A stretch of DNA of 64,000 bases. It comes from Eledone cirrhosa. Lineage: Eukaryota. The DNA is taken from the NCBI GenBank assembly GCA_964016885.1, contig OZ024751.1:43772001-43836000 (forward strand), read 5' to 3'. Of the stretch, positions 1 through 64,000 are shown piece by piece (position 1 is the stretch's first letter; the number at the start of each line of letters is the position of its first letter). The notes beneath the pieces were generated by a model that saw only the letters and a list, made by a program, of their open reading frames with translations, was not told the DNA's origin and ran no database searches. The position numbers and the translations under genes were made by a program.

Positions 1-230
1 ACTACACAATCTTGTCACCTCTTCATATTTCTCCGTCTTTCATCTCGTCTAATGTGCTTTAGTTAGTTCGAATCGTGACACTAGTCAGTCTTTTTTTAAA
101 AAAACAAAAAAAAACAAAAAAAACTCTCATCCAGTTGAGTGAGAATTCTGTAAATTTTCGCAGTCGGCAGACCCCGTCCATTAACCCTGAAGACTTCAAG
201 AGGACACCAGAGCTGACTAGTGGTACAAAA

Positions 231-298
231 ATGAAGAAAAAACCCAACCTTACGCTACCTCCTTCCGTTGCGGAACCCCAGAATGATTGTTCTAACGA
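231..298 (+). CDS. MAP2K1: MEK1/2 exon 1 (MKKKPNLTLPPSVAEPQNDCSN..., ERK-docking D-domain)
   Basis: AAAATG start. The basic-x-LxL D-motif resembles the N-termini of MEK1 and Dsor1. Donor GA|GTAAGT at 299; phase 2 joins exon 2 in frame (GA+T = Asp). Confidence 0.85.
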
Positions 299-785
299 GT
301 AAGTACCTCTATTCCATACATCTTATTGACACCCACTCACTCATTATGAATATACATATATACATACATAAATCTATACAATACATACGTACTTACATAC
401 ATACATACATACACAAATATGAACAATATATACATACATAATTCTATACAATTCATACGTACTTACATACACAAATATGTACAATATATACATATGTACT
501 TACATACATACACAAATATGTACAATACATACATACATAAATCTATACAACACATACGTGCTTACATACATACACAAATATGTACAATACATACATACAT
601 ACATAAATGTATGCAATACACACATACGTACTTACATACATACACAAATATGTACAATACATACATACATAATTGTATGCAATACACACATACGTACGTA
701 CATACACATATTCTTACAAGCACTTGCCAATTTACACATACACATGTGTTAACGCTTTGACTTCACACACATCTGTGTGTGTATG

Positions 786-821
<36 letters not shown>

Positions 822-2854
822 TCTCTCTATATATATATGTGTGTGTATGTATATATACACACCCACGTAACTGTATCACACTTATGTATATCCATATATT
901 CACTTATAACAGTGTGTGTGTATAGTATTAAAGAAATTACGGTCGATTAACTAAAAATCGACAAATGAGATATTTGTATATCATCTAAATAATACTAGTA
1001 ATAATATTAATGATAATTATTATTATAACCATCATAACAGCAACATAAATTATTCATTTCTTAACCACCCACACAATAAAATATATATAAATTTTAAAAT
1101 AAAAAGGAATAAACAAAAATAAAGAGGGTGGGTGTGTGTGTAGGGAGGGGGTAGACCGTTGCATACAAACATATATTTATTAATAAACATTTTGTTTAAA
1201 TGTTTATTATTTAACCATATTTCGTTGTTACAAATATCATAGATAACATTAAAAATATGGATTTTCAACAGTGAAATAACTAAATAGGTGAAGAGAGGGT
1301 GGAAGAGAGAGAGATATAGACCGCCCACCCCCACCGTTGTCATTACCACTGCCACCTTCTCCGTTTACCACATTTCTCCTCACCACTGCTTGTTATATAG
1401 ATTCATTAAGTCCTCTTAATTAACGACATCAAATGCCTAATTAAGTTAGATATTTCAAACAACTGTTGGTTAGTTAGGTTTACCGCTTGCCATTGATACT
1501 TGCACTTTAGCACCCCTCTCTCTCTCTCTTCTCTCTCAAGCCACTCAGTAGTAGAGGAGGGGTGGGTCTTGCTGTTTATCTACATACACACATATATACA
1601 TACATACATACATACATACATACATACATACAACATACGAAATTGAGAGAGCTTCTAGTCGATCAAATTGCTAGAAACAGCAGCTGAAATTATATTCCTA
1701 CGGTTTTTAAAGAACGAAGGACACAACGTATTGTGTAAATCATTGATAAACCAAAATGACGCGATGTTCACAGGTAGAGCGCCTAGGGTTATAGGTCTGC
1801 TCAATCAGGTGTCTAGGGTGCTTTAATGAACTTACACTCTCGTGATCTCAAACCCAACACCCAAGCCACTCGGTTACACATCTTCACATATGAAGCATCA
1901 TAGATAGGCATGAAGGTCACAGCATCATTTTCTTCACTCTATCTTATGAAAAAAAAAAACAATCTGGGTTTCATACTTGGGTTCAAACACAGTACGTGTA
2001 TGCATACATATATACTTGTTCACATACATGTGTACACACACACACACACATACTTGTACACAGATATGCATTCATGGGCACATACATGCATGGACACACG
2101 CACACACCCAGGGATAGGAAAGAGGAGGAGGGAGAAATGTGGCTCTTTTTTCCAGTTGTAGAACTTATTCTTTGTGTGGACAACATTGATAACCTCTCTT
2201 CCCCTCTTTCACCTGTTGGACACACCCTATCATCATCAATATCATTGAACACCTGTTTTCTCTGTTAGCACGTGTTGAATGGCTCTTCACACACCAATCG
2301 GCAGAGTGGGCTGGGGAACCTGCATCTCGCACACGTTCCTGCACTCTGCCGAGTGCATTTTATCATGGCACCTACACAAGAGAGGTTGTCATGTCTATGG
2401 CATAACTGAATGGTCTTCCAAACCCTTTGTTTGGCAGGATTTTTATGATTGGATGCCTTTCCTATTAACTTCTTTACAGTGTGTACTGGGTACGTTTATC
2501 ATGTAAATCACCAACACTAGAGAGGTTGTTGTGCCATGAGAATTGGCGACATGCTGTACTGCAGATCTGCCTGCCAGCATAAGATGTGACTTGACTCATC
2601 CACATGCACCCACCTCCACTAACACTCCTCTCATAAAAGATCAGACAATTGCTATTGCTTGTGATCCCAGTGTGTGGGGTTGATTAATTATCTATATCTA
2701 TCTATTTGGCGTTAGGAAGGGCATCCAGCTGTAGAAACCAAGCCAAAGTCCTGTGTGAGTGAAACATGGTCCTCTGACCTGATCTCTTCCAAAGGGACAA
2801 CCCGTCCTACCCATGCTAGCATGGAAAATGGACGTTAAACAATGATGATGACCT

Positions 2855-3830
2855 ATAGAGAAGCAAAGCACACAAAGAAGCTGAAAATAGGAAGATTACC
2901 AATGTCCTGTGATGGGAGGATTGGAGGCATGAGGTGTTCCACATCCTAAAGCAGTGTGCCAGTGTGAATCAGGATTTAGTTGGGGAACAGTGTGTTTGAA
3001 ATGACACCAGTGTACTTAGCATCACTGATGCTCAAATTAAAAAGGTCTGGAAATGGTACTGTGAGAGGAGGAGAATGAGTGGTAGGAAGAGAAACTACGC
3101 TCAACAGACCCAACAGAGGGACCAGTTATCATAATTGACAATTGTAATGTCAAGGAAGCAATCAAAGAGATGAAAAATGGTAAAACCGTCAGAGATAGTC
3201 ACTGAGATGTTAAAATTGGCTGGGGAAGTAGGTGTTGAACTAGTCAGTCAGGTAATACAGGATATGGTCATACCCAATGACTATAGTAGTAGTAGTAGTA
3301 TGTTCAATCACTGTTACAATGGGAAAGGTGATGTGCTAGACAGGAGCATAAAACTGCTGTACTAAGTTACGAATGTGATAAAAAGAATAGGTTTTAGCTA
3401 TGTTTTAGCCACTACATTGAACTTTCGTTGATCTGGAGAAGGCTTTGATAAATCTTTTATTTGCTTGTTTTTAAAGAAACTAGTTGTAGAAAGAGTGGCT
3501 TGGGAGAGCAGTGCAGAGGAGCTGTCAGTAAAGTGTGTTTAGTGAGGAATTCTATGTGTAGGTAGGTGTTCATCAGGGTTCAGTCTTTAGCCCACTTCAG
3601 GTTGTTATAGTTCTCCAGACCATAATAGAGGAGTTTAAGACTGGCTGCCCATGGGAACCTCTATGCTGACAACCTGGTTCTTATAGCTGAATTTCTGGAA
3701 GAGCCTGAAAAGAAATTCCAGTTGTGGAAACAGAAATTAGAATCAAAAGAGCTTAGTCAACTTGGTAGAAACATGACCCTGAACCCATCAGGGAGGTGGC
3801 ATTGTTTGATATGTAAAAAAGTATATATAT
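2855..3830 (+). mobile_element. Decayed RTE-clade LINE reverse transcriptase fragment
   Basis: Frameshifted motifs FVDLEKA(FD), VGVHQGSVFSPL and LYADNLVLIAE (YADD-like), with many stops. Confidence 0.75.
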
Positions 3831-4309
3831 AAGTAGTTCCACAACAGTTTGTTCACCGTACCAAGAACAAATATTTCACCTTATGCGGATCCACAGCTTT
3901 AATGTCTATTTTTCATTATTTGCAATGGATTAGATGGGTTGCCATGTACCGAGACTTAAGCAGATCAAGTGACCATGTGTTGCTCGTATATTCCATTTTG
4001 GTTTGGTTTTTACAGCTGGATACCCTTCCAAATGCCAAGTACTTTACAATGTGTACTGGGAGCAACACTACCACTTCACAACAATATTAAGGCCCTTGTT
4101 CTCTTGGCTAGGCTGGTTTGATATTGGTTCCAATGATGGGTGTATACCAGTTGTTTGATCAAACAAACAGCCTGCTGCACATGAAATTAACGTGTAAGAA
4201 GCTGAGCATTCCTCTGGGACTGTGCACCCTCAACATAGTTCCTCGGGGAGCTTCAGCATGACACAATATGTGACAAGGCTGTCCCTTTAAATTACAAGTT
4301 ATTCTCCTC

Positions 4310-4615
4310 AGCTGAGATCAGTCACTCCAGGTAGAGCTGCTACTTCTCTGAATTGAAAGATAACAGCTCTGGTACTATGGGCATATGGTTAGGTCTCAAG
4401 AAAGAATTGCTGGACAGATTTTACAGGCCAAACCAATTAGCAGGAGTAGATCCTGAGCAAGATGGTTGGATAATATCCATGAGCTTGGCTGGTCTTGCTT
4501 GGGAATCCAGCCAGATCCATTGGAAATGGTTGCTTCTGACAGGATCCGCTGGAAGGAATGTTTGAGGACACTGTTCCCATGACTCTCTCAGGAATAAGTG
4601 GGCAAAGAAGAAGAC
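4310..4615 (+). mobile_element. RTE-like LINE 3' end fragment
   Basis: RWLDNI...ASDRIRWKECL-type ORF2 C-terminus; related to the inverted copy at 47230..47680. Confidence 0.6.
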
Positions 4616-6719
4616 TGTACTGGAGCAACAGGGAAATAAAATGTCTTGCTCGAGGATACTATGTACTGCCTAGTCCAGGAATTCGAACTCCTGACTTTAC
4701 GATTGCGAGCTCAACACCCTAACCACTAGGCTTTGTGCTTCCATATAGTTTCCATCTACCTAATCCACCCACAAGGAATTCTAGAGAAGTATAAAACAGT
4801 ACTATTAAAGTTAAAGTCTATTCTAAGCTGAAGGCTCATCAGGCCAGTGTTTATCCTTGGTTTCCTTGCCATTAAGTGACTGAGAATACAAGACTCTCCC
4901 TGGATAGCTACTGTTGGTACTCATCTCAGCTGATCATACAGGAGCAACATGAAATAAAGTGTTTTGCTCAAGAACCCAACACGGCAGCCTGTCCAGAAAT
5001 CGAACCGATGGCGTTACAGTTATACATCAAACATCCTAACCATTAGTCTTTACTCTTCTAATACTGCATGCAAAGTCTCATAATCTGTTCATAAATGTTT
5101 GAATAAACAAATCCTTGTTTTGATATTTTTCTGCTAAATCATTACAGGATATTAAGAGTTAAGTTGGTAGGATGTATTAAGTTGGTTTAAGTGTGAAAAT
5201 ACTGTAAACATTTGTATTAACCACATGACAGCATATCATCAGAAAGACATTCTTGAAAAATACTGTGTCTGTATCATATTAAAAATAAGTTTACTACAAC
5301 ATTTTCATGGAGACCTCTACATACTATAAACATTTGAATTAACAAATTTTTTATGTATTTTCTCCTAAATCGTTACAGGATGTGAAGATTTAATATACAA
5401 TATTCTATTCTATTGTAGAAAGGAAGAGAGATAAAATAAAGACAACCTTTTATTGCTAATAGATCTGTATTCACTATATTTCTCTGCCATACTCTATAAC
5501 TATCATCATAATACCCCCTCCTTGTACTGTCTGAGGTCACCCCTGTCAAATCCTACCACATTTGTTTATATACCTATAACACCATACTAACCTTCCTCCT
5601 TTACCCATTGGGTTGTTTGTCCTCTACAGTTTAGTCAATGGTTGACAACCCCTCTAGTGCTGGTGCCACCAAAAATACACCCAGTGTACCCTGTAAGGTG
5701 GCTGGTGATAGGATGGGAATCCCACTGTGGAAACCATGCCAAAAGGGGGTTGAGAGGACTTGTCAGTCATGTCAAGGGCACAACAACCCTCTCTAGTGTT
5801 GATCTACATAAGCACACCCAGTACACTCTGTAAAGTGGTTGGTGATAGGAAGGTGATCATAACTGTAAAAGGCTTGCTAAACAAAGGTTAAGATTCTTCA
5901 GTTGTGACAAAGACATGACAATCTCCGTATTGCTGGTGATTTACATGATAAACACACCCAGTACACTCTGTAAAGTGGTTGTTGATAGGAAGTGCAAGAC
6001 AGCAGTAGAATGCTTGTTGAACAAAGGTTCAAAAAGACTCTTGAGTTGTGGCAGACATAACAATTTCCCTAGTGCTGGTGCCATGGTAAAATGTACAGTC
6101 GAGTGCTGGAATGTATGTATGTGAGATGCAGGCCCCTGGGCCATCAAACAGGTCAGTATCTACACTGGAGTACTGACTCAGTCTTTGAAGATCTATCCAA
6201 ACCCTGTTAGCAAGGAAGACAGATGTTAAAATGATGATGATGATGAAAAGGAACTCTTTTCAGTGCAAAATGGCGGAATATTTAAGAAGATAGCCTCGCA
6301 ACCATAAAGTCCCAGGTGTGATCCCTCTGTGACATCTAGGTCCATTGTCTTTTATAATAAGCCTTGAGTCACTTAGTATCTTGGGAGGGGAATTGGGTTG
6401 ACAGAGAGTGTGTGGATGTCCAACAGAAACACTGCATCGGTAATTGAAAGGGCCAGCTTTGTCACTCACTGACTGTCATGTTTCTGCCTAAGAATTTATG
6501 TTAAGGCTCACATGTGTCTGTGGAATACTCAGTCACTCGAATAACTAATAGGGGTCCATTTTCCTTTAGAAGAACCCTTCATTGCAAACGTGTGTATATT
6601 TAATATCTGTATTTCACTGTCATACTCTGAACCCTCTTACACGCACGTGCACACACACACGCACACACACACATGCACACACACACACACATGCACACAC
6701 AGACACACACAGACACACA

Positions 6720-6822
<103 letters not shown>

Positions 6823-7342
6823 TATAATAGTTTCACCTGTGAGTATACAGGTGAAACTCCAGAGTAACAAGACTCACCACTTAGCCATAATAATGAATAT
6901 TACTAAACTCTACTTCGGTATTGAGTACGCATTGTCACGTCCTTCAACATCACAATATATGTGTGTGTGTGTGTTTGTATGTGTTTATTTATCCATGTGT
7001 GTGCGTGTGTATATATGTATATATATATATATATATGCACACACATAATATATCATCACCGTTTTACGTCCGCTCTTCCACGCTAGCATGGGTGTATATA
7101 TATATATATATATATATAGTAAACGTGGTTGGTGTTAGGAAGGGCATCCAACTGTAGAAAACCCGCCAGACAGTCCTATGTGAGCAAGACAACCACTCTT
7201 GCCTCAAGTGGGAAAACTCCCGTCCAAACCCATCCAAGCGTGGAACATGGACGTTAAACGATGATGATGATGATATAATGGGACAAATCCGTCTAACCCA
7301 TGCTAGCCCGGAAAATAGATGTTATATATATATATATATATA

Positions 7343-7558
7343 TACGATATTAAATAAATGGAAACTATATTTATAAAACCATATTTATTTCATTATATAT
7401 ATTTCAGGGATATCATATTAACAATATGTTATGCCTTCTTCAGACAAAATACAATATAGACAGTTTTTGTCTGAAGAAGGCATAACATATTGTTAATATG
7501 ATATCCCTGAAATATATATAATGAAATAAATATGGTTTTATAAATATAGTTTCCATTT
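7343..7558. mobile_element. Inverted pair of putative Penelope-like pLTRs (94-bp perfect stem); right arm interrupted by SINE A and resuming at ~7902
   Basis: 7356..7449 is the exact reverse complement of 7465..7558. TACGATATTAAAT pairs with ATTTAATATCGTA after the SINE. The element abuts (TA)n and each arm contains a hammerhead motif. Confidence 0.7.
7465..7526 (+). ncRNA. Minimal type I hammerhead ribozyme motif (mirror copy on - at 7388..7449)
   Basis: Helix I UUUUGU/AUGAAA, CUGAAGA at 7471, helix II AGG..CAUAU-UGUUA-AUAUG..CCU, GAAA at 7509, palindromic helix III AUAUAUAU, AUA cleavage triplet ending at 7520. Confidence 0.7.
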
Positions 7559-7900
7559 GGAAGCACATGGCTTAGTGGTTAGAGCATTGGGCTTGCAATC
7601 GAAAGGTTGTGAGTTCAATTCTCAGACCGGGTGATGTGTTGTTTCCTTGAGCAAGACACTTTATTTCACATTGCTCCAGTTTACTCAGCTGTAGAAATGA
7701 GATGATAGGGACTGGGGTCCCTATCATTCCACTGCAAAGTGGTCGTGTAGGTGCCACGGCAAAAAAGCACCCAGCACTCACTGTAAATGAGGTTGGTGTT
7801 AGGAAGAGCATCCAGCTGTAAAAATCAAGCCAGAATCAGTTCCCGTCCCACCCTTGCAAGCAGGGAGAAGCGGACGTAAAATGATGATGATGATGATGAT
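7559..7900 (+). mobile_element. Full-length tRNA-derived SINE, family A
   Basis: A-box TGGCTTAGTGG and B-box GAGTTCAATTC, CORE-like CCTTGAGCAAGACACTT, internal hairpin ATGATAGGGAC-TGGG-GTCCCTATCAT, GGAAGxGCATCCAGCTGTA block and (ATG)n tail. Confidence 0.85.
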
Positions 7901-8001
7901 TTATTTAATATCGTAAATATACTCCAAATACTTGTTGAGTGCTTTTATATCAGTTATAAATATTTACTAGTTGTAACCCAACAATTTAAATACAACTTTC
8001 C

Positions 8002-8036
<35 letters not shown>

Positions 8037-8044
8037 TATATCAT

Positions 8045-8310
8045 TTCACGAAAGAGTTATGGTAAGGAACCAGATGGACCATAACGCACCAGAGTACTCA
8101 ATACTTAGGGTAGTAGAGAGGGTAATAGGAGAAAGTATGACCCCCGACGGCAGAGCTCAAGCCGTTTCGACGGCCATTTCTGGACTGTCCAGAAATAGCC
8201 GACGAAACGGCTTGAGCCCTGCCGTCGGGGTCATACTTTCTCCTATATATATATATATATATATAGTGCGTTATGGTCCACCTGGTTCCTTACCACATTT
8301 CCTTCGTTAT
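8045..8310. repeat. Foldback element: ~60-bp-arm palindrome (8125..8246) inside outer ~30-bp inverted repeats
   Basis: ATAGGAGAAAGTATGACCCC...TGGAC-T-GTCCA...GGGGTCATACTTTCTCCTAT. Outer pair TGGTAAGGAACCAG.TGGACCATAACGCAC and its reverse complement. Confidence 0.8.
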
Positions 8311-8402
8311 ATAGTTATATATAGATATATACATAACTATTAAGCTCTGTTACTTACATAGAGCACTCTTTTTTCCTGGACTTTTCCGACGGAATTACTT
8401 CA

Positions 8403-8462
<60 letters not shown>

Positions 8463-8737
8463 AGGGGTGTATATGAAAGCATATGTATGTTTATGTATAA
8501 TAAATATACAAGAGTCTCGGTTGTACACAATACCCACAGGCGTAGGTATTAGGCGGTGCCTAAGCATGGCCAAAGTCAAAGACAGGAATCAGTAAAAGAA
8601 TATATATAATATATCACATATCTTCCATGTATTGTATGTTTGTGTTGTTTTTACGTAAATCTATTGTTGTTTATGCTATAACCCCCCCTCCTCCCCCGGC
8701 TTTCTTTTAATCACTGTCACTGAGTGTCTTTCACACT

Positions 8738-9850
8738 CAGTCTCTCTTGTAAACACTCTCTCTGTCTCTCTCTCTCTTGTAAACACTGTCTTTCTCTTGT
8801 AAACACACTCTCTCTGTCTCTCTCTTGTAAACACTCTCTCTGTCTTTCTCTTGTAAACACACTCTCTCTGTCTCTCTCTTGTAAACACACTCTCTCTGTC
8901 TCTCTCTTGTAAACACTCTCTCTGTCTTTCTCTTGTAAACACTCTCTCTGTCTCTCTCTCTCTCTTGTAAACATACTCTCTCTGTCTCTCTCTTGTAAAC
9001 ACTCTCTCTGTCTCTCTCTCTCTCTTGTAAACATACTCTCTCTGTCTTTCTCTTGTAAACACACTCTCTCTGTCTTTCTCTTGTAAACACTCTCTCTGTC
9101 TCTCTCTCTCTTGTAAACACACTCTCTCTGTCTCTCTCTTGTAAACACTCTCTCTGTCTCTCTCTTGTAAACACTCTCTCTGTCTCTCTCTTGTAAACAC
9201 ACTCTCTCTGTCTCTCTCTTGTAAACACTCTCTCTGTCTTTCTCTTGTAAACACACTCTCTCTGTCTCTCTCTCTTGTAAACACACTCTCTCTCTGTCTC
9301 TCTCTCTTGTAAACACACTCTCTCTCTGTCTTTCTCTCTTGTAAACACACTCTCTCTGTCTCTCTCTCTTGTAAACACACTCTCTCTCTGTCTCTCTCTC
9401 TTGTAAACACACTCTCTCTCTGTCTTTCTCTCTTGTAAACACACTCTCTCTGTCTTTCTCTTGTAAACACACTCTCTCTGTCTCTCTCTTGTAAACTCTC
9501 TGTCTCTCTCTTGTAAACTCTCTCTCTCTCTTGTAAACACACTCTCTCTGTCTTTCTCTCTTGTAAACACACTCTCTCTGTCTTTCTCTCTTGTAAACAC
9601 ACTCTCTCTGTCTTTCTCTTATAAACACACTCTCTCTGTCTTTCTCTTGTAAACACTCTCTCTCTGTCTTTCTCTTGTAAACACTCTCTCTCTGTCTCTC
9701 TCTCTTGTAAACACACTCTCTCTGTCTCTCTCTCTTGTAAACACACTCTCTCTGTCTCTCTCTCTCTTGTAAACACACTCTCTCTGTCTCTCTCTCTTGT
9801 AAACACTCTCTCTCTCTCTCTCTCTTGTAAACACACTCTCTCTCTCTCTT
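8738..9850. repeat. Compound (CT)n/CTTGTAAACACA minisatellite, ~30-bp variable unit
   Basis: Direct inspection; source of the spurious RERQRECVYK ORFs. Confidence 0.9.
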
Positions 9851-10019
9851 GCACACTCATTCTCTTTCTACATCTCTCTCTCTCTCGCACATTTATTCTC
9901 TTTCCTAATTCCTTTCTCTCACACTATCCCCGTGTATGTCACTCTTTCTCTCTTTCCCATTTCATCTATCTCTCTCACCACGCACACATACTATATCTGT
10001 CACTCTCTCCAATTTTCTC

Positions 10020-10131
10020 ACCACACACACACATAATCTACCATACACACTCTCTTACCACACACTCTCCCATCTCTCTCTCTCACCACACACTCTCCCA
10101 TCTCTCTCTCTCACCACGCACACACGCGCGC

Positions 10132-10197
<66 letters not shown>

Positions 10198-10780
10198 TCT
10201 GTCATACTCTCACATACACACACACGCACGCACTCCCATCTCTCACACGCACACTCTCCCATCTCTCACTACACACACACAATCTGTCATACTCTCTCAC
10301 ATACACACGCACGCACACTCTCTCCCATCTCTCACCACACACACACAATCTGTCATACTCTCACATACACACGCACTCCCATCTCTCACCACACACACGC
10401 ACGCACACTCTCCCATCTCTCACCACACACACACACAATCTGCCATACTCTCTCACATACACACACACGCACACTCTCCCATCTCTCACCACACACACAC
10501 ACACACAATCTGCCATACTCTCTCACATACACACGCACGCACACTCTCCCATCTCTCACCACACACACACACAATCTGCCATACTCTTTCACATACACAC
10601 GCACGCACACTCTCTCCCATCTCTCACCACACACACACACTCTCTCCCATCTCTCACCACACACACACACACAATCTGCCATACTCTCACATACACACGC
10701 ACACTCTCTCCCATCTCTCACCACACACACACAATCTGTCACACTCTCTCACACTCTCTCCCATCACACACATACACACA
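10020..10780. repeat. CA/CT-rich compound repeat
   Basis: Recurrent CTCTCCCATCTCTCACCACACAC and AATCTGCCATACTCTC units. Confidence 0.85.
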
Positions 10781-11302
10781 TTATGTCATACCGTCACAGC
10801 TCACCCAACTTGTGCTGTTTATCAATAATAAATTCTTAACAACCACCACGCCCCCCATCATCACCACCACCACCACCACCCAGCCGCCGCCGCTCTAGTC
10901 AAACTGCTACAACACACAACATACTTGTAATAAGCACGTGTAGAAGAGAGGAGAGCAGAGTAAGCTATACTATCGTGCTGCCATCTTTACTATTATAAAC
11001 CACAAGACATCTCCGGGATGCTGTTTGTTGGTGCCAATTATTCTTACCCATCCGTTTCCGATTTCGCGTCTTTTACCATTTTATTATTCCGTCTTGGAGT
11101 TCACTGACAGCAATTTAACATCAATTAATTTAATTTAATTTAGTTAGGTAGGCAAAACAGGCATCAAAGCCATTTCTTCACTCTTCTATCATATTATTCT
11201 TTTAAAATATATACATTTTTTTTTTTACTATTTAATTATTTTTAATTGATATTCTGATATTTTTTCATTTTTCATATATTTTCATTGGAAACAAAAAAGA
11301 GT

Positions 11303-11335
<33 letters not shown>

Positions 11336-11548
11336 ATAGCTATAAAAAATATGTATAAGGATTATTTATATATATATATGTGTGTGTGTGTGTGTATAGC
11401 TATAAAAAATATATATAAGGATTATTTATATATATATATATATGTGTGTGTGTATGTATAGCTATAAGAATATATATAAGGATTATATATATATATATAT
11501 ATATATAGTGTGTGTATAACTATAAAAATATACAGTATGTAAATAGGA

Positions 11549-11585
<37 letters not shown>

Positions 11586-11790
11586 CTTCAAACATTTTAT
11601 ATTAAAGACACGACTGTCTGTTCAATCATTTTTTTAAATTTTATTTTTTATTAATCCCCCATAAAAAGAAAACGACTTAAACATATATGTGTGTGTGTGT
11701 TGAACAATGAAAATAAAACAAAAGTCGAAGATAGGTTGGTAATTAGTTCATTGTTTTACGTTCGTTTCAGAGAGTGATTGATCATGGTAG

Positions 11791-11902
<112 letters not shown>

Positions 11903-12232
11903 CCATACCGTCTTTAAAACGTGGTGAAGTAGACCTGTTCATCCATTGTCTAGTGTGGAGTGTATGTATAATAACTTAAGGTAGATTTGGCTGTTATTTC
12001 TAGCAGACGGAGCTATTCCTCCCCCACTACCACCTCCTCACGTAGACGTTCGCTCGCTTGAGATAATAAATATATGTCTGACATCATCTGTAAGTCACAA
12101 CAACATCACATCATGTTGTTCTGGTTATTGCAGCTAGCTGCAGTTAAATAAGGAGGAATAATATTAAACAGACTGACATGTGTCAATTCAATCCAAACAA
12201 CCGCGTATTCGGCAGTATGGCAGTTTTAATTG

Positions 12233-12271
<39 letters not shown>

Positions 12272-12392
12272 ATATCTTTATTGTTTATTTATATAATGAG
12301 TTTTTTTTTTTAAAAACATCGCAAAAACACCCCCAAAACAAAGCAAAACAACATATTTCTAAAATCCCAAACAATAATTTATTATATTCTAA

Positions 12393-12956
12393 ATAATGTT
12401 TCTACTTTTGGCACAAGGCCAGCAATAATCCAGTACATTACTGGTACTTTATTCTATCGACCCCGTAAGGATGAAAGGCAAAGTTAACCTCGGCGGGATT
12501 TGAACTCAGATTATATTTTAAATAATGATTTCTGATTTAAGCACAAGGCCAGCAATGTTTTAGGGAGAGCGGAAAGTCGATTAAATCGACTCAGTGTGTT
12601 ACTGGTATTCTATTTTATCGACCTCGTAATGACGAAAGGCAAAGCTAACCTATTCTAAATAATTGTTTCTACTTTAGGCACAAGGGCAGCAATTACCCAG
12701 TGCATTACTGGTACTTTATTTGATCGACCCCGTAAGGATGAAAGGCAAAGTCAACCTCAAATAATGGTTTCTGATTTAAGCACAAGGGAAAGTCGGTTAA
12801 ATCGACACAGTGCATTACTGGTACTTTATTTTATCGACCCCGTAAGGATGAAAGGCAAAGTTAAACTCGGTGGGATTTGAACTCAGAACGTAAAGGGGTG
12901 TAACCCTATGCCATGAAGCATGGTGTCCGACGCTCTACCGTTTCTGCCAATCCACT
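12393..12956 (-). mobile_element. Tandem cluster of SINE family B copies
   Basis: Four repeats of GGCACAAGG...CTGGTACTTTATT..ATCGACCCCGTAAGGATGAAAGGCAAAG; the last copy carries the head. Confidence 0.8.
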
Positions 12957-14149
12957 AAATAATATTTAGTTTTAAGCGATACAAGTTTTCTGGAAAGTGA
13001 CAGAAGGCTCGAATTATTTATTGAATTGCACAGAAAATCGATTACCGCTGCTAGGATTTAATAATTGTCGACACAAACGGAGTGAAAGTGGCAGTAATGA
13101 GGTCTCGTGTTCTATTTCTCTCTCTAAGGATCTTTTACATAATCCGCTGATAGATCGATAGATCGAAACATTGGTGTTTGTCAATTTGATCAAGCAAGCA
13201 AGCAGACCTTATGGTTCAAAAGCATTGTTTCGACCATGACCATCCTGCCTTAGTTTACAGGTATAATGTAGCGAGGGCTACATTATACCTGTAAACGTTC
13301 TCCTTCCATTTAAAAAAAAAAAAAAAAGATTTAAAGGCAATTTAGCTGCTATGTTTAGCAGTTCAAGCGATCACATAGAGACCCCCCCTCTCTCACTTTA
13401 TTTGGTCAATAAAACCTCAAGACCTTGTTATTTAGCCTCAGGTCAATGGTAATCGATTAGGCTAATATTTAAGGTATTCCAACCATGACTATCCCGTCCT
13501 TTTTTTAAAAATAAGAACCTAGGATTACGTAAACTAATAATATACTGTTTTCACATTAAAACAGTGAGCTGTAATGTAGATAAGACTTGGCTGCTATTTC
13601 TAGCAAGCCAAAGGGCCACCTTGCCACTCCCTGCCCCAAGTCAATCCTGAACGACCAAAGACATTTCCAACCATGACCATCGCCGCCTTTTTCTTTTTTT
13701 TTTTTTAAAGACATTCTGTTGTTAGGACTGTTATTTAGTGTTCCCTTTTAATTTTAAGATAAGATGTAGCTGCTATTTCTAGCAGATCTAGTGGCTACGT
13801 CATGGACCATGTCTGTTACGTCACGGGTTATTCGCTAGTGCATGCATGTATGTCTCGGTTTATGTATGTATGCTTGTGTATACGTATGTATACGTGCGTA
13901 TGTATGTATACGTATGTATGTACGTGTATTTGTGTATGCATGTATGTACGTGTATTTGTGTATGCATGTATCTCTGTTTTTGTATGTGTGTGTGTGTGTG
14001 TGTGTGTGTATTCGTGCATGTATCTTTGTGCATATGTTTGTATGTGTATGCCGTATATAGCTGTGTGTTGGTGCTGGACAGTAATGGTGGTAGTATATGT
14101 AGTATTATGATAGTGGCGGTGTTGTGGTGTTGATGTAGTAGTGATGGTG

Positions 14150-14839
14150 GTATGGTGGTGGGGGTGTTGTGATAGTTTACAAAGTGGTATGGTGGTGGGG
14201 GTGTTGTGATAGTTTACAAAGTGGTATGGTGGTGGGGGTGTTGTGATAGTTTACAAAGTGGTATGGTGGTGGGGGTGTTGTGATAGTTTACAAAGTGGTA
14301 TGGTGGTGGGGGTGTTGTGATAGTTTACAAAGTGGTATGGTGGTGGGGGTGTTGTGATAGTTTACAAAGTGGTATGGTGGTGGGGGTGTTGTGATAGTTT
14401 ACAAAGTGGTATGGTGGTGGGGGTGTTGTGATAGTTTACAAAGTGGTATGGTGGTGGGGGTGTTGTGATAGTTTACAAAGTGGTATGGTGGTGGGGGTGT
14501 TGTGATAGTTTACAAAGTGGTATGGTGGTGGGGGTGTTGTGATAGTTTACAAAGTGGTATGGTGGTGGGGGTGTTGTGATAGTTTACAAAGTGGTATGGT
14601 GGTGGGGGTGTTGTGATAGTTTACAAAGTGGTATGGTGGTGGGGGTGTTGTGATAGTTTACAAAGTGGTATGGTGGTGGGGGTGTTGTGATAGTTTACAA
14701 AGTGGTATGGTGGTGGGGGTGTTGTGATAGTTTACAAAGTGGTATGGTGGTGGGGGTGTTGTGATAGTTTACAAAGTGGTATGGTGGTGGGGGTGTTGTG
14801 ATAGTTTACAAAGTGGTATGGTGGTGGGGGTGTTGTGAT
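14150..14839. repeat. 37-bp minisatellite, ~18.5 apparently identical copies
   Basis: Unit GTATGGTGGTGGGGGTGTTGTGATAGTTTACAAAGTG. Confidence 0.95.
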
Positions 14840-15539
14840 AGTTTACAAAGTGGTATGGTTGTTGTAGTACTCTTGGTAGTGGTGTGCAAACTTGAACAGG
14901 GATGATGTTGCAATGATGATGGTAATGGTGGTGGTGGTGGTGGTACTAGTTAACGGGATTGTCTTGATAATTATTATGGTGGTGGTGGTAGTTGGTATGG
15001 TTGACTTGATGATAGTTATTGTGGTGGTAGTAGTGGTGATAGAAGTTTGTGGTGGTGGTGGTGTCAGTCTGTGGTTGTCTTGGTGGTGGTAGTGGTGGTG
15101 GTGTAAGTCTGGTTATTGTGGTAGTGGTGGTGTAAGTCTGGTTATTGTGGTGGTGGTGGTGTAAGTCTGGTTGTCTTAATGGTGGTAGTGGTGGTGTCAG
15201 TCTGTGGTTGTCTTGATGGTGGTGGTGGTGTACGTCTGTGGTTATTGTGGTGGTGGTGGTGGTGGTGGAACTGTGGTTATTGTGGTGGTAGTGGTGGAAG
15301 TCTGGTTGTCTTGATGGTGGTAGTTGTGGTTTTGATGGTGGCTATGGTGGTGATGGGATAGTTGTAATGTTGAGGATGGCCACTGCGGTGTGATAATGGT
15401 AGTAGGGGTGGTGGTAGTGTGGTGTGTGTATATGTGTTTTAAAGGATGTGTGAATGTATTTGTAAAGTTGTTATGGTCCAACAGATGTGAGATTGATGGG
15501 GTTAATATTTTAGCTTGGACATTTACAGGTCTACATATA

Positions 15540-15582
<43 letters not shown>

Positions 15583-15624
15583 AATGATATTAATAAATGG
15601 AAACTATATTTATAAAACCACATT

Positions 15625-15687
15625 TATTTTATTATATATATTTCAAGGGTACAAAAAAACGTTGGTACGCACTCATCAGATAAAATA
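15625..15687 (-). ncRNA. Minimal type I hammerhead ribozyme motif, same family as 7465
   Basis: Perfect 8-bp helix I UAUUUUAU/AUAAAAUA, CUGAUGA, imperfect helix II with GUAC/GUAC, GAAA-UAUAUAU-A. Downstream flank shared with the 7465 copy. Confidence 0.7.
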
Positions 15688-15779
15688 CAGAATTTGTTTT
15701 ATAAATAGTGACATACCCGAGAAACCAGACCTTATTGGTTCAGGTTCAGTTTGGATATATTATATATATATATAATTAG

Positions 15780-16130
15780 ATAGGGTCTGGTAAAAACCAG
15801 GTAGACCATAACCCACCAGAGTGCTCGATACTTGAGGTAATAGTGGGTAATATGAGAAGATTCAGGACCCGGCCGTTTTGACAGCTAGATCTGGAGCTCA
15901 GCCGTCAGGGCCCTGAATCTTTTCATATATATATATAGGAATGAGTAGGACCCCGACGGCTGAGTTCAAGCCGTTTCAACGGCTAATTCTAGTCCAGAAT
16001 TAACCGTCGAAACGGCTTGAACTCAGCCGTCGGGGTCCTACTCGTTCCTATTACCCACTCTACTACCCTAAGTATTGAGTACTTTGGTGCGTTATGGTCC
16101 ACCTGGTTCCTTACCACATTTCCTTCGTTA
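15780..16130. repeat. Second copy of the foldback element (palindrome ~15935..16051)
   Basis: ATAGGAA.GAGTAGGACCCCGACGGCTGAGTTCAAGCCGTTTC and its reverse complement; same family as 8045..8310. Confidence 0.75.
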
Positions 16131-17124
16131 TATATATATATATGTATGTATAATGAAATTCTGTTATAACGAAATGCAAGGGGTATAAAAAAAATTTTGT
16201 TGTAATGAAAAATTGACCGAAACAAATTGAGCATTTGTTTGTTATTACTTTGGGGATTGAAAAATAATTTGTTATACTGAAAAATTCGTTATAATGGTAG
16301 TGGTGTGTGTGTGTGTGTGTGTGTGTGCCTCTCAGTGCTGTGTTCAGTATTGTATTGTGTGTGTTTATGTTACTTGTCTATGAAATAAGTGTGTGTGAAT
16401 ATAATCACTGAAGCCAACCTTGACCTGCTGACATGGCCAGTACATTTAAACACTCCCCTTCCCTCTCCTCACACATAACACCACAGGTCAGTTAACCACT
16501 CCATTGTCCATTCTTGTAATCAAGACCAGGAATTAAACACACAATTGACCTTTCTCTCTAGAATTTACTATGACTAATAATAACAACAATAACAACAATC
16601 TCTTTTATAATGGGAGCAGTTTCACTAAATTGGGGGGGGGGGGTGCTGCTTTCATTGAATTCAGCTCAATGGTGTTATGTCTGTCTCCCTCACCCTCTCT
16701 TTCACCCCTCCCCCCTATTATCCCTGTATATATCATCATCATCATCAACGTTTGGTGTCCATTTTTCCATGCTTGTATGGGTTAGACAGGTCGTCCATGC
16801 CGGGAGGCACGTCTGGCCAGAGTTGACCATATCGCACCTTGTTCTGGCAAGGACTGTAGATTTGGCCAGGTATTTTACAGCTCGATGCCCTTCCTAACAC
16901 CAACCACATTTACAGTACTATACGAGAGAGAGAGAGAGAGAGCGAGCGTTTGTGGTGCTGAGATCGAAGGGACCACCAATCATGGAAGTACTCGGTGCAT
17001 GGGGAGATGTAGAGTGGGTAGAAAGGCAGATATAAACCCCAACTGTGGCACCGCATACATGCCGAAACCGCTTGCCATCACAGTTGGGGATTAAACCTAT
17101 TTCTATATTTATATGCATTCCTTG

Positions 17125-17435
17125 TAAGGTGGTAGCGTTGGTGCCACAATAACAGACACTCAGTTCACCTTGTAATATGGTTGAGATGGTGCCGTGATAA
17201 AAATCTCACAGTCTGCCCTGTAAGGTGGTAGTGTTGGTGCCGTGATAAAAATCTCAGTCTGCCCTGTAAGGTGGTAGTGTTGGTGCCGTGATAAAAATCT
17301 CAGTCTGCCCTGTAAGGTGGTAGTGTTGGTGCCGTGATAAAAATCTCAGTCTGCCCTGTAAGGTGGTAGTGTTGGTGCCATGATAAAAATCTCAGTCTGC
17401 ACTGTAAGGTGGTAGTGTTGGTGCCACGATAAAAA
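17125..17435 (+). repeat. 46-bp tandem repeat derived from the SINE A internal unit
   Basis: Unit GGTGCCGTGATAAAAATCTCAGTCTGCCCTGTAAGGTGGTAGTGTT, followed by the SINE block AAGAAGGCATCCAACCGTAGAAA. Confidence 0.8.
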
Positions 17436-18340
17436 TGTTTCTAGTACATGTAACATGGCTGACATTAAGAAGGCATCCAACCGTAGAAATTGTATCAAAA
17501 ATACAAGCATATAAAAATTGACATTAATGATATGTGATGATATGTGTGTGTATAATATATATATAAGTATGTATACGTACAAACATATATGTATACAAAT
17601 GCACAGTAGTATGTATATATATATATATATACATACATGCACACGTATATATGTACGTATGGATTCACCAAACATTTATTATAATGCTCGGTGTGTTTGT
17701 AAACAAACATCCCGTATTAAGCCGTAGTGTCCAGCAACCATCGTTGCTCATTTGTTCAACACTGACAAAGGAACGCTGTACTAGTTTCAAGCTTATTAGC
17801 TATCGTCAGCAACGAATACCTTCCTGCCAGATGATTGAACGTCTGAAAGCATATACTTTCCTTATGCATATTAACGGCAGAGCAGCCCAATTTGCATATC
17901 GAGTGGGTTAATCGGCCGGGTGCACCGAAAACGATAAACGGAAAAAATGAAACAAAATATATAAATACACACACATATATATATGTGTGTGTGTGTGATT
18001 ATGGACTGTGTAAATGTGACACTAATGTTTAGCTACATGACACTTGATGTTGTCTTTTGTTAGGATGTGTTCATATCTTTAGTTCATCTCTGTTGCTTCA
18101 CTGGCCAGCCAGACACAGTCAGGCTGATAGTGTAGGCCAGACATAGGTAGATAGTTTAGGATAGTATGGGATAGATTGACTGATAGTATGGGACAGATAT
18201 ATAATATAGGTTCTATATGAGGAAGACATGGTCCCCTGATCTGACTTCTCTCACAACAGGACTAGTCTTCTAACACATGCTAGCGTGGAAAATGGACATT
18301 AAACAATGGTGATGAGGATGATGATGATATATACATATAT

Positions 18341-18713
18341 GGAGCAATGTGAAATAAAGTGTCTTGCTCAAGGAAACAACACATCACCCGGTTCAATTCT
18401 CAGACCAGGTAATGTGTTGTTTCCTTGAGCAAGACATTTTATTTCACATTGCTCCAGTTTACTGTAGAAATGAGATGATAGGGACTGGGGTCCCTATCAT
18501 TACACGGCAAAGTGGTCGTGGAGGTGCCACAGCAAAAAAAGCACCCAGCCCACACTGTAATTTGGACGTGTAGGCACCACGGAAAAAAAGCACCCAGCTC
18601 TCACTGTAAATGAAGTTGGTGTTAGGAAGGGCATCCAGCTGTAGAAATCAAGCCAGAATCAGTTCCCGTCCCACCCTTGAAAGCAGGGAAAAGCGGACGT
18701 AAAATGATGATGA
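18341..18713 (+). mobile_element. SINE family A copy with a 5' inversion
   Basis: Same body and tail as 7559..7900. The first ~50 nt are an inverted duplicate of the CORE-like segment. Confidence 0.7.
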
Positions 18714-19138
18714 TATATATATATATATGAGAGGGGGAGAGAGGGAGATGTGAAAAGCAAGTTACATAACTCTGCTTGAGTCAGTCTCTCTGAATTTAAA
18801 GAACTTCCCAACCCATTTCTGGCACTGAAGACCTGATTTAAGAAAATATTAATAAACAATTACAACTGGGAGACATAATTAACCTCACCTTTCAGACACT
18901 TAATTAAATTGCTCATCTGAGTAATGAGCACACCTTTGCTTCTTTATTGATTAGTTCTGTTTGCCAATTCTCCACCTTATGTGGTAGTTTTGAGGTCATT
19001 GGATTAAAAATATATCTAGGTATTTGTTCTGGTTCATTGTGTTCTGAGTTCAAATCCTGTCGAGATCAACTTTGCCTTTCAACATCAGAGCCACACGCTA
19101 AGTTACTATCTTAGTAAATAAATGATTAACTGTATTAA

Positions 19139-19316
19139 CCCTTTAGCATTTAAACTGGCCATATCCGGCCAGAATTATCTCACCTCTTTCTGTTCAAACT
19201 GGCTGTAACTGTCCTCTCATACTTATGTTAAGGTATTATGTGAGATAATTATATGAGGTAAAGCCTTTACCATGAAAATAGAATAGTAAATATAGAGTAA
19301 TGTAAATGCTAAAGGG
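19139..19316. mobile_element. piggyBac-type MITE
   Basis: 14-bp TIRs CCCTTTAGCATTTA / TAAATGCTAAAGGG, flanked by TTAA on both sides. Confidence 0.85.
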
Positions 19317-19998
19317 TTAAATACCTCAAAACTCTTCATTAGTTAATTGAAATACAGGGTTCCCATTTGAATTATAGGTACAACTCATTTTTGCCAACTG
19401 AGTGGACTGGGGCAACATGAAATAAAGTGCCTTGCTCAAGGACACAATGTACCACCAGGAATCGAACTCACAAACTTACGATTGTAAGCCAAATATTCTA
19501 ACCACAAAGCCATGCACCTTCACACAATGATATGATTAATAACTATAGTAAATTCCTCATTAATTAATTGAAATAGTGTATTTCATTTGGAACACGACCA
19601 AAAGAGGGTTAAAGAGCTCCCATCCTCTTCTAGAATGACCAATACAATGAATTTGCAGTATAATATGCAGTCTAAGGTGTTTGGCATTTGGTAGCACCTG
19701 TTTGCTTTATATCTTTGAGGATGGACCACTCATAGAATTCCATACATTCTCATTAAAACAACAACATCAACAACAGACAATTATGTAAAGTTAGTGGAAC
19801 ATAATTACATCATTATCAATATCTGGGAGGGTCTGTTTAGATATAAATAGAACTACTAAAGGGGATGGACAACTGTCCATACATAAACTGTGTATGTGTA
19901 TACATGCATGTGTATGTATATACATATATATATATATATATATATACATACATACAGATAGAGATATAATATAAATATATGTATAGCTATATATATAG

Positions 19999-20043
<45 letters not shown>

Positions 20044-20072
20044 TGTATGTGAGAGATACACATATATACAGT

Positions 20073-20142
<70 letters not shown>

Positions 20143-21498
20143 TGCTTTTGTGTGAATCACACATTCCTTAACTGATTTCTCTGGTCAGTTGCCAAAAGGA
20201 TTTCTTCTTATTCCAATGTTACTGAATCTTCCTATAACCTTTGTAATTCTTTACCCAACTGTTGATGTTGGTGCTTTCTATAGTAAAGAATTCCTTTACA
20301 CTACATTGCCATGTTGAATGACCACTTTGCTACCCCCCCCCCTTCTCTTTCTTTCTCTCTCATGTAATATATATATGTGTGTGTGTGTGTGTATATGTAT
20401 ATAACTGTTAATCTGTTCAGAATGTGTGTGTGTATGTATATATATAATGTGTCTGTATGTAGTATTAGGAAGGGCATCCAGCTGTAGAAACCAACCCAAA
20501 ATCATTTCTGTATGAACAAGACACAGTCATCTCATCTGGCTTGTCTCACAACGGGACAAGCCATCTAACTCATGCTAGCGTGGAGGAACGGACGTTAAAC
20601 AGTGATGATGATTTTATATTATATATATATTAATGTATATATATATATTAATGTATATATTAATGTATATATATATATTAATGTATATATTAATGTATAT
20701 ATATATATTAATGTATATATTAATGTATATATATATATTAATGTATATATATATATTAATGTATATACATATATTAATGTATATATATATGTATATACAT
20801 ATATTTATGTATATACACACACACACATACACACACTCGTTCTCTCACTTTCTTTCTCTCATACTCTCTTACTCTCTTACTTGATACAGACTTTCTGTAA
20901 ACACAAATGAGTTGTTTCCCTTGAACATTACCTGGTCTATTGTGCTCTATTTGAAACCATGAGGATCTCTCTCTGTTGTATTGGGCTTCATGCAGCGCTT
21001 CATACTTCCACCCATACTTCACATTCAACCCTTCATAATAACATTTCTGGGCCTCTTCTTGGTATGATATCGGTGAGGCTAAGTACAACACTTTCTAAAC
21101 ACATATTTCCCCAATAATATCTAGATTTACACTGATACACTACCTTGCAGTCTCGTACAACCTCTGATTATCTTAGAGTATAACATATGTGGTCTTAGGT
21201 TCTATCCCACTGTGTAGAACCTCGGGCAAATGTCTTTTATTCTGAGGCTTTTTGAGTGAATTTGGTAAATAGAAACTCTAAATAAGCTCATTTTATCGTG
21301 GTTCTTATTTGAACTTATCCATGCTGGCATGGGTTGGGTGGGACCTTTGAGGCAATCTTAGTCAGTAGCCCCACTTGAGTACTGATTTGGTCTGTGTAGA
21401 CATTCCCAACCCTTGACTAGTTGGAAAACATGGAAAGTTCACATCATGAAGAGCATCAAGCCATAGAGTTTTGTCTAACCTATGAGGAAATGATGGTG

Positions 21499-21542
<44 letters not shown>

Positions 21543-21639
21543 TTTACCCACATACATGTATATAAACGGAAACAAAAAGCAAACAATGCTACAATGAAGA
21601 AATATATTAGTTTAATGCTTGATATAGTAAGAAAAGTGG

Positions 21640-21674
21640 CTTTATGTTTCAGACACTAGTCCTTCATCAGAAGA
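21640..21674 (-). ncRNA. Degenerate hammerhead motif, second family
   Basis: UCUU-CUGAUGA-A-GGACuaguGUCU-GAAAC-AUA-AAG; the helix III CG has decayed to CA. Confidence 0.45.
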
Positions 21675-21760
21675 TTGAATGAGAAATATAAGAGGAACTA
21701 ATAAGATAGTGAGAATAGGAAGGAAGAGAAAAAAGTTTAAGATAAAGCAACACGCACACG

Positions 21761-21876
<116 letters not shown>

Positions 21877-22483
21877 TTGATAACTTTCTGTCTTCACTCA
21901 TTAAACCACACCTTCACTATTTAATCACTAAATTAATATACTCCTCACCTGTATAATTCTTTGTGTAACATTCATTGATGTGAAATCTCTCCAGCCCCAC
22001 CTCATTCAGGCTGTGTTCACACTCTCTCCAACCCCACCTCACACTCAGCTCTACCGCACATCCACCCTCTCCAACCCCACCTCACACTCAGCCCCATCAC
22101 ACACTCACCAATCACCAGCTCCATCTCACCCTCAGTTCGTGCTTACACCCTCTCTAGACCCACATCATGCTCAGTCTGTGCTCACACCCAACATGACAAA
22201 GTCCAGCCAACCTTCAGCTATATTTGGAATGGGCTATAAAACCAAACCTCCTTTAAGTAGTCTCACACAAGGTTAAGCCATTCATTCATTCACCAACCTC
22301 AAGTGAGGAAAAGAGGAACTGATTTTGGCACTGCAAACCACCTAAACTACGCTTGAGTTTGCTCTTGATTCTGGTCCTCCAGATATTTACTTTTACTTGC
22401 TTTCTTAACACACACACATGCACACTCAGACATAAACCAAAGTGACACTTTCTCATACAGAAATACATATAGTATTTTTATCT

Positions 22484-22519
<36 letters not shown>

Positions 22520-22760
22520 GTTATATTCCATTGCATAACTATATTCAGGCACATAAGAAACTTACACAACTGCACATGCATGCACACATATAATCACATG
22601 TACACAGAGGTACACACACATAAACATATATTTCTATTGACAAATTATTGGAGAGTTTGAAAGAGAAGAGAACTGTGGTGTGAAACATGGCTTTCTCTTC
22701 TTCATCTTCGTTATCGTTGTCGCTGTCTGGATGTTATTGTTGCTGTTGTTTGTGTTGCAG

Positions 22761-22992
22761 TAAAAATACAACTGGTATGGGTGCCAGTGTAGAAGAACTT
22801 CAACAGGGTATCATGGAGTTAGATCTGGATGAGAAACAACGGAAGCGTTTGGAAGAATTCCTGAGGAAGAAGCAGCAAATCGGAGAATTGACTATCGATG
22901 ACATAGACAAAATTGGGGAACTTGGTTCCGGCAATGGAGGTGTGGTCCTGAAAGTGCGACACAAATCAACGAATCTGTTGATGGCTCATAAG
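22761..22992 (+). CDS. MAP2K1: MEK1/2 exon 2 (negative regulatory helix, Gly-rich loop GSGNGG, catalytic Lys)
   Basis: TTGCAG acceptor and AAG|GTAGGT donor. Encodes [16 protein letters not shown]...[26 protein letters not shown]. Confidence 0.97.
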
Positions 22993-23029
22993 GTAGGTGA
23001 AATATACTGTCAAATTCTTGGGGGTTTTT

Positions 23030-23062
<33 letters not shown>

Positions 23063-23581
23063 CCTACAGTACAGTTTGTGAAGACAATCATAATGTTGTG
23101 GGTTTGATTCCTCAACTGAGTTGTGTGTTGTGTTCTTCAGCAAAACAAGTCATTTCATGTTGCTCCAGTTTACTTAGCTGAAAATGAGTACCAGCAGCAA
23201 TAGCTGGGGGTTTAACCCTACGATGGACTGGCAACTTGTCCAGGGGAACTGTTGTGCTCTCAGTCATATCATATCATGAAAACTGGGAAATGCACTGCTC
23301 TGATGAGCCTCTGGTCTCAAGACAGGCTTAAGACTTTCTAAACTACAGACAGATGGTCATCTTTTTTCTCTCTTTTCACTAAGTAGTTGTTTGGTCTGCT
23401 TCTTTACATACTGAGGTCAGATCTCACTGAGGCCAACTTTACCTTCCAACCTTCCAAGGTTGTTGATAAAATATCAGTTCAGTACTAGAATTGATATATC
23501 CCCCCCCCCCTTCTCTCTTTCTCTCTCTTTCTCTTTCTCTCTTTCTCTCTCTCTCTTTCTTTCTCTCTCTTTCTCTCTCTT

Positions 23582-23613
<32 letters not shown>

Positions 23614-23631
23614 TCTCTTTTCTCTCTCTCT

Positions 23632-23736
<105 letters not shown>

Positions 23737-23979
23737 CTTTGTGTTATGAGAAGGGACCTCCCTTTTTCAGAAATGGAGAAAGGTTGAGTGGGGATCTAAC
23801 AACCTCTTCTCATAATAATAATAATAATAATGTCGTTGAATTAACAATAAAAAAGAAAATATCTTGGTATTTGCTCCGGCTCACTGGGTTCTGGGTTCAA
23901 ATCCTGTTGAGATCAACTATAGTTTTCATCCTTTTTATAATAACAATGATGATGATGATATTTGTGTTTCTGTTTGCAG

Positions 23980-24126
23980 CTTATTCATTTAGAAGTGAAA
24001 CCCTCGGTACGGAATCAAATATTTCGAGAACTCAAAGTACTCCATGAGTGTAACTCACCGTATATTGTAGGCTTTTATACGGCGTTCTTCTGTGATGGTG
24101 AAATCAATATATGCATGGAATATATG
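23980..24126 (+). CDS. MAP2K1: MEK1/2 exon 3 (alphaC helix to hinge)
   Basis: 147 nt, AG/GTGAGT boundaries. [49 protein letters not shown]. Confidence 0.97.
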
Positions 24127-25013
24127 GTGAGTAGCATTTATATAAACACACATGACAAAAAAATCACCCAGTCCACACTGTAAAGCAGTCGTATAGGCAC
24201 CATAGTAAAAAAAAAATCACCCAGTCCACACTATAAATGAGGTTGGTGTTAGGAAGGGCATCCAGCTGTAGAAATCAAGCCAAAATCAGTCTGTATGAGC
24301 AAGACATGGTCTCTTGACCTGGCATTGCCCACAACAGGACACCTGTCTGACCCATGATAGCGTGCAAGAATGGATGTAAAATGGTGACGATGATGATGAC
24401 AAACCAACACACACACACCAACAATCTTAGGCAAGACAGCAAGTACATCTTAATGCCCACAGTCTCTGTTTCTCATCAAGGTTTGTAGGTTTTCCGTGTC
24501 AATTCCAGTTTCTCTGGTTATGTCTGAGCTTTCTGTTTTCTAATCCATCACCCAAGAACACAAGTTGTCCGGTCCAGGAATCAAACACACGACCTTATTA
24601 TCATGAGTTTAACGCCCTAATTTCTAGGCCACTATATATATGGAATGTACAGTTAATAGTATTTATAGTACACATTTCCTGTTTGTGATAATCACATTAG
24701 GCGCAGCCGTGACTTTTGCAATCACATGGTTTCAGGTTTCCGGTTCTGTCCCACTGCATGGCTCCTTAAATAAGGGTCTCCCTACTAAGGCTTCAGGCCA
24801 ACTAGTGTCTTGTCAGTGAATATGGAGCCAAATACAGGTGTGTGTGTGTGTGTGTGTGTGTGTGTCAGTGTCCATATGTGTATGGAAGTGTGATTGTGTG
24901 TATGTGTGTGGAAGTGATGATGATGATGAATTAATAAATAATTGAAAAACAAATAAAAAAACCCAGTAACTATTGTTGTATAAACTTAAGAGATTCCCTT
25001 CCATTCTTGTCAG

Positions 25014-25091
25014 GATGGCGGCTCTTTGGATTTGATACTTAAAAAGGCAGGCAGGATTCCTGAACCAATTTTAGGGAAAATAACAATAGCT
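25014..25091 (+). CDS. MAP2K1: MEK1/2 exon 4
   Basis: 78 nt, CAG/GTAAGT boundaries. [26 protein letters not shown]. Confidence 0.97.
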
Positions 25092-25978
25092 GTAAGTATA
25101 AAGCCTATTTTTTAATTTTTACTGTTTATATTTAATGTTGTTCTTATTATTATCAGACCTATGGTAAAAGTGCATCTAGGACTATATTATTGAATCGACA
25201 GTCAATCGACTTTCGTCAAATCGGACCGAGGGAACAATGTTTCCATTGGTCTTTCTAATTGCTAATACTCTCTATCGGTCGCAACTCCAGGTAGAAGGAG
25301 CAGCGTAAAATAAAGTGTCTTGCCCAAGGACATAACTCATCGACCGGTCTGGCATTCGAACTTACAGCCTCACAATTTGCAATCCAATTATCTAACCACT
25401 CAGTCCCCCCCGCCCCCCAAAAAGTCCACCATGTAAGGTGGTAGTGCTGATGCCATGATAAAAAAGCACCCAGTCCTACCCTGTACAGTGGTAGTGCAGA
25501 TGTCATGATAAAAGGCTCCCAGTATATGCTGTAAAGTGGTTGGGCATTAGCTATAGTACATCCAACCAAAATGTAGCGTATGAACTAGATATGGCCACCT
25601 GAGTGGATTAGCTGCTGTTTACATGACAACCTGTCAAACCCATGCAAGCATGGACAACAGATGTTAAACGAGGTTGATGATGATGATCTTGTTCCAACAG
25701 ACTATGTTCAAAGATGTTCCAGCCATGACCATCCTATCTTATTCATTTTTTTTTTTTTTTTTTTTTTTTTAGACCTTATATATCGAAGACGATATTATTA
25801 TTGGCGGTGTGGTTGGTTTATAATCCATTGACAACAGGGTGGTTTATAATCCTCTCTTTATAAAGTTGGTGCCATAGAATCATTGCCTACTGTATCTTTC
25901 TTGCAAGACATAATAATGATGATGATGATGATTTTCAAATTTTATTCCATGTCTTGTTTCTATTTTACTTTGGTTTAG

Positions 25979-26030
25979 GTTATGAAAGGTTTGAATTATT
26001 TGCGTGAAAAACACCAGATCATGCATCGAG
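25979..26030 (+). CDS. MAP2K1: MEK1/2 exon 5
   Basis: 52 nt, TAG/GTAAGT boundaries. VMKGLNYLREKHQIMHR(D). Confidence 0.97.
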
Positions 26031-26051
26031 GTAAGTCTTATATATTTCTGA

Positions 26052-26312
<261 letters not shown>

Positions 26313-26420
26313 TAGGTATATATATGTATGTATTTAAAAGGTAAACAGAAATAACAACACAAACGGTACAGTGTATGGAAGGAATATATTAGTTTAATGC
26401 ACAAAATAGCAGAAAGAGGG

Positions 26421-26456
26421 TCTTAACGTTTCAGACGCTAGTCCTTCATCAGAAGA
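26421..26456 (-). ncRNA. Minimal type I hammerhead motif, second family
   Basis: UCUU-CUGAUGA-A-GGAC-uagc-GUCU-GAAAC-GUU-AAGA. The AACGUU palindrome allows only a dimeric helix III. Confidence 0.6.
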
Positions 26457-26700
26457 AAGAACGTATATTTCAGTTACCGAGGCGATAGTACAAAACGTGT
26501 ACCATCGTTCGGTTGCTCTTATTACTCAATCGATAAAAAAACGTTTTTATGTTTAACATGTATTACGTAGTTTCTATAGAATAAAACTATTATCTGCAAC
26601 TATATGTACGTATATGTATCTATGAATGTATATCTATGTATATATAGGAATGTATATGTATGTTTAAAGCACATATGTAATTCCTTTTCTTTGCTGACAG

Positions 26701-26890
26701 CCTGAACGATTACAAGGTACTCAATACACAGTCCAGTCTGACATATGGAGTGTTGGTCTATCGTTAGTGGAGATGGCTATTGGTCGGTATCCTATCCCCC
26801 CGCCAGACCCAGAACATTTGGAAAGCATATTTGGTGATAATTGTATGGAAGAACATCGGGAAGCTGCAATTACCGGGAAACCATTAAAAG
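26701..26890 (+). CDS. MAP2K1: MEK1/2 exon 7
   Basis: 190 nt. [45 protein letters not shown]...TGKPLK. Donor AAG|GTGATT, phase 1. Confidence 0.93.
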
Positions 26891-27187
26891 GTGATTCATT
26901 CATTAATGTTTGAATTAATTTGTCTTCAAGAATAATTATTTTCGTTTGTTTGTTTGAAGAGGCCAAGCTTTTTAGGCAGCTGCGGGTTGTGGCCTCTCTT
27001 CTTGATTAATTGGTAGAGCCATTAGACGGTCAGATAGGATGCCTTGTGGTATTCATTCCGGCTCTCTCTGAGTTCAGATCACTTCAAGGTCAACATTGAC
27101 TTTCAGCCTTTCAAGGTCGATAAAATACTAGTCTAATACTGGGGTCGATTCTTCCTGTACATGTTTTCTCACTTCATCTTTTTTTTT

Positions 27188-27232
<45 letters not shown>

Positions 27233-27856
27233 GGAAGAAATCAGCTATGTTCAGATCTGGAGAGGGAATGGGCTCCACTTAGTTTAAAATACCCCAAACG
27301 ATGTCCTTACAACTCCATCAGGAGTACTGGGCCACACAGCCTCTCTACAATGACTGGTTCAGAATGAGAGATATGAAATATGTAAATGAAATAGTTGAAT
27401 TCTTTGGAAGGTCCTCTAAACCCTTTGTTTAGCAAACTTTCCACAGTTGGATGCCTTTTCTATCATCAGCCACTTTACATTGTGTATTGGGTGTGTTCAT
27501 TGTGTAGATCACCAATATTAGGTCCTCCTGACACCTTGTTTGGCAAGTTTTCTACAGCTGGATGCCCTTCCTTTCACCAACCACATTACAGTGTGTATAG
27601 GGTGCATTATGTAGCTCACCAACACTAAAGAGATTATGTCCTTGTCTTAGCTGAAGAGTCAACATTCTATATATTCTTTATTATAGTTGTATAATTTCAT
27701 ATTGTATCCTTAGCTACATTGTATTAAATCTATTGTTTTGTTTTTTCATATTAAAAATAAGTGAGGCTTGGGTTCCTTCTGATTTATCAGACGGCCACCA
27801 TATTCAACATTCATCATCATCATCATCATCATCATTCATACTCAGGTGTCTTATTA

Positions 27857-28053
27857 CTGTATATACTCAAATATAAGCCGAGGAATATGTGGCCCCAAAA
27901 AAATCAATGATGGAAGGTGAGATCGGCTTATATTCAGGGCCAATATTTTGACAATTTTCACCAACTTTAAATTCTACATAAATAAGGTTTGGATTTTTTG
28001 CCTATTTCTCATACATAAAATAGTGGGGTTGGCTTATATTCGAGTACATATGG
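27857..28053. mobile_element. Tc1/mariner-superfamily (pogo/Tc2-like) MITE
   Basis: Imperfect ~25-bp TIRs CTGTATATACTCAAATATAAGCCGA / TTGGCTTATATTCGAGTACATATGG, with TA on both flanks. Confidence 0.65.
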
Positions 28054-28181
28054 TATTTGCAAATTGTAATTTTCAAGATAATCCACAAGCCTTCTTCAAT
28101 TTTAAACAGATAACTGTGTAAGTAACTGCTCAACTATTGTTGTTGTTGTTTGTTGTTGTTATAAGTTATCATCTGTTTCAG

Positions 28182-28267
28182 GTTGCCCTGGGGGCTTTCA
28201 GGTGGTTACAGGTGACGGCCCATTGCCTATGGCAATATTTGAGCTGCTTGAGTACATTGTACATGAG
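28182..28267 (+). CDS. MAP2K1: MEK1/2 exon 8a (alternative, mutually exclusive)
   Basis: TTTCAG acceptor, GAG|GTAATC donor, 86 nt, phase 1 to 0. (G)CPGGFQVVTGDGPLPMAIFELLEYIVHE. Confidence 0.85.
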
Positions 28268-28434
28268 GTAATCTAGTACAAGTTTTTGACCAGTTGCGCG
28301 TCAGTTGTTGCCATTCCGTTTCATTTATGTTCAGTGAATTATCTTTTTTACTCGAATGACTTGACTTTATTCTCATTTTTATCTCTCCTTCTCTTTCTCC
28401 CCTTCTCCTTCATGCTTTCTTCCTCTCTCACTCT

Positions 28435-28480
<46 letters not shown>

Positions 28481-28528
28481 CAAAGGTAAAAAATATAACT
28501 CTATTTGCATGTAGAGCTATAAAGGAAA

Positions 28529-28563
<35 letters not shown>

Positions 28564-30086
28564 CATAAAAAAGCACAGAAAGGAGGAAAGAAAAGAAAAA
28601 AAAGAGTATAAAATAAGGGTTGAGGTTGAACAGGGACTGAAACTAGGTCAAAATGTAAAAATACTTAAAAACTGAAATTAAGAAAGAAGAAAAATTTTTT
28701 CCAATGAAAATGGGTGTCAAAAAAGGAGGTGGGGGGGAAATAACCGCCCCCTGCTCACTAAAATATCCCCCCCCCCCGTTTTCTCCATACCATCTTAGTA
28801 ATTTCTCTGTCTTATCTTTATTATATGTTAATTATTAATTGTTAGAGCACCGGACAAAAATGCTATGTGGCACTTAGTTCAAATTCCTCCGAGGTCATCT
28901 TTGCCTTTCATTCTTTCAGAGTCGAGAAAATATAGTACCAGTAACACACTGGGGTTGATTTAATTGATTTTCCCCTTGTGCCATTATCAGAATGAGAAGC
29001 CATTATTGTTATAGTTGTTGTTGCTATTGTAGAATAAATAATTATCTAAAATACTTTGCAGTAATTAGTTTTGGTTGTTTATATTTGGTTGTTCAAATCC
29101 CAGTAAGGTTAACTTTGCTTTTCATTCTACTGGAGTGGAGCATTTCGATAAGATAAAATACTAGTCATGTACTGAGCTCAATATAATTGACTGTCCCCTT
29201 TCCCTTAAATTTCTGGCCCTGTGTTAGATTCTCAAGGGACCGGTGGGGTTGTTAAACCAGGCAACAGATTAAGTGTATTCTCCAAAATTGATGGGCTTTT
29301 GTGTAAGATAGAAATTATTATTAATTTTATGTTGTTATGGGGTCGATAAAATAAAGTACCAGTAATGTACTGGGTAATTGCTGGCCTTGTGCCAAAAGTA
29401 GAAACAATTATTATTAATTTTGTGTTGTTATTGTGTTACTGAGCACAGCTTAGTGTGCCTTGGTTATGTGCAGTGTTGTCTTTGGTGTTATTGAAAGTAC
29501 TCTTTGATATGTGTGTGCAAGGCCTTATTACTATTATTATTAGTGAGGGCATGCTTTGCAGTATTTAGTTCTGACTTTCTACATTGAGTTCAAATCATAT
29601 CAAGTTCAACTTTACCTTTCATCCTTCTTGGATTGGTAAAATAAAGTATCAGTTAAGTGTTGCGGGGGCCTGATGTAATTTATTTTCTTCTTCCCTGAAA
29701 TTGCTGGCCTTGTGCCAAAGAAAGAATAATCTTTATCATTAGTTTTATTTTCAATATGTGTTATCACTGCATTATCGAGCACAGCTATGTGTGCCTTGGC
29801 TGAACGCAGTGTTGTTTTTGGTGTTGTTATATCTATTGTGTTGAGAGTATTCTTTGTAATATGTATGCTGTGCCTAGTATTGCTATTTTCTGTATGTTGT
29901 ATATATATTTGTAATTCCTATTATTACTGATAAAGTACCAGTTCAGATCCCACTGAGGTTGTTAGGTTTGCCTGCCATCCTTACTGGGGTCGATGATATA
30001 TAGTACCGCGATTTAATTGAGTTTATCCCCCTTCTCCACATACACAAATTGCAGGCTTTGTGCCTAGATTAGAAAAATCCTGCCAC

Positions 30087-30186
30087 GGTTAACTTTGCCT
30101 TTCATCCTTACAGGGTCGATAAAATAAAGTACCAGTAATACACTGGGTAATTGCTGGCCTTGTGCCTAAAGTAGAAACAATTATTA
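30087..30186 (+). mobile_element. 5'-truncated SINE family B between exons 8a and 8b (older copies at 28870..30070)
   Basis: Matches the 3' half of 53977..54171. Confidence 0.8.
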
Positions 30187-31258
30187 TTATTATTTGTTAG
30201 CAAAACAAAAAATACTTTGGGCTAAATTTCAAGAAATGTTTAATTTTCAAGAAATAATCCATAGAAAAATTCTGTAGATTTTAGAGTTATTGAGATGACT
30301 TAATCTTGTATTTCCTGGTTTAACACCACCATCTCCAGCATCGTCACCACCATCCAGCTAGCCTTTAGGGGATTTTTGCAGAGACCCCTCTATTACAAGC
30401 GTTCAGACCAGGTTCCCAGAATGAGGATACCTCCCTCTCATCCTGCCCCCCTACTTAAAGAGGCACTCTAAAAGGTTATGGATGCTACCATTCACTCATT
30501 GACTAAACAGTAAAATGTAGTTTTAAAAAATTGAGTAAGTTTCAAAAAGCTGGTACAATACAGTAGAAATATATAAAGGGCAAAGGATTACAAATAATGT
30601 TTTAGCCAGTATATTTCAACATATTTCAGAGCTAAAACCCCTTTTCAAATCGGGAATTGAAATGGTTCAAAATAAAAACGAATTGTTTGCAGAGTGGAAA
30701 GACAAAAATAAAAAGAATGAGTGTAACTAATTGATTGGCTTTTATTTTAATGAACTAGAAGTAATTATGGATGATCACAATTTTTAATAATGATAATTAT
30801 TTGTAACAATAATGACAATACTCCACCCTTAAAACTCCCTTTCTGTCACCCCCTGCTTTCCCAAAATCTCACTTGGTTCCAAAAGAAAAGAAATAAGACA
30901 AAAAAAAAAAAAAAAAAGAGATCTACTTTAGTGCTGTTGTGTAGCTTGATTCAAACTAAGCTTTCTCTCGAACTAACTCATGGCTATCTTCAAAGGTCAA
31001 CTCGCTCTCTTCTATAACATTATCATCGTTATTATTTCTGCCGTCGCTGCTGCCACCATTGCTGCTACCACCATGACCAATACAATGCTCTACAGCTCCA
31101 TCTCTGGATTTCAAACTGTCTGGACTATAACCCAACCTGCTTCTTTATTTTTTTTTTTATTTTAATTTTAATTTTTATTTTTTTTGTTTTGTTTTTCCAC
31201 CTCTTCAGTCTGTTTATATTTAAGTTGCTATTTTTTTCTGCTTTTTTCTTGCCTTCAG

Positions 31259-31353
31259 ATAGCCGAAATAACGTTAGCTTCCAAAGTCCGCCAGGCAGTG
31301 ATGGGCCTCGTCCGATGGCCATTTTTGAGTTGTTAGATTATATCGTAAACGAG
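31259..31353 (+). CDS. MAP2K1: MEK1/2 exon 8b (alternative, mutually exclusive; closer to canonical)
   Basis: Long polypyrimidine tract plus CAG, GAG|GTATGT donor, 95 nt, phase 1 to 0. (D)SRNNVSFQSPPGSDGPRPMAIFELLDYIVNE. Confidence 0.93.
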
Positions 31354-31384
31354 GTATGTTGTGTGGGAAGAAAAAAAAATATAC

Positions 31385-31416
<32 letters not shown>

Positions 31417-33759
31417 ACAGTTTTCTTTACTAACCCATATCATTTCCTTCATCAATACATCATTCTTGCCACTTGACGCTCGTTACCACGGAGACCTCTA
31501 TCTTTGGATAATTTCTTATCCTCAAACCACTTCCATCCTTCCTGATTCTCCTTCCTTCTCTCTATCTCTCCCGCCCTCACACTATCTATACTGTCTTGGC
31601 GTAATTGCTTGTATGTGTATATATGCATGTATGTGTATTCATGTATCATCATCATCATCACTGTTTTACATCCATTTTTTCATGCTGGCATGGGTTAGAC
31701 AGGCCAGATGACTGCGTCTCTCTCGTACTATCCATTCTGGTATGGTTTCTATAGCTGTGTGTGTCTGTGTGTATATACACACTTGATAGTATATGTTTAT
31801 ACACATGTATTGCACCTTACAGGGTAGATCATCATCATCATCATTGTTTTAATGTTTGCTTACTCTGCTAGCAAGGGTTGGACGGGTCTACATAGACCAA
31901 GTCAGTACTGAAGTGGGGCTACTGATCTCCCAGTCAGGCCATGGATCTGCATCTCGCTTAAGTATGATATCACGGTCTACTGATACAACTGAAAGGGCCT
32001 CCCAACTATTGTTTGGCAGGTTTTCTACAACTGGATACCCTGCCTATCACTAACCACTTTACACCATGTACTGGCTGCATTTGTGTAGATCACCAACATG
32101 AGAGAGGCTAGATATAGATATTCATTATTCCTTTATTTATAATCAGCCATAATACTTATTTCTATGGTGTACATGATTACATAATATTGCTAATGTAATA
32201 TGTCCCACTACCCCCACCCCGTCCATACCGCCCCTTTCAATGTAAAGTTATGTTGGTACCACAACATCCAGTCCGAAACAAATGAGGTCGTGTAGGTGTC
32301 ACGACAAAAAAAAACACACAGTCCACGCTGTAATGTGGCCGTGTAGGTAACACGGTAAAAACCTCCCAGCTCCACACTGTAAATGTGGTTGGTGTTAGGA
32401 AGGGCATCCAGCCGTAGAAAACCCGCCAGACAGTCCTATGCGAGCAAGACAACCACTCTTGCCTCAAGTGGGAAAACTCCCATCCAAACCCATGCAAGCG
32501 TGGAATATAGACGTTAAACGATGATGATATATAGAAAAACATAAAATACACACATGTATATATACATTCTCTTGTCCTTGTAAAGCATGTTTCTTTCTCT
32601 CTCTAGCATGTTCTAAACTACCCCAAATATCGCCCAGTAATGTCAGTTTTGCTTTCCCTTCCCTTCCCACACCTAATTTATCTACTTTCTCAACCTTTTC
32701 CCTCACATTCACTGATGGCAATGCATTATGTCCTTGAGCAAGGCACTATATTTCATGTTGCTCCTTTAGCCAGGAATTCCACCCGACTCAGTAAGCAAAT
32801 GAGGTCTGGGATCTTGTTGATTCAGACCATTAAGCATTGTTCATTGACACAGCTACTTAGCCAGCAGGAGCTACCTTTGTATGATTGTTTGACCTGCTAG
32901 AAATCAGAGCCAAATATCCCTCTAATTACACACTACTATCAGAAAAGGAAGTGAAAGACATTTTAGGTAATGCAATTCTAGATTCTAAATACATGTCTGA
33001 ATAATAGATGAGATGGTCATGACCCAGATGCCTTTGGTTATAGATGTCTGCCCAGTCAGAGCTGACCTAGGGTTAAATAATAACTTGATTATCACAGCTC
33101 TTTTGTGCTTGTAGTATGATTTGGATTGTATATATAATATAGCACGGGTTATATTTGTGCGCGTATATACAAACATATACACATTTACACTGCATTTGTT
33201 TGTTTATGTTGCGTAAACACCACATCTAGATATACTGTACTTTCCTCTACATATGTATACATACATACATGGTGGCTGCCAACTCGTTTTCAAGTACGAC
33301 CACTACTTTATATCCATGTAGAACCCCTACCGATGCGCTGAACGAGTGTGACTTTTTAGTCCACACACACACACACGCACACGCACACGCACTTCATTTT
33401 ACATCAATTTTCCACGCTAGCATGGGTTAAACGAGATGTCCTGTTGTGGGCAATGCTAGGTCAAGTGACCATGTCTTGCACATACAGAATTGATTTTGGC
33501 TCGGTTTCTACAGCTGTATGCTCTTCCTAACGCGTGTGTGTGTGTATATATATAAACACAGCACTGGCTACATTCATCATCATCTTCGTTTAACGTCCAT
33601 TTTCCACGCTAGCATGGGTAGTGTAATAGTTAATGTAACTGTTTGCACTATATGCCCCAGAGTTGTTTATCTTCCTCTTTCACTATCTTTATGCCGTATA
33701 AACACTCTTAGTTCACCAACACCTCCACCACCATTGCCACAACTACCACTACAATCAGT

Positions 33760-35826
33760 GCCACTACCTCTTCCACCACCTCACCACTATCACCTCCACC
33801 ACCTCCACTGTAACCTCCACCACCTCCACAGTCACCACTATCACCTCCACCACCTCCACAGTCACCACTATCACCTCCACCACCTCCACAGTCACCACTA
33901 TCACCTCCACAGTCACCACTATCACCTCCACCACCTCCACAGTCACCACTATCACTACCACCACCTCTACCGTCACAATCACCACCACCTCTACCACCTC
34001 TACCATCACAATCACCACCACCACCTCTACCATCACAATCACCACCACCACCTCTACCATCACCACCACCACCACCTCTACCATCACAATCACCACCACC
34101 GCCACCTCTACCGTCACAATCACCACCACCACCTCTACCGTCACAATCACCACCACCACCTCTACCGTCACAATCACCACCACCACCTCTACCATCACAA
34201 TCACCACCACCAACTCTACCATCACCACCACCACCACCTCTACCATCACAATCACCACCACCGCCACCTCTACCATCACAATCACCACCACCACCACCTC
34301 TACCGTCACAATCACCACCACCACCTCTACCGTCACAATCACCACCACCACCTCTACCATCACAATCACCACCACCACCTCTACCATCACAATCACCACC
34401 ACCACCACCTCTACCATCACAATCACCACCACCACCACCTCTACCGTCACAATCACCACCACCACCTCTACCATCACAATCACCACCACCACCTCTACCA
34501 TCACAATCACCACCACCACCACCTCTACCATCACAATCACCACCACCACCACCACCTCTACCATCACAATCACCACCACCACCACCTCTACCATCACAAT
34601 CACCACCACCACCACCTCTACCGTCACAATCACCACCACCACCACCTCTACCGTCACAATCACCACCACCACCACCACCTCTACCGTCACAATCACCACC
34701 ACCACCTCTACCGTCACAATCACCACCACCACCACCTCTACCGTCACAATCACCACCACCACCACCTCTACCATCACAATCACCACCACCACCACCTCTA
34801 CCATCACAATCACCACCACCACCTCTACCGTCACAATCACCACCACCACCACCTCTACCGTCACAATCACCATCACCACCACCTCTACCGTCACAATCAC
34901 CACCACCACCACCTCTACCGTCACAATCACCATCACCACCACCTCTACCGTCACAATTACCACCACCAACACCTCTACCGTCACAATCACCACCACCACC
35001 ACCTCTACCATCACAATCACCACCACCTCCTCCGTCACAATCACCACCACCACCACCTCTACCATCACAATCACCACCACCACCTCTACCATCACAATCA
35101 CCACCACCACCTATACCATCACAATCACCACCACCACCACCTCTACCGTCACAATCACCACCACCACCACCTCTACCGTCACAACCACCACCACCTCTAC
35201 CGTCACAACCACCACCACCTCTACCATCACAATCACCACCACCTCTACCATCACAATCACCACCACCTCTACCATCACAATCACCACCACCTCTACCATC
35301 ACAATCACCACCACCTCTACCATCACAATCACCACCACCACCACCTCTACCATCACAATCACCACCACACCTCTACCATCACCACCACCTCTACCATCAC
35401 AATCACCACCACACCTCTACCATCACCACCACCTCTACCATCACAATCACCACCACACCTCTACCATCACAATCACCACCACCACCTCTACCATCACAAT
35501 CACCACCACCACCTCTACCATCACAATCACCACCACACCTCTACCATCACAATCACCACCACCACCTCTACCATCACAATCACCACCACCACCTCTACCA
35601 TCACAATCACCACCACCACCTCTACCATCACAACCACCACCACCCCTACCATCACAACCACCACCACCTCTACCGTCACAATCACCACCACCACCTCTAC
35701 CGTCACAATCACCACCACCACCTCTACCATCACAACCACCACCACCTCTACCGTCACAATCACCACCACCACCTCTACCATCACAATCACCACCACCACC
35801 TCTACCATCACAATCACCACCACCAC
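33760..35826. repeat. (CAC)n-based minisatellite CTCTACCRTCACAAT(CAC)n
   Basis: Direct inspection; source of the poly-His and poly-Val ORF artefacts. Confidence 0.95.
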
Positions 35827-35904
35827 TTCTTTTTTGGTTTTCTTAATCTCATAAATTGACTTTTTACTTCATCTTTGTTGCACTTTTTGACAAATTTCAG
35901 AACT

Positions 35905-37910
<2,006 letters not shown>

Positions 37911-40604
37911 TAAGTACATATCTTAATACCTGCTTCCTCCTTTCCATTTTTTGTAATATTTACCTCCTGTATTTCCAATTTAAAATATGTCAACCAAGAT
38001 TTTCACCCAAGATCGAGGTCTCCAAAATATATATTCTTTTTTTTTTTGTTGATTCTTAATTTCTATACATTTTATTTGTTTCATTTTGTTTACAATTTCT
38101 TTCATTTCCAATTAAAATCTTAGTTATAATTTTGTTAGATTAACTAATTAATTAATTTAGCTTTTAAAATTTTTTCTTTTTTTATGACTTTGTTTCACTT
38201 TTCCTTTAAAAAAAAAAAATTTTTTTTTTTTTTTAAAAACCTTTATTAATTTGGCCTCTGCTTAATTAAAAAGCTTATCTGGTCAGTCTAGTAGCAATGA
38301 CTTTAGTTATCTAACAATACCTCACACAGCCACCAATGTTTTGTTTCACGCCTCATAACTAGAATACAGCTTTCTCTTCACTTGCCTAGTTCGGATCTTG
38401 TTGTCAGCACATTGAGGATGAGATTTCACCAAGAAAAAAGCCTGCTAATAATAATAGTAATAATGAGCTTTCATCACAATGTCTAGCGTTATTCACTGGA
38501 TGTTCACTGTGAATTCTACATGTCTATACCGTTCACCTTTTGTGTACCTATGCTGTTTCACTGTCATCTTGTAGAGTTTCTTCTTCTACTTCACTCTGCT
38601 CCTCTTCCTCTATATAGAATTCTAAAAACACAGTCTTCAATTGCACTGTCATTTCTGCTTCTTTCTTACTTTTTCTTTCTTGTTCTTGTATTCTTCATCT
38701 TGTTATTATTACTAAAGGTTTACTGAAGCTGGACTGGATTAGCAGAGGCATTCAAGCATCAGAAGAATGCTTAGCAGTATTCTTTCTGGTTGTCTGCCCA
38801 CTGGTACAATATAATACCAGTTAAATACTGAGGTTTTTAATGATTTAATTAGATTTGGGGGAACGTAATTGATATTTTGGTTTTGGAATAATGAACTGGT
38901 TCCTTCCATAATATTCTAATATCTGGGAAAGATATTATCCCCCATAATGTCAATATGAAAGACAGTCTCATGTGAAATCACAAGGGTGGGGAGGGGCCAA
39001 GTTTTCTTCACCCCACAACATGAAGCTACTGGGAGAAAGACAAAATCCCACATGAAGCTACTGGGAGAGAAAGAGACCAGACCCATTCTCTTTAAGAAGA
39101 CAATCACTCAGATCCTTCATCAACACAAATAAAATTAATGACCCCATAACATTGTTTATTGTTATACATCCTCTTTCATCCTTGATTAATTAATGATATC
39201 TCTTAATTAATATTGTTTTTAGCACCTCGTGTCCAACAGTTAATAAACTCAACCCTGTCCCCACCACCAGATTTTAGGGTTTTCTTTTTCTTTTATTAAG
39301 CAATGGGTTTGTCTTTTCTGTTTGACAATTTTTTTTCTAAAACAACCAAAGAAAAGAAAGCAAGCCATGTAGTTTATTTCTTCAAAATGATATCACCACT
39401 GCTGAAACTGTAAAGGTAGTACCAGTAAAATATTTGGTTGCAATGAGAAACCAATATTGCTCTTGAACTGAAGAGAAAGTCTCTACATGGTTACTTAACC
39501 TGACAGAAATAATAGCCAAGTGTCCCTCAAATTATACCATGCCATCTTAAAAAGGACAGTTGTATTAATAATGTAGTGTTAAAAACACTACATCTATAAA
39601 AAGAGATGAAATAGTTGTAACTAAAGTACCTGGGGAAAATGCAGTTATTTTGAAAATTATGATTCTGTGTGGAGAAATTTATAGAAAACCATGACATAAT
39701 TCTGTTGTATATTTACTGAAATGGTTGATCAGTTGGATGGTGTAAAGCTCCACTTCGTACTGAAGGTAAAGTCTTAAAGAACAGCTTTAAAAATTGTATT
39801 TTTTGTTATAGACATGTGTCACCTTTTCTACTATGAGATATGTGGTCTAGTATTTGTATCATTTTAATATCTGCTTTCCCTGCTAGCAAGTTTTGGATAG
39901 GTCTACATAGACCAAGTCATTACAGAAGCAAGGCTACTGATCTCCGAGACAGGCCAGTGATCTGCATCTCACTTATGTACAGTTTCATGTTCTATCAAGT
40001 GTACAGGAGAGGTTGTCATGTCTTTGACAACAACTGAAGAGTCCTCCCAACCCTTTGTTTGGTAAGCTTTTTATAGCTGGATGCCCTTCCTATCACCAAA
40101 CACTTTACAGTGTGTACTATGCGCGTTTATATACCTGTAATATTATTCTACTGCAGCACGATCATGTTGGTAAAGCTTTAATAAATCTGAATGTGATCAG
40201 TCAATTGTCTTACACATTTATATTGATCACATTATTTGTATCTTAGATTATGTGCTCAATATGGCGCCATAGTTAAAGCATTACATAGTAGAATAATATT
40301 TCAATTTATTAGCTTAACTACCGAGTTATCTTCTCCCTAATAAATTTTTCCATAAATTATCTCCCCTAAGCACCCACAGTATATGATAACGCTATATGTG
40401 TGTGTGTAGATACACACACATACACACACACACACACAGAATAGTGGTAACTGAGACTGCTTCAATGTATAAATTTACACATTTTTGTTATATAGACATG
40501 TAAACATGCCATGTGTTTATGTATGTATTTTATGATGATGTATAATAATGTATACTCTATGGAAGTAGAGAGACTGAACAAATGTCTCTCTCTCTCTACA
40601 CACA

Positions 40605-40651
<47 letters not shown>

Positions 40652-41334
40652 ATGTATATATATATATACATACATCATACCTATCTAAAGTACTAGGACT
40701 GCATGTATGTGGATAAATTGTGTATCAAATGTAGGTATGTGAACTTGTTCGCAATTTACCGTGTATATATATATATGTGCGTGTGTGTGTGTGTATGTAA
40801 ATATATATATATGTGTGTGTGTGTGTATATATATATATATGTGTGTGTATGTATGTGTATATATATATATTTTTATTTGTGTATGTGTACATTTGTGTAA
40901 TTTTGTAACTATCAGCTTTGCCAAGCCTCTTATATTTGCAATAGTGGCAGCAGGGGGGGGGGGGGGGAGGTTAAGGTAACGCTACAGCAATGGGACTGTC
41001 CTTGTCACTTGTCACAGCGCTTGTCTGGCTGTCAACTTTTGTTGTCTTGCATGCACCTACTCACTTCTGCTCAATTCTCTCAAACTTCATCTGGTCCTGT
41101 TGTGTTTCTGTTGATGCTATGTAGCTATTTTATTATACTGAGAAAGGCATGAAGATCACATAATCTTATTGCCTTCCACTGCAAATATCAGACTTTATGC
41201 CTCAACATGTTCTTATTTCTCACCTACTCATTTTTTTTTTTTTTTGTGTCACAATAATTGTTGTTTGTCACCCACCCTCCACCTTTGTATTCCATTTGCC
41301 CCCTCCCCTCTAGTAATGTCACTCCCTATGTTTT

Positions 41335-41765
41335 ATATTGTCAGCCCCTCTGTATTCTATCTCCACCTGCCCCTTGTTAATGTCACCCCCTCTATATTCC
41401 CCATCTCCACCCCTTGTTAATGTCACCCCCTCTATATTTGCCATCTCCACCCCTTGCTAATGTCACCCCCTCTATATTCCCTATCTCCACTCCTTGTTAA
41501 TGTAACCCCCCCCCCTCTATATTCCCTATCTCCACCCCTTGCTAATGTCACCCCCTCTATATTACCTATCTCCATCCCTTGCTAATGTCACCCCCTCTAT
41601 ATTCCTTATCTCCACCCCTTGCTAATGTCACCCCCTCTATATTCCCTATCTCCATCCCTTGCTAATGTCACCCCCTCTATATTCCCTATCTCCATCCCTT
41701 GCTAATGTAACCCCTCTCTATACCCTATCTCCATCCCTTGCTAATGTAACCCCTCTCTATATTGT
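41335..41765. repeat. ~40-bp minisatellite, ~11 copies
   Basis: Unit GCTAATGTCACCCCCTCTATATTCCCTATCTCCAYCCCTT. Confidence 0.9.
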
Positions 41766-41933
41766 CTCTACCCCTGCCCCATTTAAATATTTTCATATTT
41801 CATATTATTTTCAATCAGAAAAAATATCCATTTATTGATAATGTTATTTATTTGTTTTTTATCAGTTGTTTTGGAAAATATTAAATGTAAAAAAAAACAT
41901 ATAAACATATAGATTTTTAGATGTGTTATTTTC

Positions 41934-41980
<47 letters not shown>

Positions 41981-42324
41981 TGAAGTGTGTGTTTGTGAAA
42001 AAGATTCTATAGTGTGTGTGTGAAAAATTTGATAGTGTATTTGTGTGTATATGTGAAAGATTCTATTGTGTGGTCTGTGTGTGTGAAAGATTCCTATTGT
42101 TTGATGTAGGAATGTGATGTTGTGAATCACTTTTAATTAAAAGGTAAAAATTCTTTCTTGACGAAGAAACAATAATTTGACTTTGCTGTTTATTTACTTT
42201 GATACTTAAGTACAAAAGGCGACTGTGACCTCTGGCGTCACGCAGTAATAGCGAATACCTGACCCCCCCCCCCCCACGGGTACAAGCCGAAACTGAAGCA
42301 TATAGACAATATGGCCCCACACCC

Positions 42325-42585
42325 TCCCACTGCAAAGTGGTCATGGAGGTGCCACGGCAAAAATGCACCCAGCCCACTCTGTAAAGTGGACGCGTAGGCG
42401 CCACGGAAAAAAAGCACCCAGCACTCACTGTAAAGGAGGTTGGTGTTAGGAAGGGCATCCAGCTGTAGAAATCAAGCCAGAATCAGTTCCCATATGAGCA
42501 AGACATGGTTCGGACACTGCCCACAACAGGACAACCCGTCTAACCCATGCTAGCGTGGAAGAACGGACGTAAAACGGTGATGATA
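42325..42585 (+). mobile_element. SINE family A 3' part; other partial copies near 2706, 7125, 16735(-), 20465, 24150, 32255, 33395(-), 62700
   Basis: GGTGCCACGG...AAAGCACCCAGCACTCACTGTAAA...GGAAGGGCATCCAGCTGTAGAAA...GGACGTAAA. Confidence 0.75.
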
Positions 42586-42785
42586 ATGAATACCACCGTG
42601 AAGCCAGAAAGCCTTGTAGATACACAGACAGAAATCCACTTTTATTATTATAGATGGGTCAGGAGTAATTTGGCCACCACTGCTGACCCACCCGTGAGGT
42701 GTTACCGTTGAGGTTTGAAACACAATGACTAAGGATATGTTCACTAAATGTGAATGAATGAATGTGAGGCATCTTCTTGAAGATG

Positions 42786-42885
42786 TAATAATTGTTTCTA
42801 CTTTAGGCACAAGGCCAGCAATTACCCAGTGTATTACTGGTACTTTATTTTATCGACCCCGTAAGGATGAAAGGCAAAGTCAACC
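42786..42885 (-). mobile_element. 5'-truncated SINE family B with 17-bp TSD, 180 nt upstream of exon 9
   Basis: CTTGAAGATGTAATAAT occurs at 42776..42792 and 42885..42901. The body is the reverse complement of 30087..30186. Confidence 0.85.
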
Positions 42886-43065
42886 TTGAAGATGTAATAA
42901 TGTCTTGTGTGTTGTGTATGTATGTATAGGTTGTGTATGTGTGTGTGTTGCTTATGGCATGTGTATGTATGTTTTACCATGTTAAAGTATATAGCTTGCT
43001 GCTACTAATATTAATTACATGTTTTATAATGAACTGTTTTTAATGAATTGTTTTCCGTTTTTTAG

Positions 43066-43127
43066 CCACCACCTTCATTACCAAAAGGAAAATTTTCCCC
43101 AGAATTCATAGATTTTGTGGATAGATG
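43066..43127 (+). CDS. MAP2K1: MEK1/2 exon 9
   Basis: 62 nt, TTTAG/GTAAGT boundaries. PPPSLPKGKFSPEFIDFVDR(C). Confidence 0.95.
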
Positions 43128-43251
43128 GTAAGTTGTTATCATCCTGGATTTGGTCTCTTAAGTCTGTCAGTCTTGGGACCAGGCTGTTGCCTGATCATGG
43201 AAAAATGCTGGGCAAAACAGAAAATTGACACCATTGTCTGTAGTTCATCAG

Positions 43252-44730
43252 CTAGTTTAACACCACCACATCACATTGACACCTAGTTTAACACCACCAC
43301 ATCACATTGGCACCTAGTTTAACACCACCACATCACATTGGCACCTAGTTTAACACCACCACATCACATTGGCACCTAGTTTAACACCACCACATCACAT
43401 TGGCACATAGTTTAACACCACCACATCACATTGGCACATAGTTTAACACCACCACATCACATTGGCACCTAGTTTAACACCACCACATCACACTGACACC
43501 TAGTTTAACACCACCACATTACATTGGCACATAGTTTAACACCACCACATCACATTGGCACCTAGTTTAACATCACCACATCACATTGGCACCTAGTTTA
43601 ACACCACCACATCACATTGGCACATAGTTTAACACCACCACATCACATTGGCGCCTAGTTTAACACCACCACATCACATTGGCACCTAGTTTAACACCAC
43701 CACATCACATTGACACCTAGTTTAACACCACCACATCACATTGACACCTAGTTTAACACCACCACATTACATTGGCACATAGTTTAACACCACCACATCA
43801 CATTGGCACCTAGTTTAACATCACCACATCACATTGGCACCTAGTTTAACACCACCACATCACATTGGCACCTAGTTTAACATCACCACATCACATTGGC
43901 ACCTAGTTTAACATCACCACATCACATTGGCACCTAGTTTAACATCACCACATCACATTGGCACCTAGTTTAACATCACCACATCACATTGGCACCTAGT
44001 TTAACATCACCACATCACATTGGCACCTAGTTTAACATCACCACATCACATAGGCACCTGGTTTAACATCACATCACATTGGCACCAAGTTTAACACCAC
44101 CACATTACATTGTCACCTAGTTTAACACCACCACATTACATTGGCACCTAGTTTAACACCACCATATCACATTGGTACCTAGTTTAACATCACCACATCA
44201 CATTGGCACGTAGTTTAACACCACCACATCACATTGGCACCTAGTTTAACATCACCACATCACATTGGCACTTAGTTTAACATCACCACATCACATTGGC
44301 ACCTAGTTTAACAGCACCACATCACATTGGCACCTAGTTTAACATCACCGCATCACATTGGCACCTAGTTTAACACCACCGCATCACATTGGCACCTAGT
44401 TTAACACCACCACATCACATTGGCACCTAGTTTAACACCACCACATCACATTGGCACCTAGTTTAACACCACCACATCACATTGGCACCTAGTTTAACAT
44501 CACCACATCACATTGGCACCTAGTTTAACACCACCACATCACATTGGCACCTAGTTTAACATCACCACACCACATTGGCACCTAGTTTAACACCATCACG
44601 TCACATTGGCACATAGTTTAGCACCACATCACATTGGCACCTAGTTTAACACCACCATATCACATTGGCACCTAGTTTAACACCACCATATCACATTGGT
44701 ACCTAGTTTAACACCACCACATCACATTGT
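43252..44730. repeat. 31-bp minisatellite, ~47 copies, in MEK intron 9
   Basis: Unit CTAGTTTAACACCACCACATCACATTGGCAC. Confidence 0.95.
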
Positions 44731-45157
44731 TACCCAATTTCATCACTTTTGATTCCATTGTTGGTAGTCCTCATCCAGAATTTGGTGGGGTTGAGTAATA
44801 TAACTGTTTTCACTATTAAATTTGTGTTTGGAATATAACTTAATAAAGGTTCTTGGATAAAATTATGGAAGGTCTTTAGATGAATATAAACACTTTATAT
44901 TTATACAGCTTTGTATCATAGAACCAGTGGCAGTTTCAGGCAGTTGGACATCAAAAGGGTTAACAAACACACACATGGTATTACATGTTATAGAAAACAT
45001 TTTTTAATGATTTTCAAAATTAAGAACATAATTTTTCTCTCTAATTAATAAAACTGCAATCATCTTTAATGACACATTAGAATATTACTAATAATTTTTT
45101 TTTCTTAATTCTTTTTAATAGTCTTCATTAAAGTTTTAATTTTTTTATTTTTCAAAG

Positions 45158-45203
45158 CTTAAAGAAAAATCCATCAGAAAGGGCAGACTTACAGTCACTG
45201 AAG
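45158..45203 (+). CDS. MAP2K1: MEK1/2 exon 10
   Basis: 46 nt, AAG/GTAAAC boundaries. (C)LKKNPSERADLQSLK. Confidence 0.93.
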
Positions 45204-45503
45204 GTAAACTACTACTACTACTACTACTACTATGACTACTTCTATTACTACTCTCTCTCACATATATAAATCAGGATGGAAGCAGTTTGAAACATTATTC
45301 AACAGATTACTTGATACTTTGGCTGGTAGAGTGGTTATATTATAGGGTCGAGACCCAACAGCAGAGCTCCTGCCGTTTCCAGTTACCTTCCTCACCAGAT
45401 CAGGGTTTTGTGAAGGAGCTGGGTTAGTTGCTGACCACTCGACCATGAAGCAGATTCAACTAAATTACATGGTATGAGTAGCAGGCAGAAACCTAACCCA
45501 ACC

Positions 45504-45536
<33 letters not shown>

Positions 45537-45677
45537 CATACACATACGAAAAGTAAACATAAAACTACAATGAAGATATACATTAGTTTAACGCTTAGGC
45601 GGCATGAATAGACCTGTTTTTTCTATCACTGCTCACTCTCCTCTAACTTTCTATTTCTTCTTTAATTTATCATTCTA

Positions 45678-45713
45678 TTTTCTGATGAAGGACTAGCATC
45701 TGAAACGTTAAGA
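45678..45713 (+). ncRNA. Minimal hammerhead motif, second family, sense within MEK intron 10
   Basis: UUUU-CUGAUGA-A-GGACuagcAUCU-GAAAC-GUU-AAGA, with one helix II mismatch. It lies inside an imperfect inverted repeat spanning 45565..45763. Confidence 0.5.
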
Positions 45714-45968
45714 CTCTTTTCCTACTATATCAAGCATAAAACTAATATATTTCTTCATTGTACTGTGTCATTTACATACACATGTACACACACACACGTG
45801 TATATATATATATATATATTCATTAGTTAAGCAAAACAAGACCACAAATTTCACAAGGAAGACATTATTAAAAGATTGTCAACATAGTTTTAGATTCACC
45901 AATCTCTCTTCTCCTCTCCTATCTCCATCTCTCTTAAGATTGGTTTCTCTTGAACTGTGTATATATAT

Positions 45969-46290
45969 ATCATCATCATCATCATTTCATTTTACGTCCA
46001 CTTTTCCCTGCTTGCAAGGGTGGGACGGGAACTGATTCTGGCTTGATTTCTACAGCTGGATGCCCTTCCTAACACCAACCTCATTTACAGTGAGTGCTGG
46101 GTGCTTTTTTTGCAGTGGAATGATATGGACCCCAGTCCCTATCATCTCATTTCTACAGCTGAGTAAACTGGAGCAATGTGAAATAAAGTGTCTTGCTCAA
46201 GGAAACAACACACATCACCCAGTCTGAGAATTGAACTCACAACCTTTCAATTGCAAGGCCAATGCTCTAACCACTAAGCCATGTGCCTCC
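45969..46290 (-). mobile_element. SINE family A, near full length, in MEK intron 10
   Basis: Reverse complement is nearly identical to 7559..7900 apart from an internal deletion. Confidence 0.85.
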
Positions 46291-46359
46291 ATATATATAT
46301 ATATATATATATTTCATTAAGATGTTTAATGTTTATTTTCTCTGTTTTCTCCACTACAG

Positions 46360-46455
46360 GACCATCTATTTGTGAGGACAGCTGAATCTGAACCTATTGA
46401 TGTCGGATTTTGGCTGTGTAAAGTCATGGATATGGATCCAGAACAACAAGGATGA
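46360..46455 (+). CDS. MAP2K1: MEK1/2 exon 11 (terminal coding exon); protein is 393 aa with 8a or 396 aa with 8b
   Basis: TACAG acceptor. DHLFVRTAESEPIDVGFWLCKVMDMDPEQQG-TGA aligns with the MEK DVD region (HxFI...VDxxxWLC). Confidence 0.93.
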   Translation, partial: DHLFVRTAESEPIDVGFWLCKVMDMDPEQQG

Positions 46456-47229
46456 AGGCTGTTTGATTTCTCCTTCTTCTTCTCCTCCTCCTACTTTCCT
46501 CTTTCTCTCTCCACTCTCTCTCTCTCTCATACACTTAATGGGCAACAATGGAGCTAAGTACAGTTACTGCAATGGTGGTGGTGGCGGTGATGTCAGTGGT
46601 GGTGGCGATGGTGATGTCAGTGGTTGTCAATGGTGGTGGTGGTGGTGGTGGTGGTAGGTGGTAGGTGTTGTAGTACTTCATCAGTTATGAGGCAGTTAAG
46701 TGCAGGAGCTGGTGTGTACTGCAGCAACAGTAGTAATAGTAACAGCTGTAGTAGTGGTGGTGGTGGTGGTGGTGGTAGTGGTGTTAGTAGTGGTAGGTGT
46801 ATTAGTTGTAGTAGTATTAGAAATAAGTAGTAGCTGTGGTGGTGGTGGTGGTGGTGTTTAGTAAGGAGGAGCAATATAAAATTTATATGGCAGCAACAGC
46901 AACAACAATTTGAAATGGTGCTGAGAAACCCATAGGAACTGTCCTAAGAGTTGGTTTTGTTAGGGGTCACATAGCAAACCCATTTTTCTCTCTCTAGGAA
47001 TGTTTTTATTTTACTCTCTGTCCCCTGCTTATAACTTTTGTTGGAAACGAAAATAATAAAAATAATGGTTTCTAATTTAGGCACAAGTCCAACAATTTTG
47101 GAGGAGTGGAAGGTCAATCAAATGGACCCCAGTGCACCACTGGTACTTTATTGTATTGATCCTGTAAGGATGAAGATGGATAATAATAATAATTAAATGG
47201 TGAATGAATAGACAAATATATTTAAAACT

Positions 47230-47680
47230 CCTTCTTCACCCACTCATTCTTGGGAGGATGGTGGGGACGGAGTCCTCAAACACTCCTTCCAGCGGGTCCT
47301 GTCAGAAGCAACCGTTTCCAACTGATCCGGCTGGATCTCTAAACAAGGCCAGCTGATCCCGTGGATGTTGCCTAACCATCTTGCTCAGGGTCTATCCCTG
47401 GATCTCCTGCCAGCTTGTTTTGCCCCGTAAAAATCTGTCCATTGCTTCTTTTCCGAGACCTTCTAACCACATGTCCACAATATCGGAACTGTGATGTCTC
47501 AATTCAGAGAAGTGGTGGCTCTACCTGAAGAAACTCTCTCTGATCTCAGTTTCACAGTCTATCAAGTAATGTTACTCCAAAGCCCCTCCGGAGAAACCCC
47601 ATTTCGGCCACTTGTATTCGCGATCATATTCTTTCAGTCAATACCCAAGATTCATGACCATAGGTAAGGGTTGGCTTTAA
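47230..47680 (-). mobile_element. RTE-like LINE 3' fragment downstream of the MEK stop
   Basis: Minus strand reads LTYGHESWVLTERI*SRIQVAEMGFLRR, and shares GGTTGCTTCTGACAGGA.CCGCTGGAAGGA.TGTTTGAGGAC with the 4530 region. Confidence 0.7.
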
Positions 47681-48589
47681 AACCTTAAAAATATAATTAA
47701 CTGACAATATCAGCAAGTCTTGGGTTCGTCGGAGTGGATTGGGCTGTTGCTGTGTGTGAGATTCCCAAGACTAGTACAACAGTGCCAAATGGTGCTATGG
47801 TGTTCTTCACACAACAACAAACACCACCACCGCTACCACCACAGCAATCACAGCCACTATTGCTGCCACTACATGCACTAACACTATAGCAGTCAGTCAC
47901 AAACACCACCACCACCACCACAACAACAACAATCATAGCCATTACAAATACTACAACCATCACTACTACCACCATCACCTCAACAACCACCACCACCACA
48001 GCAATCACAGCCACTACAATCAACACCACCACACTGGTCATAGCTAATTTCATCCTCTGTTACGAAATAACCAAAAGCCCAAATATAGACATATTTCTTT
48101 TTCTTTTTTAGAAGATGCTTGGCACTCTTGTCGAGTGAGGATCACCCCCCCCCCCCTCATTATTTCAGTCTCAGTCATTTTATTTTTCATTTCTTCTTGC
48201 TTACTGTTTCAACCAATCAACTTTTATGTCTGTCTATAAATATATATATATATAGTCTATATATATACACACTTATGTGTGTCTACATGCACACATTCAC
48301 TAGTTTAACGTATTAAAGAGATATAAAAATTATGTACACACACACACACACACACACCCTGACACGTGCATTTGTAGAGACATACACACATAAACGTTGT
48401 AAACATTGTAAGAATCATATAGTCCCAAATCTCTAGTTATCTTCAGTTGGTGAGTTCCAAACCTTACTTACCTCCAGTTCACCTCTCTAACTTTATATAA
48501 GCTGGCAGAATCTCTTCTCTACCAGAGCTTTTCGAAATATTGCCTTAACCAACAGCAGTCACGGTTTATCTATATCAATATACATACAT

Positions 48590-49145
48590 ACGTACAAACA
48601 CACTCACATACATGTACAAACACATACATGTATAAACACACATGTATAAACACATACATGTATAAACACATACATGTACAAACACATACATGTACAAACA
48701 CATACATGTACAAACACATACATGTACAAACACATACATGTACAAACACATACATGTACAAACACATACATGTACAAACACATGCATGTACAAACACATG
48801 CATGTACAAACACATGCATGTACAAACACATGCATGTACAAACACATGCATGTACAAACACATGCATGTACAAACACATGCATGTACAAACACATGCATG
48901 TACAAACACATGCATGTATAAACACACGCATGTATAAACACACGCATGTATAAACACACGCATGTACAAACACACGCATGTACAAACACACGCATGTACA
49001 AACACACGCATGTACAAACACACGCATGTACAAACACACGCATGTGCAAACACATACATACGTGCAAACACATACATACGTGCAAACACATACATACGTG
49101 CAAACACATACATACGTGCAAACACATACATACGTGCAAACACAC
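48590..49145. repeat. 16-bp then 18-bp minisatellite with ordered variant blocks
   Basis: CATACATGTACAAACA, then CATGCATGTACAAACA, then CACGCATGTACAAACA, then CATACATACGTGCAAACA. Confidence 0.9.
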
Positions 49146-50303
49146 TCTACATACATGCATGCATGCATGCATACAAGCATATGTGCAAACACATACATAC
49201 ATACAAACATACTCACATATACATACATATGTATGTATATTGTGTGTGTGTGGATATATGTATATATATATATGTATATTTGTATATACATTGTATGTAT
49301 ATATTTGTATATATGTATGTGTACATTATACATACATACATACATGTATGTGTGTATGTAGAATTAAAAACTCCAACCTTGTATTCTTAGCAATCTTTTA
49401 TTTCTAATTTCTTGAATTCTCTTTATTAATTTCATTGGGCAGTGATTGGCAGAATTGGTAGAGTTTCAAACTAAGAAATGTCTTTCTGTGTGTTTCTTCA
49501 TTGCCATCCTGCCTGAGGGTCAACATTGCTTTTCATTTCACCTGGGTTAATAAATACAAGTACCGGTTATATACTAATGGAGATGTTGATATATTTGACT
49601 GTTTTTCTTCTTCTGTGACCCCCCCCCCCCTCCTCCAGAAAAGACCCTTTGTGTCTGTGCTTATGTTGACATTTTAATGTCTGGTTTCCCTGCTAGCAAG
49701 GGTTGGACGAGGTATTAACCACTATTTAGGGTTAATGTAATCATTAATTTCATTGGCCTTCATCGTCCTTTAAACCTCAAGATCTCCAGCTCAAGAATGA
49801 TGTGCATGTGCACATGTATGTGTCTGTATGCGTGTATGTGTGCGCACATGTGTGTCTCCGAATAGGATTGGTGTATTGACATTGTAATCACTGTCTGTGC
49901 ACATCCTGATGAGGTGAGTCTAGAGATCTGCAAAAATGTAGATAAAATTTGACCCTAAGGTGGGAGAAAAATGCACACACAATGTATCACTAACAATTAA
50001 TTTAAAAAAAAGAAAAGAAAAAAGATATCAAAGAAGAAATTGGGCAGAAATTAGAAATAAAATATTGTTTTAAATGTTGAATATATATATATGTATTTAG
50101 TCACATATATATATATATCTATATATTAGTTTCATTTGTGTTTGTATCTGTGTAAGCATGTTAAAAAGAGTATATATAATATATGTATGTATGTGTGTGT
50201 ATATATATATACTCACATATATATATTAGTTTCATTTGTGTGTATGTTTGTATCTGTGTGAGCATGTTAAAAAGAGTATATATATCATATATATATGTAT
50301 GTA

Positions 50304-50336
<33 letters not shown>

Positions 50337-50589
50337 GTGTATCATATAAAACTTTAAAAGAGGTGAACTCGCATATAGCTTTGTGTATATGTATATATAT
50401 GTATGTGTGTTTGTTGCTGTGTGTGTGTGTATGTGCTGCTATGTGTGATTGGGGGGTAAATAACTTGATAAAATCCTCTACTCTCTTAAATAATTTGTTT
50501 TTATTTTTCATTCATGTTTGTTTTGGAGGAGAGGCAGAGGAGGAAAAATATCCTTTATTTTACTTGTCTTAATTTGATACCATTCGATC

Positions 50590-51185
50590 CTCTTCCACCA
50601 CCACCTCCACTACTATTGCCTCCACCACCACCACCTTCCCTACTATTGCCTCCACCACCACCACCTCCACTACTATTGCCTCCACCACCACCACCTTCCC
50701 TACTATTGCCTCCACCACCACTATCTTCACTACTATTGCCTCCACCACCACCACTATCTTCACTACTATTGCCTCCACCACCACTATCTTCACTACTATT
50801 GCCTCCACCACCACCACCTTCACTACTATTGCCTCCACCACCACCTTCCCTACTATTGCCTCCACCACCACCACCTTCACTACTATTGCCTCTGCCACCA
50901 CCACCACTATCTTCACTACTATTGCCTCTACCACCACCACCTTCCCTACTATTGCCTCCACCACCTTCCCTACTATTGCCTCCACCACCACCACCTTCAC
51001 TACTATTGCCGCTGCCACCATCTTCACTACTATTGCCTCCACCACCACCATCTTCATTACTATTGCCTCCACCACCACCACCTTCACTACTATTGCCTCC
51101 ACCACCACCACCTTCACTACTATTGCCTCCACCACCACCACCTTCACTACTATTGCCGCTGCCACCACCACCACCACCACCATCT
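50590..51185. repeat. ~27-36-bp minisatellite CTACTATTGCCT(CCA)nCCTTC
   Basis: Direct inspection; source of the poly-Pro ORF artefact. Confidence 0.9.
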
Positions 51186-51394
51186 TCTACCCTGACATCA
51201 TCTTTCTACATGTATAATAGTAGTTGTGTGACAACTGATCTACTGTGATACAGAGACATTCATCCCATTCCCTTCATAAACTGCATTCAATTAGTTTTTA
51301 AACACTTCATTATCACACACACGCACACATTCTCATATACAGACGCACTTTCTTGTATATGCACACACTCTTTCACACATACACTATATTACAT

Positions 51395-52018
51395 TATACA
51401 CCTAACTATACTACACTACACCTAACTATACTACACTACACCTAACTATACTATACTATACTACACTACACTCAACTATACTATACTACACCCAACTATA
51501 CTATACTAAACTAGATTATACTACACTTCACTATACTATACTACACTTCACTATACTATACTACACTTTATTATACTACACTACACCCAACTATACTATA
51601 CTAAACTATATTATACTACTCTCAACTACACTATACTACACTCCACTATACCACATTCAACTATACTATACCACATTCAACTATACTATACTACACTCAA
51701 CTATACTATACTACACCCAACTATACTATACTACACCCAACTATACTATACTATACTCCACTCCACTATACCACATTCAACTATACTATACTACACTTCA
51801 TTCCATTACACTACACTATATTACACTTCACTTCACTCCACTATACTACACTTTACTCCACTATACTACACTTTACTCCACTATACTACACTTTACTCCA
51901 CTACATTACACTTCACTCCATTACACTACACTACACTTCACTCCATTACACTACACTACACTTCACTCCATTACACTACACTACACTTCACTCCATTACA
52001 CTACACTAAACTACACTC
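51395..52018. repeat. Pentanucleotide (ACTAT/ACTAC) satellite
   Basis: Direct inspection. Confidence 0.9.
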
Positions 52019-53976
52019 CCTTCCACACTACTCCTCTCGCGTCTCATTTCAACCAAAAGTCACTCAATCTTACCTCTTTCTCCCCCTCCTCTCTCACCCA
52101 CTTGCCATTTTCCGTGTCTTTGAGAAAGACATTAATGAAAAGAGCACAAAAATATTTTGTCTTCAAAACAAACAAAATAATTTCCTAGAACTTCCCCAAA
52201 ACAATAACTCTTATCTATTGGAAGTTGAAAATAAAATCCCATTAATACTATAATGACCATTGAGGGACACTCAATCTCATCAGCCCCCACCCACCCCATG
52301 ATCTCCTTCCCCCACCCCCACTGCATCTCTCTCTCTCTCTGTCTGTCTGTCTGTTTGTTTGTTTGTTTGTCTCACTGTCTTTCACAATCTCCTGTCATTT
52401 TTAATAGGATATAATTCTGTCTAAGAAATGTATCTAATCAAACCAGCAAAAAACACTTTAATCCATCCACATCAATTATTTTTTAAACTCCCACTCCACA
52501 CACCCTCCAAAAAAAAAACCCTCATCACCTCCACCACCATCATCATTATTAATAAAAAAAATTTTTTTTTTTTTAATATTATTTCTCTCTTCCATTAATT
52601 ACACTTTGTTGTTAATTGTTATTTTTTTTCTCTCACTAATTTTAATTATTTTTTATCGAAATCTTTGATTAAAAATTTCTTGGTTCCATTTTAAATAAAA
52701 AGGAAAGCAAAAAAATCCATTCGCACCTCATTACCGTATTTTATCGTCACCAAAAGGTTTTTTTTTGTTTTTTTTAAGAAACCTCTCTCTCTCTCTCTCT
52801 CTCGATATATTCTTGCCCAAAATCTCTATTCTTCTCAATATCGTTATTGTTATCATCATTATTATTATTATTATTATTATTGGATAACCTGTTCCTTGGA
52901 GAGGAACTTTCCAGGGAACAGAGCCATAATCTCATGAGACATATGAAGACCCAAGACTGACAGAATCGTTGTTATTGCAGTGGTTAACACACCTGCCCAG
53001 CATTCGAAAGATGATCGGTTCAATTCCTTGCAGGTGCGCCTGTCCACTTTTTTTTTTTTTTTTCTTAGTCCAACCCATGCAAGCATGGAAAGTGGACATA
53101 AAAACGATGACGATGACAATGATGATGATGATTAGAGTGTTGGACAACAAAAAATACCTTATGGTATTTGATCCAGCTCTTTACACTCTGTGATCAAATC
53201 TTGCTAAGGTCAATCTTGCCTTTTATTCTTCAAGGTTCAATAAAATAATAAAGTACCAGTTATACACTGGGGTTGGTTTAATCAACTAACCCCCTTCCCC
53301 TTATATCTGTTAATTATTATTATCATTATTATAATTATTATTATTATTATAATCAAGATAGTGGAGTAGCAGAAACAGAAAAGTAGTTCAGAGTTCATTT
53401 CCTGCCGAGGTCAACTTTACTTTTCATCCTTCCTGTGGATCGATAAAGTTTAAAAGTACCAGACAACTATTGGGGGGTCAATATAATCCTCTATACACCT
53501 TCCACCTTGTTGCTTCCTTCCCCAAATTACTGGCCTTGTGTCAATGTTAGAAAGAATTAATGTTGTTATTATTAAGGTGGTGGGTTTGGCAGAATTGTGG
53601 CTTATGTCCTGAGTCCAAATCGTGCCAAGGTTAACTTTGCCTTCTGAGGGTGGTCCATAAAATAAAGTACCACCTACATACTGAGGTTTATATAATGATA
53701 GTTCCTCTCGCATAGTTTTCTGGCTATTTGTCTTTGTAAGAAATTATTACTGATACCTTAGAGGGTGGAGGATTGGAAGTATCAGTAATGTTAGACATGT
53801 TTTGTGGCATAGAGTTATGGCTTTTATGTTCTAAGTTAAAATCCTGCCATGGTTAGCTTTACCCTTATCCTTACAGGGATCGAGAAAAAAACGCACTGGG
53901 GTCAATTTAATTGGCTTTCCCTTCCCCCAAAATTGTTGGCCTTCTGCCTAAATCAGAAACCATTATTATTTGTTAG

Positions 53977-54171
53977 GGTGGTAGATTGGCAGTATCGGTG
54001 GAGGGTCGGACGCCATGTTTTGACGCATAGAGTTACGCCCCTTGCCATTCTGAGTTCAAATCCCGCCGAGGTTAACTTTGCCTTTCATCCTTACGGGGTC
54101 GATAAAATAAAGTACCAGTAATGCACTGGATGATTGCTGGCCTTGTGCCAAAAGTAGAAACAATTATTATT
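53977..54171 (+). mobile_element. Full-length SINE family B with 15-bp TSD, inside a cluster of older copies (53180..54400)
   Basis: GAGTTCAAATCCC B-box, GCCTTTCATCCTTACGGGGTCGATAAAATAAAGTACCAG central block, (ATT)n tail. ATTATTATTTGTTAG is repeated at 53962 and 54163. Confidence 0.8.
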
Positions 54172-55325
54172 TGTTAGAGATGGCGCAAAAGACAAGATTC
54201 TCTGCAGTATATAATTATGTATCTTTATACTCTGGGTTCAATTCCTATTGCAGGTGACTTTGCATTTCATCGTTCCAGGGTCAATAAAATAAAGTACCAG
54301 TCATGTAGTGGGGAAGAAGTGGTGGTGTTGGAGGCAAATTTCAATTGACCACATTGCTCGCCTCGAATTTGTGGCCTTTTGCCAATGTTAGAGATTACTG
54401 CTACTACTACTACTACTATTAAAATACTTCTGTTATATTCTTTCTTTTGTTCATTAAACAGGAAAAAGACAATCTCAATAAGTTGTATTCTCAAGTGTCT
54501 TTCTTTCTGTCTATGTGGCTAGCCTGTTTGTCTGGGCAATTTGACCATTATAGCTGTCTGTCTGGTCAATTTGGCCACATTTCAACTCTCTGTCTATGTG
54601 GCTAGCCTCTTTTGGTCAATTCGATCACATTATAACTTTGTCAATGTAGCTAGCCTCTTTGTCTGGTCAATTTGGCCACATTACAACAGTCTGTGGCTAG
54701 CTTCACCATGTAATAACAATGTCAGTCTGTCTACGTGGCTAGCTTGGCTACATTATAACTGTTTGTCTGTGGCTAGCTTGGCTACATTATAACTGTGTGT
54801 GTCTGTGGCTAGCTTGGCCACAATAAATTAAGTTTAAACATCATAATACAACAAAAATCCAAATTTATTTATCATCATCATTGCTATGCCATGGAATAAG
54901 GGAATATTTTAATGGTTTCTTTTTTTTTTTTTTTCTTTCCTCTTCCTTCTTTGTCTCATGTAAAACTTTGGAATAAATGATTAAAATCTCATATCTTAAT
55001 GCTTTGTTTGTTTATTTTATATCAGATTTTGACAAAAATAGAATTGTTGAGTTGTTGGTTCTAGATTTCCAATTCATTAACAGGTTTGTTGTATTTCTAT
55101 TGGCAAGAGCTACTAGTGTCGAACTTGATACAGAACAAATATCACAAAGGATTACTGGTTAGGTACGGTGTTGTGTATTTGATCTTAAAAACACTTCAAC
55201 TGACTTCACAAAGGATTAGTGGTTAGGTAGAGTGTTGGGCAGATGATCTTAATGTGGGTTTAATTCCTGGACCAGGTGATGCATTACTCTTGAACAAAAC
55301 ACTTTATTTCCTCTAATTCTCTCTG

Positions 55326-55359
<34 letters not shown>

Positions 55360-55612
55360 CCAGCAGTAACTAGGGGTTAACCTTGAGGAGTGGTGTAAAA
55401 CTTGTACAGGAAATCTGGATAAGCTCAGACCTAATGAATGTTTGTTTGTTGCAAACTTGCTTTTGTCTGGACTACTCAATGATTGTATAATTTTGTTCAA
55501 CTAATTAAATATCCAATCAGTGAACTGGGTACTATATCTGTCATAAAAAATTATCTCCAGAAGCAAATATGAAGGCTGTGTAGCTTAGTGGTTAGTAGTG
55601 TTGGACTTATGA

Positions 55613-55789
55613 TAATTGGTTCTATTGGCACAAGGCCAGCAATTACTCAGTACATTACTGGTACTTTATTTTATCGACCCCTGTAAGGATGAAAGGCAAA
55701 GTTAACCTCGGCGGGATTTGAACTCAGAACGGCAAGGGCTGTAACTCTATGCGTCTGACCCCCTACCAATACTGCCAATCTGCTGCCCT
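55613..55789 (-). mobile_element. SINE family B, near full length, inserted into a family A-like SINE head
   Basis: Reverse complement of 53977..54171. Flanked by GCTTAGTGGTTAG...GACTTATGAT on one side and GACTTATGATCA...CTTGAGCAAAAC on the other. Confidence 0.7.
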
Positions 55790-57416
55790 TAATGACTTAT
55801 GATCATAATGCCATGGGTTTGATTCCTGGACTGTGTTGTGTTCTTGAGCAAAACAATTCATTTCACATTATTCCAGGTCCTCATACTCAGCTGAAAATGA
55901 GAACCTGCAATGGACTGGCAACCTGTCCAGGGAATAGAGGAGTCTTGTACTGTTGCTTCACATCACTTTTTACATTGTGTACCTACCTATCTCATTCATC
56001 TACATGTTGCTAGAAAGAGCAACCAAATCTGTAAAATCACATCACACTATCTTACTTATGAGATCATGTGATCTCAGACACTGGAGCTGCATAGATGACA
56101 GGATGGTCACAGCTGGAACATCTGATCATAGGTTTGCTCAGAAGGTTGAACAACCACAACATTATGTTAAGTCACTGTCCAGTGTTGATATACAGTCAAA
56201 GATGTTCCAAATGTGACCAGCTTCAGACCCCACCCCCTTTTTTCCGGACAAAATGTGATTTAAGATTTCCTCGCTTTCCCACACAAAAACTATATTTTAA
56301 GTTTTATATAAAAGAACCAAGAGAGATAGACCTTTATACAGCATGTTCTATATTATACTTCCCCACTCCCTTTCTATTAGAACTTAGTCTTTCTCCATTT
56401 GCCATTTTTACCTCAGGAGTTACAAGCAGTTAGAATACATTTTGTACATGAATTGTTGTGGGCTGCATCTGCACTAAATTTTGTGAAGATTTATTGAGAA
56501 ATGGTTGGCACTGTTTCAAGAAAAATATTCATACATACTGAAAAATAAAATACAAAAACAAGATTGAACAATGAAAACAAGTTTCATGTTTTTTTTTTTA
56601 TACTAAGTTATTATTACATATCAGAAAAGACATCAGTGAGATGTCTATATAATAAACGGTTCAGTTCGATTTGGTTTGTTCACAAAAAAAAGGTAGGCAC
56701 AAAGATTTGAGTAGGAAATCCGTAGATTATCCTCCCCCCCCCCTCCTCCCCCACAAACATACCAATATTTAACTTTGTAAAAACTATCCAAAATTTATTT
56801 TTCTAAATTAAAATAAATGCTTAAAATCTCATGCTTTCGATATATATATAAACACATATACATTACGATTGCCATCTTTAATATGCCAAAAACTAAGACA
56901 TTTGGATGTTAGCGTCCAGAATGGATGGCTGGAAACTGGAATGGTTTGTTCCATTTGTATAGCTTCATTCAGAATACATATAGATATATGTATATATATT
57001 CATTTTACTAAGGCTAAATATTGAGTCTTGTTACTCTGGAATTTTGCCTGTTTGTCAGGATGAACAAAACTCAGTATTTACTCTTAATAAATGAATATTA
57101 AAACTCTACTTCGGTACTCTTTTCCTTCGGCCGTCAACCACATATGGATATATATATATATTTTGAAATAGCAATAGAAGCTATTTCAATTCTAAACTTC
57201 ACACACCGTATTCCAAACATACTTCCATATATATATGTATGTAGGGCCCCAGCTTGGGTTTAAAGCATTGGCTGGAATAAGTAAAAAAAATTATATATAT
57301 ATAAATGAAAATGGCAAGTGGTTTTAATCAATCCAAGTTGGGTTAAAACCACCATTGGTTACTGTGAGGTAGTGAATTGTCCAAATACCTCAATTAAATC
57401 CTTACTCTACAATCAA

Positions 57417-57755
57417 CCCTTTAGCATTTAAACCAGCTGTATCTGGCCACTCATACTGATGTTAAGGTATTGTTCTCAAAATAAATAACATCAAAATCTC
57501 ATAGATTCGATATTATGTGAAATAAAGCCTATATTACTAAAATACAATAGTATATATATATAATTGTTTCTACTTTTGGCACAAGGCCAGCAATTACCCA
57601 GTACATTACTGGTACTTTATTTTATCTACCCGGTAAGGATGAAAGGCAAAGTTAACCTCGATGGGACTTGAACTCAGACCGTAAAGGGACGTAACTATGC
57701 TGGAAAGCATGGCATCCAACCCTCTACTGATACTGCCAATGTAAATACTAAAGGG
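57417..57755. mobile_element. Same piggyBac-type MITE with a nested SINE B (57561..57740, -)
   Basis: TIRs CCCTTTAGCATTTA / TAAATACTAAAGGG, internal similarity to the 19139 copy, TCAA on both flanks. Confidence 0.75.
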
Positions 57756-58007
57756 TCAAGTTGTAGTAGTAGTATTTATTACACCTTATTCTATTGATCC
57801 TGTTCCCTCCCATATTTAATTACTACATAATTTATTGAACCCCAGAAAGAAAGAAAACAAAAAATAAAAACCAAGCCAATCCCCAACGCGATATGAACCC
57901 AGAACATAAATGAGAGGTGACTAAATGTAGCAAATCATAAATTCTGACATCACTACCATTTTCTGCCACATCACTGTTTCTATTTTCAGAAGAAGAAGAA
58001 GAAAAGT

Positions 58008-58478
58008 TTCTAATTTAGGCACAAGGCCAGAAATTCGGGGGAGAGGGCTGATCAATTATAATCAACCCCAGTAGAAAACTGGTACTTTATTTTATCGAGC
58101 TCAATGATTCTAATTTAGGCACAAGGCCAGAAATTCGGGGGCAGGGGCAGAAGAAAAAAAAGGGGGGTGGGGCCTAATCAATTATAATCGACCCCAGTAG
58201 AAAACTGGTACTTTATTTTATCGACCTCAATGCTTCTAATTTAGGCACAAGGCCAGAAATTCGGGGGCAGGGGCAGAAGAAAAAAGGGGTGGGTGGGGCC
58301 TAATCAATTATAATCGACCCCAGTAGAAAACTGGTACTTTATTTTATCGACCCCGGAAAGATGAAAGGCAAAGTTGGCCTTGGCGGCGGGATTTGATCTC
58401 AGAACGTCAAGAGCAAGAACAAAATACAGCAAGGCGTATAGTCTGACGTTCAACCGATTCTGCCAATCCATCGCCTTA
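58008..58478 (-). mobile_element. SINE family B in the SIRT6 3' region with triplicated 3' segment
   Basis: Three copies of TCTAATTTAGGCACAAGGCCAGAAATTCGGGGG...CCCAGTAGAAAACTGGTACTTTATTTTATCGA. Confidence 0.75.
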
Positions 58479-58547
58479 ATAATAATAATGATAATTATGG
58501 CAATGAAGAATATGTGATGAAATTTAGAAAAAAAATTAAAATGAAAT

Positions 58548-59346
58548 TTAATTACATATTTTCTTAGGAGAACTTTCTAACTGATTCAATTCTTCCCCTT
58601 CACTAATGCACCTTCCCTCATTATTAATATGGTCAGCTGACCGTTTATTTACAGGTGAGATGCAGATTTCTTCGGGGTAATCTTCAATATCGGTCAAGTC
58701 TGGATCAGTATCATCATCATCAACATCATCTCCACTATTCTCTGACAACTGTACTTTGTCTTTCTCCTCTTTCTTTACTGTATTATTAGCTATAGGGACC
58801 GCCCTACTGTTGTCTGAGAATGGCATTCCATCTTTCTCTTCCTTCTTAACCATATTATTAGCTATAGGGACTGCCCTACTGTTGTCTGAGAACTGCACTC
58901 CGTCTTTCTCCTCCTTTTTTACAGTATTATTAGCTATAGGCACTGTTTTATTGTTGTCTTGAGTTTTCACTGTTTTTTCACACTTAACTAAATCTGAAGA
59001 CTCAGCGTTGGTAGAATTGGCAAGTTTCTCTCGATACAAGTCTCGTCTGGATTTCTTACGCTTCAGTAACATTCTGGAACATTTCTCTCTCGGTTTCGTA
59101 TTTACAGACTTCAGAAGGAAAGAAAAGCCAGTGTATTCCGGTATGTCAACATCGAGTAACTGACACACTCCAGTCATCACCTTGTCTACGTAAGCATTGA
59201 TGCGGAAATCACAAAGGCGATCGAGTGGCGTTGGCTGAAGGTTTACGATAACAAGTGTACCTCCACTTTTCTTTGTCAGAACTGGGATACGTCCGCTGGG
59301 TTTAATCTGTAAGGAGGTTCCAAGACAAACACTCAGATCAGCTTCC
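58548..59346 (-). CDS. SIRT6: SIRT6 terminal coding exon with extended, repeat-containing C-terminal tail
   Basis: TTTCAG acceptor. EADLSVCLGTSLQIKPSG...VIVNLQPT...INAYVDKVM, then basic KRKKSRR, three 24-aa repeats, an acidic tract and TAA. Confidence 0.93.
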
Positions 59347-59455
59347 CTGAAATAAAACAAAATAAGACACATTGAAAAAAAAAAAATCTTCAATATCAAA
59401 TCATCCTCTTCTTCCTCATCAGTCTAATGCTAATTTTTTATGCTTGCATGGGTTA

Positions 59456-61690
59456 GACAGGTTGTCATGGACTGAGACTCTGGACAGGTTGTCACTGATT
59501 GAGACTCCAAACAGATTGACACTGACCGAAACTAGAGACAGGTTGACACTGACCGAGACTAGAGACAGGTTGACACTGACTGAGACTCCAGACAGGTTGA
59601 CACTGACCGAAACTAGAGACAGGTTGACACTGACCGAGACTAGAGACAGGTTGACACTGACCGAAACTAGAGACAGGTTGACACTGACTGAGACTCCAAA
59701 CAGGTTGACACTGACTGAGACTCCAGACAGGTCGACACTGACCGAAACTAGAGACAGGTTGACACTGACCGAGACTCCAGACAGGTTGACACTGACTGAG
59801 ACTCCAGACAGGTTGACACTGACCGAGACTCCAGACAGGTTGACACTGACTGAGACTCCAGACAGGTTGACACTGACCGAGACTCCAGACAGGTTGACAC
59901 TGACCGAGACTCCAGACAGGTTGACACTGACCGAGACTCCAGACAGGTTGACACTGACCGAGACTAGAGACAGGTTAACACTGACCGAGACTAGAGACAG
60001 GTTGACACTGACCGAGACTCCAGACAGGTTGACACTGACCGAGACTCCAGACAGGTTGACACTGACCGAGACTAGAGACAGGTTAACACTGACCGAGACT
60101 CCAGACAGGTTGACACTGACCGAGACTCCAGACAGGTTGACAATGACCGAGACTAGAGACAGGTTAACACTGACCGAGACTCCAGACAGGTTGACACTGA
60201 CCGAGACTCCAGACAGGTTGACACTGACCGAGACTAGAGACAGGTTGACACTGACCGAGACTCCAGACAGGTTGACACTGACTGAGACTAGAGACAGGTT
60301 GACACTGACCGAGACTCCAGACAGGTTGACACTGACCGAGACTCCAGACAGGTTGACACTGACTGAGACTAGACACAGGTTGACACTGACCGAGACTCCA
60401 GACAGGTTGACACTGACCGAGACTCCAGACAGGTTGACACTGACTGAGACTAGAGACAGGTTGACACTGACCGAGACTCCAGACAGGTTGACACTGACTG
60501 AGACTAGAGACAGGTTGACACTGACCGAGACTCCAGACAGGTTGACACTGACCGAGACTCCAGACAGGTTGACACTGACCGAGACTCCAGACAGGTTGAC
60601 ACTGACCGAGACTAGAGACAGGTTGACACTGACCGAGACTCCAGACAGGTTGACACTGACCGAGACTCCAGACAGGTTGACACTGACTGAGACTAGAGAC
60701 AGGTTGACACTGACCGAGACTCCAGACAGGTTGACACTGACTGAGACTAGAGACAGGTTGACACTGACCGAGACTCCAGACAGGTTGACACTGACCGAGA
60801 CTCCAGACAGGTTGACACTGACCGAGACTCCAGACAGGTTGACACTGACTGAGACTAGAGACAGGTTGACACTGACCGAGACTCCAGACAGGTTGACACT
60901 GACCGAGACTCCAGACAGGTTGACACTGACCGAGACTAGAGACAGGTTGACACTGACCGAGACTCCAGACAGGTTGACACTGACCGAGACTCCAGACAGG
61001 TTGACACTGACTGAGACTAGAGACAGGTTGACACTGACCGAGACTCCAGACAGGTTGACACTGACCGAGACTCCAGACAGGTTGACACTGACTGAGACTA
61101 GAGACAGGTTGACACTGACCGAGACTCCAGACAGGTTGACACTGACCGAGACTCCAGACAGGTTGACACTGACCGAGACTCCAGACAGGTTGACACTGAC
61201 TGAGACTAGAGACAGGTTGACACTGACTGAGACTCCAGACAGGTTGACACTGACCGAGACTCCAGACAGGTTGACACTGACTGAGACTAGAGACAGGTTA
61301 ACACTGACCGAGACTCCAGACAGGTTGACACTGACTGAGACTCCAGACAGGTTGACACTGACTGAGACTAGAGACAGGTTGACACTGACCGAGACTAGAG
61401 ACAGGTTGACACTGACCGAGACTAGAGACAGGTTGACACTGACTGAGACTCCAGACAGGTTGACACTGTCCGAGACTCCAGACAGGTTGACACTGACTGA
61501 GACTCCAGACAGGTTGACACTGACCGAGACTCCAGACAGGTTGACACTGACTGAGACTAGAGACAGGTTGACACTGACCGAGACTCCAGACAGGTTGACA
61601 CTGACTGAGACTAGAGACAGGTTGACACTGACCGAGACTCCAGACAGGTTGACACTGACTGAGACTCCAGACAGATTGATACTGACCAAG
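59456..61690. repeat. 27-bp minisatellite, ~83 copies, in the last SIRT6 intron
   Basis: Unit GACAGGTTGACACTGACYGAGACT(CC/AG)A with two interspersed variants. Confidence 0.95.
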
Positions 61691-61974
61691 CCTAGACACA
61701 TTGTTATCTATCATTGCACCAGTACTACAAAGGTTGTCTAAATTTCTACACATGGACGACCTTCCTAACATCAGTCACTATACAGGGTGTACAGGGTGCA
61801 TTTTATCGTGCATTTTATCATGCTACCAGCACTACAGAGGTTGTCTTGTGCTTGATACAACTGAAGAATCTTTTCTACACTTCTGACATAATTTCTATAC
61901 ATGGATGGCTTTCCTAACATCTGGTGGTTCAACATCTTAGACATTCTGAAAGAAAACAACACAAAAATATTTAC

Positions 61975-62055
61975 TTGGCTTCTGTGTTGGCAGTAGAGAG
62001 ATCATCTTCAGGTAAATTATCTTCCCAGTCCAGTATAGTATCAGTCAGCTGACCC
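61975..62055 (-). CDS. SIRT6: SIRT6 exon (DTILDWED)
   Basis: 81 nt. GQLTDTILDWEDNLPEDDLSTANTEA(K); phase 2 at both ends. Confidence 0.95.
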
Positions 62056-62343
62056 CTGAAAATATAGATTGGAGTATCAAGATTAATAACCAATATCAGT
62101 GATCAATATATCGATATATCATTATCAATCAACCGTCTGAAACAATTGTAAAACAATGAACTGAATAAGCACTAATCTGTGTATATATATATGTATATAT
62201 ATATATATATGTATACATATACATATATATACCCACACATATATATATATCAACTCGTAGAGCAAATATTCATTATTAGTACAGATTAAAAGTTTAAGCA
62301 ATAAATTTCTGCTTTCATTCTAAGTGGCATCATCTGTACTAAT

Positions 62344-62374
<31 letters not shown>

Positions 62375-62493
62375 AACATATATGTGTCAGAATTAACACC
62401 ACCAATAGTGAAAACAACAAAAGCTCCTCCCACCACCACCAATAAAAAGAAAAACAAGATAACAAAAGAGTTAAGTAAGACAATGAAATTTAC

Positions 62494-62579
62494 CTGCAAA
62501 TCCCTCTCATCTTCATTTGTAAACAATAATCACCTGTATGCTTCAAACCCATCGTTGGTACAGATGACTCACTGATGTA
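62494..62579 (-). CDS. SIRT6: SIRT6 exon (zinc-binding domain)
   Basis: 86 nt, TTCAG/GTAAAT boundaries. YISESSVPTMGLKHTGDYCLQMKMRGIC(R). Confidence 0.93.
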
Positions 62580-63097
62580 CTGAATAATTATAATAATGAT
62601 GATTTCTTATTTAAATGCAAGACATGAAATTAGTTGGGGGTGGAAAAGACAGTTAAGTTAACAGTGTTTTGTATAGGAAAATCAATCAGGAAAAATAACA
62701 CAATACCACGATGGAAAACACCCAGTCCATTCTGCAAGGTGGTAGAGCTAAAACCATGATGAAATGTTCCCAGCCCACCTCGTAAAGTGGTAGTGATGGT
62801 GCCATGATGAAAAGCATCCACTCCACGTTGTAAGGTGGTAGCGGTGGTGCATGATGAAAAGCATCCAGTCCACTTTATAAGGAGACAGAGCTGGTGCCAT
62901 GAAGAAAAGCACATGGTCCACTCTGCAAGGTGGTAGATCTGAAGCCATCATGAAATGTTCCTAGCACACCTTGTCAGGTGGTAGTATGGGTGCCATGATA
63001 AATATCACCCATTCCACTCTCTAAAGTGGCTGGCATTACGAAGAGCATCTAGCTGTAGAAACCAAGTGTACATGCAGAAAAGAGAATGAAGTTTTAC

Positions 63098-63225
63098 CTG
63101 CATACAACATTTGTCACATTCTTCAACAAACATGTTGCCATGGAGTTCAGAGAGTCGGTTACGTGGAAAGCCTGACCGTAAATGTAGTCCATCTATATTT
63201 TGACTGATCACAAAATGGACAAAGC
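63098..63225 (-). CDS. SIRT6: SIRT6 exon (SQNIDGLH, catalytic His in ELHGN, first CxxC)
   Basis: 128 nt. (G)[42 protein letters not shown]. Confidence 0.96.
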
Positions 63226-63616
63226 CTGAAAGAAAGGAATAAAAATGAAGATATATAGCCAATCTCTCAGACTCTAAGTACTGAGAATATGAAGATGATG
63301 ATGATGATGAAAGTAATAGTCCATCAGTACTTTATTTTATTGAAAATAGCCACTGGTTCAGTAAAAGTGTCAGACACTAAAGTGTAAATAAAGAATAATG
63401 TGCTCATGTATAGCGATGCTATAAAATAGTTTATAAAAGCCAGTTAAAAGAAAATTTTATTCACTGTTGTATAAAAAGAGATATAATAATTGTTTCTTAA
63501 AATTTGCTGGCCTTGTACCTCAATATTACTCTAGTACAGAGATTAGAAACAAACTAAGAGTGAATCCTGTTTTTAAGAATAAAGTATCAAACAATTGTTA
63601 AATTTTCTAGGCTTAC

Positions 63617-63724
63617 CAGCTTTCTCAAGAGCCACCAGGGCCATGTGTGTTTTAGTTGGTTTGGCACTTTCAAAGGTTATATCAACTTTAGGTTCCTCTC
63701 CACGCATTTCCAAAGTCCAGACTC
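63617..63724 (-). CDS. SIRT6: SIRT6 internal exon (upstream exons lie beyond the window)
   Basis: 108 nt, AAACAG/GTAAGC boundaries. (G)[35 protein letters not shown] matches class IV sirtuin SIRT6. Confidence 0.95.
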
Positions 63725-63844
63725 CTGTTTCAACAGAGACAGATAGATTTTTCAAAACACAGTTGTAATGATTCAACATCCCGGCTTAGTTTGAAAGAAC
63801 TCACCCAACCCTTTCTAGTAGAGAAAACAGATGTTGAATAATGA

Positions 63845-64000
63845 GGATTACTATATCATATTTACTTTTAGGTTCCCCTGAAGTCTGGACTACCAGATGT
63901 ACTAAAACCACCATACCAGTAACAATATAGAATATAACTAAATGATATTTACCTTTAGGTCTCCTTGAAGTTTGGTATACCAGATGTATTAAAATCACCA
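63845..64000 (-). repeat. 87-bp tandem repeat derived from a SIRT6 exon 3' end and donor site
   Basis: Two units read ...TCTGGTA..CCA.ACTTCA.GG..ACCTAAA(G/A)|GTAAATAT, resembling codons for SGIPDFRGPK plus a donor. Confidence 0.65.

Follow-up and report, generated by a model that had tools for sequence, protein, structure and literature searches.

Gene organization

The window, a 64-kb stretch of the 3.0 Gb Eledone genome, contains a MEK1/2 gene. Its coding sequence is divided into 11 exons between positions 231 and 46455 of the window, all with AG/GT boundaries, and exon 8 is present in two versions:

231..298, + strand: coding exon 1, start codon and a basic-hydrophobic N-terminal peptide
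22761..26252, + strand: coding exons 2–6 (22761–22992, 23980–24126, 25014–25091, 25979–26030 and 26128–26252), kinase N-lobe to activation loop
26701..26890, + strand: exon 7, constitutive, αF and the first part of the MEK insert, ending in phase 1
28182..28267, + strand: exon 8a (A type, 86 nt), Cys-containing acidic loop and αG with E at the D315 position
31259..31353, + strand: exon 8b (B type, 95 nt), basic Ser-rich loop and αG with D315
43066..46455, + strand: coding exons 9–11 (43066–43127, 45158–45203 and 46360–46455, stop included)

The best matches of the encoded kinase among solved structures are human MEK1 (E = 5e-164), fly dSOR1 and MEK2, and its S218/S222-type activation loop is identical in the alignment, identifying the protein as a member of the MEK1/2 family. 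An insert is present between αF and αG and is followed by the MAIFELL block of αG. Exon 7 is 97–98% identical to Octopus and Argonauta proteins and has one match in the genome among 13 scored candidates. The N-terminal peptide of exon 1 resembles the ERK docking motif.

The human and lophotrochozoan proteins are orthologous kinases with a regulatory loop in the same place. Whereas the insert of human MEK is proline-rich, that of the lophotrochozoan proteins, including Eledone, mostly is not. The share contributed by exon 7 (26800–26890) is not proline-rich and is predicted to form two helices (residues 271–277 and 282–292), a form common to the lophotrochozoan proteins among the matches listed. 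Two introns contain tandem arrays: a 2-kb array of 27/30-bp units lies beside a 2-kb TA-rich array in the 8b–9 intron (33827–37906), and a 31-bp unit is present in 48 copies in intron 9 (43252–44729).

Exons 8a and 8b form a frame-coupled pair

In the MEK1/2 gene, exon 8 is duplicated in tandem, and either copy by itself completes the reading frame. The two adjacent exons are homologous, lie between exons 7 and 9, and have the same phases and canonical splice sites; the coordinates, peptides, AG/GT ends and phases that the earlier note had given for them were all reproduced. Both lengths are 2 mod 3. By conceptual splicing, 8a alone gives a kinase of 393 residues and 8b alone one of 396, while including both or neither shifts the frame, as had been proposed, with the first stop at codon 352 or 317, respectively. 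Joint inclusion is thus unproductive, which makes the two exons mutually exclusive in any complete product. Nonsense-mediated decay follows a 50-nt rule. The premature stops lie 125 nt (both exons) and 49 nt (neither exon) before the last junction, so that decay would be a likely safeguard, clearing double-inclusion transcripts, and is borderline for transcripts with neither exon.

The intron between 8a and 8b is 2991 nt long, which rules out steric exclusion. In a search for long complementary docking or selector elements, the complementary stretches reached at most 9–13 nt, the 13-mer lying in a repeat-like stretch; thus neither a steric nor a pairing mechanism for the exclusivity was found.

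Over their last 18 codons, the two exons agree in 15 amino acids, for 10 of which the codons differ synonymously (pS 1.04, pN 0.12). This bears out the earlier suggestion of coding constraint on both copies. No third copy of exon 8, and no other duplicated exon, was found within the 64-kb window. The note had also described the pair as exchanging the end of the insert together with αG. The exchange is real, but it covers only the last 16–19 residues of the insert; the remainder is encoded by the constitutive exon 7.

Transcript evidence and splice signals

Four sequencing runs, none of them recorded as RNA, were compared with positions 25900–33600. Pieces from three of them (X1–X3) are unspliced and silent on splicing, leaving X4 as the sole transcript-type run, in the form of contigs only. 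A 1635-nt contig of X4 (depth 23) joins exon 6, exon 7 and 8b, which demonstrates the use of 8b in this species. Among the junctions proposed earlier as a check, 26890>31259 was therefore seen in the X4 contigs, while neither a 7>8a nor an 8a>9 junction was. The 8a bin (28213–28469) is not covered by X4; as rare forms are dropped from contigs, this is no evidence that 8a is unused.

In relatives, both exons are represented in gene models and transcript-derived proteins; in Eledone, X4 shows 8b only. Exons of the 8a type (hereafter A, with B for the 8b type) are spliced to both exon 7 and exon 9 in the full-length transcripts P0068 and P0166, and A is joined to exon 9 also in L038/L039. Of 50 proteins with Logan records, 30 could be classed, 28 as B and 2 as A. 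Logan contigs for fully spliced forms number 351 for B vs 1 for A, in a set that oyster dominates and in which minor forms are dropped. The splice signals of 8a are also the weaker: its acceptor has 13 pyrimidines in 20 positions vs 18 for 8b and an AG-free zone of 14 vs 32 nt, and its donor matches at 6 of 9 positions vs 7 of 9. The dominance of B in Logan and the weaker signals of 8a suggest that 8b is likely the default exon and 8a a minor, regulated one. Regulation would probably be by cell type.

Some gene models depart from this pattern. Four end A inside the following intron (P0137, P0158, P0161 and P0006), and O. vulgaris models contain both exons (P0126) or neither (P0128). These are possibly real unproductive forms or annotation artefacts.

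A/B pairs in other species

To place the pair in context, proteins were gathered by a search with the exon-7 protein (the best 120 of 965), to which 44 were added from cluster look-ups of 10, giving 164. For named species the gene layout was taken from gene models, and layout at the DNA level from loci in a scan of metagenome contigs (66 loci, 37 with an A block). An αG block was found in 137 of the 164 proteins, 139 blocks in total among the matches listed. By pattern, 35 of these 139 are of A type, to which one A-like Lineus exon missed by the pattern can be added; none of the 17 blocks listed from named arthropods, vertebrates and Priapulus is.

When A/B pairs were picked by species among the matches listed, 15 of 17 shared 150 of 150 upstream residues, and 13 of those also 40 of 40 downstream. 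Same-gene pairs are present in Octopus sinensis (RefSeq isoform models X1 and X2, XP_029646578.1 and XP_029646579.1), abalones, scallops, oysters, Mya, Pomacea, Babylonia, Bradybaena and Lingula, and those of Argopecten and the chiton Liolophura match upstream only. The pairs from Arion and Lineus (147/150 upstream) likely represent paralogues or different species and were set aside as same-gene evidence. In at least four phyla, both exons are retained, each with its own signature.

Exon 8a is identical to its O. sinensis counterpart and 93% identical to that of the chiton, while for 8b these values are 97% and 58%. Octopus and chiton likewise share 93% of A vs 58% of B. Across the 15 residues before αG, A exons of 10 taxa have a mean identity of 0.66 and B exons one of 0.50, with A higher in 27 of 45 pairs and lower in 12. 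The stronger conservation of A fits the gain of a feature better than the mere loss of sites.

Pomacea, Babylonia and two further records (P0144, P0026, P0170 and P0174) carry a tandem duplication of the acceptor and 5′ half of exon A. In these caenogastropods an alternative 3′ splice site thereby gives an A form that is 15–17 residues longer.

Selection on the peptide

The metagenome loci allow the A exon to be compared at the DNA level. An AG is present 86 nt ahead of the end of the exon in 36 of the 37 A loci and 89 nt ahead of it in the remaining one. Comparison of 26 distinct 86-nt A exons with 8a gives pS of 0.58–0.91 and pN of 0.08–0.22; among the 26 themselves, pS averages 0.68 and pN 0.083 (325 pairs, including many between close kin). 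No similarity between the intron flanks of 8a and those of the 66 loci was detected. Synonymous sites are thus saturated while the protein is conserved and the flanks are not, indicating that selection acts on the peptide.

Such selection argues against an unproductive 8a, a poison or terminal exon whose double inclusion, decay or read-through into the intron would reduce MEK levels. The stop 125 nt before the last junction upon double inclusion would fit this explanation, as would the O. vulgaris models with both exons or neither, the A-plus-intron models and the rarity of A in Logan records. However, DNA-level conservation in the absence of protein-level selection, the hallmark of a poison exon, was not found, genes with A as their only exon 8 exist (see below), and P0068 and P0166 are full-length A transcripts. 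We regard an unproductive exon as highly improbable, and 8a as very likely a real, translated alternative exon.

Changes in αG and the adjacent loop

Helix αG is the surface where MEK meets its activators RAF/KSR and its substrate ERK. The block shared by 8a and 8b aligns to M308–E320 of human MEK1. The αG block of 8b is identical to that of human MEK1 and MEK2, and the hydrophobic docking face is identical in 8a and 8b. In a cryo-EM study of MEK1–ERK1, A309, I310, F311, L314 and V318 are described as binding the F-site of ERK, and E312, D315 and E320 as contacting N274/K276 of ERK1 (bioRxiv 10.64898/2026.03.13.710243). Simulations report a salt bridge between MEK1 D315 and BRAF R671 that is absent with KSR1, as well as contacts of residues 305–307 with the BRAF activation loop (PMC9068654). 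The helix is also reported to lie near the CNK-bound surface (PMC11257983).

Two of these positions separate the exon types. Among the matches listed, 34 of 35 A blocks have E at the D315 position, and 96 of the 104 other blocks have D; D>E is a conservative change, and E is also found in 7 of the 104 non-A blocks listed, one of them the A-like Lineus exon. At the 306 position, again among the matches listed, L is the residue in 34 of 35 A blocks; 83 of the 104 others have R or K. Both changes had been pointed out earlier together with the serine content (four Ser and one S-P in 8b; no Ser in 8a), and these contrasts hold; 8a has one Thr. A third proposed change, N>H, turned out to be lineage-specific and was rejected as a diagnostic of A exons, H being present in just 5 of 35 A blocks among the matches listed.

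The loops differ as well. Cys is present in 38 of 46 A loops and missing from those of Lingula, Mya and two bryozoan-like loci; G-D-G-P-L-P is nearly invariant; and K/R occurs in only two loops, in both as a gene-model junction residue. Of the 39 distinct B loops, 38 contain K/R and 15 an R-x-S/T motif, which is absent from Eledone 8b. Judged from the sequences, A differs constantly from B in R>L and D315>E and in having an acidic loop with a Cys where B has a basic Ser-rich one. The two O. sinensis isoforms were modelled with AlphaFold from alignments of 24 rows, with mean pLDDT of 68 and 74; the models contain the same C-lobe helices. The loops (residues 302–314 and 300–315) are modelled with low confidence, both unordered, and no structural difference between them was seen in these models.

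On the basis of these differences, we lean towards the view that 8a gives a minor, active MEK whose docking to RAF and ERK is retuned and which lacks the basic Ser-rich loop found in 8b. Both isoforms would dock on RAF/KSR/ERK via the identical hydrophobic face of αG, the 8a form with altered polar contacts to RAF and ERK. The D315>E and R>L changes, together with the loop swap, may alter affinity, scaffold binding and the access of kinases that phosphorylate the loop, and the acidic Cys-containing loop would alter the phospho-input.

The earlier note had favored a different role, in which ERK feedback acts on a proline-directed site of 8b comparable to T292 of MEK1; 8a would lack this site, so that one gene could make feedback-sensitive and feedback-insensitive MEKs. 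T292 is reported as a negative-feedback site in the human loop (PMC12871702). The sequence contrast behind this proposal stands, since 8b has its S-P, S/T-P is found in none of the 46 A loops, and B exons of scallop, mussel and ark clam keep a T-P or S-P at the same place. The generalization does not: S/T-P occurs in only 12 of the 39 distinct B variants, which weakens the proposal, and in 5 of 18 paired B exons among the matches listed. It is absent in Argonauta and two further cephalopod-like records, as well as in oysters, gastropods, chiton and Lingula; both exons are kept in several of these. A proline-directed site conserved in one form only was thus not found, and the S-P of Eledone 8b is a lineage feature. 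The higher conservation of A is also left unexplained. Moreover, MEK2 is reported to have an S298-like site, S306 (PMC5320536), so that an analogy with MEK1 vs MEK2 could rest only on T292. A feedback switch is therefore doubtful as the general role of the pair, although in Octopus and certain bivalves it may still operate as a side effect.

Alternatively, the A loop could be a dedicated short binding or modification motif, through which the A isoform would gain a new partner or be directed to a new location. The candidate motif consists of Cys followed by hydrophobic-acidic-V/I-x-T/S-G-D-G-P-L-P, which might act, for example, through Cys lipidation or redox chemistry, or through β-strand binding to a ubiquitin-like fold. 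The prevalence of Cys, the near-invariance of G-D-G-P-L-P and the much higher Octopus–chiton identity of A are in its favor, and the duplication in caenogastropods of exactly the 5′ unit of A makes such a role attractive. However, the Cys is missing from the exons named above, and a LIR-like core and a SIM-like pattern are present in only 15 and 19 of 46 A loops, respectively; neither identity is general enough, and both were rejected. We consider a dedicated motif rather unlikely as the main explanation, and it overlaps the retuning of docking rather than excluding it.

Origin of the A exon and genes with A only

Phylogenetic trees of the exon peptides place all A rows on one side of a single branch, both with 50 rows (23 A rows; support 98/99) and with 61 rows (30 A rows; support 98/97). 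In the latter, a single A group takes in molluscs, annelids, a brachiopod, a nemertean and two bryozoan-like loci. The B rows are intermingled with five outgroup rows (priapulid, chelicerate and vertebrate). It is thus likely, as far as the sequences indicate, that the 8a copy arose once in early lophotrochozoans and that A is the derived copy, B being the ancestral-like one. The trees use some 30 columns, their bootstraps are unsettled and their A rows were labelled by motif, so that a single origin is supported rather than proven.

Exon A precedes B in L002, L005, L008, L041 and L042. In the bryozoan-like L041 (1278–1394) and L042 (836–883), a longer, strongly diverged A exon that lacks the Cys lies upstream of a short B exon. 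Exon 7 of L041 resembles that of Bugula.

In 15 of the 43 loci examined, all annelid-like, A is followed by exon 9 with no second block, and 8 of them have exon 7 on the same contig:

L006, L009, L011–L015, L017, L023, L029, L031, L032, L034–L036: annelid-like loci with A only

L038–L040 and L043 were excluded from this count as fused or non-A, and a second match in L027 is spurious. A model from Helobdella (P0080) also uses A. These annelid-like loci show that A alone can serve as exon 8. B was possibly lost, or A and B split between paralogues; the locus search is biased to A. Serines have been gained in the A loops of these genes.

If A can stand in for B, the two exons might be functionally equivalent and kept by drift or redundancy, as their common hydrophobic αG face would also allow. 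The retention of both with distinct signatures across at least four phyla speaks against this, and the A-only genes may have B-only sister paralogues that the search, biased to A, did not detect. Equivalence thus has a negligible chance of being correct, and a difference in docking between the isoforms remains our preferred reading.

In L038 (2082–2380) and L039, an A-like exon is fused to exons 9–11 and preceded by intron-like sequence with an AG. From its sequence, this looks like a partly processed copy whose 5′ half has diverged.

Relation to known exon pairs and implications

Duplicated, mutually exclusive exons are a known class, and a homologous exon pair inside the kinase domain of a MAPK-cascade member is likewise found in JNK (exons 6a/6b of MAPK8/MAPK9) and in MAPK14. 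The 6a/6b swap of JNK is described as changing 5–7 residues and substrate binding (PMC8699841), and MAPK8 and MAPK14 are listed as tandem duplicated exon events (PMC8373072). Those are vertebrate genes of the MAPK tier, whereas the MEK pair belongs to the MAP2K tier of lophotrochozoans, has exons of unequal length and swaps a whole loop. In the available text of PMC9741552 and PMC8373072, no duplicated-exon event is named for MAP2K1/2, and the sole MEK1 splice form in the corresponding text of a review is MEK1b, with a 26-residue deletion in subdomain 5 (PMC8699841). FYN-type subfunctionalization and the protostome Ca-α1T exon pair are described as ancient pairs of which paralogues later keep one exon (PMC9741552). 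The genes differ, but the A-only annelid-like genes may parallel the one-exon paralogues of the FYN type.

Both MEK isoforms are already present in automatic annotation: RefSeq/GenBank models X1/X2 of mollusc and Lingula MEK1-like genes are the same two proteins, with no description of their homology, age, exclusivity or function. A cloned variant of Aplysia MEK1 reportedly exists. No paper on the exon pair was found among the matches listed in a search of mostly open-access literature, and the term 'MEK' is absent from the main text of a paper on the Aplysia CNS transcriptome (PMC9282427). The pair is real and ancient, and apparently undescribed in the literature.

Lophotrochozoans likely tune ERK signaling by splicing, not by a second MEK gene. 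More tentatively, exon choice may have provided a second, cell-type-restricted and possibly neuronal MEK since the early lophotrochozoan radiation, with the Cys-containing loop and altered αG coupling it to a different upstream partner or scaffold. If so, this second MEK would be an unrecognized, splice-defined branch of the ERK pathway in animals used to study memory and regeneration, such as octopus, Aplysia, oysters and annelids.

The role of the loop beside αG is still debated for human MEK1 (PMC12871702, PMC9068654). A deeply conserved natural pair of segment 'alleles' is a ready-made experiment on this loop and on D315. Studies of ERK in Aplysia, cephalopods, bivalves and annelids may pool two MEK isoforms.
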